Below, piece by piece: positions 1 through 64,000 of a DNA stretch of 64,000 bases. The notes beneath the pieces were generated by a model. The model ran no database searches. It saw only the letters and a program-made list of their open reading frames with translations, and was not told where the DNA came from. Each line of letters opens with the position of its first letter. Position 1 is the first letter of the stretch. Position numbers and translations under genes: made by a program. The DNA is from Eledone cirrhosa (Eukaryota), in contig OZ024740.1 of assembly GCA_964016885.1 (NCBI GenBank), positions 435,426,001-435,490,000 of the forward strand. Reading direction: 5' to 3'.

Positions 1-116
1 AATGTAACTCTAGCTATGTTTTAAAACACCTGTTCTGGAAATATTTCATGGAAGAAAATATGTCATTTCTTCTTATTTTCATTTTTTGGTATATTTTATT
101 TTGCTGATGAGAGACT

Positions 117-1167
117 CTGTAGCTGCTGTTATACTAACATAACTCTATATTACTATAAGCTACACACACTGTAGCTGCTGTTATACTAACATAACTCTAT
201 ATTACTATAAACTACAAACACTATAGCTGGTGTTATACTAACATAACTCTATATTACTATAAACTACAAACACTATAGCTGCTGTTATACTAACATACTC
301 TATATTACTATAAGCTACAAACACTGTAGCTGGTGTTATACTAACGTAACTCTATATTACTATAAACGACAAACACTGTAGCTGCTGTTATACTAACATA
401 ACTCTATATTACTATAAACTACAAACACTGTAGCTGCTGTTATACTAACATAACTCTATATTACTATAAACTACAAACACTGTAGCTGCTGTTATACTAA
501 CATAACTCTATATTACTATAAACTACAAACACTGTAGCTGCTGTTATACTAACGTAACTCTATATTACTATAAACTACAAACACTGTAGCTGCTGTTATA
601 CTAACATAACTCTATATTACTATAAACTACAAACACTGTAGCTGCTGTTATACTAACATAACTCTATATTACTATAAACTACAAACACTGTAGCTGCTGT
701 TATACTAACATAACTCTATATTACTATAAACTACAAACACTGTAGCTGCTGTTATACTAACGTAACTCTCATCATCATCGTTTAACGTCCACCTTCCACA
801 CTTGCATGGGTTTGGACGGGAGGTTTCCCACTTGATGCAAGATTTGTTGTCCTGCTCGTATAGGACTGTCTGGCGGGTTTTCTACGGCTGGATGCCCTTC
901 CTAACACCAACCACGTTTACAGTGTGGACTGGGAGGTTTTTACCGTGTTACCTGCACGGCCACATTACAGCGTGTTATACTAACATAACTCTATATTACT
1001 ATAAGCTACAAACACTGTAGCTGCTGTTATACTAACATACTCTATATTACTATAAGCTACAATCACTGTAGCTGGTGTTATACTAACATAACTCTATATT
1101 ACTATAAGCTACAAACACTGTAGCTGGTGTTATACTAACATAACTCTATATTACTATAAGCTACAAA
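117..1167. repeat. 52-bp minisatellite, interrupted by an RTE 3'-end insertion
   Basis: Unit CTGTAGCTGCTGTTATACTAACATAACTCTATATTACTATAAACTACAAACA repeated over 117-769 and 973-1167. Confidence 0.97.
770..972 (-). mobile_element. RTE-clade LINE 3' UTR fragment (heavily 5'-truncated) with ~20-bp TSD
   Basis: Starts with a (CAT)n tail and is co-linear with the 3' UTR of the RTE at 57632-57845 (GGCTGGATGCCCTTCCTAACACCAACC motif). TGTTATACTAAC(G/A)TAACTCT is duplicated at 750-769 and 973-992. Confidence 0.88.
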
Positions 1168-1329
1168 CCATATAACAGATTTGCTGTAATTAGAAAAGCA
1201 TTATCAAAGAAATAGATATTTCATTGATGTGTGTGTGTATATATATATATATATAGTATTAATTAGTATTAATTATACTATTTATGGTTATGTAAATACA
1301 AAAACCTTTTGCAGTTATATATATTTTTA

Positions 1330-3025
1330 TACATAGATAAAATGATCCCACAAATTAAACACAAGATACACCTTAAACAATGGGGAAATACGGGTGAAGT
1401 TATTGAATGGTTCAAAGATATCAAGAATAATAAGGACAAAAAATTTATTCAATTTGATATCAATTCATACTACACCTCTATTTCCCCTATTAAATAAGGC
1501 ACTATTAATGGCCATGAGCAATAGCGACCTGACTAGAACCCAGATTGATGTCATCCTTGCGGCCCGTAAAACCATAATCACCTTCGAGGACCAACTATGG
1601 AACGGTGGTTTGTACCGCGATGATGCACTTCTACTTATAGAATATAAAAAATTTAATATAGAAAGAACTAGAAAACTATTGCACAAGACATTCAAAAACT
1701 TTAACCTTAGTATCACCATGGACAAAAACACTAAAAATGTTAACTTCCTAGACGCCACACTATACCTAGACTCAAAAATATATACACCTTTCCATAAGCC
1801 TAACGAAAAACTCATTTACGTAGATACCAAGTCTAATCACCCTAGATCAATATTAAACTCTATCTCTAAGGGTGTATCCAATAGAATCTCTAGTCTATCC
1901 TATGACGCAAACATATTTAGCAAAAACTCACAATATTATAATCAAGCATTAGCTAGATCCGGCCATAATATAGAAATTGAGTTCCTACCTAAGAAAACAC
2001 ATAGCTACAACATCATCTCGCACAACATGTCCATGAGGAAACCTAATAATAGGAATAGCAACCACAAGTACACCAAAGCGGAGGGTGCCACCGGAAGTAA
2101 CCATTACCACGGAAACTACCGTAGTGCCTTAGGAAGAAACAACACACCAAACACTAAAAACAAAAATAGAAGAAATAATACATTTTTCAACCCTCCTTTC
2201 AACCTAAATGTCTCCACCAACATACCTAGGGCTTTCTTCTCACTACTAGATAAAAACTTCCCTCTTGGACACAAGTACCACAACCTTTTAAACAAAAACG
2301 CTATTAAAATATCATACTCTACGAAGCCTAACTTAGCATACCACATAGCTAGCAGCAATAAAAGTAAAATTAATTCTTACTTCCAACAAACGAAATCACA
2401 ACAGAATGTAAACCTTCTAAATACCTCTGTAGCAAGCGACCATAGTAACGGCAGTAACAATAGAAATAACACTAGTATAAGAAATAACACTGGGGTCGAC
2501 AACCCGAATGTCCAAAATCCTATAGCTACCACCCAGACTTCTGCACTGCATTATAACCAGCAGACTAACACACAGGATAATTGTAACTGTAGAGCTAATA
2601 GAACCTGCCCTTTAGATAAAAAATGCCTAACCAAGGATATCATATACTTATGCACCGTCACAACTAGCAACTCTTCAGAAACCTATGTAGGCTCCACTTC
2701 TAACTGCTTCAAAATCAGATATAATTCGCACATCCACTCGTTCAAAAAGCACAGTCTAGCCAACTCCACCTCACTATCTAGCTACATACACTATCTAAAA
2801 ACTAAAAATAAACCTTACACTCTCAAATGGGAAGTGATAGGTAGCGCGACTTCGTACAAACCACCTAATAAATTTTGTAACCTCTGTATACTAGAGACCC
2901 ACAATATTATCTTCTCTAACCGTAACCTACTTAACAAAAAATCTGAAGTGTTTGCAACTTGCCAGCACCGCTTCAGACATTCCTTCCAAAACTTTAAGCC
3001 CAATATACAGCAATGTCGGACTTGA
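1330..3025 (+). pseudogene. Penelope-like RT-GIY-YIG polyprotein, frameshifted and internally deleted
   Basis: QWGNTGEVIEWF and QFDINSYYTSIS (RT motif A) in ORF 1309-1497; frameshift near 1490; GGLYRDD at 1604-1624, NFLD, SNHP; CNCRANRTCPL linker; IIY..TYVG..FKIRY..CNLCILE..LLNKKSE..CQH GIY-YIG. RT motif B' is missing relative to the copy at 62694. Confidence 0.9.
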
Positions 3026-4440
3026 ACCAAACACCACCTCTAGCATCAAACACCAGGGCACACCTTATACCACATACCCAACACTAACTGATCTAATATA
3101 ACACAAACAGCGACATCCCTCTAGAACCCTTCGCAGGGCGAATACCCATTTGTACCTCTACCTTAGGTGTGACAACATCCACCCACTTGAACTGCACTAC
3201 ACCGCTCTATAGGTAATTTAAGCATGAATTGATTGTCTTGGTAGTGTTGTGCCTTCGTTGGACAGATGAAAAACGAATTAATCTAGTAACGCTGTTGAGC
3301 AGTATGACCGGTACGCTGAGTGCAGGGAATGAATGTATTGCAACTGGCGTACGGGTTGTACATATATGAATGATTTGATGGTCAGAGTGGGGTCATGAGG
3401 ACTGCGGATTGACCTTTGGTCGGCCCTGGTGATGATTATCTTTCGACATCCAATGTAGCAAGCGATGACCCAGAACTTACCAGAGATCATTGTGTGTTGA
3501 AGTGATTCTGCAATCACCGCGCCTGGTCCTATGAGTAGACTACAACCACAGAGATCATTAATTTAGAACCTTCACTCGTCGTCTATAATATTCATTTGTG
3601 GCACTCTACGATGGGGGTTAATTCACCATAATAATACGAACACCTTCAGCACAACTTAATAGACTACTCTATAGTTAAAACACTTTAAGTTTTAGAAATT
3701 TTTTAGAAATTGCGCATAACCATAGAAGTTAGGGTCTATTTTGAGACACATTTTAATAGTTAGTAATAAAAACCTCGGAGTTACCTCCCCCCATGCATTA
3801 ACTCCCCTTAGCCACACACACACTTCCGGGTAGTATTTCAATGTCGTTTCTCGAAACGTAACATCCTCCTGTATTGAACTAAAGAACATCAGACTACGAT
3901 TCTCTAACTGGATTGTCAAACGCTCAATATCGAATTGTCGTGGATTATGTGAGGGGCATATAATCTGAAAAATAAACTCCCCAGACTATGAAAATGTCGA
4001 AGTGCATGAAGTCCATATCATCCCTTCGCTGTGCATTTCCAATATTTTTAATATTTTTAATGCTTGCACTATTTTTAATGCTTATATCATTTCTCCACAC
4101 ACAGACTATAACAATCATAAAGATTTTGCCACCAGATCAACCAACCTAACACTCTTGTTTACCTACTTAAGTGCTTCTACTACACGTAACTCTCTGCCAC
4201 ACTATATAAACAAGACGCACGTGCTTGCCACACATATAACATTTGCACTATATAACCGCTTATTTTCATGTTGTATTTTAACCTGTATTTTTGATTGTAT
4301 CTTTTAATATGAATGTAATCTCTAAGTGTGTACTGCCACTCTAAATGCTGTAATGAATGTTGACCCACAATATTTGCATATGTATCTGTATGTCTCTTGG
4401 GTGAAAAGGACGTCATATAAGTGTTCATTCATTAATAAAT

Positions 4441-4487
4441 TGCTCCGAAGAATCCAAACCTCGGTTTGGAGGAAACAGTTGTAAGCA
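4441..4487 (+). ncRNA. Minimal type-I hammerhead ribozyme-like motif (variant core) in the PLE pLTR
   Basis: TGCT-CCGAAGA-A-TCCAAACC-TC-GGTTTGGA-G-GAA-AC-AGTT-GT-A-AGCA. Stem I TGCT/AGCA, long stem II, GAAA, short stem III, GUA site. Core reads CCGAAGA instead of CUGANGA. Confidence 0.7.
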
Positions 4488-4556
4488 TAAAAATGTTTTG
4501 AACAGTTCTTTGATTCTTATATTTCATATATTTCATATATATATATATATATATAT

Positions 4557-4603
4557 CATCATCATCATCATCATCATTTTACGTCCGCTTTTCCCTGCTT
4601 GCA
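4557..4603 (-). mobile_element. RTE extreme 3' tail remnant
   Basis: (CAT)n-TTTACGTCCGCTTTTCCCTGCTTGCA matches the tail at 61520-61563; embedded in (TA)n. Confidence 0.7.
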
Positions 4604-4898
4604 ATATATATATTGATGATGATGATGATATATATAGTGTTAGAATGGTTTAAAATACAGAATTACATGTCTAGATTTTGAATTACATACAACAATAATG
4701 ATAAGAGTAAACATATGTAGTTATATATTCATACATGTGTCAGGTCACTCATATTATATATGTATATATGTGTATGTATATATACATACCATACAATACA
4801 CAGTGTGACAATATGTCTATGCCTGCATATACAATATTCCTCAAAGAATCACTTCAACTGATCATGAACATGCTACTTATTACTTCTCCTCCCACATA

Positions 4899-5435
4899 TT
4901 CCTGAGAGGGTTGTGGGGGAAGAGTCCCCAAACCCACCTTCCAGTGGGTCCTGTCAGAAGCAACCATCTCCAACTGATCTCCAAGCATGACTCGCCAAGT
5001 TCATGGATGTTATCCAAATATCTTGCTCAGGGTCTACCCCTGGGTCCCCTGCATGTTGATTTTGCCTGTAAAATCTGTCCAGTGATTCTTTCCTGAGACC
5101 TACTAACCACATGTCCATAGTACCGGAGTTGTTATCTCTCAGTTTAGAGAAGTAGAGGCTCTACCTGGAGTGACTCTCTCATCTCTGAGCTACGTACTCT
5201 ATTGGGTAACGTTACTCCAAAGACCCTTCTGGAGGAACCCCATTTCGGCCGCTTATTACAAAGTCAGCAGATGGTCTGCCAGAACACTTTATTTGCTGAT
5301 CTGAAGTTGGATTCCAGTTTAACCCCAAAGTCCTCCCATGTCTTAACTTTGGACACCATTACTGTCTCTGCTGCAATTCTTTGTCTGCTTGTATTGCAAG
5401 TGCAAGAAGGACATATTTCCAAGCCAAGCTTTGTA
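4899..5435 (-). mobile_element. RTE (Rex3/Expander-like) remnant with the RT core deleted
   Basis: Minus strand encodes KVKTWEDFGVKLESNFRSANKVFWQTI (pre-RT linker) joined at ~5255 to C-terminal RVRSSEMRESLQVEPLLL..QLRYYGHV..PRGRP, with stops. Confidence 0.75.
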
Positions 5436-5639
5436 GCGACCCCTCCCCCCGTGCATGTGCGCGTACGTGTGTGTGTGCGCGTGAGAGAGAAGAGTACAAA
5501 AGGCCTGAAAGAGAATTTGTTTCCAAGATGAAGAAATAGGAAGGTCTCATGTTGTCATCTTTACCATATACATCAACAATGTCAGTCAGGGAAGTGATAC
5601 AGGAAACACAGAATTCCAGTAATCTACTAAATGCATGTT

Positions 5640-5731
5640 TACACACACATATACACATACACATATACATACATACACACACACACACATACATATACAT
5701 ACATGTATATATATATATATACACACTCATG

Positions 5732-5780
<49 letters not shown>

Positions 5781-5965
5781 CTAGAAAAAAGTGTCCAGCT
5801 TGGCTAAAATCATACAAAATAAAACAATACATAAATGGCTGAAGACAGGAAGTCGAATGAAACACACATCATTGCACATATACTTACACACACCTACATA
5901 TACTTACACACACCTACATATACTTGCACACACCTACATATACTTGCTCACACCTACATATACAT
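5640..5965. repeat. (CA)n/(TA)n microsatellites and a 20-bp minisatellite (ACATATACTTACACACACCT, ~4 copies)
   Basis: Direct inspection. Confidence 0.9.
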
Positions 5966-6059
5966 AAGCACATTGTTGTATACACAAATACACACACATT
6001 TCTTGTGCAGTTATCACCAGTAAGACAGATGAGAAAATAGCCCAACTATAAACAATAGT

Positions 6060-6564
6060 TTCCTGAGAGGGTTGTGGGGGAAGAGTCTCCAAACCCACCT
6101 TCCAGTGGGTCCTGTCAGAAGCAACCATCTCCAACTGATCTCCAAGCATGACTCGCCAAGTTCATGGATGTTATCCAAATATCTTGCTCAGGGTCTACCC
6201 CTGGGTCCCCTGCATGTTGATTTTGCCTGTAAAATCTGTCCAGTGATTCTTTCCTGAGACCTACTAACCACATGTCCATAGTACCGGAGTTGTTATCTCT
6301 CAGTTTAGAGAAGTAGAGGCTCTACCTGGAGTGACTCTCTCATCTCTGAGCTACGTACTCTATTGGGTAACGTTAATCCAAAGAACCTTCTGGGGGAACC
6401 CCATTTCAGCCGCTTGTATTCGCGATCGTATTCTTTCGATTATTACCCAAGACTCGTGACCAAAGGTAAAGGTTGGCACAAAAACCGAATTGAAGATAGC
6501 GAGTTTGGCTTTTACACCTACCTCCCTTCTTCTGATTACTGCAGGAGTTGGTGCATTACTGCAG
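6060..6564 (-). mobile_element. RTE (Rex3/Expander-like) 3' fragment
   Basis: Minus strand KAKLAIFNSVFVPTFTFGHESWVIIERIRSRIQAAEMGF. 6060-6415 is nearly identical to 4899-5254. Confidence 0.8.
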
Positions 6565-6612
6565 CAACTCCTGCAGTTCTGGCACTTAATCCAGCTTCTG
6601 GAGAGAAATAAT

Positions 6613-9406
6613 TGCTTCTACTTTTGGCACAAGGCCAGCAATTACCCAGTGCATTACTGGTACTTTATTTTATCGACCCCATAAGGATGAATGGCAAAGT
6701 TAACCTCGGCGGGATTTGAACTCAGACCGTAAAGGGACGTAACTATGCTGGAAAGCATGACGTCCGACCCTCTACCGATACTGCCAATCCACCGCACTAA
6801 CATGGCGTCTGACCCCCTACCGATACTGCCAATCTACTGCCTTAACATGGCGTCCAAACCTCAACCAGTACTGCCAATCTACCACCTTAACATGGCGTCC
6901 GAGCCTCTACCGATACTGCCAATCTACCACCCTGACATGGCGTCCGAACCTCAACCGATACTGCCAATCTACCACCCTAACATGGCGTCCAAACCTCAAC
7001 TGGTACTGCCAATCTACCACCCTAGCATGGCGTCCAAACCTCAACTGGTACTGCCAATCTACCACCCTGACATGGCGTCCAAACCTCAACTGGTACTGCC
7101 AATCTACCACCCTGACATGGCGTCCAAACCTCAACTGGTACTGCCAATCTACCACCCTGACATGGCGTCCAAACCTCAACTGGTACTGCCAATCTACCAC
7201 CCTGACATGGCGTCCAAACCTCAACTGGTACTGCCAATCTACCACCCTGACATGGCGTCCAAACCTCAACTGGTACTGCCAATCTACCAACCTGACATGG
7301 CGTCCAAACCTCAACCAGTACTGCCAATCTACCACCCTGACATGGCGTCCAAACCTTAACTGGTACTGCCAATCTACCACCCTGACATGGCGTCCAAACC
7401 TCAACTGGTACTGCCAATCTACCACCCTGACATGGCGTCCAAACCTCAACTGGTACTGCCAATCTACCACCCTGACATGACGTCCAAACCTCAACTGGTA
7501 CTGCCAATCTACCACCCTGACATGGCGTCCAAACCTCAACTGGTACTGCCAATCTACCACCCTGACATGGCGTCCAAACCTCAACTGGTACTGCCAATCT
7601 ACCACCCTGACATGGCGTCCAAACCTCAACTGGTACTGCCAATCTACCACCCTGACATGGCGTCCAAACCTCAACTGGTACTGCCAATCTACCACCCTGA
7701 CATGGCGTCCAAACCTCAACTGGTACTGCCAATCTACCACCCTGACATGGCGTCCAAACCTCAACTGGTACTGCCAATCTACCACCCTGACATGGCGTCC
7801 AAACCTTAACTGGTACTGCCAATCTACCACCCTAACATGGCGTCCAAACCTCAACTGGTACTGCCAATCTACCACCCTGACATGGCGTCCAAACCTCAAC
7901 CGGTACTGCCAATCTACCACCCTAACATGGCGTCCAAACCTCAACTGGTACTGCCAATCTACCACCCTGACATGGCGTCCAAACCTCAACTGGTACTGCT
8001 AATCTACCGCCCTAACATGGCATCCAAACCTCAACTGGTACTGCCAATCTACCACCCTGACATGGCGTCCAAACCTCAACCGGTACTGCCAATCTACCAC
8101 CCTAACATGGCGTCCAAACCTCAACTGGTACTGCCAATCTACCACCCTAACATGGCGTCCAAACCTCAACTGGTACTGCCAATCTACCACCCTAACATGA
8201 CGTCCAAACCTCAACTGGTACTGCCAATCTACCGCCCTAACATGGCATCCAAACCTCAACTGGTACTGCCAATCTACCACCCTGACATGGCGTCCAAACC
8301 TCAACTGGTACTGCCAATCTACCACCCTAACATGGCGTCCAAACCTCAACTGGTACTGCCAATCTACCACCCTAACATGGCGTCCAAACCTCAACTGGTA
8401 CTGCCAATCTACCACCCTAACATGGCGTCCAAACCTCAACTGGTACTGCCAATCTACCACCCTAACATGGCGTCCAAACCTCAACTGGTACTGCCAATCT
8501 ACCACCCTGACATGGCGTCCAGACCTCAACTGGTACTGCCAATCTACCACCCTGACATGGCGTCCAAACCTCAACTGGTACTGCCAATCTACCACCCTAA
8601 CATGGCGTCCAAACCTCAACTGGTACTGCCAATCTACCACCCTGACATGGCGTCCAAACCTCAACTGGTACTGCCAATCTACCACCCTAACATGGCGTCC
8701 AAACCTCAACTGGTACTGCCAATCTACCACCCTAACATGGCGTCCAAACCTCAACTGGTACTGCCAATCTACCACCCTGACATGGCGTCCAAACCTCAAC
8801 TGGTACTGCCAATCTACCACCCTAACATGGCGTCCAAACCTCAACTGGTACTGCCAATCTACCACCCTGACATGGCGTCCAAACCTCAACTGGTACTGCC
8901 AATCTACCACCCTAACATGGCGTCCAAACCTCAACTGGTACTGCCAATCTACCACCCTAACATGGCGTCCAAACCTCAACTGGTACTGCCAATCTACCAC
9001 CCTGACATGGCGTCCAAACCTCAACTGGTACTGCCAATCTACCACCCTGACATGGCGTCCAAACCTCAACTGGTACTGCCAATCTACCGCCCTAACATGG
9101 CATCCAAACCTCAACTGGTACTGCCAATCTACCACCCTAACATGGCATCCAAACCTCAACTGGTACTGCCAATCTACCACCCTAACATGGCATCCAAACC
9201 TCAACTGGTACTGCCAATCTACCACCCTGACATGGCGTCCAAACCTCAACTGGTACTGCCAATCTACCACCCTAACATGGCATCCAAACCTCAACTGGTA
9301 CTGCCAATCTACCACCCTGACATGGCGTCCAAACCTCAACTGGTACTGCCAATCTACCACCCTAACATGGCGTCCAAACCTCAACTGGTACTGCCAATCT
9401 ACCGCC
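6613..9406 (-). mobile_element. tRNA-derived SINE with tandemly amplified 5' head, 18-bp TSD
   Basis: B box GAGTTCAAATCC (minus, 6712-6723) and A box TGGCAGTATCGG; body homologous to 27665-27807; TSD CTTCTGGAGAGAAATAAT at 6595-6612 and 9407-9424. Confidence 0.9.
6756..9406 (-). repeat. 45-bp minisatellite (~59 units) made of the SINE A-box head
   Basis: Unit CATGGCGTCCAAACCTCAACTGGTACTGCCAATCTACCACCCT(G/A)A; the innermost unit is the SINE 5' end. Confidence 0.95.
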
Positions 9407-9484
9407 CTTCTGGAGAGAAATAATAATGTAAAGAAATGTACAAAAATAACAATGACACATTTATGATGTAGTTAGTAAAGGTAT

Positions 9485-10215
9485 GTTGTTGTGGTTGTTG
9501 TTGGTACTACTGTTACTACTACTGCTACTACTACTGCTGCTACTACTGTTACTGTTACTACTACTGCTACTGTTACTATTACTGCTACTACTACTGCTAC
9601 TGTTACTACTACTGCTACTGTTACTACTACTGCTACTGTTACTACTACTGCTACTACTGCTACTACTGTTACTGTTACTACTACTGCTACTGTTACTGCT
9701 ACTACTACTGTTACTGTTACTACTACTGCTACTGTTACTACTACTGCTGCTACTACTACTACTACTACTACTGCTACTGTTACTACTACTGCTGCTACTG
9801 TTACTACTACTACTGCTACTGTTACTACTACTGCTGCTACTGTTACTACTACTGCTGCTACTACTACTACTGCTAATACTACTACTGCTACTACTGTTAC
9901 TGCTACTGTTACTACTACTGCTGCTACTACTACTGCTACTACTGTTACTGTTACTACTACCACTACTGTTACTACTGCTGCTACTACTGCTGCTACTACT
10001 GCTACTGTTATTACTACTACTATTACTACTGTTACTACTACTACTGTTACTACTACTACTGTTACTACTACTACTACTGCTACTACTACTGCTACTACTA
10101 CTGCTACTGCTACTGTTACTACTACTACTACTACTGTTACTACTACTACTGTTACTACTACTACTGTTACTACTACTACTGTTACTACTACTACTGTTAC
10201 CACTACTACTACTGT

Positions 10216-10261
<46 letters not shown>

Positions 10262-10289
10262 GTTACCACTACTACTACTGTTACTACTG

Positions 10290-10354
<65 letters not shown>

Positions 10355-10695
10355 GTTACCACTACTACTACTGTTACTACTGCTACTACTACTACTACTA
10401 CTACTACTGTTACTACTACTGCTACTGTTACTACTACTACTATTACTGTTACTACTACTTTTACTACTATTACTGTTACTATTACTACTGTTACTACTAC
10501 TGCTACTGTTACTACTACTGCTACTGTTACTGTTACTACTACTACTACTGTTACTACTACTACTCCTACTACTGTTACTACTACTACTACTACTACTACT
10601 GTTACTACTACTGCTACTGTTACTACTACTACTATTACTGTTACTACTACTGTTACTACTATTACTGTTACTATTACTACTGTTACTACTACTGT

Positions 10696-10749
<54 letters not shown>

Positions 10750-10760
10750 AACTACCACCA
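9485..10760. repeat. Compound (ACT)n trinucleotide repeat with GTT/GCT/ATT interruptions
   Basis: Direct inspection; gives poly-Thr, poly-Leu and poly-Val pseudo-ORFs. Confidence 0.95.
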
Positions 10761-11117
10761 CTCTCTCACAGACACAATGACTAGATCTAGGTAAATCTGG
10801 AGTATCTGGTGAGGGGAAGGGGTTAATTGTTATAAAAAAGACTAGAAAACTTGTGATGTTGATGGCGGGGGTGGGGTGGATATTGAACTTTACTTTTGAT
10901 TACAAAGTAGCTGGGAAAAAAACCTTATTTTGACTTGGCTATGTCAGTACTCAATAGACTTGAATTTGTCAGTGTGTGAAAGTACTCAATAGGCTTGAAT
11001 GTGTGTCAGTGTGTGAAAGGTTGTCACTTTAAAATATGTTTGGAAATAATAATTCCAAATTGACCTAAATATTTTGTGAAAAGGAATTTTTGTTGAAATA
11101 TAAGGATTATATAATAT

Positions 11118-11520
11118 AGTTTGCAGGTAGGTGTCCATCAGGGCACCGTCCTTAGTCCTCTCCTGTTTATTAATGCCCTACAGGCTATAACAGAAGAGTT
11201 TAAGACTGGCTGCTCATGGGGACTCCAGTATGCAGATGACCTAACCCTCATAGCTGAATCTATGGCTGAACTAGAGAAGAAATTCCAAACCTGGAAGCAT
11301 GAGAATCAAAAGGTCTTAAAGTTAACTTGTCAAAGACTAAGGTCCCAGTATGTAGAAAGGACGACAGCTGTATAAAAATGTGCAGGGCACTTGAAATTGA
11401 TGGAAGCTATGGAGTAGGAAGGCCCAGGAAGACCTGGGATGAAGTGATAAAAGCTGACCTTGCAAAATTGCATGTTTCAAAGGATCAAGATCTTTGGCGT
11501 TATGCAGTAATAGAGAAAAA
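11118..11520 (+). mobile_element. RTE LINE RT fragment, internally deleted
   Basis: QVGVHQGTVLSPLLF..YADDLTL; KVPVCRK joined directly to DDSCIKMCRALEIDG..GRPRKTW, skipping the PHD and C-terminal segment present at 58022-59332. Confidence 0.88.
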
Positions 11521-11603
11521 ACTTGAAATCTTAATTAATATGGGACCAGTCAGGATCTCTATTTAGGTGTTCCACTTGTTGGAAATAGTAGCTAAATCTC
11601 CCT

Positions 11604-11912
11604 GTTCAGAGATTAACAGGTATTTAAGACATGTCTTAGCAATATCTTGTCTGTCACATCACAATAAATTGTTGAGATATTAACAGGCATTTAAGACATG
11701 TCCTAGCAATATCTTGTCTGTCACATCACAACAAACTGTTGAGATATTAACAGGTATTTAAGACATGTCTTAGCAATATCTTGTCTGTCACATCACAAAC
11801 TGTTGAGATATTAACAGGTATTTAAGACATGTCCTAGCAGTATCTTGTCTGTCACATCACAACAAACTGTTGAGATATTAACAGGTATTTAAGACATGTC
11901 CCAGCAGTATCT
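11604..11912. repeat. 67-bp tandem repeat (~4.5 units)
   Basis: Unit TGTTGAGATATTAACAGGTATTTAAGACATGTCCTAGCAATATCTTGTCTGTCACATCACAACAAAC. Confidence 0.92.
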
Positions 11913-12019
11913 TTATTTACTGTTACATCTTACTTTCAAAACTGCTCAAAAGACAAGAATTGGTATCATGAAAGGAATCTGGCCATAGGGAAGGAAGACT
12001 GACTCAAAAAGTCTTGTCC

Positions 12020-12073
12020 ACCCCATGCTGACATGGAAAAGTGGATGTAAAGTCAATAACGATGATGATGATG
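12020..12073 (+). mobile_element. RTE-type 3' tail remnant
   Basis: CCCATGCTGACATGGAAAAGTGGATGTAAA..(GAT)n, similar to the tails at 29620-29660 and 61126-61173. Confidence 0.65.
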
Positions 12074-12079
12074 AATGTA

Positions 12080-12127
<48 letters not shown>

Positions 12128-12380
12128 TATATATGTGTATTCGTGTGTATGTATATATATATGTGTGTGTGCATGTATGTGCATGTGTGTATTCTTTATA
12201 CAAGGGTATTTTAAAAGACTCTCCCTATTTTAGTACATGTGTGTTTGTGTGAGTGTATGCATGTGTGTGTGTTTATGTGAGTGTATGTATGTATGAGTGT
12301 ATGCATTTGTGTGTATGTATGTATGTGTGTATGCGTGTGTGTATGTATGTGTGTATGCGTGTGTGTGTGTGTATGTGTGT
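12080..12380. repeat. (TA)n/(TG)n microsatellites
   Basis: Direct inspection. Confidence 0.9.
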
Positions 12381-12623
12381 AAGTTCAATTAAACACAGAA
12401 AACTGTTTCTGATGTAAACTCAAATAGAATTGATTATTAAAGTAATTAGAGATGTCAGCCTTGAACATTTACAGTAGTTTAAAGTTTTAATTAAACATGC
12501 AATTAATTACTACAAACTTCCAAACTATAATTGACAACAACAACAACAAACCCATTCTATTAGTATTTTATTTGATTTGTATTGAGTGCTCATCTACTAG
12601 TGTGGGAAAATGGACGTTAAACA

Positions 12624-12755
12624 GTGATGGTGATAGTGATGGTGGTGATGATGGTGGTGGTGGTGGTGATGGTTGTGGTGGTGGTGATGGTGGTGATGAT
12701 AATGGTGGTGATGATGATGGTGGTGGTGATGGTGATGATGGTGGTGGTGGTGATG
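12624..12755. repeat. (GGT/GAT)n microsatellite
   Basis: Direct inspection. Confidence 0.9.
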
Positions 12756-12877
12756 CTCATATTGTGGTCATTAATTTACAATTTTAGCTGTTATGTGAGA
12801 AAATAAAATAAAGTCTAAAGTCTGTCTTGAGCTATGACGCTCATAAGTTTGGTGGTTATCACAGTTTCTATGGTGTT

Positions 12878-13030
12878 AAGAGACTGAAAGTACAACACTC
12901 CCCCTGGACAGGACGCTAGTCCATCAGAGACTGTGTGTACAACACTGCCCCTGGACAGGACCCCAGTCCATCACAAGGTTAAGAGACTGAGAGTACAACA
13001 CTCCCCCTGGACAGGACACCAGTCCATCAC
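12878..13030 (-). repeat. Three tandem ~47-58-bp copies of a SINE-like internal segment
   Basis: GAGACTG..GTACAACACT(C/G)CCCCTGGACAGGAC..AGTCCATCA x3. The reverse complement TGATGGACTGG.GTCCTGTCCAGGG resembles V-SINE-type sequence (from recall). Confidence 0.6.
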
Positions 13031-13100
13031 AAATTGCAAGCATTTAAGCCATTACCATCCTATCTTTTTCACGTTATTTATGTAAGACTATATTATTCAG

Positions 13101-15050
13101 AAGAGTGGTAGAGTGGTTAGAACGTTGGATAGAATGGTAGTGTTTAGAACGTCAGATAGAATGGTAGAGTGGTTAGAATGTTGGATAGAATGGTAGAGTG
13201 GTTAGAACGTCAGATAGAATGGTAGAGTGGTTAGAATGTTGGATAGAATGGTAGAGTGGTTAGAACGTCAGATAGAATGGTAGAGTTGTTAGAACGTCAT
13301 ATAGAATGGTAGTGGTTAAAACATCATATAGAATGGTAGTGGTTAAACGTCATATAGAATGGTAGAGTGGTTAGAACATCGGATAGAATGGTAGAGTGGT
13401 TAGAACATCGGATAGAATGGTAGAGTGGTTAGAACATCGGATAGAATGGTAGAGTGGTTAGAACGTTGGATAGAATGGTAGAGTGGTTAGAACGTTGGAT
13501 AGAATGGTAGAGTGGTTAGAATGTTGGATAGAATGGTAGAGTGGTTAGAACATTGGATAGAATGGTAGAGTTGTTAGAACGTCAGATAGAATGGTAGAGT
13601 GGTTAGAACGTCATATAGAATGGTAGAGTGGTTAGAACGTCAGATAGAATGGTAGAGTGGTTTGAACGTTGGATAGAACGGTAGATTGGTTAGAACGTTG
13701 GATAGAATGGTAGTGGTTAGAATGGTAGTGTTTAGAACGTCAGATAGAATGGTAGAGTGGTTAGAACATCGGATAGAATGGTAGAGTGGTTAGAACGTCA
13801 GATAGAATGGTAGTGGTTAGAACGTCAGATAGAATGGTAGAGCGGTTAGAACGTCGGATAGAATGGTAGAGTGGTTAGAACGTCAGATAGAATGGTAGAG
13901 TTGTTAGAACGTCATATAGAATGGTAGAGTTGTTAGAACGTCATATAGAATGGTAGAGTTGTTAGAACGTCATATAGAATGGTAGAGTTGTTAGAACGTC
14001 AGATAGAATGGTAGAGTGGTTAGAACGTCAGATAGAATGGTAGAGTGGTTAGAACGTCAGATAGAATGGTAGAGTTGTTAGAACGTCATATAGAATGGTA
14101 GAGTTGTTAGAACGTCAGATAGAATGGTAGAGTTGTTAGAACGTCAGATAGAATGGTAGAGTGGTTAGAACGTCAGATAGAATAGTAGAGTTGTTAGAAT
14201 GTCATATAGAATGGTAGAGTGGTTAGAACGTCAGATAGAATGGTAGAGTGGTTAGAACGTCGGATAGAATGGTAGAGTGGTTAGAACGTCAGATAGAATA
14301 GTAGAGTTGTTAGAATGTCATATAGAATGGTAGAGTGGTTAGAACGTCAGATAGAATGGTAGAGTGGTTAGAACGTCAGATAGAATGGTAGAGTGGTTAG
14401 AACGTCAGATAGAATAGTAGAGTTGTTAGAATGTCATATAGAATGGTAGAGTGGTTAGAACGTCAGATAGAATGGTAGAGTGGTTAGAACGTCAGATAGA
14501 ATGGTAGAGTGGTTAGAACGTCAGATAGAATGGTAGAGTGGTTAGAACGTCAGATAGAATGGTAGAGTGGTTAGAACGTCAGATAGAATGGTAGAGTGGT
14601 TAGAACGTCAGATAGAATGGTAGAGTAGTTAGAACGTCGGATAGAATGGTAGAGTGGTTAGAACGTCGGATAGAATGGTAGAGTGGTTAGAACGTCAGAT
14701 AGAATGGTAGAGTTGTTAGAACGTCATATAGAATGGTAGAGTTGTTAGAACGTCAGATAGAATGGTAGAGTGGTTAGAACGTCAGATAGAATGGTAGAGT
14801 GGTTAGAACGTCAGATAGAATAGTAGAGTTGTTAGAATGTCATATAGAATGGTAGAGTGGTTAGAACGTCAGATAGAATGGTAGAGTGGTTAGAACGTCG
14901 GATAGAATGGTAGAGTGGTTAGAACGTCAGATAGAATAGTAGAGTTGTTAGAATGTCATATAGAATGGTAGAGTGGTTAGAACGTCAGATAGAATGGTAG
15001 AGTGGTTAGAACGTCAGATAGAATGGTACAGTGGTTAGAACGTCAGATAG
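13101..15050 (+). repeat. 29-bp minisatellite (~67 units) resembling a tRNA/SINE A-box head
   Basis: Unit AGAATGGTAGAGTGGTTAGAACGTC(A/G)GAT. Confidence 0.95.
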
Positions 15051-15229
15051 AGGCATCTTTTAAAATAACAAAACAAGAAAGTTGCATATCTCTGTCTACA
15101 CCCCCCCCCCCCCCCCCCCCTTCACACACATATACACACCAGAGAGTATACAATATGTGACTTGCTGTGTGTGTATGTGAACCAACCTGCACTCATGACT
15201 CCAGATAAACCAACCCACCCTCCGAACAT

Positions 15230-18200
15230 GGACCACAACAGCAACATAGTGGGGTAGACAGACATTATCAGGCTACAGCTGCCATATTATATAGTTTCTA
15301 TAACAGGACCACAACAGTCACCAAATGGGGAAGACAGACATTATCAGGCTACAGCTGTCATATTATATAGTTTCTACAACAGACCACAACAGTCACCAAA
15401 TGGGGAAGACAGACATTATCAGGCTACAGCTGCAATATTATATAGTTTCTACAACAGACCACAACAGTCACCAAATGGGGAAGACAGACATTATCAGGCT
15501 ACAGCTGCCATATTACATAGTTTCTACAACAGACCACAACAGTCACCAAATGGGGAAGACAGACATTATCAGGCTACAGCTGCCATATTAAATAGTTTCT
15601 ACAACAGACCACAACAGTCACCAAATGGGGAAGACAGACATTATCAGGCTACAGCTGCCATATTATATATTTTCTACAACAGACCACAACAGTCACCAAA
15701 TGGGGAAGACAGACATTATCAGGCTACAGCTGCCATATTAAATAGTTTCTACAACAGACCACAACAGTCACCAAATGGGGAAGACAGACATTATCAGGCT
15801 ACAGCTGCCATATTATATAGTTTCTACAACAGACCACAACAGTCACCAAATGGGGAAGACAGACATTATCAGGCTACAGCTGGCATATTACATAGTTTAT
15901 ACAACAGACCACAACAGCAACATAGTGGGGGAGACAGACATTATCAGGCTACAGCTGCCATATTACATAGTTTATACAACAGACCACAACAGTCACCAAA
16001 TGGGGAAGACAGACATTATCAGGCTACAGCTGTCATATTACATAGTTTATACAACAGACCACAACAGTCACCTAGTGGGGAAGACAGACATAATCAGGCT
16101 ACAGCTGCCATATTACATAGTTTATACAACAGACCACAACAGTCACCAAATGGGGGAGACAGATATTATCAGGCTACAGCTGACATATTACATAGTTTAT
16201 ACAACAGACCACAACAGTCACCTAGTGGGGAAGACAGACATTATCAGGCTACAGCTGCCATATTACATAGTTTATACAACAGACCACAACAGTCACCAAA
16301 TGGGGGAGACAGATATTATCAGGCTACAGCTGACATATTACATAGTTTATACAACAGACCACAACAGTCACCAAATGGGGGAGACAGATATTATCAGGCT
16401 ACAGCTGACATATTACATAGTTTATACAACAGACCACAACAGTCACCTAGTGGGGAAGACAGACATTATCAGGCTACAGCTGCCATATTACATAGTTTAT
16501 ACAACAGACCACAACAGTCACCAAATGGGGGAGACAGATATTATCAGGCTACAGCTGCCATATTACATAGTTTATACAACAGACCACAACAGTCACCAAA
16601 TGGGGGAGACAGATATTATCAGGCTACAGCTGACATATTACATAGTTTATACAACAGACCACAACAGTCACCAAATGGGGGAGACAGATATTATCAGGCT
16701 ACAGCTGACATATTACATAGTTTATACAACAGACCACAACAGTCACCTAGTGGGGAAGACAGACATTATCAGGCTACAGCTGCCATATTACATAGTTTAT
16801 ACAACAGACCACAACAGTCACCAAATGGGGGAGACAGATATTATCAGGCTACAGCTGACATATTACATAGTTTATACAACAGACCACAACAGTCACCTAG
16901 TGGGGAAGACAGACATTATCAGGCTACAGCTGCCATATTATATAGTTTATACAACTGACCACAACAGTCACCTAGTGGGGAAGACAGACATTATCAGGCT
17001 ACAGCTGCCATATTACATAGTTTATACAACAGACCACAACAGCAACATAGTGGGGAAGACAGACATTATCAGGCTACAGCTGTCATATTACATAGTTTCT
17101 ATAACAGGACCACAACAGTCACCAAATGGGGAGACAGACATTATCAGGCTACAGCTGTAATATATAGTTTCTACAACAGACCACAACAGTCACCTAATGG
17201 GGAACACAGACATTATCAGGCTACAGCTGCCATATTATATAGTTTCTATAACAGACCACAATAGTCACCAAATGGGGAAGACAGACATTATCAGGATACA
17301 GCTGTCATATTATATAGTTTCTACAACAGACCACAACAGTAACCAAATGGGGAAGACAGACATTATCAGGCTACAGCTGTCATATTATATAGTTTCTACA
17401 ACAGACCACAACAGTCACCTAGTGGGGAAGACAGACATTATCAGGCTACAGCTGCCATCTACATAGTTTATACAACAGACCGCAACAGTCACCTAGTGGG
17501 GAAGACAGACATTATCAGGCTACAGCTGTAATATATAGTTTCTACAACAGACCACAACAGTCACCTAATGGGGAACACAGACATTATCAGGCTACAGCTG
17601 CCATATTATATAGTTTCTATAACAGACCACAATAGTCACCAAATGGGGAAGACAGACATTATCAGGCTACAGCTGTCATATATAGTTTCTACAACAGGAC
17701 CACAACAGTCACCAAATGGGGAAGACAGACATTATCAGGCTACAGCTGTCATATTATATAGTTTCTACAACAGACCACAACAGTCACCTAATGGGGAAGA
17801 CAGACATTATCAGGCTACAGCTGACATATTATATAGTTTCTATAACAGACCACAACAGTCACCAAATGGGGAAGACAGACATTATCAGGCTACAGCTGTC
17901 ATACTATATAGTTTCTACGACAGACCACAACAGTCACCAAATGGGGAAGACAGACATTATCAGGCTACAGCTGTCATATTATATAGTTTCTACAACAGAC
18001 CACAACAGTCACCTAATGGGGAAGACAGACATTATCAGGCTACAGCTGTCATATTATATAGTTTCTACAGCACACCACAACAGTCACCTAATGGGGAAGA
18101 CAGACATTATATTATATAGTTTCTACAACAGACCACAACAGTCACCAAATGAGGAAGACAGACATTATCAGGCTACAGCTGCCATATTATATAGTTTCTA

Positions 18201-21200
18201 TAACAGGACCACAACAGTCACCAAATGGGGAAGACAGACATTATCAGGCTACAGCTGCCATATTATATAGTTTCTACAACAGACCACAACAGTCACCTAG
18301 TGGGGAAGACAGACATTATCAGGCTACAGCTGTCATATTATATAGTTTCTACAACAGACCACAACAGTCACCAAATGGGCAAGACAGACATTATCAGGCT
18401 ACAGCTGTCATATTATATAGTTTCTACAACAGACCACAACAGTCACCAAATGGGCAAGACAGACATTATCAGGCTACAGCTGTCATATTACATAGTTTAT
18501 ACAACAGACCACAACAGTCACCTAGTGGGGAAGACAGACATTATCAGGCTACAGCTGCCATCTACATAGTTTATACAACAGACCGCAACAGTCACCTAGT
18601 GGGGAAGACAGACATTATCAGGCTACAGCTGCCATATTATATAGTTTCTATAACAGGACCACAACAGTCACCAATTGGGGAAGACAGACATTATCAGGCT
18701 ACAGCTGCCATATTATATAGTTTCTACAACAAACCAGAACAGTCACCTAGTGGGGAAGACAGACATTATCAGGCTACAGCTGTCATATTATATAGTGTCT
18801 GCAACAGACCACAACAGTCACCTAATAGGGAAGACAGACATTATCAGGCTACAGCTATTATATATAGTTTCTACAACAGACCACAACAGTCACCAAATGG
18901 GGAAGACAGACATTATCAGGCTACAGCTGCCATATTATATAGTTTCTATAACAGGACCACAACAGTCACCAAATGGGGAAGACAGACATTATCAGGCTAC
19001 AGCTGTCATATTACATAGTTTCTACAACAGACCACAACAGTCACCAAATGGGGAAGACAGACATTATCAGGCTACAGCTGTCATATTATATAGTTTCTAC
19101 AACAGACCACAACAGTCACCAAATGGGGAAGACAGACATTATCAGGCTACAGCTGTCATATTACATAGTTTCTACAACAGACCACAACAGTCACCAAATG
19201 GGGAAGACAGACATTATCAGGCTACAGCTGCCATATTATATAGTTTCTACAACAGACCAGAACAGTCACCTAGTGGGGAAGACAGACATTATCAGGCTAC
19301 AGCTGTCATATTATATAGTTTCTGCAACAGACCACAACAGTCACCTAATAGGGAAGACAGACATTATCAGGCTACAGCTATCATATATAGTTTCTACAAC
19401 AGACCACAACAGTCACCAAATGGGGAAGACAGACATTATCAGGCTACAGCTGCCATATTATATAGTTTCTATAACAGGACCACAACAGTCACCAAATGGG
19501 GAAGACAGACATTATCAGGCTACAGCTGCCATATTATATAGTTTCTATAACAGACCACAACAGTCACCAAATGGGGAAGACAGACATTATCAGGCTACAG
19601 CTGTCATATTATATAGTTTCTACAACAGACCACAACAGTCACCAAATGGGGAAGACAGACATTATCAGGCTACAGCTGTCATATTACATAGTTTCTACAA
19701 CAGACCACAACAGTCACCAAATGGGGAAGACAGACATTATCAGGCTACAGCTGTCATATTATATAGTTTCTACAACAGACCACAACAGTCACCTACTGGG
19801 GAAGATAGACATTATCAGGCTACAGCTATCATATTATATAGTTTCTACAACAGACCACAACAGTCACCAAATGGGGAAGACGGACATTATCAGGCTACAG
19901 CTGCCATATTACATAGTTTCTATAACAGGACCACAACAGTCACCAAATGGGCAAGACAGACATTATCAGGCTACAGCTGTCATATTATATAGTTTCTACA
20001 ACAGACCACAACAGTCACCAAATGGGGAAGACAGACATGATCAGGCAACGGCTGCCATATTATATAGTTTCTACAACAGACCACAACAGTCACCAAATGG
20101 GGAAGACAGACATTATCAGGCTACAGCTTCCATTTAACATAGTTTCTATAACAGGACCACAACAGTCACCAAATGGGCAAGACAGACATTATCAGGCTAC
20201 AGCTGCCATATTATATAGTTTTTGTAACAGGACCACAACAGTCACCAAATGGGGAAGACAGACATTATCAGGCTACAGCTGTCATATTATATAGTTTCTA
20301 CAACAGACCACAACAGTCACCTAATGGGGACGACAGACATTATCAGGCTACAGCTGTCATATTACATAGTTTCTACAACAGACCACAACAGTCACCAAAT
20401 GGGGAAGACAGACATTATCAGGTTACAGCTGCCATATTATATAGTTTCTACAACAGACCACAACAGTCACCAAATGGGGAAGACAGACATGATCAGGCTA
20501 CAGCTGCCATATTATATAGTTTCTACAACAGACCACAACAGTCACCAAATGGGCAAGACAGACATTATCAGGCTACAGCTGCCATATTACATAGTTTCTA
20601 TAACAGACCACAACAGTCACCAAATGGGGAAGACAGACATTATCAGGCTACAGCTGTCATATTATATAGTTTCTACAACAGAACACAACAGTCACCTAGT
20701 GGGGAAGACAGACATTATCAGGCTACAGCTGTCATATTAAATAGTTTCTACAACAGTCACCAAATGGGGAAGACAGACATTATCAGGTTACAGCTGCCAT
20801 ATTACATAGTTTCTACAACAGACCACAACAGTCACCAAATGGGGAAGACAGACGTTATCAGGCTAGAGCTGTCATATTACATAGTTTATACAACAGACCA
20901 CAACAGTCACCTAGTGGGGCAGACAGACATTATCAGGCTACAGCTGCAATATTACATAGTTTATACAACAGACCACAACAGCAACACAGTGGGGGAGACA
21001 GACATTATCAGGCTACAGCTGCCATATTACATAGTTTATACAACAGACCACAACAGTCACCTAGTGGGGAAGACAGACATTATCGGGCTACAGCTGCAAT
21101 ATTACATAGTTTATATAACAGACCACAACAGCAACAGAGTGGGGGAGACAGAGATTATCAGGCTACAGCTGCCATATTACATAGTTTATACAACAGACCA

Positions 21201-24200
21201 CAACAGTCACCAAATGGGGAAGACAGACATTATCAGGCTACAGCTGCCATAATATATAGTTTCTACAACAGACCACAACAGTCACCTAGTGGGGAAGACA
21301 GACATTATCAGGCTACAGCTGCCATATTATATAGTTTCTATAACAGGACCACAACAGTCACCAAATGGAGAAGACAGACATTATCAGTCTACAGCTGTCA
21401 TATTATATAGTTTCTATAACAGGACCACAAGAGTCACCTAGTGGGGAAGACAGACATGATCAGGCTACAGCTGTAATATATAGTTTCTACAACAGACCAC
21501 AACAGTCACCAAATGGGGAAGACAGACATTATCAGGCTACAGCTGTCATATTATATAGTTTATACAACTGACCACAACAGTCACCAAATGGGGAAGACAG
21601 ACATTATCAGGCTACAGCTGTCATATTATATAGTTTCTACAACAGACCACAACAGTCACCAAATGGGCAAGACAGACATTATCAGGCTACAGCTGTCATA
21701 TTACATAGTTTATACAACAGACCACAACAGTCACCAAATGGGGAAGACAGACATGATCAGGCTACAGCTGCCATATTACATAGTTTATGCAACAGACTAC
21801 AACAGTCACCTAGTGGGAAGACAGACATTATCAGGCTACAGCTGCCATCTACATAGTTTATACAACAGACCGCAACAGTCACCTAGTGGGGAAGACAGAC
21901 ATTATCAGGCTACAGCTGTAATATATAGTTTCGACAACAGACCACAACAGTCACCTAATGGGGAACACAGACATTATCAGGCTACAGCTGCCATATTATA
22001 TAGTTTCTATAACAGACCACAATAGTCACCAAATGGGGAAGACAGACATTATCAGGCTACAGCTGTCATATTATATAGTTTCTACAACAGGACCACAACA
22101 GTCACCAAATGGGGAAGACAGACATGATCAGGCTACAGCTGCCATAATATATAGTTTCTATAACAGGACCACAACAGTCACCAAATGGGGGAGACAGATA
22201 TTATCAGGCTACAGCTGCCATATTACATAGTTTATACAACAGACCACAACAGTCACCTAGTGGGGAAGACAGACATTATCAGGCTACAGCTGCCATATTA
22301 TATAGTTTATACAACAGACCACAACAGTCACCTAGTGGGGAAGACAGACATTATCAGGCTACAGCTGCCATCTACATAGTTTATACAACAGACCGCAACA
22401 GTCACCTAGTGGGGAAGACAGACATTATCAGGCTACAGCTGTAATATATAGTTTCTACAACACACCACAACAGTCACCTAATGGGGAACACAGACATTAT
22501 CAGGCTACAGCTGTCATATTATATAGTTTCTACAACAGACCACAACAGTCACCTACTGGGGAAGACAGACATTATCAGGCTACAGCTATCATATTATATA
22601 GTTTCTACAACAGACCACAACAGTCACCAAATGGGGAAGACGGACATTATCAGGCTACAGCTGCCATATTACATAGTTTCTATAACAGGACCACAACAGT
22701 CACCAAATGGGGAAGACAGACATTATCAGGCTACAGCTGTCATATTATATAGTTTCTACAACAGACCACAACAGTCACCAAATGGGGAAGACAGACATGA
22801 TCAGGCTACGGCTGCCATATTATATAGTTTCTACAACAGACCACAACAGTCACCAAATGGGGAAGACAGACATTATCAGGCTACAGCTTCCATATTACAT
22901 AGTTTCTATAACAGGACCACAACAGTCACCAAATGGGCAAGACAGACATTATCAGGCTACAGCTGCCATATTATATAGTTTTTGTAACAGGACCACAACA
23001 GTCACCAAATGGGGAAGACAGACATTATCAGGCTACAGCTGTCATATTATATAGTTTCTACAACAGACCACAACAGTCACCTAATGGGGAAGACAGACAT
23101 TATCAGGCTACAGCTGTCATATTACATAGTTTCTACAACAGACCACAACAGTCACCAAATGGGGAAGACAGACATTATCAGGTTACAGCTGCCATATTAT
23201 ATAGTTTCTACAACAGACCACAACAGTCACCAAATGGGGAAGACAGACATGATCAGGCTACAGCTGCCATATTACATAGTTTCTACAACAGACCACAACA
23301 GTCACCAAATGGGGAAGACAGACATTATCAGGCTACAGCTGTCATATTACATAGTTTATACAACAGACCACAACAGTCACCTAGTGGGGCAGACAGACAT
23401 TATCAGTCTACAGCTGTCATATTATATAGTTTCTATAACAGGACCACAAGAGTCACCTAGTGGGGAAGACAGACATGATCAGGCTACAGCTGTAATATAT
23501 AGTTTCTACAACAGACCACAACAGTCACCAAATGGGGAAGACAGACATTATCAGGCTACAGCTGCCATATTATATAGTTTCTATAACAGGACCACAACAG
23601 TCACCAAATGGAGAAGACAGACATTATCAGTCTACAGCTGTCATATTATATAGTTTCTATAACAGGACCACAAGAGTCACCTAGTGGGGCAGACAGACAT
23701 GATCAGGCTACAGCTGTAATATATAGTTTCTACAACAGACCACAACAGTCACCAAATGGGGAAGACAGACATTATAAGGCTACAGCTGTCATATTATATA
23801 GTTTATACAACTGACCACAACAGTCACCAAATGGGGAAGACAGACATTATCAGGCTACAGCTGTCATATTATATAGTTTCTACAACAGACCACAACAGTC
23901 ACCTAGTGGGGAAGACAGACATGATCAGGCTACAGCTGTCATATTATATAGTTTCTACAACAGACCACAACAGTCACCAAATGGGCAAGACAGACATTAT
24001 CAGGCTACAGCTGTCATATTATATAGTTTCTACAACAGACCACAACAGTCACCAAATGGGCAAGACAGACATTATCAGGCTACAGCTGTCATATTACATA
24101 GTTTATACAACAGACCACAACAGTCACCAAATGGGGAAGACAGACATGATCAGGCTACAGCTGCCATATTACATAGTTTATGCAACAGACTACAACAGTC

Positions 24201-26337
24201 ACCTAGTGGGGAAGACAGACATTATCAGGCTACAGCTGCCATCTACATAGTTTATACAACAGACCGCAACAGTCACCTAGTGGGGAAGACAGACATTATC
24301 AGGCTACAGCTGTAATATATAGTTTCGACAACAGACCACAACAGTCACCTAATGGGGAACACAGACATTATCAGGCTACAGCTGCCATATTATATAGTTT
24401 CTATAACAGACCACAATAGTCACCAAATGGGGAAGACAGACATTATCAGGCTACAGCTGTCATATTATATAGTTTCTACAACAGGACCACAACAGTCACC
24501 AAATGGGGAAGACAGGCATTATCAGGCTACAGCTGCCATATTATATAGTTTCTATAACAGGACCACAACAGTCACCAAATGGGGGAGACAGATATTATCA
24601 GGCTACAGCTGCCATATTACAAAGTTTATACAACAGACCACAACAGTCACCTAGTGGGGAAGACAGACATTATCAGGCTACAGCTGCCATATTATATAGT
24701 TTATACAACAGACCACAACAGTCACCTAGTGGGGAAGACAGACATTATCAGGCTACAGCTGCCATCTACATAGTTTATACAACAGACCGCAACAGTCACC
24801 TAGTGGGGAAGACAGACATTATCAGGCTACAGCTGTAATATATAGTTTCTACAACACACCACAACAGTCACCTAATGGGGAACACAGACATTATCAGGCT
24901 ACAGCTGTCATATTATATAGTTTCTACAACAGACCACAACAGTCACCTACTGGGGAAGACAGACATTATCAGGCTACAGCTATCATATTATATAGTTTCT
25001 ACAACAGACCACAACAGTCACCAAATGGGGAAGACAGACATTATCAGGCTACAGCTGCCATATTATATAGTTTCTATAACAGGACCACAACAGTCACCAA
25101 ATGGGGAAGACGGACATTATCAGGCTACAGCTGCCATATTACATAGTTTCTATAACAGGACCACAACAGTCACCAAATGGGCAAGACAGACATTATCAGG
25201 CTACAGCTGTCATATTATATAGTTTCTACAACAGACCACAACAGTCACCAAATGGGGAAGACAGACATGATCAGGCTACAGCTGCCATATTATATAGTTT
25301 CTATAACAGACCACAACAGTCACCAAATGGGGAAGACAGACATTATCAGGCTACAGCTGCCATATTATATAGTTTCTACAACAGACCACAACAGTCACCA
25401 AATGGGGAATACAGACATGATCAGGCTACAGCTGCCATATTATATAGTTTCTACAACAGACCACAACAGTCACCAAATGGGGAAGACAGACATTATCAGG
25501 CTACAGCTGCCATATTACATAGTTTCTATAACAGGACCACAACAGTCACCAAATGGGGAAGACAGACATTATCAGGCCACAGCTGCCATATTATATAGTT
25601 TCTATAACAGACCACAACAGTCACCAAATGGGGAAGACAGACATTATCAGGCTACAGCTGTCATATTATATAGTTTCTACAACAGACCACAACAGTCACC
25701 TAGTGGGGAAGACAGACATTATCAGGCTACAGCTGTCATATTACATAGTTTCTACAACAGACCACAACAGTCACCAAATGGGGAAGACAGACATTATCAG
25801 GTTACAGCTGCCATATTATATAGTTTCTACAACAGACCACAACAGTCACCAAATGGGGAAGACAGACATTATCAGGCTACAGCTGTCATATTATATAGTT
25901 TCTCCAACAGACCACAACAGTCACCAAATGGGGAAGACAGACATTATCAGGCTACAGCTGTCATATTATATAGTTTCTACAACAGACCACAACAGTCACC
26001 AAATGGAGAAGACAGACATTATCAGGCTACAGCTGTCATATTATTTAGTTTCTCCAACAGACCACAACAGTCACCAAATGGGGAAGACAGACATTATCAG
26101 GCTACAGCTGTCATATTATATAGTTTCTACAACAGACCACAACAGTCACCTAGTGGGGAAGACAGACATTATCAGGCTACAGCAGTCATATTATATAGTT
26201 TCTATAACAGACCACAACAGTCACCAAGTGGGGAGGACAGACATTATCAGGCTACAGCTGTCATATTATATAGTTTCTACAACAGACCACAACAGTCACC
26301 TAATGGGGAAGACAGACATTATCAGGCTACAGCTGTC
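15230..26337. repeat. 75-bp satellite (~148 units) with higher-order blocks
   Basis: Unit GACCACAACAGTCACCAAATGGGGAAGACAGACATTATCAGGCTACAGCTG(C/T)CATATTATATAGTTTCTACAACA, with recurrent +1/-3 length variants. Confidence 0.98.
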
Positions 26338-26504
26338 GGCTGAAAGGGTCATAGGCTGACCAAGATACTCTCATGGAGTGACCACATGAGGTTTAATCGT
26401 CAACATAGTCCCTGGAAAAGAATTGAAATAAATGTATATAAGATTTCACAGCTCTAGCATCACTCTTTCATAGTCAGCCTATGAACTCTTCTGCTGTCCT
26501 CGTA
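26337..26504. mobile_element. Tc1/mariner-type MITE remnant
   Basis: Inverted repeats GCTGAAAGGGTCATAGGCTGAC (26339-26360) and GTCAGCCTATGAACTCTTCTGC (26473-26494). The right end ..CCTCG-TA is mariner-like; the left tip is replaced by satellite. Confidence 0.7.
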
Positions 26505-26662
26505 TTTGTCTTAAAAATAGAAGTTTACAGAGAGGATGCCCTCTGGCTCTGTATTGTTGGTTAATCCCTACAAATATTTGGGCCTTTCAAAATAGGGACC
26601 CAGTAGCTGGGATTAGACAACAAAAGACCAATGTAGAGTTTGTTGTTCTTATTGTTTAATTT

Positions 26663-26835
26663 ACTATCATAATCATCATCATCACTATCACTACCATCAC
26701 AACCACCATCACCATCACCATCATCACCATCACCACCATCACCACCATCACCACCATCACCACCATCACCACCACCACTGCCATCATCATCATCATCACC
26801 ACCACCAACACCACTATCACCGCCACTATCACCAT
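26663..26835. repeat. (CAC/CAT)n microsatellite
   Basis: Direct inspection. Confidence 0.9.
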
Positions 26836-27130
26836 GGTGGAGGTACTGTAGTGGAACTGGTGTGGTGGAGGTTAAAGTGTCATATATAATACTTTAAGTA
26901 GGATTATTTCAGAAAATATTTGTTGTTTCTTTTGACCCCCCACCCCCCCGTTTCTCAGGTCCACCCAGAACCAGCATACCTATAGTCAAAGGTCAAGACC
27001 ATTTTATCTCTTGAGATGGTCAGCTGGCAATTGAGAGAGAGGAGATTTCACTACTGTTTCTAGCAGTGTGACCAACTGGTGAAATAATTAATAATTTTGG
27101 TAAATCCCTTAATATTCTTCATTAAGATAG

Positions 27131-27807
27131 GTGGACTGGCAGTATCGGTAGAGGGTCGGACACCATGCTAGGGCAGTGGACTGGCAGTATCGGTAGAGGG
27201 TCGGACACCATGCTAGGGCAGTGAACTGTCAGTATCGGTAGAGGGTCGGACACCATGCTAGGGCAGTGAACTGGCAGTATCGGTAGAGGGTCGGACACCA
27301 TGCTAGGGCAGTGAACTGGTAGTATCGGTAGAGGGTCGGACACCATGCTAGGGCAGTGGACTGGTAGTATCAGTAGAGGGTCGGACACCATGCTAGGGCA
27401 GTGAACTGGCAGTATCGGTAGAGGGTCGGACACCATGCTAGGGCAGTGAACTGGCAGTATCGGTAGAGGGTCGGACACCATGCTAGGGCAGTGGACTGGT
27501 AGTATCGGTAGAGGGTCGGACACCATGCTAGGGCAGTGAACTGGCAGTATCGGTAGAGGGTCGGACACCATGCTAGGGCAGTGAACTGGCAGTATCGGTA
27601 GAGGGTCGGACACCATGCTAGGGCAGTGGACTGGCAGTATCGGTAGAGGGTCGGACACCATGCTTTGACTCAAACAGTTACACCCCTTCCCATTCTGAGT
27701 TCAAATCCCACCGAGTTTAACTTTGCCTTTCATCCTTACGGGGTCAATGAAATAAAGTACCGGTCATGTACTGGGTTATTGCTGGCCTTGTGCCAAAAGT
27801 AGAAACA
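27131..27807 (+). mobile_element. tRNA-derived SINE with 12 tandem 45-bp A-box heads, 10-bp TSD
   Basis: Unit GTG(G/A)ACTGGCAGTATCGGTAGAGGGTCGGACACCATGCTAGGGCA over 27131-27664; last A box 27632-27643; B box GAGTTCAAATCC 27697-27708; TSD ATTAAGATAG at 27121-27130 and 27808-27817. Confidence 0.92.
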
Positions 27808-27866
27808 ATTAAGATAGTGTATTTCATTAGGAATGCAATCATGAAAAGGTTAAAGCAATGTGTATT

Positions 27867-27868
<2 letters not shown>

Positions 27869-27938
<70 letters not shown>
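27869..27938. repeat. (TG)n microsatellite
   Basis: Direct inspection. Confidence 0.95.
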
Positions 27939-27940
<2 letters not shown>

Positions 27941-28060
27941 GTGGATATACTTATATCTACATGGGGTTGTACGGATATTTAAATATATAAACTGATTATA
28001 ATTGTATAATTAGTGTGTATATGCATATAAATATTTGTATAGATTGTATATATGTATATA

Positions 28061-29660
28061 GATTGACGAATATAGGGTCCAAGAGGCGATCAAGGAAATG
28101 AAAAATGGTAAGGCTGCTGGATCATCGGGGATAGTTGCTGAGATGCTGAAGGCATCAGGGGACGTAGGCACTAAACTGGTTGCACGCATCATCAATCAGG
28201 CTATATATGGTGGTGTCATACCCAAAGACTGGTGCAGCAGTATTCTCATAAATTGCTACAAAGGTAAAGGGGATGCTTTGGAGAGGAGTAATTATATGGG
28301 TATAAAACTGATGGATCAGGTTATGAAAGTGGCAGAAAGGATATTAGCACAACTAATTAGAGAAAGGGTCAAACTAGATGAGATGCAGTCTGGTTTTGTG
28401 CCTAGGAAGAGTACAACAGAGGCCCTCTTCTTGGTGAGACAATTACAAGAGAGGTTCTTAGAGAAAAATAAGCCACTATACTTAGCCTTTGTTGACCTAG
28501 AGAAGGCCTTTGATAGGGTACCCCGATCTGTCATCTAGTGGTCCCTAAGGAAGCTCGGTGTTGAGGAATGGCTTGTGAGGACAGTGCAAACTTTGTACAG
28601 AGGTACTCTCAGTAAAGTCAGGGTAGGAATGGAGTTTAGTGAGGAATTCCAGATACAAGTAGGAGTACATCAGGGTTCGGTCCTCAGCCTGCTCTTGTTC
28701 ATTATAGTCCTCCAAGCCATATCAGAGGAGTTTAAGACTGGCTGTCCATGGGAACTTCTCTATGCTGACGATCTGGTTCTTATAGCAGAATAAGTAGAGG
28801 AGCTAGAGAATAAATTCTGGCTATGGAAACAGCAGTGGGAATCAAGAGGATTTAGAGTGAACCTAGCTAAGACAAAACTCTGATTCCGTCAGGGAAATGG
28901 CCATGTTCGATATGCAGAAAAGGAACTGGCATAAATTCTATAAAATGCACACAATGCAGATCCTGGGTACACAAGAGATGTAGTGGAATAGCAGGCAAAC
29001 TAACAGGTAGGGAGAAATATGTATGCAGTAGATGTATAGGGAAATTAGACAGTAAAAGTCGCATTGATAGACACATTTTTCAAATGCAGGCGGGTGCTAT
29101 AGAAGCAGTTGATAGCTTCTGGTACCTAGGAGATCAGATTAGCATGGGAGGGGGGGTGTTCCGAGGCCATAGTATCTAGAAAGGGACGGGTTGGAAGAAG
29201 TTTAGGGAGGTGCTTCCTCTGCTGACGAAGAAGGGTTTCTCCCTGCGTACGAAAGGCCGGTTATATGATGCCTGCATGAGATGCGCGATGCTGCATGGTA
29301 GTGAGACATGGGCAGCAACTGCAGAGGACATGCGACGGCTGGAGAGAAATGAGGCAAGCATGCTCCGTTGGATGTGCAGTGTAAATGTGCATGTACGACC
29401 CAGCATGAATGTGTTGAGAGAGAAACTGTGTCTGAAAGGGATAGAATGTAGAGTACGGGAGAGGAGACTGAGGTGGTATGGACATGTGATGCGCATGTAG
29501 ACCACGAAAAACATGGGCAGAGGTGGTGAGAACAGACCTCAGATCATTGAAGCTCACGGTGGAGATGACGAAGGACCGTGACAAGTGGAGAGATGCTGTG
29601 CTGAATAAGACCCGTCCCACCCTTGCAAGCAGGGAAGAGCAGACGTAAAATGATGATGAT
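28061..29660 (+). mobile_element. RTE-clade LINE, 5'-truncated, degenerate RT plus PHD-type finger, (GAT)n tail
   Basis: MKNGKAAG..YKGKGD..FVDLEKAFDRVP..GVHQGSVLS..LLYADDL..RLRWYGHVMRM; stops at 28536 and 28791, frameshifts; ends GACGTAAAATGATGATGAT. Confidence 0.95.
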
Positions 29661-29733
29661 GTGTATACACAGACACACATATACACACACACACATGGAA
29701 AATACATCAAATGATTATGATTATATGACATTA

Positions 29734-32700
29734 TGGTGTATATGTGGTAGTGGTGGTGGTGTATATGTGGTAGTGGTGGTGGTGTATATGTGGTAGTGGT
29801 GGTGGTGTATATGTAGTAGTGGTGGTGTATATGTAGTAGTGGTGGTGTATATGTAGTAGTGGTGGTGTATATGTAGTAGTGGTGGTGTATATGTAGTAGA
29901 GGTGGTGTATATGTAGTGGTGGTAGTGTATATGTAGTGGTGGTGGTGTATATGTAGTGGTGGTGGTGTATATGTAGTGGTGGTGTATATGTAGTGGTGGT
30001 GGTGTATATGTAGTAGTAGTGGTGTATATGTAGTAGTGATGGTGTATATGTAGTGGTGGTGGTGTATATGTGGTAGTGGTGGTGTATATGTAGTAGTGGT
30101 GGTGTATATGTAGTTGTGGTGGTGTATATGTAGTGGTGGTGGTGTATATGTAGTGGTGGTGGTGGTGTATATGTAGTGGTGGTGGTGGTGTATATGTAGT
30201 GGTGGTGGTGTATATGTAGTGGTGGTGGTGTATATGTAGTAGTGGTGGTGTATATGTAGTAGTGGTGGTGTATATGTAGTAGAGGTGGTGTATATGTAGT
30301 GGTGGTGGTGTATATGTAGTGGTGGTGGTGTATATGTAGTGGTGGTGGTGTATATGTAGTGGTGGTGTATATGTAGTGGTGGTGGTGTATATGTAGTAGT
30401 AGTGGTGTATATGTAGTGGAGGTAGTGGTGTATATGTAGTGGAGGTAGTGGTGTATATGTAGTGGAGGTAGTGGTGTATATGTAGTGGAGGTAGTGGTGT
30501 ATATGTAGTGGAGGTGGTGGTGTATATGTAGTGGAGGTGGTGTATATGTAGTGGTGGTGGTGTATATGTAGTGGTGGTGGTGTGTATGTAGTGGTGTATA
30601 TGTAGTAGTGGTGGTGTATATGTAGTGGTGGTGGTGTATATGTAGTAGTGGTGTATATGTAGTGGTGGTGGTGTATATGTAGTGGTGGTGGTGTATATGT
30701 AGTAGTGGTGGTGTATATGTAGTAGTGGTTGTGTATATGTAGTAGAGGTGGTGTATATGTAGTGGTGGTGGTGTATATGTAGTGGTGGTGGTGTATATGT
30801 AGTGGTGGTGGTGTATATGTAGTGGTGGTGTATATGTAGTGGTGGTGGTGTATATGTAGTAGTAGTGGTGTATATGTAGTGGAGGTAGTGGTGTATATGT
30901 AGTGGAGGTAGTGGTGTATATGTAGTGGAGGTAGTGGTGTATATGTAGTGGAGGTAGTGGTGTATATGTAGTGGAGGTGGTGGTGTATATGTAGTGGAGG
31001 TGGTGTATATGTAGTGGTGGTGGTGTATATGTAGTGGTGGTGGTGTGTATGTAGTGGTGTATATGTAGTAGTGGTGGTGTATATGTAGTGGTGGTGGTGT
31101 ATATGTAGTAGTGGTGTATATGTAGTGGTGGTGGTGTATATGTAGTGGTGGTGGTGTATATGTGGTAGTGGTGGTGTATATGTGGTAGTGGTGGTGTATA
31201 TGTAGTAGTGGTGGTGTATATGTAGTTGTGGTGGTGTATATGTAGTGGTGGTGGTGTATATGTAGTAGTGGTGGTGGTGTATATGTTTGTAGTTGTGGTG
31301 GTGTATATGTAGTGGTGGTGGTGTATATGTAGTAGTGGTGGTGGTGTATATGTTTGTAGTTGTGGTGTATATGTAGTAGTGGTGGTGTATATGTAGTGGT
31401 GATGAATATGTAGTAGTGGTGGTGTATATGTAGTAGTAGTAGTGGTGTATATGTAGTAGTGGTGTATATGTAGTAGTGGTGGTGTTTATGTTGTTGTGGT
31501 GGTGTATATGTAGTGGTGGTGGTGTATATGTAGTGGAGGTGGTGTATATGTAGTGGTGGTGGTGTATATGTAGTGGTGGTGTATATGAAGTAGTGGTGGT
31601 GTATATGTAGTAGTAGTGGTGGTGTATATGTAGTAGTGGTGGTGGTGTATATGTGGTACTGGTGGTGGTGTATATGTAGTGGTGGTGGTGTATATATAGT
31701 AGTGGTGGTGTACATGTAGTAGTGGTGGTGTATATGTAGTAGTAGTGGTGTATATGTAGTGGTGGTGGTGTATATGTAGTAGTGGTGGTGTATATGTAGT
31801 AGTGGTGGTGTATATGTAGTAGTGGTGGTGTATATGTAGTGGTGGTGGTGTATATGTAGTAGTGGTGGTGCATATGTAGTGGTGGTGGTGTATATGTAGT
31901 GGTGGTGGTGTATATGTAATGGTGGTGGTGTATATGTAGTAGTAGTAGTAGTGGTGTATATGTAGTGGTGGTGTATATGTAGTAGTGGTGGTGTATATGT
32001 ATTGGTGGTGGTGGTGTATATGTGGTACTGGTGGTGGTGTATATGTAGTGGTGGTGGTGGTGTATATGTGGTACTGGTGGTGGTGTATATGTAGTGGTGG
32101 TGGTGTATATATAGTAGTGGTGGTGTACATGTAGTAGTGGTGGTGTATATGTAGTAGTAGTGGTGTATATGTAGTGGTGATGTATATGTAGTGGTGGTGG
32201 TGTATATGTAGTAGTGGTGGTGTATATGTAGTAGTGGTGGTGTATATGTAGTGGTGGTGGTGTATATGTAGTGGTGGTGGTGTATATGTAGTGATGGTGG
32301 TGTATATGTAGTGGTGGTGGTGTATGTGTAGTGGTGGTGGTGTATATGTCGTGGTGGTGGTGTATATGTAGTAGTAGTAGTGGTGTATATGTAGTGGTGG
32401 TGGTGTATATGTAGTGGTGGTGGTGTATATGTAATGGAGGTGGTGTATATGTAGTGGTGGTGGTGTATATGTAGTAGTGGTGGTGTATATGTAGTAGTGG
32501 TGGTGTATATGTAGTGGTGGTGGTGTATATGTAGTAGTGGTGGTGTATATGTAGTAGTGGTGGTGTATATGTAGTGGAGGTGGTGGTGTATATGTAGTAG
32601 TGGTGGTGGTGTATATGTAGTGGTGGTGGTGTATATGTAGTGGTGGTGGTGTATATGTAGTGGAGGTGGTGTATATGTAGTGGAGGTGGTGTATATGTAG

Positions 32701-35700
32701 TAGTGGTGGTGTATATGTAGTGGTGGTGGTGTATATGTAGTAGTGATGGTGTATATGTAGTAGTGATGGTGCATATGTGGTAGTGGTGGTGTATATGTAG
32801 TGGTGGTGGTGTATATGTGGTAGTAGTGGTGTATATGTAGTGGTGGTGGTGTATATGTAGTGGAGGTGGTGTATATGTAGTAGTGGAGGTGGTGTATATG
32901 TAGTAGTGGTGGTGGTGTATATGTAGTAGTGGTGGTGGTGTATATGTAGTAGTGATGGTGCATATGTGGTAGTGGTGGTGTATATGTAGTGGTGGTGGTG
33001 TATATGTAGTGGAGGTGGTGTATATGTAGTGGTGGTGTATATGTAGTGGTGGTGGTGTATTTGTAGTGGTGGTGGTGTATATGTAGTGGTGGTGGTGTAT
33101 ATGCAGTGGTGGTGGTGTATATGTAGTGGTGGTGGTGTATATGTAGTTGTGGAGGTGTATATGTAGTGGTGGTGGTGTATATGTAGTGGTGGTGTATATG
33201 TAGTGGTGGTGTTGTATATGTAGTGGTGGTGGTGTATATGTAGTGGTGGTGGTGTATATGTAGTGGAGCTGGTGTATATGTAGTGGTGGTGGTGTATATG
33301 TAGTGGTGGTGTATATGTAGTGGTGGTGGTGTATCTGTAGTGGTGGTGGTGTATATGTAGTGGTGGTGGTGTATATGTAGTGGTGGTGGTGTATATGTAG
33401 TGGTGGTGTATATGTAGTAGTGGTGGTGTATATGTAGTAGTGGTGGTGTATATGTAGTGGTGGTGGTGTATATGTAGTGGTGGCGTATATGTAGTAGTGG
33501 TGGTGTATATGTAGTGGTGGTGGTGTATATGTAGTGGTGGTGTATATGTGGTAGTGGTGGTGGTGTATATGTAGTGGTGGTGGTGTATATATGGTAGTGG
33601 TGGTGTATATGTAGTGGTGGTGGTGTATATGTAGTGGTGGTGGTGTATATGTAGTGGTTGTGGTGTATATGTAGTAGAGGTGGTGTATATGTAGTGGTGG
33701 TGGTGTATATGTAGTGGTGGTGGTGTATGTGTAGTGGTGGTGGTGTATATGTAGTGGTGGTGTATATGTAGTGGTGGTGGTGTATATGTAGTTGTTGGTG
33801 GTGTATATGTAGTGGTGGTGGTGTATGTGTAGTGGTGGTAGTGTATGTGTAGTGGTGGTGGTGTATATGTAGTAGTGGTGGCAGTGTATATGTAGTAGTG
33901 GTGGTGTATATGTAGTGGTGGTGGTGTATGTGTAGTGGTGGTAGTGGTGGTGGTGTATATGTAGTGGTGGTGGTGTATATGTGGTAGTGGTGGTGTATAT
34001 GTAGTGGTGGTGGTGTATATGTGGTAGTGGTGGTGTATATGTAGTGGTGGTGGTGTATATGTAGTGGTGGTGGTGTATATGTAGTGGTGGTGTATATGTA
34101 GTTGTGGTTGTGTATATGTAGTGGTGGCGGTGTATATGTAGTGGTGGTGGTGTATATGTAGTGGTGGTGGTGTATATGTAGTGGTGGTGTATATGTAGTG
34201 GTGGAGGTGTATATGTAGTGGTGGCGGTGTATATGTAGTAGTGGTGGTGTATATGTAGTGGTGGTGGTGTATATGTAGTGGTGGTGGTGTATATGTAGTG
34301 GTGGTGGTGTATATGTAGTGGTGGCGGTGTATATGTAGTGGTGGCGGTGTATATGTAGTGGTGGCGGTGTATAGGTAGTGGTGGCGGTGTATATGTAGTG
34401 GTGGTGGTGTATATGTAGTGGTGGTGGTGTATATGTAGTGGTGGTGTATATGTAGTGGTGGTGTATATGTAGTAGTGGTGTATATGTAGTAGTGGTGTAT
34501 ATGCAGTGGTGGTGGTGTATATGTAGTGGTGGTGGTGTATATGTAGTGGTGGCGGTGTATATGTAGTGGTGGCGGTGTATATGTAGTGGTGGTGGTGTAT
34601 ATGTAGTGGTGGTGGTGTATATGTAGTGGTGGTGGTGTATATGTAGTGATGGTGGTGGTGTATATGTAGTGGTGGTGGTGTATATGTAGTGGTGGTGGTG
34701 TATATGTAGTGGTGGTGGTGTATATGTAGTAGTGGTGGTGGTGTATATGTAGTGGTGGTGGTGTATATGTAGTGGTGGTGGTGTATATGTAGTTGTGGTG
34801 GTGTATATGTAGTGGTGGTGGTGTATATGTAGTGGTGATGGTGTATATGTAGTGGTGGTGGTGTATATGTAGTGGTGGTGGTGTATATGTAGTGGTGGTG
34901 GTGTATATGTAGTGGTGATGGTGTATATGTAGTGGTGGTGGTGTATATGTAGTGGTGGTGGTGTATATGTAGTGGTGGTGGTGTATATGTAGTGGTGGTG
35001 GTGTATATGTAGTGGTGGTGGTGTATATGTAGTGGTGGTGGTGTATATGTAGTGGTGGTGGTGTATATGTAGTGGTGGTGGTGTATATGTAGTGGTGGTG
35101 GTGTATATGTAGTGGTGGTGGTGTATATGTAGTGGTGGTGGTGTATATGTAGTGGTGATGGTGTATATGTAGTGGTGGTGGTGGTGGTGTATATGTAGTA
35201 GTGGTGGTGTATATGTAGTGGTGGCGGTGTATATGTAGTGGTGGTGGTGTATATGTAGTGGTGTTGGTGTATATGTAGTGGTGATGGTGTATATGTAGTG
35301 GTGGTGGTGTATATGTAGTGGTGGCGGTGTATATGTAGTTGTGGTGGTGTATATGTAGTGGTGGTGGTGTATATGTAGTAGTAGTGGTGTATATGCAGTG
35401 GTGGTGGTGTATATGTAGTGGTGGTGGTGTATATGTAGTGGTGGTGGTGTATATGTAGTAGTAGTGGTGTATATGCAGTGGTGGTGGTGTATATGTAGTG
35501 GTGGTGGTGTATATGTAGTGGTGGCGGTGTATATGTAGTGGTGGTGGTGTATATGTAGTGGTGGCGGTGTACATGTAGTGGTGGTGGTGTATATGTAGTG
35601 GTGGTGGTGTATATGTAGTGGTGGCGGTGTATATGTAGTGGTGGTGGTGTATATGTAGTGGTAGTGGTGTATATGTAGTGGTGGCGGTGTATATGCAGTG

Positions 35701-38700
35701 GTGGTGGTGTATATGTACTGGTGCTGGTGTATATGTAGTGGTGGTGATGGTGTATATGTAGTAATGGTGGTGTATATGTAGTGGAGGTGGTGTATATGTA
35801 GTGGTGGTGGTGTATATGTAGTGGTGGCGGTGTATATGTAGTGGTGGGGGTGTATATGTAGTGGTGGTGGTGGTGTATATGTAGTAGTGGTGGTGTATAT
35901 GTAGTGGAGGTGGTGTATATGTACTGGTGGTGGTGTATATGTAGTAGTGGTGGTGGTGTATATGTAGTAGTGGTGGTGGTGTATATGTAGTGGTGATGGT
36001 GTATATGTAGTAGTGGTGGTGTATATGTAGTGGTGGTGGTGTATATGTAGTAGTGGTGGTGTATATGTAGTGGAGGTAGTGGTGTATATGTAGTAGTGGT
36101 GGTGGTGTATATGTGGTAGTGGTGGTGGTGTATATGTAGTGGTGGTGGTGTATATGTAGTGGTGGTGGTGTATATATAGTAGTGGTGGTGTATATGTAGT
36201 AGTGGTGGTGTATATGTAGTAGTGGTGATGTATATGTAGTGATGGTGGTGTATGTGTAGTGGTGGTGTATGTGTAGTGGTGGTGTATATGTAGTGGTGGC
36301 GGTGTATATGTAGTGGTGGTGTATATGTAGTGGTGGTGTATATGTAGTAGTGGTGTATATGTAGTAGTGGTGGTGTATATGTTGTTGTGGTGGTGTATAT
36401 GTAGTGGTGGTGGTGTATATGTAGTAGTAGTGGTGTATATGTAGTGGTGGTGTATATGTAGTGGTGGTGTATATGTAGTAGTGGTGGTGTATATGTAGTG
36501 GTGGTGGTGTATATGTAGTGGTGGTGGTGTATATGTAGTGGTGGTGTATATGTAGTGGTGGTGTATATGTAGCAGTGGTGGTGTATATGTAGTGGTGGTG
36601 GTGTATATGTAGTGCTGGTGTATATGTAGCAGTGGTGGTGTATATGTAGTGGTGGTGGTGTATATGTAGTGGTGGTGGTGTATATGTAGTAGTAGTGGTG
36701 TATATGTAGTGGTGGTGGTGTATATGTAGTGGTGGTGTATATGTAGTAGTAGTGGTGTATATGTAGTGGTGGTGGTGTATATGTAGTAGTAGTAGTGTAT
36801 ATGTAGTGGTGGTGTATATGTAGTGGTGGTGGTGTATATGTAGTAGTGGTGGTGGTGTATATGTAGTGCTGGTGGTGTATATGTAGTGGTGGTGGTGTAT
36901 ATGTAGTAGTGGTGGTGGTGTATATGTAGTGGTGGTGGTGTATATGTAGTAGTGGTGGTGGTGTATATGTAGTAGTGGTGGTGGTGTATATGTAGTGGTG
37001 GTGATGTATATGTAGTAGTGGTGGTGTATATGTAGTTGTGGTGGTGTATATGTAGTTGTGGTGGTGTATATGTAGTGGTGGAGGTGTATATGTAGTGGAG
37101 GTGGTGTATATGTAGTGGTGGGGGTGTATATGTAGTAGTGGTGGTGTATATGTAGTAGTGGTGGTGTGTATGTAGTAGTGGTGGTGGTGTATATGTAGTA
37201 GTGGTGGTGGTGTATATGTGGTACTGGTGGTGGTGTATATGTAGTGGTGGTGGTGTATATATAGTAGTGGTGGTGTATATGTAGTAGTGGTGGTGTATAT
37301 GTAGTAGTAGTGGTGTATATGTAGTGGTGGTGGTGTATATATAGTAGTGGTGGTGTATATGTGGTGGTGTATATGTAGTGGTGGTGGTGTATATGTAGTC
37401 GTGGTGGTGTATATGTAGTGGTGGTGTATATGTAGTGGTGGTGGTGTATATGTAGTGGTGGTGTATATGTAGTGGTGGTGGTGTATATGTAGTGGTGGTG
37501 TATATGTAGGGGTGGTGGTGTATATGTAGTAGTAGTGGTGTATATGTAGTGGTGGTGGTGTATATGTAGTTGTGGTGGTGTATATGTAGTAGTGGTGGTG
37601 TATATGTAGTGGTGGTGGTGTATATGTAGTAGTAGTGGTGTATATGTAGTAGTGGTGTATATGTAGTAGTGGTGTATATGTAGTAGTGGTGTATATGTAG
37701 TAGTGGTGTATATGTAGTAGTGGTGTATATGTAGTAGTGGTGGTGTATATGTAGTAGTGGTGGTGTATATGTAGTGGTGGTGGTGTATATGTGGTAGTGG
37801 TGGTGTATATGTAGTGGTGGTGGTGTATATGTGGTAGTGGTGGTGTATATGTAGTGGTGGTGGTGTATATGTAGTGGTGGTGGTGTATATGTAGTGGTGG
37901 TGTATATGTAGTTGTGGTTGTGTATATGTAGTGGTGGCGGTGTATATGTAGTGGTGGTGGTGTATATGTAGTGGTGGTGGTGTATATGTAGTGGTGGTGT
38001 ATATGTAGTGGTGGAGGTGTATATGTAGTGGTGGCGGTGTATATGTAGTAGTGGCGGTGTATATGTAGTGGTGGTGGTGTATATGTAGTGGTGGTGGTGT
38101 ATATGTAGTGGTGGTGGTGTATATGTAGTGGTGGCGGTGTATATGTAGTGGTGGCGGTGTATATGTAGTGGTGGCGGTGTATAGGTAGTGGTGGCGGTGT
38201 ATATGTAGTGGTGGTGGTGTATATGTAGTGGTGGTGGTGTATATGTAGTGGTGGTGTATATGTAGTGGTGGTGTATATGTAGTAGTGGTGTATATGTAGT
38301 AGTGGTGTATATGCAGTGGTGGTGGTGTATATGTAGTGGTGGTGGTGTATATGTAGTGGTGGCGGTGTATATGTAGTGGTGGCGGTGTATATGTAGTGGT
38401 GGTGGTGTATATGTAGTGGTGGTGGTGTATATGTAGTGGTGGTGGTGTATATGTAGTGATGGTGGTGGTGTATATGTAGTGGTGGTGGTGTATATGTAGT
38501 GGTGGTGGTGTATATGTAGTGGTGGTGGTGTATATGTAGTAGTGGTGGTGGTGTATATGTAGTGGTGGTGGTGTATATGTAGTGGTGGTGGTGTATATGT
38601 AGTTGTGGTGGTGTATATGTAGTGGTGGTGGTGTATATGTAGTGGTGATGGTGTATATGTAGTGGTGGTGGTGTATATGTAGTGGTGGTGGTGTATATGT

Positions 38701-41700
38701 AGTGGTGGTGGTGTATATGTAGTGGTGATGGTGTATATGTAGTGGTGGTGGTGTATATGTAGTGGTGGTGGTGTATATGTAGTGGTGGTGGTGTATATGT
38801 AGTGGTGGTGGTGTATATGTAGTGGTGGTGGTGTATATGTAGTGGTGGTGGTGTATATGTAGTGGTGGTGGTGTATATGTAGTGGTGGTGGTGTATATGT
38901 AGTGGTGGTGGTGTATATGTAGTGGTGGTGGTGTATATGTAGTGGTGGTGGTGTATATGTAGTGGTGATGGTGTATATGTAGTGGTGGTGGTGGTGGTGT
39001 ATATGTAGTAGTGGTGGTGTATATGTAGTGGTGGCGGTGTATATGTAGTGGTGGTGGTGTATATGTAGTGGTGTTGGTGTATATGTAGTGGTGATGGTGT
39101 ATATGTAGTGGTGGTGGTGTATATGTAGTGGTGGCGGTGTATATGTAGTTGTGGTGGTGTATATGTAGTGGTGGTGGTGTATATGTAGTAGTAGTGGTGT
39201 ATATGCAGTGGTGGTGGTGTATATGTAGTGGTGGTGGTGTATATGTAGTGGTGGTGGTGTATATGTAGTAGTAGTGGTGTATATGCAGTGGTGGTGGTGT
39301 ATATGTAGTGGTGGTGGTGTATATGTAGTGGTGGCGGTGTATATGTAGTGGTGGTGGTGTATATGTAGTGGTGGCGGTGTACATGTAGTGGTGGTGGTGT
39401 ATATGTAGTGGTGGTGGTGTATATGTAGTGGTGGCGGTGTATATGTAGTGGTGGTGGTGTATATGTAGTGGTAGTGGTGTATATGTAGTGGTGGCGGTGT
39501 ATATGCAGTGGTGGTGGTGTATATGTACTGGTGCTGGTGTATATGTAGTGGTGGTGATGGTGTATATGTAGTAATGGTGGTGTATATGTAGTGGAGGTGG
39601 TGTATATGTAGTGGTGGTGGTGTATATGTAGTGGTGGCGGTGTATATGTAGTGGTGGGGGTGTATATGTAGTGGTGGTGGTGGTGTATATGTAGTAGTGG
39701 TGGTGTATATGTAGTGGAGGTGGTGTATATGTACTGGTGGTGGTGTATATGTAGTAGTGGTGGTGGTGTATATGTAGTAGTGGTGGTGGTGTATATGTAG
39801 TGGTGATGGTGTATATGTAGTAGTGGTGGTGTATATGTAGTGGTGGTGGTGTATATGTAGTAGTGGTGGTGTATATGTAGTGGAGGTAGTGGTGTATATG
39901 TAGTAGTGGTGGTGGTGTATATGTGGTAGTGGTGGTGGTGTATATGTAGTGGTGGTGGTGTATATGTAGTGGTGGTGGTGTATATATAGTAGTGGTGGTG
40001 TATATGTAGTAGTGGTGGTGTATATGTAGTAGTGGTGGTGTATGTGTAGTGGTGGTGTATGTGTAGTGGTGGTGTATATGTAGTGGTGGCGGTGTATATG
40101 TAGTGGTGGTGTATATGTAGTGGTGGTGTATATGTAGTAGTGGTGTATATGTAGTAGTGGTGGTGTATATGTTGTTGTGGTGGTGTATATGTTGTTGTGG
40201 TGGTGTATATGTAGTGGTGGTGGTGTATATGTAGTAGTAGTGGTGTATATGTAGTGGTGGTGTATATGTAGTAGTGGTGGTGTATATGTAGTGGTGGTGG
40301 TGTATATGTAGTGGTGGTGGTGTATATGTAGTGATGGTGTATATGTAGTGGTGGTGTATATGTAGCAGTGGTGGTGTATATGTAGTGGTGGTGGTGTATA
40401 TGTAGTGCTGGTGTATATGTAGCAGTGGTGGTGTATATGTAGTGGTGGTGGTGTATATGTAGTGGTGGTGGTGTATATGTAGTAGTAGTGGTGTATATGT
40501 AGTGGTGGTGGTGTATATGTAGTGGTGGTGTATATGTAGTAGTAGTGGTGTATATGTAGTGGTGGTGGTGTATATGTAGTAGTAGTAGTGTATATGTAGT
40601 GGTGGTGTATATGTAGTGGTGGTGGTGTATATGTAGTAGTGGTGGTGGTGTATATGTAGTGCTGGTGGTGTATATGTAGTGGTGGTGGTGTATATGTAGT
40701 AGTGGTGGTGGTGTATATGTAGTGGTGGTGGTGTATATGTAGTAGTGGTGGTGGTGTATATGTAGTAGTGGTGGTGGTGTATATGTAGTGGTGGTGATGT
40801 ATATGTAGTAGTGGTGGTGTATATGTAGTTGTGGTGGTGTATATGTAGTTGTGGTGGTGTATATGTAGTGGTGGAGGTGTATATGTAGTGGAGGTGGTGT
40901 ATATGTAGTGGTGGGGGTGTATATGTAGTAGTGGTGGTGTATATGTAGTAGTGGTGGTGTGTATGTAGTAGTGGTGGTGGTGTATATGTAGTAGTGGTGG
41001 TGGTGTATATGTGGTACTGGTGGTGGTGTATATGTAGTGGTGGTGGTGTATATATAGTAGTGGTGGTGTATATGTAGTAGTGGTGGTGTATATGTAGTAG
41101 TAGTGGTGTATATGTAGTGGTGGTGGTGTATATATAGTAGTGGTGGTGTATATGTGGTGGTGTATATGTAGTGGTGGTGGTGTATATGTAGTGGTGGTGG
41201 TGTATATGTAGTGGTGGTGTATATGTAGTGGTGGTGGTGTATATGTAGTGGTGGTGTATATGTAGTGGTGGTGGTGTATATGTAGTGGTGGTGTATATGT
41301 AGGGGTGGTGGTGTATATGTAGTAGTAGTGGTGTATATGTAGTGGTGGTGGTGTATATGTAGTTGTGGTGGTGTATATGTAGTAGTGGTGGTGTATATGT
41401 AGTGGTGGTGGTGTATATGTAGTAGTAGTGGTGTATATGTAGTAGTGGTGTATATGTAGTAGTGGTGTATATGTAGTAGTGGTGTATATGTAGTAGTGGT
41501 GTATATGTAGTAGTGGTGTATATGTAGTAGTGGTGGTGTATATGTAGTAGTGGTGGTGTATATGTAGTAGTGATGGTGTATATGTAGTAGTGGTGGTGTA
41601 TATGTAGTAGTGGTGGTGTATATGTAGTGGTGGTGGTGTATATGTAGTAGTAGTGGTGTATATGTAGTAGTGGTGTATATGTAGTAGTGGTGTATATGTA

Positions 41701-44700
41701 GTAGTGGTGTATATGTAGTAGTGGTGTATATGTAGTAGTGGTGGTGTATATGTAGTTGTGGTGGTGTATATGTAGTTGTGGTGGTGTATATGTAGTGGTG
41801 GTGGTGTATATGTAGTGGAGGGGGTGTATATGGAGTGGTGGGGGTGTATATGTAGTGGTGGGGGTGTATATGTAGTAGTAGTGGTGTATATGTAGTGGTG
41901 GTGGTGTATATGTAGTGATGGTGGTGTATATGTAGTGGTGGTGGTGTATGTGTAGTGGTGGTGGTGTATACGTATTGGTGGTGGTGTATATGTAGTGGTG
42001 GTGGTGTATATGTAGTGGTGGTGGTGTATATGTAGTGGTGGTGGTGTATATGTAGTGGTGGCGGTGTATATGTAGTGGTGGTGGTGTATATGTAGTGGTG
42101 GTGGTGTATATGTAGTGGTGGTGGTGTATATGTAGTGGTGGCGGTGTATATGTAGTGGTGGTGGTGTATATGTAGTGGTGGTGGTGTATATGTAGTGGTG
42201 ATGGTGTATATGTAGTGGTGGTGGTGTATATGTAGTAGTGGTGGTGTATATGTAGTGGTGGCGGTGTATATGTAGTGGTGGTGGTGTATATGTAGTGGTG
42301 TTGGTGTATATGTAGTGGTGATGGTGTATATGTAGTGGTGGTGGTGTATATGTAGTGGTGGCGGTGTATATGTAGTTGTGGTGGTGTATATGTAGTGGTG
42401 GTGGTGTATATGTAGTAGTAGTGGTGTATATGCAGTGGTGGTGGTGTATATGTAGTGGTGGTGGTGTATATGTAGTGGTGGTGGTGTATATGTAGTAGTA
42501 GTGGTGTATATGCAGTGGTGGTGGTGTATATGTAGTGGTGGTGGTGTATATGTAGTGGTGGCGGTGTATATGTAGTGGTGGTGGTGTATATGTAGTGGTG
42601 GCGGTGTACATGTAGTGGTGGTGGTGTATATGTAGTGGTGGTGGTGTATATGTAGTGGTGGCGGTGTATATGTAGTGGTGGTGGTGTATATGTAGTGGTA
42701 GTGGTGTATATGTAGTGGTGGCGGTGTATATGCAGTGGTGGTGGTGTATATGTACTGGTGCTGGTGTATATGTAGTGGTGGTGATGGTGTATATGTAGTA
42801 ATGGTGGTGTATATGTAGTGGAGGTGGTGTATATGTAGTGGTGGTGGTGTATATGTAGTGGTGGCGGTGTATATGTAGTGGTGGGGGTGTATATGTAGTG
42901 GTGGTGGTGGTGTATATGTAGTAGTGGTGGTGTATATGTAGTGGAGGTGGTGTATATGTACTGGTGGTGGTGTATATGTAGTAGTGGTGGTGGTGTATAT
43001 GTAGTAGTGGTGGTGGTGTATATGTAGTGGTGATGGTGTATATGTAGTAGTGGTGGTGTATATGTAGTGGTGGTGGTGTATATGTAGTAGTGGTGGTGTA
43101 TATGTAGTGGAGGTAGTGGTGTATATGTAGTAGTGGTGGTGGTGTATATGTGGTAGTGGTGGTGGTGTATATGTAGTGGTGGTGGTGTATATATAGTAGT
43201 GGTGGTGTATATGTAGTAGTGGTGGTGTATATGTAGTAGTGGTGATGTATATGTAGTGATGGTGGTGTATGTGTAGTGGTGGTGTATGTGTAGTGGTGGT
43301 GTATATGTAGTGGTGGCGGTGTATATGTAGTGGTGGTGTATATGTAGTGGTGGTGTATATGTAGTAGTGGTGTATATGTAGTAGTGGTGGTGTATATGTT
43401 GTTGTGGTGGTGTATATGTAGTGGTGGTGGTGTATATGTAGTAGTAGTGGTGTATATGTAGTGGTGGTGTATATGTAGTAGTGGTGGTGTATATGTAGTG
43501 GTGGTGGTGTATATGTAGTGGTGGTGGTGTATATGTAGTGGTGGTGTATATGTAGCAGTGGTGGTGTATATGTAGTGGTGGTGGTGTATATGTAGTGGTG
43601 GTGTATATGTAGCAGTGGTGGTGTATATGTAGTGGTGGTGGTGTATATGTAGTGGTGGTGGTGTATATGTAGTAGTAGTGGTGTATATGTAGTGGTGGTG
43701 GTGTATATGTAGTGGTGGTGTATATGTAGTAGTAGTGGTGTATATGTAGTGGTGGTGGTGTATATGTAGTAGTAGTAGTGTATATGTAGTGGTGGTGTAT
43801 ATGTAGTGGTGGTGGTGTATATGTAGTAGTGGTGGTGGTGTATATGTAGTGCTGGTGGTGTATATGTAGTGGTGGTGGTGTATATGTAGTAGTGGTGGTG
43901 GTGTATATGTAGTGGTGGTGGTGTATATGTAGTAGTGGTGGTGGTGTATATGTAGTAGTGGTGGTGGTGTATATGTAGTGGTGGTGATGTATATGTAGTA
44001 GTGGTGGTGTATATGTAGTTGTGGTGGTGTATATGTAGTTGTGGTGGTGTATATGTAGTGGTGGAGGTGTATATGTAGTGGAGGTGGTGTATATGTAGTG
44101 GTGGGGGTGTATATGTAGTAGTGGTGGTGTATATGTAGTAGTGGTGGTGTGTATGTAGTAGTGGTGGTGGTGTATATGTGGTACTGGTGGTGGTGTATAT
44201 GTAGTGGTGGTGGTGTATATATAGTAGTGGTGGTGTATATGTAGTAGTGGTGGTGTATATGTAGTAGTAGTGGTGTATATGTAGTGGTGGTGGTGTATAT
44301 ATAGTAGTGGTGGTGTATATGTGGTGGTGTATATGTAGTGGTGGTGGTGTATATGTAGTGGTGGTGGTGTATATGTAGTGGTGGTGTATATGTAGTGGTG
44401 GTGGTGTATATGTAGTGGTGGTGTATATGTAGTGGTGGTGGTGTATATGTAGTGGTGGTGTATATGTAGTGGTGGTGATGTATATGTAGTAGTAGTGGTG
44501 TATATGTAGTGATGATGTATATGTAGTGGTGGTGGTGTATATGTAGTTGTGGTGGTGTATATGTAGTAGTGGTGGTGTATATGTAGTGGTGGTGGTGTAT
44601 ATGTAGTAGTAGTGGTGTATATGTAGTAGTGGTGTATATGTAGTAGTGGTGTATATGTAGTAGTGGTGTATATGTAGTAGTGGTGTATATGTAGTAGTGG

Positions 44701-47700
44701 TGTATATGTAGTAGTGGTGGTGTATATGTAGTAGTGGTGGTGTATATGTAGTAGTGATGGTGTATATGTAGTAGTGGTGGTGTATATGTAGTAGTGGTGG
44801 TGTATATGTAGTGGTGGTGGTGTATATGTAGTAGTAGTGGTGTATATGTAGTAGTGGTGTATATGTAGTAGTGGTGTATATGTAGTAGTGGTGTATATGT
44901 AGTAGTGGTGTATATGTAGTAGTGGTGGTGTATATGTAGTTGTGGTGGTGTATATGTAGTTGTGGTGGTGTATATGTAGTGGTGGTGGTGTATATGTAGT
45001 GGAGGGGGTGTATATGGAGTGGTGGGGGTGTATATGTAGTGGTGGGGGTGTATATGTAGTAGTAGTGGTGTATATGTAGTGGTGGTGGTGTATATGTAGT
45101 GATGGTGGTGTATAAGGTAGTGGTGGTGGTGTATGTGTAGTGGTGGTGGTGTATACGTATTGGTGGTGCTGTATATGTAGTGGTGGTGGTGTATATGTAG
45201 TGGTGGTGGTGTATATGTAGTGGTGGTAGTGTATGTGTAGTGGTGGTGGTGTATATGTAGTAGTAGTGGTGTATATGTAGTGGAGGTGGTGGTGTATATG
45301 TAGTAGTGGTGGTGGTGTATATGTAGTGGTGGTGGTGTATATGTAGTGGTGGTGGTTTATGTGTAGTGGTGGTGGTGTATACGTAGTGGTGGTGGTGTAT
45401 ATGTAGTGGTGGTGGTGTATATGTAGTAGTGGTGGTGTATGTGTAGTGGTGGTGGTGTATATGTAGTAGTGGTGGTGTATATGTAGTAGTAGTGGTGTAT
45501 ATGTAGTGGAGGTGGTGGTGTATATGTAGTAGTGGTGGTGGTGTATATGTAGTGGTGGTGGTGTATATGTAGTGGTGGTAGTGTATGTGTAGTGGTGGTG
45601 GTGTATATGTAGTAGTGGTGGTGTATATGTAGTGGAGGTGGTGGTGTATATGTAGTGGTGGTGGTGTATGTGTAGTGGTGGTGGTGTATACGTAGTGGTG
45701 GTGGTGTATATGTAGTGGTGGTGGTGTATATGTAGTGGTGGTGGTGTATATGTAGTGGTGGTGGTGTATATGTAGTGGTGGTGGTGTATGTGTAGTGGTG
45801 GTGGTGTATACGTAGTGGTGTATATGTAGTGGTGGTGGTGTATATGTAGTGGTGGTGGTGTATATGTAGTAGTAGTGGTGTATATGTAGTGGTGGTGGTG
45901 TATATGTAGTGGTGGTGGTGTATACGTAGTGGTGGTGGTGTATATGTAGTGATGGTGGTGTATATGTAGTGGTGGTGGTGTATGTGTAGTGGTGGTGGTG
46001 TATACGTAGTGGTGGTGGTGTATACGTAGTGGTGGTGGTGTATATGTAGTGGTGGTGGTGTATATGTAGTGGTGGTAGTGTATGTGTAGTGGTGGTGGTG
46101 TATATGTAGTAGTGGTGGTGTATATGTAGTAGTAGTGGTGTATATGTAGTGGAGGTGCTGGTGTATATGTAGTAGTGGTGGTGGTGTATATGTACTGGTG
46201 TATATGTAGTAGTAGTGGTGTATATGTAGTAGTGGTGGTGTATATGTAGTAGTGGTGGTGTAAATGTAGTAGTGGTGGTGGTGTATATGTAGTGGTGGTG
46301 GTGTATATGTAGTAGTGGTGGTGTATATGTAGTGGTGGTGGTGTATATGTAGTGGTGGTGGTGTATATGTAATGGTGGTGGTGTATATGTAGTAGTAGTA
46401 GTAGTGGTGTATATGTAGTGGTGGTGTATATGTAGTAGTGGTGGTGTATATGTATTGGTGGTGGTGGTGTATATGTGGTACTGGTGGTGGTGTATATGTA
46501 GTGGTGGTGGTGGTGTATATGTGGTACTGGTGGTGGTGTATATGTAGTGGTGGTGGTGTATATATAGTAGTGGTGGTGTACATGTAGTAGTGGTGGTGTA
46601 TATGTAGTAGTAGTGGTGTATATGTAGTGGTGATGTATATGTAGTGGTGGTGGTGTATATGTAGTAGTGGTGGTGTATATGTAGTAGTGGTGGTGTATAT
46701 GTAGTGGTGGTGGTGTATATGTAGTGGTGGTGGTGTATATGTAGTGATGGTGGTGTATATGTAGTGGTGGTGGTGTATGTGTAGTGGTGGTGGTGTATAT
46801 GTAGTGGTGGTGGTGTATATGTAGTAGTAGTAGTGGTGTATATGTAGTGGTGGTGGTGTATATGTAGTGGTGGTGGTGTATATGTAGTGGTGGTGGTGTA
46901 TATGTAATGGAGGTGGTGTATATGTAGTGGTGGTGGTGTATATGTAGTAGTGGTGGTGTATATGTAGTAGTGGTGGTGTATATGTAGTGGTGGTGGTGTA
47001 TATGTAGTAGTGGTGGTGTATATGTAGTAGTGGTGGTGTATATGTAGTGGAGGTGGTGGTGTATATGTAGTGGAGGTGGTGGTGTATATGTAGTAGTGGT
47101 GGTGGTGTATATGTAGTGGTGGTGGTGTATATGTAGTGGTGGTGGTGTATATGTAGTGGTGGTGGTGTATATGTAGTGGAGGTGGTGTATATGTAGTGGA
47201 GGTGGTGTATATGTAGTAGTGGTGGTGTATATGTAGTGGTGGTGGTGTATATGTAGTAGTGATGGTGTATATGTAGTAGTGATGGTGCATATGTGGTAGT
47301 GGTGGTGTATATGTAGTGGTGGTGGTGTATATGTAGTGGTGGTGGTGTATATGTGGTAGTAGTGGTGTATATGTAGTGGTGGTGGTGTATATGTAGTGGA
47401 GGTGGTGTATATGTAGTAGTGGAGGTGGTGTATATGTAGTAGTGGTGGTGGTGTATATGTAGTAGTGGTGGTGGTGTATATGTAGTAGTGATGGTGCATA
47501 TGTGGTAGTGGTGGTGTATATGTAGTGGTGGTGGTGTATATGTAGTGGTGGTGTATATGTAGTGGAGGTGGTGTATATGTAGTGGAGGTGGTGTATATGT
47601 AGTGGTGGTGTATATGTAGTGGTGGTGTTGTATATGTAGTGGTGGTGGTGTATATGTAGTGGTGGTGGTGTATATGTAGTGGAGCTGGTGTATATGTAGT

Positions 47701-50700
47701 GGTGGTGGTGTATATGTAGTGGTGGTGTATATGTAGTGGTGGTGGTGTATTTGTAGTGGTGGTGGTGTATATGTAGTGGTGGTGGTGTATATGTAGTGGT
47801 GGTGGTGTATATGTAGTGGTGGTGTATATGTAGTAGTGGTGGTGTATATGTAGTGGTGGTGGTGTATATGTAGTGGTGGCGTATATGTAGTAGTGGTGGT
47901 GTATATGTAGTGGTGGTGTATATGTGGTAGTGGTGGTGGTGTATATGTAGTGGTGGTGGTGTATATGTAGTGGTGGTGGTGTATATATGGTAGTGGTGGT
48001 GTATATGTAGTGGTGGTGGTGTATATGTAGTGGTGGTGGTGTATATGTAGTGGTTGTGGTGTATATGTAGTAGAGGTGGTGTATATGTAGTGGTGGTGGT
48101 GTATATGTAGTGGTGTTGGTGTATATGTAGTGGTGGTGGTGTATATGTAGTGGTGGTGGTGTATATGTAGTGGTGGTGGTGTATATGTAGTTGTTGGTGG
48201 TGTATATGTAGTGGTGGTGGTGTATGTGTAGTGGTGGTAGTGTATGTGTAGTGGTGGTGGTGTATATGTAGTGGTGGTGGTGTATATGTAGTAGTGGTGG
48301 CAGTGTATATGTAGTAGTGGTGGTGTATATGTAGTGGTGGTGGTGTATGTGTAGTGGTGGTAGTGTATGTGTAGTGGTGGTGGTGTATATGTAGTGGTGG
48401 TGGTGTATATGTGGTAGTGGTGGTGTATATGTAGTGGTGGTGGTGTATATGTGGTAGTGGTGGTGTATATGTAGTGGTGGTGGTGTATATGTAGTGGTGG
48501 TGGTGTATATGTAGTGGTGGTGTATATGTAGTTGTGGTGGTGTATATGTAGTGGTGGCGGTGTATATGTAGTGGTGGTGGTGTATATGTAGTGGTGGTGG
48601 TGTATATGTAGTGGTGGTGTATATGTAGTGGTGGAGGTGTATATGTAGTGGTGGCGGTGTATATGTAGTAGTGGTGGTGTATATGTAGTGGTGGTGGTGT
48701 ATATGTAGTGGTGCTGGTGTATATGTAGTGGTGGCGGTGTATATGTAGTGGTGGCGGTGTATATGTAGTGGTGGCGGTGTATAGGTAGTGGTGGCGGTGT
48801 ATATGTAGTGGTGGTGGTGGTGTATATGTAGTGGTGGTGGTGTATATGTAGTGGTGGTGTATATGTAGTGGTGGTGTATATGTAGTAGTGGTGTATATGT
48901 AGTAGTGGTGTATATGCAGTGGTGGTGGTGTATATGTAGTGGTGGTGGTGTATATGTAGTGGTGGCGGTGTATATGTAGTGGTGGCGGTGTATATGTAGT
49001 GGTGGTGGTGTATATGTAGTGGTGGTGGTGTATATGTAGTGGTGGTGGTGTATATGTAGTGATGGTGGTGGTGTATATGTAGTGGTGGTGGTGTATATGT
49101 AGTGGTGGTGGTGTATATGTAGTGGTGGTGGTGTATATGTAGTAGTGGTGGTGGTGTATATGTAGTGGTGGTGGTGTATATGTAGTGGTGGTGGTGTATA
49201 TGTAGTGGTGGCGGTGTATATGTAGTGGTGGTGGTGTATATGTAGTTGTGGTGGTGTATATGTAGTGGTGATGGTGTATATGTAGTGGTGGTGGTGTATA
49301 TGTAGTGGTGATGGTGTATATGTAGTGGTGGTGGTGTATATGTAGTGGTGGTGGTGTATATGTAGTGGTGATGGTGTATATGTAGTGGTGGTGGTGTATA
49401 TGTAGTGGTGGTGGTGTATATGTAGTGGTGGTGGTGTATATGTAGTGGTGGTGGTGTATATGTAGTGGTGGTGGTGTATATGTAGTGGTGATGGTGTATA
49501 TGTAGTGGTGGTGGTGTATATGTAGTGGTGGTGGTGTATATGTAGTGGTGGTGGTGTATATGTAGTGGTGGTGGTGTATATGTAGTGGTGGTGGTGTATA
49601 TGTAGTGGTGATGGTGTATATGTAGTGGTGGTGGTGGTGTATATGTAGTAGTGGTGGTGTATATGTAGTGGTGGTGGTGTATATGTAGTGGTGGCGGTGT
49701 ATATGTAGTGGTGGTGGTGTATATGTAGTGGTGTTGGTGTATATGTAGTGGTGATGGTGTATATGTAGTGGTGGTGGTGTATATGTAGTGGTGGCGGTGT
49801 ATATGTAGTTGTGGTGGTGTATATGTAGTGGTGGTGGTGTATATGTAGTAGTAGTGGTGTATATGCAGTGGTGGTGGTGTATATGTAGTGGTGGTGGTGT
49901 ATATGTAGTGGTGGTGGTGTATATGTAGTAGTAGTGGTGTATATGCAGTGGTGGTGGTGTATATGTAGTGGTGGTGGTGTATATGTAGTGGTGGCGGTGT
50001 ATATGTAGTGGTGGTGGTGTATATGTAGTGGTGGCGGTGTATATGTAGTGGTGGTGGTGTATATGTAGTGGTGGTGGTGTATATGTAGTGGTGGCGGTGT
50101 ATATGTAGTGGTGGTGGTGTATATGTAGTGGTAGTGGTGTATATGTAGTGGTGGCGGTGTATATGCAGTGGTGGTGGTGTATATGTAGTGGTGGTGGTGT
50201 ATATGTAGTGGTGGTGATGGTGTATATGTAGTAGTGGTGGTGTATATGTAGTGGAGGTGGTGTATATGTAGTGGTGGTGGTGTATATGTAGTGGTGGCGG
50301 TGTATATGTAGTGGTGGGGGTGTATATGTAGTGGTGGTGGTGTATATGTAGTAGTGGTGGTGTATATGTAGTGGAGGTGGTGTATATGTACTGGTGGTGG
50401 TGTATATGTAGTAGTGGTGGTGGTGTATATGTAGTAGTGGTGGTGGTGTATATGTAGTGGTGATGGTGTATATGTAGTAGTGGTGGTGTATATGTAGTGG
50501 TGGTGGTGTATATGTAGTAGTGGTGGTGTATATGTAGTGGTGGTGGTGGTGTATATGTAGTAGTGGTGGTGGTGTATATGTAGTGGTGATGGTGTATATG
50601 TAGTAGTGGTGGTGTATATGTAGTGGTGATGGTGTATATGTAGTAGTGGTGGTGTATATGTAGTAGTGGTGGTGTATATGTAGTGGTGGTGGTGTATATG

Positions 50701-53700
50701 TAGTGGTGGTGGTGTATATGTAGTGGTGGTGGTGGTGGTGTATATGTAGTGGTGGTGATGGTGTATATGTAGTGGTGATGGTGTATATGTAGTGGTGGTG
50801 GTGTATATGTAGTGGTGGTGGTGGTGTATATGTAGTGGTGGTGGTGGTGTATATGTAGTGGTGATGGTGTATATGTAGTGGTGATGGTGTATATGTAGTG
50901 GTGGTGGTGTATATGTGGTAGTGGTGGTGTATATGTAGTGGTGGTGTATATGTAGTGGTGGTGGTGTATATGTAGTAGTGGTGGTGTATATGTAGTAGTG
51001 GTGGTGTATATGTAGTAGTGGTGGTGTATATGTAGTGGTGGTGGTGTATATGTAGTGGTGGTGTATATGTAGTGGTGGTGGTGTATATGTAGTAGTAGTG
51101 GTGTATATGTAGTGGAGGTAGTGGTGTATATGTAGTAGTGGTGGTGGTGTATATGTGGTAGTGGTGGTGGTGGTGTATATGTAGTGGTGGTGGTGTATAT
51201 GTAGTGGTGGTGGTGTATATATAGTAGTGGTGGTGTATATGTAGTAGTGGTGGTGTATATGTAGTAGTGGTGATGTATATGTAGTGATGGTGGTGTATGT
51301 GTAGTGGTGGTGTATGTGTAGTGGTGGTGTATATGTAGTGGTGGCGGTGTATATGTAGTGGTGGTGTATATGTAGTGGTGGTGTATATGTAGTAGTGGTG
51401 TATATGTAGTAGTGGTGGTGTATATGTTGTTGTGGTGGTGTATATGTAGCGGTGGTGGTGTATATGTAGTAGTAGTGGTGTATATGTAGTGGTGGTGTAT
51501 ATGTAGTAGTGGTGGTGTATATGTAGTGGTGGTGGTGTATATGTAGTGGTGGTGTATATGTAGTGGTGGTGTATATGTAGCAGTGGTGGTGTATATGTAG
51601 TGGTGGTGGTGTATATGTAGTGGTGGTGTATATGTAGTGGTGGTGTATATGTAGCAGTGGTGGTGGTGTATATGTAGTGGTGGTGGTGTATATGTAGTAG
51701 TAGTGGTGTATATGTAGTGGTGGTGGTGTATATGTAGTGGTGGTGTATATATAGTAGTAGTGGTGTATATGTAGTGGTGGTGTATATGTAGTAGTAGTAG
51801 TGTATATGTAGTGGTGGTGTATGTGTAGTGGTGGTGTATATGTAGTGGTGGCGGTGTATATGTAGTGGTGGTGTATATGTAGTGGTGGTGTATATGTAGT
51901 AGTGGTGTATATGTAGTAGTGGTGGTGTATATGTAGTGGTGGTGGTGTATATGTAGTAGTAGTGGTGTATATGTAGTGGTGGTGTATATGTAGTAGTGGT
52001 GGTGTATATGTAGTGGTGGTGGTGTATATGTAGTGGTGGTGGTGTATATGTAGTGGTGGTGGTGTATATGTAGTGGTGGTGTATATGTAGTGGTGGTGTA
52101 TATGTAGCAGTGGTGGTGTATATGTAGTGGTGGTGGTGTATATGTAGTGGTGGTGTATATGTAGTGGTGGTGTATATGTAGCAGTGGTGGTGTATATGTA
52201 GTGGTGGTGGTGTATATGTAGTGGTGGTGGTGTATATGTAGTAGTAGTGGTGTATATGTAGTGGTGGTGGTGTATATGTAGTGGTGGTGTATATGTAGTA
52301 GTAGTGGTGTATATGTAGTGGTGGTGTATATGTAGTAGTAGTAGTGTATATGTAGTGGTGGTGTATATGTAGTGGTGGTGGTGTATATGTAGTAGTGGTG
52401 GTGGTGTATATGTAGTGCTGGTGGTGTATATGTAGTGGTGGTGGTGTATATGTAGTAGTGGTGGTGGTGTATATGTAGTGGTGGTGGTGTATATGTAGTA
52501 GTGGTGGTGGTGTATATGTAGTAGTGGTGGTGGTGTATATGTAGTGGTGGTGATGTATATGTAGTAGTGGTGGTGTATATGTAGTTGTGGTGGTGTATAT
52601 GTAGTTGTGGTGGTGTATATGTAGTGGTGGAGGTGTATATGTAGTGGAGGTGGTGTATATGTAGTGGTGGGGGTGTATATGTAGTAGTGGTGGTGTATAT
52701 GTAGTAGTGGTGGTGTGTATGTAGTAGTGGTGGTGGTGTATATGTAGTAGTGGTGGTGGTGTATATGTGGTACTGGTGGTGGTGTATATGTAGTGGTGGT
52801 GGTGTATATATAGTAGTGGTGGTGTATATGTAGTAGTGGTGGTGTATATGTAGTAGTAGTGGTGTATATGTAGTGGTGGTGGTGTATATATAGTAGTGGT
52901 GGTGTATATGTAGTGGTGGTGGTGTATATATAGTGGTGGTGGTGTATATGTAGTGGTGGTGTATATGTAGTGGTGGTGGTGTATATGTAGTGGTGGTGTA
53001 TATGTAGTGGTGGTGGTGTATATGTAGTGGTGGTGTATATGTAGTGGTGGTGGTGTATATGTAGTAGTAGTGGTGTATATGTAGTGATGATGTATATGTA
53101 GTGGTGGTGGTGTATATGTAGTTGTGGTGGTGTATATGTAGTAGTGGTGGTGTATATGTAGTGGTGGTGGTGTATATGTAGTAGTAGTGGTGTATATGTA
53201 GTAGTGGTGTATATGTAGTAGTGGTGTATATGTAGTAGTGGTGTATATGTAGTAGTGGTGTATATGTAGTAGTGGTGTATATGTAGTAGTGGTGGTGTAT
53301 ATGTAGTAGTGGTGGTGTATATGTAGTAGTGATGGTGTATATGTAGTAGTGGTGGTGTATATGTAGTAGTGGTGGTGTATATGTAGTGGTGGTGGTGTAT
53401 ATGTAGTAGTAGTGGTGTATATGTAGTAGTGGTGTATATGTAGTAGTGGTGTATATGTAGTAGTGGTGGTGTATATGTAGTAGTGGTGGTGTATATGTAG
53501 TAGTGGTGGTGTATATGTAGTTGTGGTGGTGTACATGTAGTTGTGGCGGTGTATATGTAGTGGTGGTGGTGTATATGTAGTGGTGGTGGTGTATATGTAG
53601 TGGAGGGGGTGTATATGTAGTGGTGGGGGTGTATATGTAGTGGTGGTGGTGTATATGTAGTAGTGGTGGTGTATATGTAGTAGTGGTGGTGTATATGTAG

Positions 53701-54110
53701 TAGTGGTGGTGGTGTATATGTGGTACTGGTGGTGGTGTATATGTAGTGGTGGTGGTGTATATATAGTAGTGGTGGTGTATATGTAGTGGTGATGTATATG
53801 TAGTGGTGGTGGTGTATATGTAGTAGTAGTAGTGGTGTATATGTAGTGGTGGTGTATATGTAGTAGTGGTGGTGTATATGTAGTGGTGGTGGTGTATATG
53901 TAGTAGTGGAGGTGTATATGTAGTGGTGGTGGTGTATATGTAGTGGTGGTGGTGTATATGTAGTAGTAGTGGTGGTGTATATGTAGTAGTGGTGGTGTAT
54001 ATGTAGTGGTGGTGGTGTATATGTAGTGGTGGTGGTGTATATGTAGTGGTGGTGGTGTATATGTAGTGGTGGTGTATATGTAGTGGTGGTGGTGTATATG
54101 TAGTGGTGGT
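29734..54110. repeat. 24.4-kb G/T-rich satellite, modal 20-bp unit GTATATGTAGTGGTGGTGGT with variable triplet number
   Basis: GTATATGT core plus (AGT/GGT)n; units of 14-29 bp in steps of 3; extreme strand asymmetry. Confidence 0.99.
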
Positions 54111-54375
54111 TTATTGACTATGCTATTCCCCCCATATTAACACTGTCACCTAATTACTGTCTCATATAAACACAGTTATTAGAATGTTTAGTTTAGATTG
54201 TCAAGACAAACATTTCATAGTCTCTCATTCTCAAAATATCATATTTATACTAACTACACAAACATAATATCAATATATTTCGCACTGAAAGCCATAAGGT
54301 GAATAATTTCACCTTCTTCCTCTGACTCCACCCATACATTATATCATCATCTTCATCATCAGTAGCAGCAGCACT

Positions 54376-54540
54376 TTAACCCTTTAGCATTTACCCCCCC
54401 CCCCCCCCTTAGCCATATCCGGCCAGAAATCTCTCACCTCTTTCTGTTCAAACCAGCTGTAACCGGCCCCTCATACCTACATTAAGGTACTGTTCTCAAA
54501 ATAAATACCATCAAATTCTCATAGTTTCAATATTACGTGA
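54376..54540 (+). mobile_element. Left part of a piggyBac-type (TTAA) MITE
   Basis: Starts TTAA-CCCTTTAGCATTTA, a TTAA target plus CCC terminus typical of piggyBac. No intact right TIR found. Confidence 0.55.
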
Positions 54541-56063
54541 GATATGTGAGGTAAAGCCTTTTCTATGAAAATACAATAGTAAATATAGAGTAATGTAAAT
54601 GTTATGTGAGGTAAAGCCTTTACTGTGAAAATACAATAGTAAATATAGAGTAATGTAAATGTTATGTGAGGTAAAGCCTTTACTGTGAAAATACAATAGT
54701 AAATATAGAGTAATGTAAATGTTATGTGAGGTAAAGCCTTTACTGTGAAAATACAATAGTAAATATAGAGTAATGTAAATGTTATGTGAGGTAAAGCCTT
54801 TACTGTGAAAATACAATAGTAAATATAGAGTAATGTAAATGATATGTGAGGTAAAGCCTTTACTGTGAAAATACAATAGTAAATATAGAGTAATGTAAAT
54901 GTTATGTGAGGTAAAGCCTTTACTGTGAAAATACAATAGTAAATATAGAGTAATGTAAATGTTATGTGAGGTAAAGCCTTTACTGTGAAAATACAATAGT
55001 AAATATAGAGTAATGTAAATGTTGTGAGATATTATATGAGGTAAAGCCTTTACTGTGAAAATACAATAGTATATATAGAGTAATGTAAATGTTATGTGAG
55101 ATGTTATGTGAGGTAAAGCCTTTACTGTGAAAATACAATAGTATATATAGAGTAATGTAAATGTTATGTCAGATAATTATGTAAGGTAAAGCATTTACTG
55201 TGAAAATAGAATAGTATATATAGAGTAATGTAAATGTTATGTCAGATAATTATGTAAGGTAAAGCCTTTACTGTGAAAATACAATAGTATATATAGAGTA
55301 ATGTAAATGTTATGTGAGATATTATGTGAGGTAAAGCCTTTACTGTGAAAATACAATAGTATATATAGAGTAATGTAAATGTTATGTGAGATATTATGTA
55401 AGGTAAAGCCTTTTCTATGAAAATACAATAGTATATATAGAATAATGTAAATGTTATGTGAGATATTATGTGAGGTAAAGCCTTTACTGTGAAAATACAA
55501 TAGTATATATAGAGTAATGTAAATGTTATGTGAGATATTATGTGAGGTAAAGCCTTTACTGTGAAAATACAATAGTATATATAGAGTAATGTAAATGTTA
55601 TGTGAGATATTATGTGAGGTAAAGCCTTTACTGTGAAAATACAATAGTATATATAGAGTAATGTAAATGTTATGTGAGATATTATGTAAGGTAAAGCCTT
55701 TTCTGTGAAAATACAATAGTAACTATAGAGTAATGTAAATGTTATGTGAGGTAAAGCCTTTACTGTGAAAATACAATAGTATATATAGAGTAATGTAAAT
55801 GTTATGTGAGATATTATGTGAGGTAAAGCCTTTACTGTGAAAATACAATAGTAAATATAGAGTAATGTAAATGTTATGAGATATTATGTGAGGTAAAGCC
55901 TTTACTGTGAAAATACAATAGTATATATAGAATAATGTAAATGCTATGTGAGATATGTGAGGTAAAGTCTTTACTGTGAAAATACAATAGTATATATAGA
56001 ATAATGTAAATGTTATGAGATATTATGTGAGGTAAAGCCTTTACTGTGAAAATACAATAGTAT

Positions 56064-57134
56064 CATCATCATCACCGTGTTACGTCCGTTCTTCCATGCT
56101 AGCATGGGTTAGAAGGGTTGTCCTGTTGTGGGCAATGTCTGGTTGGCTGACTTTGTCTTGCTCATATGGGAACTGATCTGGCTTGATTTCTACAGCTGGA
56201 TGCCCTTCCTAACACCAACCTCATTTACAGTGAGTGCTGGGTGCTTTTTTTCCGTGGTACCTACACGTTCACTCTACAGTGTGGCCTGGGTGTTTTTTTT
56301 CCATGGCACCTCCACGACCACTTTGCAGTCGAGGGTGTGGGGGCATATTGTCTATATTGTTCAGCTTCGGATTGTACCCGTGGGTGTCGGGTCTTCTGTA
56401 TTACTGCGTGACGCCAGAGGTCACAGTCGTGTGTCATCGCATTTGAGAGGTGTAATTGGGTAAGGTCGGCTTTTATCACCTCATCCCAGGTCTTCTTGGG
56501 TCTCCCCACCTCGCGCTTTCCATTGACTTCTACTGCTCTGCACCTTTTTATGCAGCTGTCATCCTTCATACGCATCACATGTCCATACCAACGCAACCGC
56601 CTCTCCTGCACACAGCATTTGATTCCTCTTATGCTCAGTCTCTCTCTCAATTCATTTATGCTTTGCCGTTCGCGTATATTACTGTTACACAACCATCGGA
56701 GCATGCAGGCTTCGTTTCTTTCTAATCTACACAAGTCTTCAACAGACAGCGTACCAGGTCTCACTACCATGCAATATTGCATCCTACAGTCTGCCTTTCA
56801 TTTTGAGGGAGAAGCCTTTTGCATCTAGCAGTGGCAGTGGCTCCCTGAACTTCTATCCCATTCTTACCTTGGTTACTGTACTTTCTGAACACCCACCTCC
56901 GCTGCTAATTGGGTCACCTAGGTAGCAGAAGCTGTCTACTGTTTCTACAGAGCCCTCCTAGAGTTTGGTGGTACTTGTTTCCTGTAGCTGTTTGCTGCTT
57001 GCTGTCCCAGCCCAGCTGCTACATGTGAAGCCTACATTCTTAGTTAAGCTTCCTGAGATCCCGCTACATCTTTTGTGTCCCCATTGTTTGCATTTGGAGC
57101 AGAGAATGGAGTTCCTACCTACACCTTTCCTACA
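56064..57134 (-). mobile_element. RTE LINE 3' fragment (degenerate)
   Basis: RLERNEACMLRW..RRLRWYGHVMRM..GRPKKTW; truncated inside the PHD finger; 3' UTR and (GAT)n tail. Confidence 0.93.
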
Positions 57135-57631
57135 GTATATATAGAGTAATGTAAATGTTATGTGAGATATTATGTGAAGTAAAGCCTTTACTCTATATAT
57201 ACTATTATATTTTCACAGTAATGTAAATGTTATGTGAGATATTATGTGAGGTAAAGCCTTTATTGTGAAATACAATAGTATATATAGAGTAATGTAAATG
57301 TTATGAGATATTATGTGAGGTAAAGCCTTTACTGTGAAAATACAATAGTATATATAGAGTAATGTGAATGTTATGAGATATTATGTGAGGTAAAGTATTT
57401 ACTGTGAAAATACAATAGTATATATAGAGTAATGTAAATGTTATGTGAGATATGTGAGGTAAAGCTTTTACTGTGAAAATACAATAGTATATATAGAGTA
57501 ATGTAAATGTTATGTGAGATATGTGAGGTAAAGCTTTTACTGTGAAAATACAATAGTATATATAGAGTAATGTAAATGTTATGCGAGATATTAGGTGAGG
57601 TAAAGACTTTACTGTGAAAATACAATAGTAT

Positions 57632-59332
57632 CATCATCATCATCATCATCGTTTAACGTCCGTGTTCCATGCTTGCATGGGTTTGGACGGAGGGTTTTCC
57701 CACTTGGGGCAAGAGTGGTTATCTTGCTCGCATAGGACTATCTGGCGGGTTTTCTACAGCTGGATGCCCTTCCTAACACCAACCACATTTACAGTGTGGG
57801 GCTGGGAGGTTTTTACCTTGTTGCCTACACGGCCACATTACAGCGTGGACTGTGTGTTTTTTTGACGTGACACCTACACGATCTCATTTGTTTCGGCCTG
57901 GATGTTGTGGCACCAACATAACTTTACATTGAAAGGGGCGGTGTGGATGGGGTGGGGGTGGTGGGACGGGGGTGTATTTTGTTAGAGATGCCTACTGACT
58001 GTAGTAGGTTTTACTTTGTATTTAGGTAAGGCGGGTCTTCTCTATTACTGAGTACCGCCAAAGGTCTCGGTCCAGTGACATTGTCTTGGTGAGGTGTAAG
58101 TGTGTGAGGTCGGAATTTATCAGCTCGTCCCAGGTTTTTCTGGGTCTGCCTATTCCGTGGCTACCATCTATCTTTATTGCCCTGCACTTTGTTATACAGC
58201 TATCGTCCTTCATGCGCATCACGTGACCATACCAACGTAGCCTTCTCTCGAGTAAACAACATCTGATCCCTCTTATTTCTAATTTTTTCCTTAGTTCGTT
58301 TATGCTTTGCCGTTCACATATATTACTATTACACATCCAGCGGAGCATGCAAGCTTTGTTTCTCTCTAGTCTGCGTATATCCTCTGCACACAATGCCCAG
58401 GTCTCACTGCCGTGCAACATTGCTGTTCGTATGCAGGCATCGTACAACCTGCCTTTCATTTTTAGGGAGAACCCTTTAGCGGCTAATAGTGGTATGAGCT
58501 CTCTGAACTTTTTCCACCCAGTTATGACTCTAGCTACTGTACTTTCAGAGCACCCTCCCCCACTGCTGATTTTGTCACCCAGGTAGCGGAAGCTGTCCAC
58601 TATTTCTATAGAACCCTCTGCGCAGTTGAAAGAGCTAGTATTTTGTAGGCACTTGCTGCTACTTATTGCCCCAGAACACCGGCCACATGTAAAATCTATG
58701 TTCTTAGTTAGCTTACCTGTGATCCCACTACATCTTTTATGCACCCAAACTTTGCATTTGGGACACAAAATGGAGTTTCTACCTACGCCTTTCCTACACT
58801 CTGAGCATGGCCACTTCCCGGAGGGGACCGCCGCCTTATTTTCTTTCTTACAAACTAGAACTTTAGTCTTAGCCAGGTTAATTTTAAGGCCTTTTGATTC
58901 TAGGCCGTGCTTCCATGTTTGGAATTTCTTCTCTAGCTCGGCCATTGTTTCAGCTATGAGCGTTAGATCATCTGCGTATAGGAGTTCCCATGGGCAGCCG
59001 GTCTTGAACTCCACTGTTATAGCCTGGAGGGCAATAATAAATAGTAGGGGGCTAAGAACAGAGCCCTGATGAACACCAACTTTTACACTAAACTCTTCAC
59101 TATATTCGTTGTTAATTCTAACCTTGCTGACTGTTTCTTTATACATGGCTTGTATAGCTCTCACAAGCCATTCATCAACACCTAGTTTTCTAAGAGCCCA
59201 CCAGATAATGGAACGGGGGACTCTGTCGAAGGCTTTCTCCAAGTCGACGAAAGCTAAGTATAGGGGTTTACTTTTAGCTAGGTACTTCTCCTGTAGTTGT
59301 CGTACAATGAAAAGAGCGTCTGTGGTACTGTG
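57632..59332 (-). mobile_element. RTE LINE, 5'-truncated, with uninterrupted ORF2 portion and 3' UTR
   Basis: (CAT)n tail at 57632, 3' UTR to 58021, coding sequence to 59332. Confidence 0.96.
58022..59332 (-). CDS. RTE ORF2 fragment: reverse transcriptase plus C4HC3 (PHD-type) finger
   Basis: STTDALFIVRQLQEK..FVDLEKAFDRVP..GVHQGSVLSPLLF..LLYADDL..WPCSECRKGVGRNSILCPKCKVWVHKRC..FTCGRC..FRYLG. The N-terminal ~220 aa of track ORF 58022-59989 are satellite read-through. Confidence 0.9.
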   Translation of the reverse strand, partial: HSTTDALFIVRQLQEKYLAKSKPLYLAFVDLEKAFDRVPRSIIWWALRKLGVDEWLVRAIQAMYKETVSKVRINNEYSEEFSVKVGVHQGSVLSPLLFIIALQAITVEFKTGCPWELLYADDLTLIAETMAELEKKFQTWKHGLESKGLKINLAKTKVLVCKKENKAAVPSGKWPCSECRKGVGRNSILCPKCKVWVHKRCSGITGKLTKNIDFTCGRCSGAISSSKCLQNTSSFNCAEGSIEIVDSFRYLGDKISSGGGCSESTVARVITGWKKFRELIPLLAAKGFSLKMKGRLYDACIRTAMLHGSETWALCAEDIRRLERNKACMLRWMCNSNICERQSINELRKKLEIRGIRCCLLERRLRWYGHVMRMKDDSCITKCRAIKIDGSHGIGRPRKTWDELINSDLTHLHLTKTMSLDRDLWRYSVIEKTRLT

Positions 59333-59959
59333 GTATATATAGAGTAATGTAAATGTTATGTGAGATATTATGTAAGGTAAAGCCTTTACTGTGAAAATAC
59401 AATAGTATATATAGAGTAATGTAAATGTTATGTGAGGTAAAGCCTTTACTGTGAAAATACAATAGTATATATAGAGTAATGTAAATATTATGTGAGATAT
59501 TATGTGAGGTAAAGCCTTTACTGTGAAAATACAATAGTATATATAGAGTAATGTAAATGTTATGTGAGATATTATGTGAGGTAAAGCCTTTACTGTGAAA
59601 ATACAATAGTATATATAGAGTAATGTAAATGTTATGTGAGATATTATGTGAGGTAAAGCCTTTACTGTGAAAATACAATAGTATATATAGAGTAATGTAA
59701 ATGTTATGTGAGGTAAAGCCTTTACTGTGAAAATACAATAGTATATATAGAGTAATGTAAATATTATGTGAGATATTATGTGAGGTAAAGCCTTTACTGT
59801 GAAAATACAATAGTATATATAGAGTAATGTAAATATTATGTGAGATATTATGTGAGGTAAAGCCTTTACTGTGAAAATACAATAGTATATATAGAGTAAT
59901 GTAAATGTTATGTGAGATATTATGAAATATATATATTTTCCACAGTAACAATATAGATA

Positions 59960-60869
59960 TGTTTCTTTTATTTGCCACCAGGGCATCAAAAGTGGGACAA
60001 GTACAATGGGGGGAGTTTACAAAACAAGGCGTCCTCAATAAGGAGGAGGCAATAACAATATATAAAAATAAAATAAAATATAACAAAAAATAAAATTTAT
60101 AACAAAGTCCTCAATAGAGAGGAGGCGCCTTGGGGGGTCGCACACACCCCCGAAAAAAGTGTGCAACCCTTCTCCTCAGGAGCACAGAAGGGGTGCTCCC
60201 TTGGTCTTTCATCTTCCTCACCTATAGTCTGATGTAGAGTGAAGGCCCATTAACACGGGCCATTCTCGCCACTTTCACCCATCTTTCATAAAAACGGCTG
60301 GGGTGCAGCACCTCTCTCTCCATCCTGATCCTTCTTCCGAAATGATATCGGAAGAAACGGACCAGTTGTTGGCCAGAGAGAAAGGTGTCTGACCTCAGTC
60401 CTTTCAGACGCGTCCACCATACAACCTCTTTCGCCATGACTATTACGCACAGAAACACCGACTCTCCTTCGTTTTTGAAGAGGGGAGGCGGCTTGATCGT
60501 TACAATAGACTCGGTGGTCAACCGGATCGGTCCCACCCTTGACAGCAGTTGTTCGACATAGCCCCACAGATCAGCAATGCCCGAGCAGTGTACCAATGCG
60601 TGTGCAACGGTTTCCTCGTCGCACACGCATCTGGGACAGATCTTTTTCGAGGGGTCCCTACCCGGGCGCCCGTGTCTGTAGAGCCTTTCTCGAACGGGCA
60701 GAGCCCTTCTATAGCATTGCCAGACCAGGGACCTCTGGAAGTTATCCATGGGTCCCGGGCTGAATGTCCTACCGAACAGGTTGGCCAGTTCGTCTTCCTC
60801 CATGCCTAGGGCTTCTCTGAGGGCGTCATCGCACCTGCTAACCACCAGCAGGTGCGACGACGCCCTCGG
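59960..60869 (-). mobile_element. L1/Tx1-clade LINE 3' fragment with 16-bp TSD
   Basis: ORF end WQCYRRALPVRERL..CPRCVCDEETVAHALVHC (zf-RVT CCHC), stop at 60222, AATAAA near the 3' end; TSD AGTAACAATATAGATA at 59944-59959 and 60870-60885. Confidence 0.9.
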
Positions 60870-61125
60870 AGTAACAATATAGATAGATAGACAAATACAC
60901 ACTTCACTGTGTTGTATAAAAGTAAACACTGCAAATGATGTGAGTTTCTATACAGAATCTCTTGTCCTGGCTTTGATATCATTGTACATGTATTAAGGTC
61001 ACTAAAGAGATGTATTCCTATATATAACATATACAACTTATATAGATGTGTGTGTAGCAGTATCAGTAGATGTGGAAAACTGATCAGGAAGACAGCAGAA
61101 ATATATTATTTATGGTCATACATGT

Positions 61126-61173
61126 CTAACCCATGCTAGCGTGGAAGATAGACGCTAAACGGTGATGATGATG
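61126..61173 (+). mobile_element. RTE 3' tail remnant
   Basis: CTAACCCATGCTAGCGTGGAAG..GACGCTAAACGG(TGA)n matches the reverse complement of 56064-56112. Confidence 0.75.
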
Positions 61174-61276
61174 ACATGGAACAAAGGAACTACCCAAAGT
61201 TTCAAGGTCTAAATTTGACCATACCTCCAGAAAACCAGAAGCATCCATTGATTTCTGGAGGTATGGTAAAATTATA

Positions 61277-61320
<44 letters not shown>

Positions 61321-61323
<3 letters not shown>

Positions 61324-61491
61324 CCAGCCCCACACTGTAAATGTGGTTGGTGTTAGGAAGGGCATCCAGCTGTAGAAAACCCGCCAGACAGTCCTATGCG
61401 AGCAAGACAATCACTCTTGCCTCAAGTGGGAAAACCCCCGTCCAAACCCATGCAAGCGTGGAACACGGACGTTAAACGTTGATGATGATGA
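61321..61491 (+). mobile_element. RTE 3' UTR fragment inside (TA)n
   Basis: Near-identical reverse complement of 57632-57808. Confidence 0.9.
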
Positions 61492-61510
61492 TATATATAT
61501 ATATATATAT

Positions 61511-61688
61511 CATCATTCATTTCATCATCATTTCATTTTACATCCGCTTTTTCCCTGCTTGCAAGGGTGGGATGGGAACTGATTCTGGCTTGATTTCTAC
61601 AGCTGGATGCCCTTCCTAACACTAACCTCATTTACAGTGAGTGGTGGGTGCTTTTTTGCCGTGGCACCTCCACGACCACTTTGCAGTG
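61511..61688 (-). mobile_element. RTE 3' UTR fragment (subfamily of the 56064 copy)
   Basis: GGGAACTGAT(T)CTGGCTTGATTTCTACAGCTGGATGCCCTTCCTAACAC..GGCACCTCCACGACCACTTTGCAGT shared with 56168-56329. Confidence 0.85.
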
Positions 61689-61721
61689 GAATGATATGGA
61701 TCCCAGTCCCTATCATCTCAT

Positions 61722-61860
61722 TTCTACAGCTGAGTAAACTGGAGCAATGTGAAATAAAGTGTCTTGCTCAAGGAAATAACACATCACCCGGTCTGAGAAT
61801 TGAACTCACAACCTTTCGATTGCAAGGCCAATGCTCTAACCACTAAGCCATGTGCCTCCA
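61722..61860 (-). mobile_element. tRNA-derived CORE-type SINE 5' part
   Basis: Minus strand: A box TGGCTTAGTGG, B box GAGTTCAATTC, then TCCTTGAGCAAGACACTTTATTTCAC (CORE-like). Confidence 0.85.
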
Positions 61861-62028
61861 TTATATATATATATAACGAAGGAAGTGTGGTAAGGATCCA
61901 AGTGGACCATAACGCACCAGAGTACTCAATACTTAGGGTAGTAGAGTGGGTAATAGGAAATTGTTTCTGGAGTCCAGAAATAGCTGTCGAAACGGCTTGA
62001 GCTCTGCTGTCGGGGTCTTGAACAGTTT

Positions 62029-62092
<64 letters not shown>

Positions 62093-62213
62093 GGAGGTGA
62101 GTTTTATTGTAGTACAATAAAGCAATGCAAATATCGGATAAGTAGCACTCTACAGTTTGTAGGACTGGAGTATAAATAATATAAGATCAAAAGATGGTTA
62201 AAAGAGTTCCAAG

Positions 62214-62284
62214 TATTTTATTATGCGCATTTCAAAAACAAATATCATCATGAGATGACATTTGCGTTTTCATCAGATAAAATA
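62214..62284 (-). ncRNA. Minimal type-I hammerhead ribozyme
   Basis: Minus strand: TATTTTAT-CTGATGA-AAAC-GCAAATGTCATC-TCAT-GATGATATTTGT-TTTT-GAA-ATGCGCAT-A-ATAAAATA. Perfect 8-bp stem I, canonical core, 12-bp stem II helix, palindromic stem III, AUA site. Confidence 0.9.
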
Positions 62285-62693
62285 GGGATACATGATATGA
62301 AGGTTAAAAAACACTTGTGAATAGTGAAGTTTTAAATCAACATATGAAAAGTAATTTTAGATGTGTGATATTGGGAAAAAAGTGAGAGGGGGTTGTTGGA
62401 AAGGGTGAAAAAGAGGAGGAGATGAGAGAGTAAAGAATGGTGGGGGAGGAGTCTAATAAGGAAGGATGAGATAGGAGGAGAGATGGGTGATAGAGAGAGA
62501 GAGATAGCCTTTAGAACTGAGAAAAATATATATTGTTTCACAAAGAGAAGTTAAAAAGCCGTTGGAAGATAATATATAATTTAAAAGAATTTGAAATTAA
62601 AAGTTGATGAAGAGAAAAAAAGGTTAAGAATAATATTAAATTAAAGTTTGTATATTGAAGGGTTTAATATGTGCGATGAAAAGAAATTGTTAA

Positions 62694-64000
62694 TATGTAT
62701 TATTTAAAGCCATCTTGGATAGAATTATCCCACAGGCTTGTTCTAATTGCTCTACTTCTCACTTAAATTTATGGTTTGGTACTTCTGAAGTAATTGGCTG
62801 GTTCAACAACCTGAATAAGAAAAACAAACAAAAATTTGTTCAATTTGATATTGCCAGCTACTATTCTTCTATTTCGCCTTCACTTCTCAACAATGCTCTA
62901 TCTTTTGCTTTTAAATATTCTGACATCACCACAGATGAACTTCACATCATTCTCACCGCAAGAAAAACCATCTTAGAATTCAACAATGAATACTGGACTA
63001 GAGCTGATACCTCCAACAACTTTGATATCACAATGGGTGCATCCGATTCATCGCAATTGACTGATTTGATTGGTATCTTTATTTTGAATTCTTTAAATCG
63101 GAAAATTCCTCAACTTCGCGGTGGAATTTATCGGGACGATGGACTTTTTACTATCTTAAATTGCAATATAGTTAACCTTAATATTATTAAGAACAATATA
63201 CGTAATCTCTTTAACCAACATAACTTAAAAATTGAATTTGATAACAGCATCAAACTAGCTAATTTCTTGGATGTATCTCTTAATCTTGACACTGGCCTAT
63301 ATTACCCTTACCATAAAAACAATGAGAATCTAAATTATGTTAATTTTAAATCTAACCACCCCACTAACATTAAAAATGCTATAGTTAGTAATATTGGAAA
63401 AAGGATATCAAACCTATCATCTAATAAAAATATCTTTGATGCTAACGCCAATTACTATAATAATGCGGTTTCTAAAGCCGGTTATCCTGATAAAATCAAT
63501 AAAGAAACCAATCCTAGAAGATCTTACAGTAAAATAATTAATTATGATCATTCCAATAACTTAAATAAAAGACCTAGATACAAAAATATAATCTGGTATA
63601 ATGCTCCTTTCTCTATTTCTATTAATAATAATATTCCTAAATTATTCTTTAGGGCCTTAAATAAATGCTTCCCTCCCTCACATATCTATAGTAAAATATT
63701 TAACAAACATACAATAAAATTTTGCTATTCCACCTCCTCCAACATCTCCAACATTATCTCTAAACACAACAATAAAATATTAAATACTAAATCACTTCCT
63801 TCCAACACTGAATGTCATAATAATAGCAGTAGTACTCCCGACGTCATTGTTAAATCTAGGCTAGATTCTGCAAACTCAAATACGACGTCAAACGTAACTT
63901 GGTCAAATGTTCACAATACCAATCTAAATCAGGAAACTATTATTCCTATCGTAAATAACTTCTCCAATCCAATTCCTCCTATGAATAACACTAGCTCACT
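62694..64000 (+). CDS. Penelope-like reverse transcriptase, partial (no start codon, open to window end)
   Basis: Manual translation, stop-free: KAILDRIIPQ..LWFGTSEVIGWF..QFDIASYYSSIS..FDITMGASDS..GGIYRDDG (YRDD 63129-63140)..NFLDV..SNHP..IIWYNAPFS. Confidence 0.9.

What the first reader, a model, noticed from the sequence alone, without database searches (positions are those of the whole stretch)
27121..27817. Second independent SINE copy with the same 45-bp head period and junction: a multi-headed SINE that seeds minisatellites
Opposite strand, different TSD and diverged unit sequence, yet the same period and the same ..CATG(C/T)(T/C)|AGGG.. junction as at 6756-9406. This implies a reproducible process. 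One option is a master with duplicated heads, propagated when TFIIIC pairs the B box with an upstream A box and then expanded locally. Another is reiterative, telomerase-like copying of the RNA 5' end by the partner RT. The recurrence is observed; both mechanisms are inference. This is my best candidate for an undescribed system in the window.
Basis: partly seen in the sequence, partly recalled or inferred. Interest (0 to 1): 0.75.

Follow-up and report, generated by a model that had tools for sequence, protein, structure and literature searches.

The report
SINE-head minisatellite passed between neighbouring copies
The first 45 bases of a very common short jumping element are repeated 12 times inside this copy and, with the same joint, inside over a hundred other copies, mostly near chromosome ends; the repeats likely pass between nearby copies by DNA repair rather than by the element's own copying.

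Summary
Confirmed: 27121-27817 is one TSD-bounded SINE with 12 tandem 45-bp heads and the same junction as the 59-head copy at 6595-9424. It is a genome-wide pattern: 107 of 123 stored arrays have period 45, on at least six body types, while most of the family (76,509 pattern matches) is single-headed. Arrays sit near contig ends (25 of 25 listed loci) while single copies do not (3 of 18). Rare unit variants are shared by arrays under 5 Mb apart whatever their body type (0.19 versus 0.013). One private 50-bp junction occurs in six arrays within 3.5 Mb, on two body types. Best reading: the junction arose rarely, likely spreads by ectopic DNA exchange between SINE heads, then expands locally. 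The seeding step is inferred, and no donor was found for this copy. It is a variant of the SINE-derived satellites described in reptiles. This scan reported the same phenomenon earlier at other loci of this genome.

The parts
27121..27130 (+). 5' target-site duplication ATTAAGATAG
   Evidence: identical copy at 27808-27817
27131..27169 (+). first head, 5'-truncated (starts at head position 6-7), directly after the TSD
27170..27619 (+). ten complete internal 45-bp heads, junction CATGCT|AGGG; all carry the locus variants G6A, T12C, G38A
27620..27664 (+). body-adjacent head with A-box-like motif at 27632-27643 (consensus recalled); in young single copies the head is the predicted 5' arm of an RNA hairpin
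27665..27807 (+). single SINE body and tail (TTGACG type; 12 differences in 147 from a young copy); B-box-like motif at 27697-27708 (consensus recalled)
27808..27817 (+). 3' target-site duplication
6595..9424 (-). second copy in the window: 18-bp TSD, 59 heads of 45 bp (6754-9408), TTCCAG-type body

Best explanation
This is one retrotransposed SINE copy whose 45-bp head is repeated 12 times; it likely inserted with a single truncated head, likely received the head-to-head junction from another array by ectopic DNA exchange, and then likely expanded and homogenised in place. Shown: one TSD, one body, the fixed junction, arrays on at least six body types, enrichment near contig ends, and sharing of rare unit variants between arrays a few megabases apart independent of body type. 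Inferred: (1) a junction first arises rarely, at insertion or by a DNA slip, near the top of the predicted RNA hairpin; (2) a break in a SINE head is repaired from a nearby array (strand invasion, or integration of an excised circle), which adds units but keeps the recipient's TSD, 5' end and body; (3) slippage and unequal exchange then change copy number; (4) steps 2-3 run fastest in distal, presumably high-recombination regions. No function is indicated.
For: Position: 25 of 25 strict-junction loci listed on C1 and C2 lie within 55 Mb of an end (cut-off chosen afterwards), against 3 of 18 best single-copy matches on C1-C4 (Fisher p=5e-9); the first 100 head-body matches span 14 Mb of distal C1 (7 per Mb; genome mean 25.5), so the family is not denser there. 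Distance decay over 107 arrays, indels and non-CpG transversions only: similarity 0.19 under 5 Mb (182 pairs), 0.094 at 5-20 Mb, 0.011 beyond, 0.013 between contigs; 0.124 versus 0.010 for pairs of different body type; permutation within size and body strata p=0.0005, also without the left 25 Mb of C1; same-body-type share is flat, 0.31 versus 0.32. Private marker: the 50-bp junction TTTGTA|AGGG has 125 matches; the 100 listed all lie at C2 18.4-21.9 Mb, and up to 22 of the other 25 are in the array at 21.96 Mb. Six arrays carry it; two consist only of such units on TTGACG bodies, three carry them mixed with 45-bp units on TTGCAGCAA bodies, one has no body. Mosaics: single TTCTAG-type copies carry C33T (10 of 10) and G10A (7 of 10), but 2 of 3 arrays on TTCTAG-starting bodies lack both in the four heads shown for each. 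First heads of arrays start like single heads (87 versus 130, p=0.91); 11 of 41 TSD-adjacent arrays start at position 5 or later yet have complete second heads. Bodies of arrays are scattered among single-head bodies (50 label changes, 214 rows).
Against: No donor was identified for this copy: its T12C variant is in all 12 heads, and the search for it was swamped by a very large array elsewhere; the neighbouring 59-head array has different variants and its best outside match is only 85%. Distance decay proves exchange between existing arrays; seeding of single-head copies is an inference, since the pure 50-bp arrays could be older arrays overwritten later. Near pairs with the same body type are more alike than near pairs with different types (0.44 versus 0.21 under 1 Mb), and the four 40-bp arrays on distal C3 all have TTGCAGCA bodies, which a local source element would also give. 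The tree shows more clustering than shuffles (50 changes versus 68; 0 of 500), though my samples were chosen by similarity and the tree is poorly resolved. Some 45-bp arrays are interior (C1 84.4 Mb, C3 286 Mb, C4 75.8 and 182.6 Mb). Known Alu conversion acts within about 10 kb (PMC8230782, passages), far shorter than the megabases here. Recombination rates were not measured.
Confidence: 0.62

Rival explanations
1. Recurrent RT template jump: the SINE RNA hairpin is cut, or Pol III stops, at the loop (position 45); the LINE RT jumps from the 5' end of a full RNA onto this 5' arm, giving the same junction at many insertions; arrays then expand and exchange units locally.
For: The head is exactly the predicted 5' arm of a hairpin whose loop starts at position 45 (RNA z -2.8, -2.8, -3.55 for three of four heads tested; consensus fold). 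One-off dimers inside a single TSD exist with junctions at other positions, several with 1-3 extra bases. Explains truncated first heads and many body types.
Against: No junction with 1-2 extra T (46-47 bp) among CpG-intact matches, as ragged Pol III ends would give. No strict 45-bp junction is listed in C1 39-388 Mb or C2 40-392 Mb, whereas one-off junctions are found in such interiors (C1 271, C2 240, C3 197 and 241 Mb). 0 of 29 predicted pairs show compensatory change.
Confidence: 0.15
2. Multi-headed master: one or several source copies with duplicated heads are transcribed from an upstream A box and retrotranspose; arrays then grow locally.
For: Fixed junction; complete and truncated first heads; body label more clustered than shuffles; four 40-bp arrays share a body type and the A20G variant.
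Against: Needs a separate master in at least six body types with one junction; one set of identical bodies includes both single and multi-head copies; does not explain the distal position or megabase-scale clustering of private junctions; heads of two arrays do not match their body's subfamily.
Confidence: 0.12
3. Telomerase-like reiterative copying of the RNA 5' end by the partner RT, giving many identical units at birth.
For: Some short arrays are uniform: 4 of 100 arrays with three or more heads have identical non-first units.
Against: Position 46 onward (TTG/TTC) does not repeat the 5' end (AGG), so there is no realignment register; 96 of 100 arrays are mixed; position bias and local variant sharing are unexplained; arrays reach 703 heads.
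Confidence: 0.04
4. Independent local DNA duplication at each locus, guided by short homology or a DNA hairpin, in a region that turns any sequence into minisatellites.
For: Minisatellites cover 45% of 464 kb around the window and 20% of 80 kb of interior samples; units of this copy are locally homogenised.
Against: Cannot supply head positions 1-6 where the first head is truncated at the TSD, as here and in 11 of 41 arrays; flanks differ, so junctions should vary; DNA hairpin is weak (z -0.4 to -2.2 for young heads, +0.9 for this copy).
Confidence: 0.06

Closest known systems
SINE-derived satellites (sSat1-3) of squamate reptiles, Vassetzky, Kosushkin and Ryskov 2023, PMC10702118 (read parts 1-4 of 5: abstract, results, discussion, start of methods; supplements not read)
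   Same: Tandem units cut from part of a tRNA-type SINE, still joined to the rest of the element; one dominant unit at hundreds to thousands of loci plus rare variants; a few to hundreds of units; subtelomeric bias while the SINE itself is evenly spread; alternating subvariants.
   Different: Unit here is 45 bp (theirs about 70-290) and begins exactly at the element's 5' end; arrays sit between intact TSDs with a complete body; several body subfamilies carry one junction. In the parts read they propose duplication, amplification and concerted evolution but do not test spread between loci by distance or private markers.
TE-derived minisatellites in human, Ahmed and Liang 2012, PMC3389668 (read parts 2-3 of 4)
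   Same: Multilocus TE-derived arrays; local expansion; 136 cases of a partial Alu duplicated at the 5' end of a full Alu.
   Different: Mostly two or three units, no single dominant junction, no genomic hotspots reported.
Non-allelic gene conversion among Alu SINEs, Doronina et al. 2021, PMC8230782 (passages only)
   Same: Unidirectional DNA-level transfer between dispersed SINE copies, stronger between neighbours, giving hybrid elements.
   Different: Reported range about 10 kb and substitutions only; here the signal spans megabases and the transferred feature would add repeat units.
Mouse VNTR family expanded from B1 SINEs (Bois et al. 1998; seen only as a table row and reference in PMC9659126, passages)
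   Same: A family of tandem repeats grown inside many copies of one SINE.
   Different: Unit is 6 bp and grows from a dimer already in the consensus; here the consensus has no such repeat.
Dimeric SINEs such as Alu (mentioned in PMC10702118) and octopus tRNA-derived SINEs of Ohshima and Okada 1994 (seen only as a reference in PMC4758252; family names recalled)
   Same: Duplicated heads; A- and B-box layout; my recollection is that this family resembles the octopus SINEs.
   Different: True dimeric SINEs have a fixed head number and move as a unit; here head number runs from 1 to 703. No sequence comparison with the octopus families was possible.

Membership tests
tRNA-type SINE | Short, interspersed, high copy number, variable TSDs, 5' truncation | tested here: met
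   About 192 bp; 76,509 pattern matches; differing TSDs and 5' starts
tRNA-type SINE | Head derived from tRNA with Pol III A and B boxes | tested here: inconclusive
   A- and B-box-like motifs present (consensus recalled); ARAGORN finds no tRNA in the window and Rfam gives no tRNA match for a young copy
tRNA-type SINE | Pol III transcription and a LINE-derived tail | not testable with these tools
   No expression data were available; the tail has no match elsewhere in the window, including the decayed RT element beside it
SINE-derived satellite (sSat) | Tandem unit shorter than the SINE, terminal unit continuing into the SINE, at least four middle monomers | tested here: met
   12 heads (10 middle) running into the body
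SINE-derived satellite (sSat) | One dominant unit variant at many loci | tested here: met
   Modal period 45 in 107 of 123 stored arrays, a sample biased toward 45; 1,166 strict matches versus 7 and 52 for shifted junctions
SINE-derived satellite (sSat) | Subtelomeric bias, unlike the parent SINE | tested here: met
   25 of 25 versus 3 of 18 within 55 Mb of contig ends; telomeres themselves not located
Dimeric or multi-headed SINE family | Fixed head number propagated from a master | tested here: not met
   2 to 703 heads in 107 complete arrays; 29 of 29 closest other copies single-headed
Dimeric or multi-headed SINE family | Multi-head copies form their own subfamily with diagnostic body changes | tested here: not met
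   Arrays on at least six body types; 50 label changes on a poorly resolved tree
Dimeric or multi-headed SINE family | Multi-head transcripts | not testable with these tools
   No expression data were available
Telomerase-like reiterative RT product | Template with a terminal repeat for realignment; identical units at birth | tested here: not met
   No repeat at position 46; 4 of 100 arrays uniform

The most novel reading that the evidence does not exclude
The head array behaves as a homing minisatellite: it codes for nothing and needs no RNA, but uses the tens of thousands of single-headed SINE copies as landing pads, converting them into new arrays over megabase distances near chromosome ends, with private junction variants marking each local outbreak; the unit ends at the loop of the element's predicted hairpin.
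Probability: 0.5. Interest if true: 0.65.

Novelty: new variant of a known kind. Interest (0 to 1): 0.45.

Why it matters
How a tandem-repeat family appears at many separate loci is an open step in satellite evolution. Here every array keeps a record of its host: TSD, 5' truncation point and body subfamily. Donor-derived units can therefore be told from the recipient, and private junctions (50-bp on C2, 40-bp on C3, 44-bp on C1) act as tracers. If seeding by ectopic exchange holds, dispersed SINEs are a ready-made network for satellite spread, and ectopic conversion becomes measurable along chromosomes. The locus itself looks neutral, and SINE-derived satellites are already known.

Tried and rejected
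Expression: no RNA holder listed; no evidence either way. Laying contigs confirmed the flank-to-head joint but could not give copy number; only contigs were available. Donor for this copy: the T12C junction pattern gave 225 matches, and the 100 listed came almost all from one very large array at C1 20.65-20.76 Mb, so it was uninformative; the search with units of the 59-head copy gave no outside match above 85%. tRNA identity: ARAGORN and Rfam negative. Hairpin covariation: 0 of 29 pairs; this copy has lost the predicted fold (z +0.77). Internal microhomology at position 46 as the cause of the 45-bp period: rejected. Pol III stop at the TTT as a recurrent source: no 46-47-bp junctions among CpG-intact matches. 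Coding role: open frames across the array are repeat translations only. A larger interior sample could not be obtained; the unbiased interior sample is 80 kb, 0 of 8 copies multi-headed, against 2 of 14 in 464 kb around the window, too small to test alone. My junction patterns only see downstream units that start at head position 1, so periods made by internal homology (such as 27 bp) were not counted. Literature: five searches listed no paper on this system in cephalopods or on interlocus spread of SINE-derived minisatellites; subscription journals are not covered, the octopus genome paper was not held, and no supplements were read.

Full report
Observation. Window 27121-27817 is one SINE copy between two copies of a 10-bp target-site duplication. 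It holds 12 heads in 45-bp register (11.9 copies, 97% matches), the first starting at head position 6-7, then one body. All heads carry T12C and G38A, and all complete heads G6A, relative to a young single copy, so the array is locally homogenised. The second copy (6595-9424, minus strand) has 59 heads, another TSD and a different body type, 85% identical. A short-read contig covers the flank and first head. The window is G000:C1:435,426,001-435,490,000, about 7 Mb from the end of a 443-Mb contig in a 3.0-Gb genome. That the animal is an octopus is my recollection of the SINE and an earlier AI note; it was not tested.

The family. A head-plus-body pattern has 76,509 matches. The 29 closest other copies are all single-headed, about 192 bp, with variable TSDs. 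A- and B-box-like motifs are present (consensus recalled), but ARAGORN and Rfam find no tRNA. The first 93 nt of young copies are predicted to fold as a long RNA hairpin whose 5' arm is the head and whose loop starts at position 45; there is no covariation support (0 of 29 pairs) and this copy has lost the fold.

Recurrence. A loose junction pattern has 8,310 matches, control 0. With CpG-intact anchors the 45-bp junction has 1,166 matches; junctions 1-13 bases later have 7 matches at 2 loci; earlier breakpoints have 52 matches, two of them 45-type junctions with a small deletion (a different left anchor, so the counts are only roughly comparable). Among 123 stored arrays the modal period is 45 in 107 (the sample is biased toward 45). 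The 100 listed matches fall in 28 loci; scaling up gives a few hundred loci, an extrapolation. Head number runs from 2 to 703 in 107 complete arrays. At least 5 of the first 100 head-body matches on distal C1 are arrays; 2 of 14 copies around the window and 0 of 8 in interior samples are.

The junction was not made from the local copy alone. The first head here lacks positions 1-6 and abuts the TSD, yet all internal heads have them. The same holds for 11 of 41 arrays with a clear adjacent TSD, one of them a 52-bp one-off (90 arrays examined, 49 with a non-simple TSD of 10 bp or more). So the junction came either with the RNA or later from another locus. First heads of arrays start at the same positions as single heads, which fits both.

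Tests between these routes. (a) Body type: arrays occur on at least six body types; on a tree of 214 bodies the label changes 50 times, fewer than shuffles (68), but no array-only group emerges and one identical set includes both kinds (few columns, samples chosen by similarity). (b) Position: 25 of 25 strict-junction loci on C1 and C2 lie within 55 Mb of an end, against 3 of 18 best single copies on C1-C4 (p=5e-9; cut-off set after seeing the data). One-off junctions lie in interiors, and a few 45-bp arrays do too. (c) Distance: over 107 arrays of four or more heads (110 before merging fragments; one duplicate contig dropped), sharing of indels and non-CpG transversions is 0.19 under 5 Mb, 0.094 at 5-20 Mb, 0.011 beyond and 0.013 between contigs; it holds for different body types and without the left end of C1, while body type shows no distance effect. 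(d) Private markers: a 50-bp junction occurs in six arrays within C2 18.4-22.0 Mb and in no listed place outside (100 of 125 matches listed); two arrays are made only of it and have a different body type from the 703-head array beside them. The one-base deletion giving 44-bp units is at 5% or more in 11 of 110 array records, 10 on the left end of C1. A 40-bp junction occurs at nine places, four on distal C3. (e) Mosaics: two arrays on TTCTAG bodies lack that subfamily's head variants; a third keeps C33T in its first and last heads.

Mechanism. Retrotransposition disperses copies across the genome and carries head and body together (established knowledge), so (b)-(e) point to DNA-level exchange. 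Most likely a junction arises rarely, is copied into other heads during break repair from a nearby array or by integration of an excised circle (I cannot separate these), and then expands locally. Exchange between existing arrays is well supported. Seeding of single-head copies is inferred from the pure 50-bp arrays, the mosaics and the scarcity of interior dimers. For this locus no donor was found. Against the reading: same-type neighbours are more alike than different-type neighbours, the C3 40-bp group shares a body type, and Alu conversion is reported to act over about 10 kb only (PMC8230782, passages). The RT-jump rival draws on the hairpin and on one-off dimers with extra bases; it may explain first origins.

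Comparison. This works like, and meets the tested features of, the SINE-derived satellites of squamates (PMC10702118, parts 1-4 of 5). It fails the tests for a multi-headed SINE family and for reiterative RT. Human TE-derived minisatellites include 5' partial Alu duplications (PMC3389668, parts 2-3 of 4). What differs is the intact TSD-bounded host and marker evidence for spread between loci. My reading was noted before I consulted earlier scan notes; several reach the same view at other loci of this genome. They are unreviewed AI notes and are not counted as support.

Verdict. Real, recurrent and correctly spotted; a new variant of a known kind; likely neutral; interest 0.45.

Noticed in passing
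window 13097-15051 and L417:6480-6720 (G000:C1 about 435,402,500): The window's 67-copy 29-bp array, with no SINE body beside it, matches at 96% a short 29-bp array inside the head of an older related SINE about 36 kb away; its right boundary is close to that of the 45-bp unit.
   Followed up: partly
G000:C2:392.29 Mb (L203) and C4:182.65 Mb (L066): Two loci share the same upstream flank. The C4 copy looks like the 5' end and heads of one SINE joined to the body of the next tandem SINE, so local deletion can move a head array onto another body type.
   Followed up: partly
G000:C2:21.853-21.886 Mb; C1:20.65-20.76 Mb; C1:6.53-6.63 Mb: Very large head arrays: 703 heads with higher-order blocks of 45- and 50-bp units, and arrays that appear to span about 100 kb. 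Likely donor reservoirs.
   Followed up: partly
L019 (G000:C24:4,647,156-4,647,943): Four whole SINE copies head to tail, about 197-bp period, separated by the same short target sequence.
   Followed up: no
window 28062-29540: Decayed non-LTR reverse transcriptase (Pfam RVT_1 in two of three fragments, broken by stops) just downstream of the locus; no shared tail with the SINE found.
   Followed up: partly
G000:C1:435.226-435.690 Mb: Minisatellites (period 10 or more, five or more copies) cover 45% of this 464-kb region and 20% of 80 kb of interior samples.
   Followed up: partly
L158, L185, L186, L127, L159: One-off head dimers, three with a clear single TSD, with junctions at positions about 29-50, some with 1-3 extra bases or using internal AGGG homology; candidates for insertion-time template switches.
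   Followed up: partly
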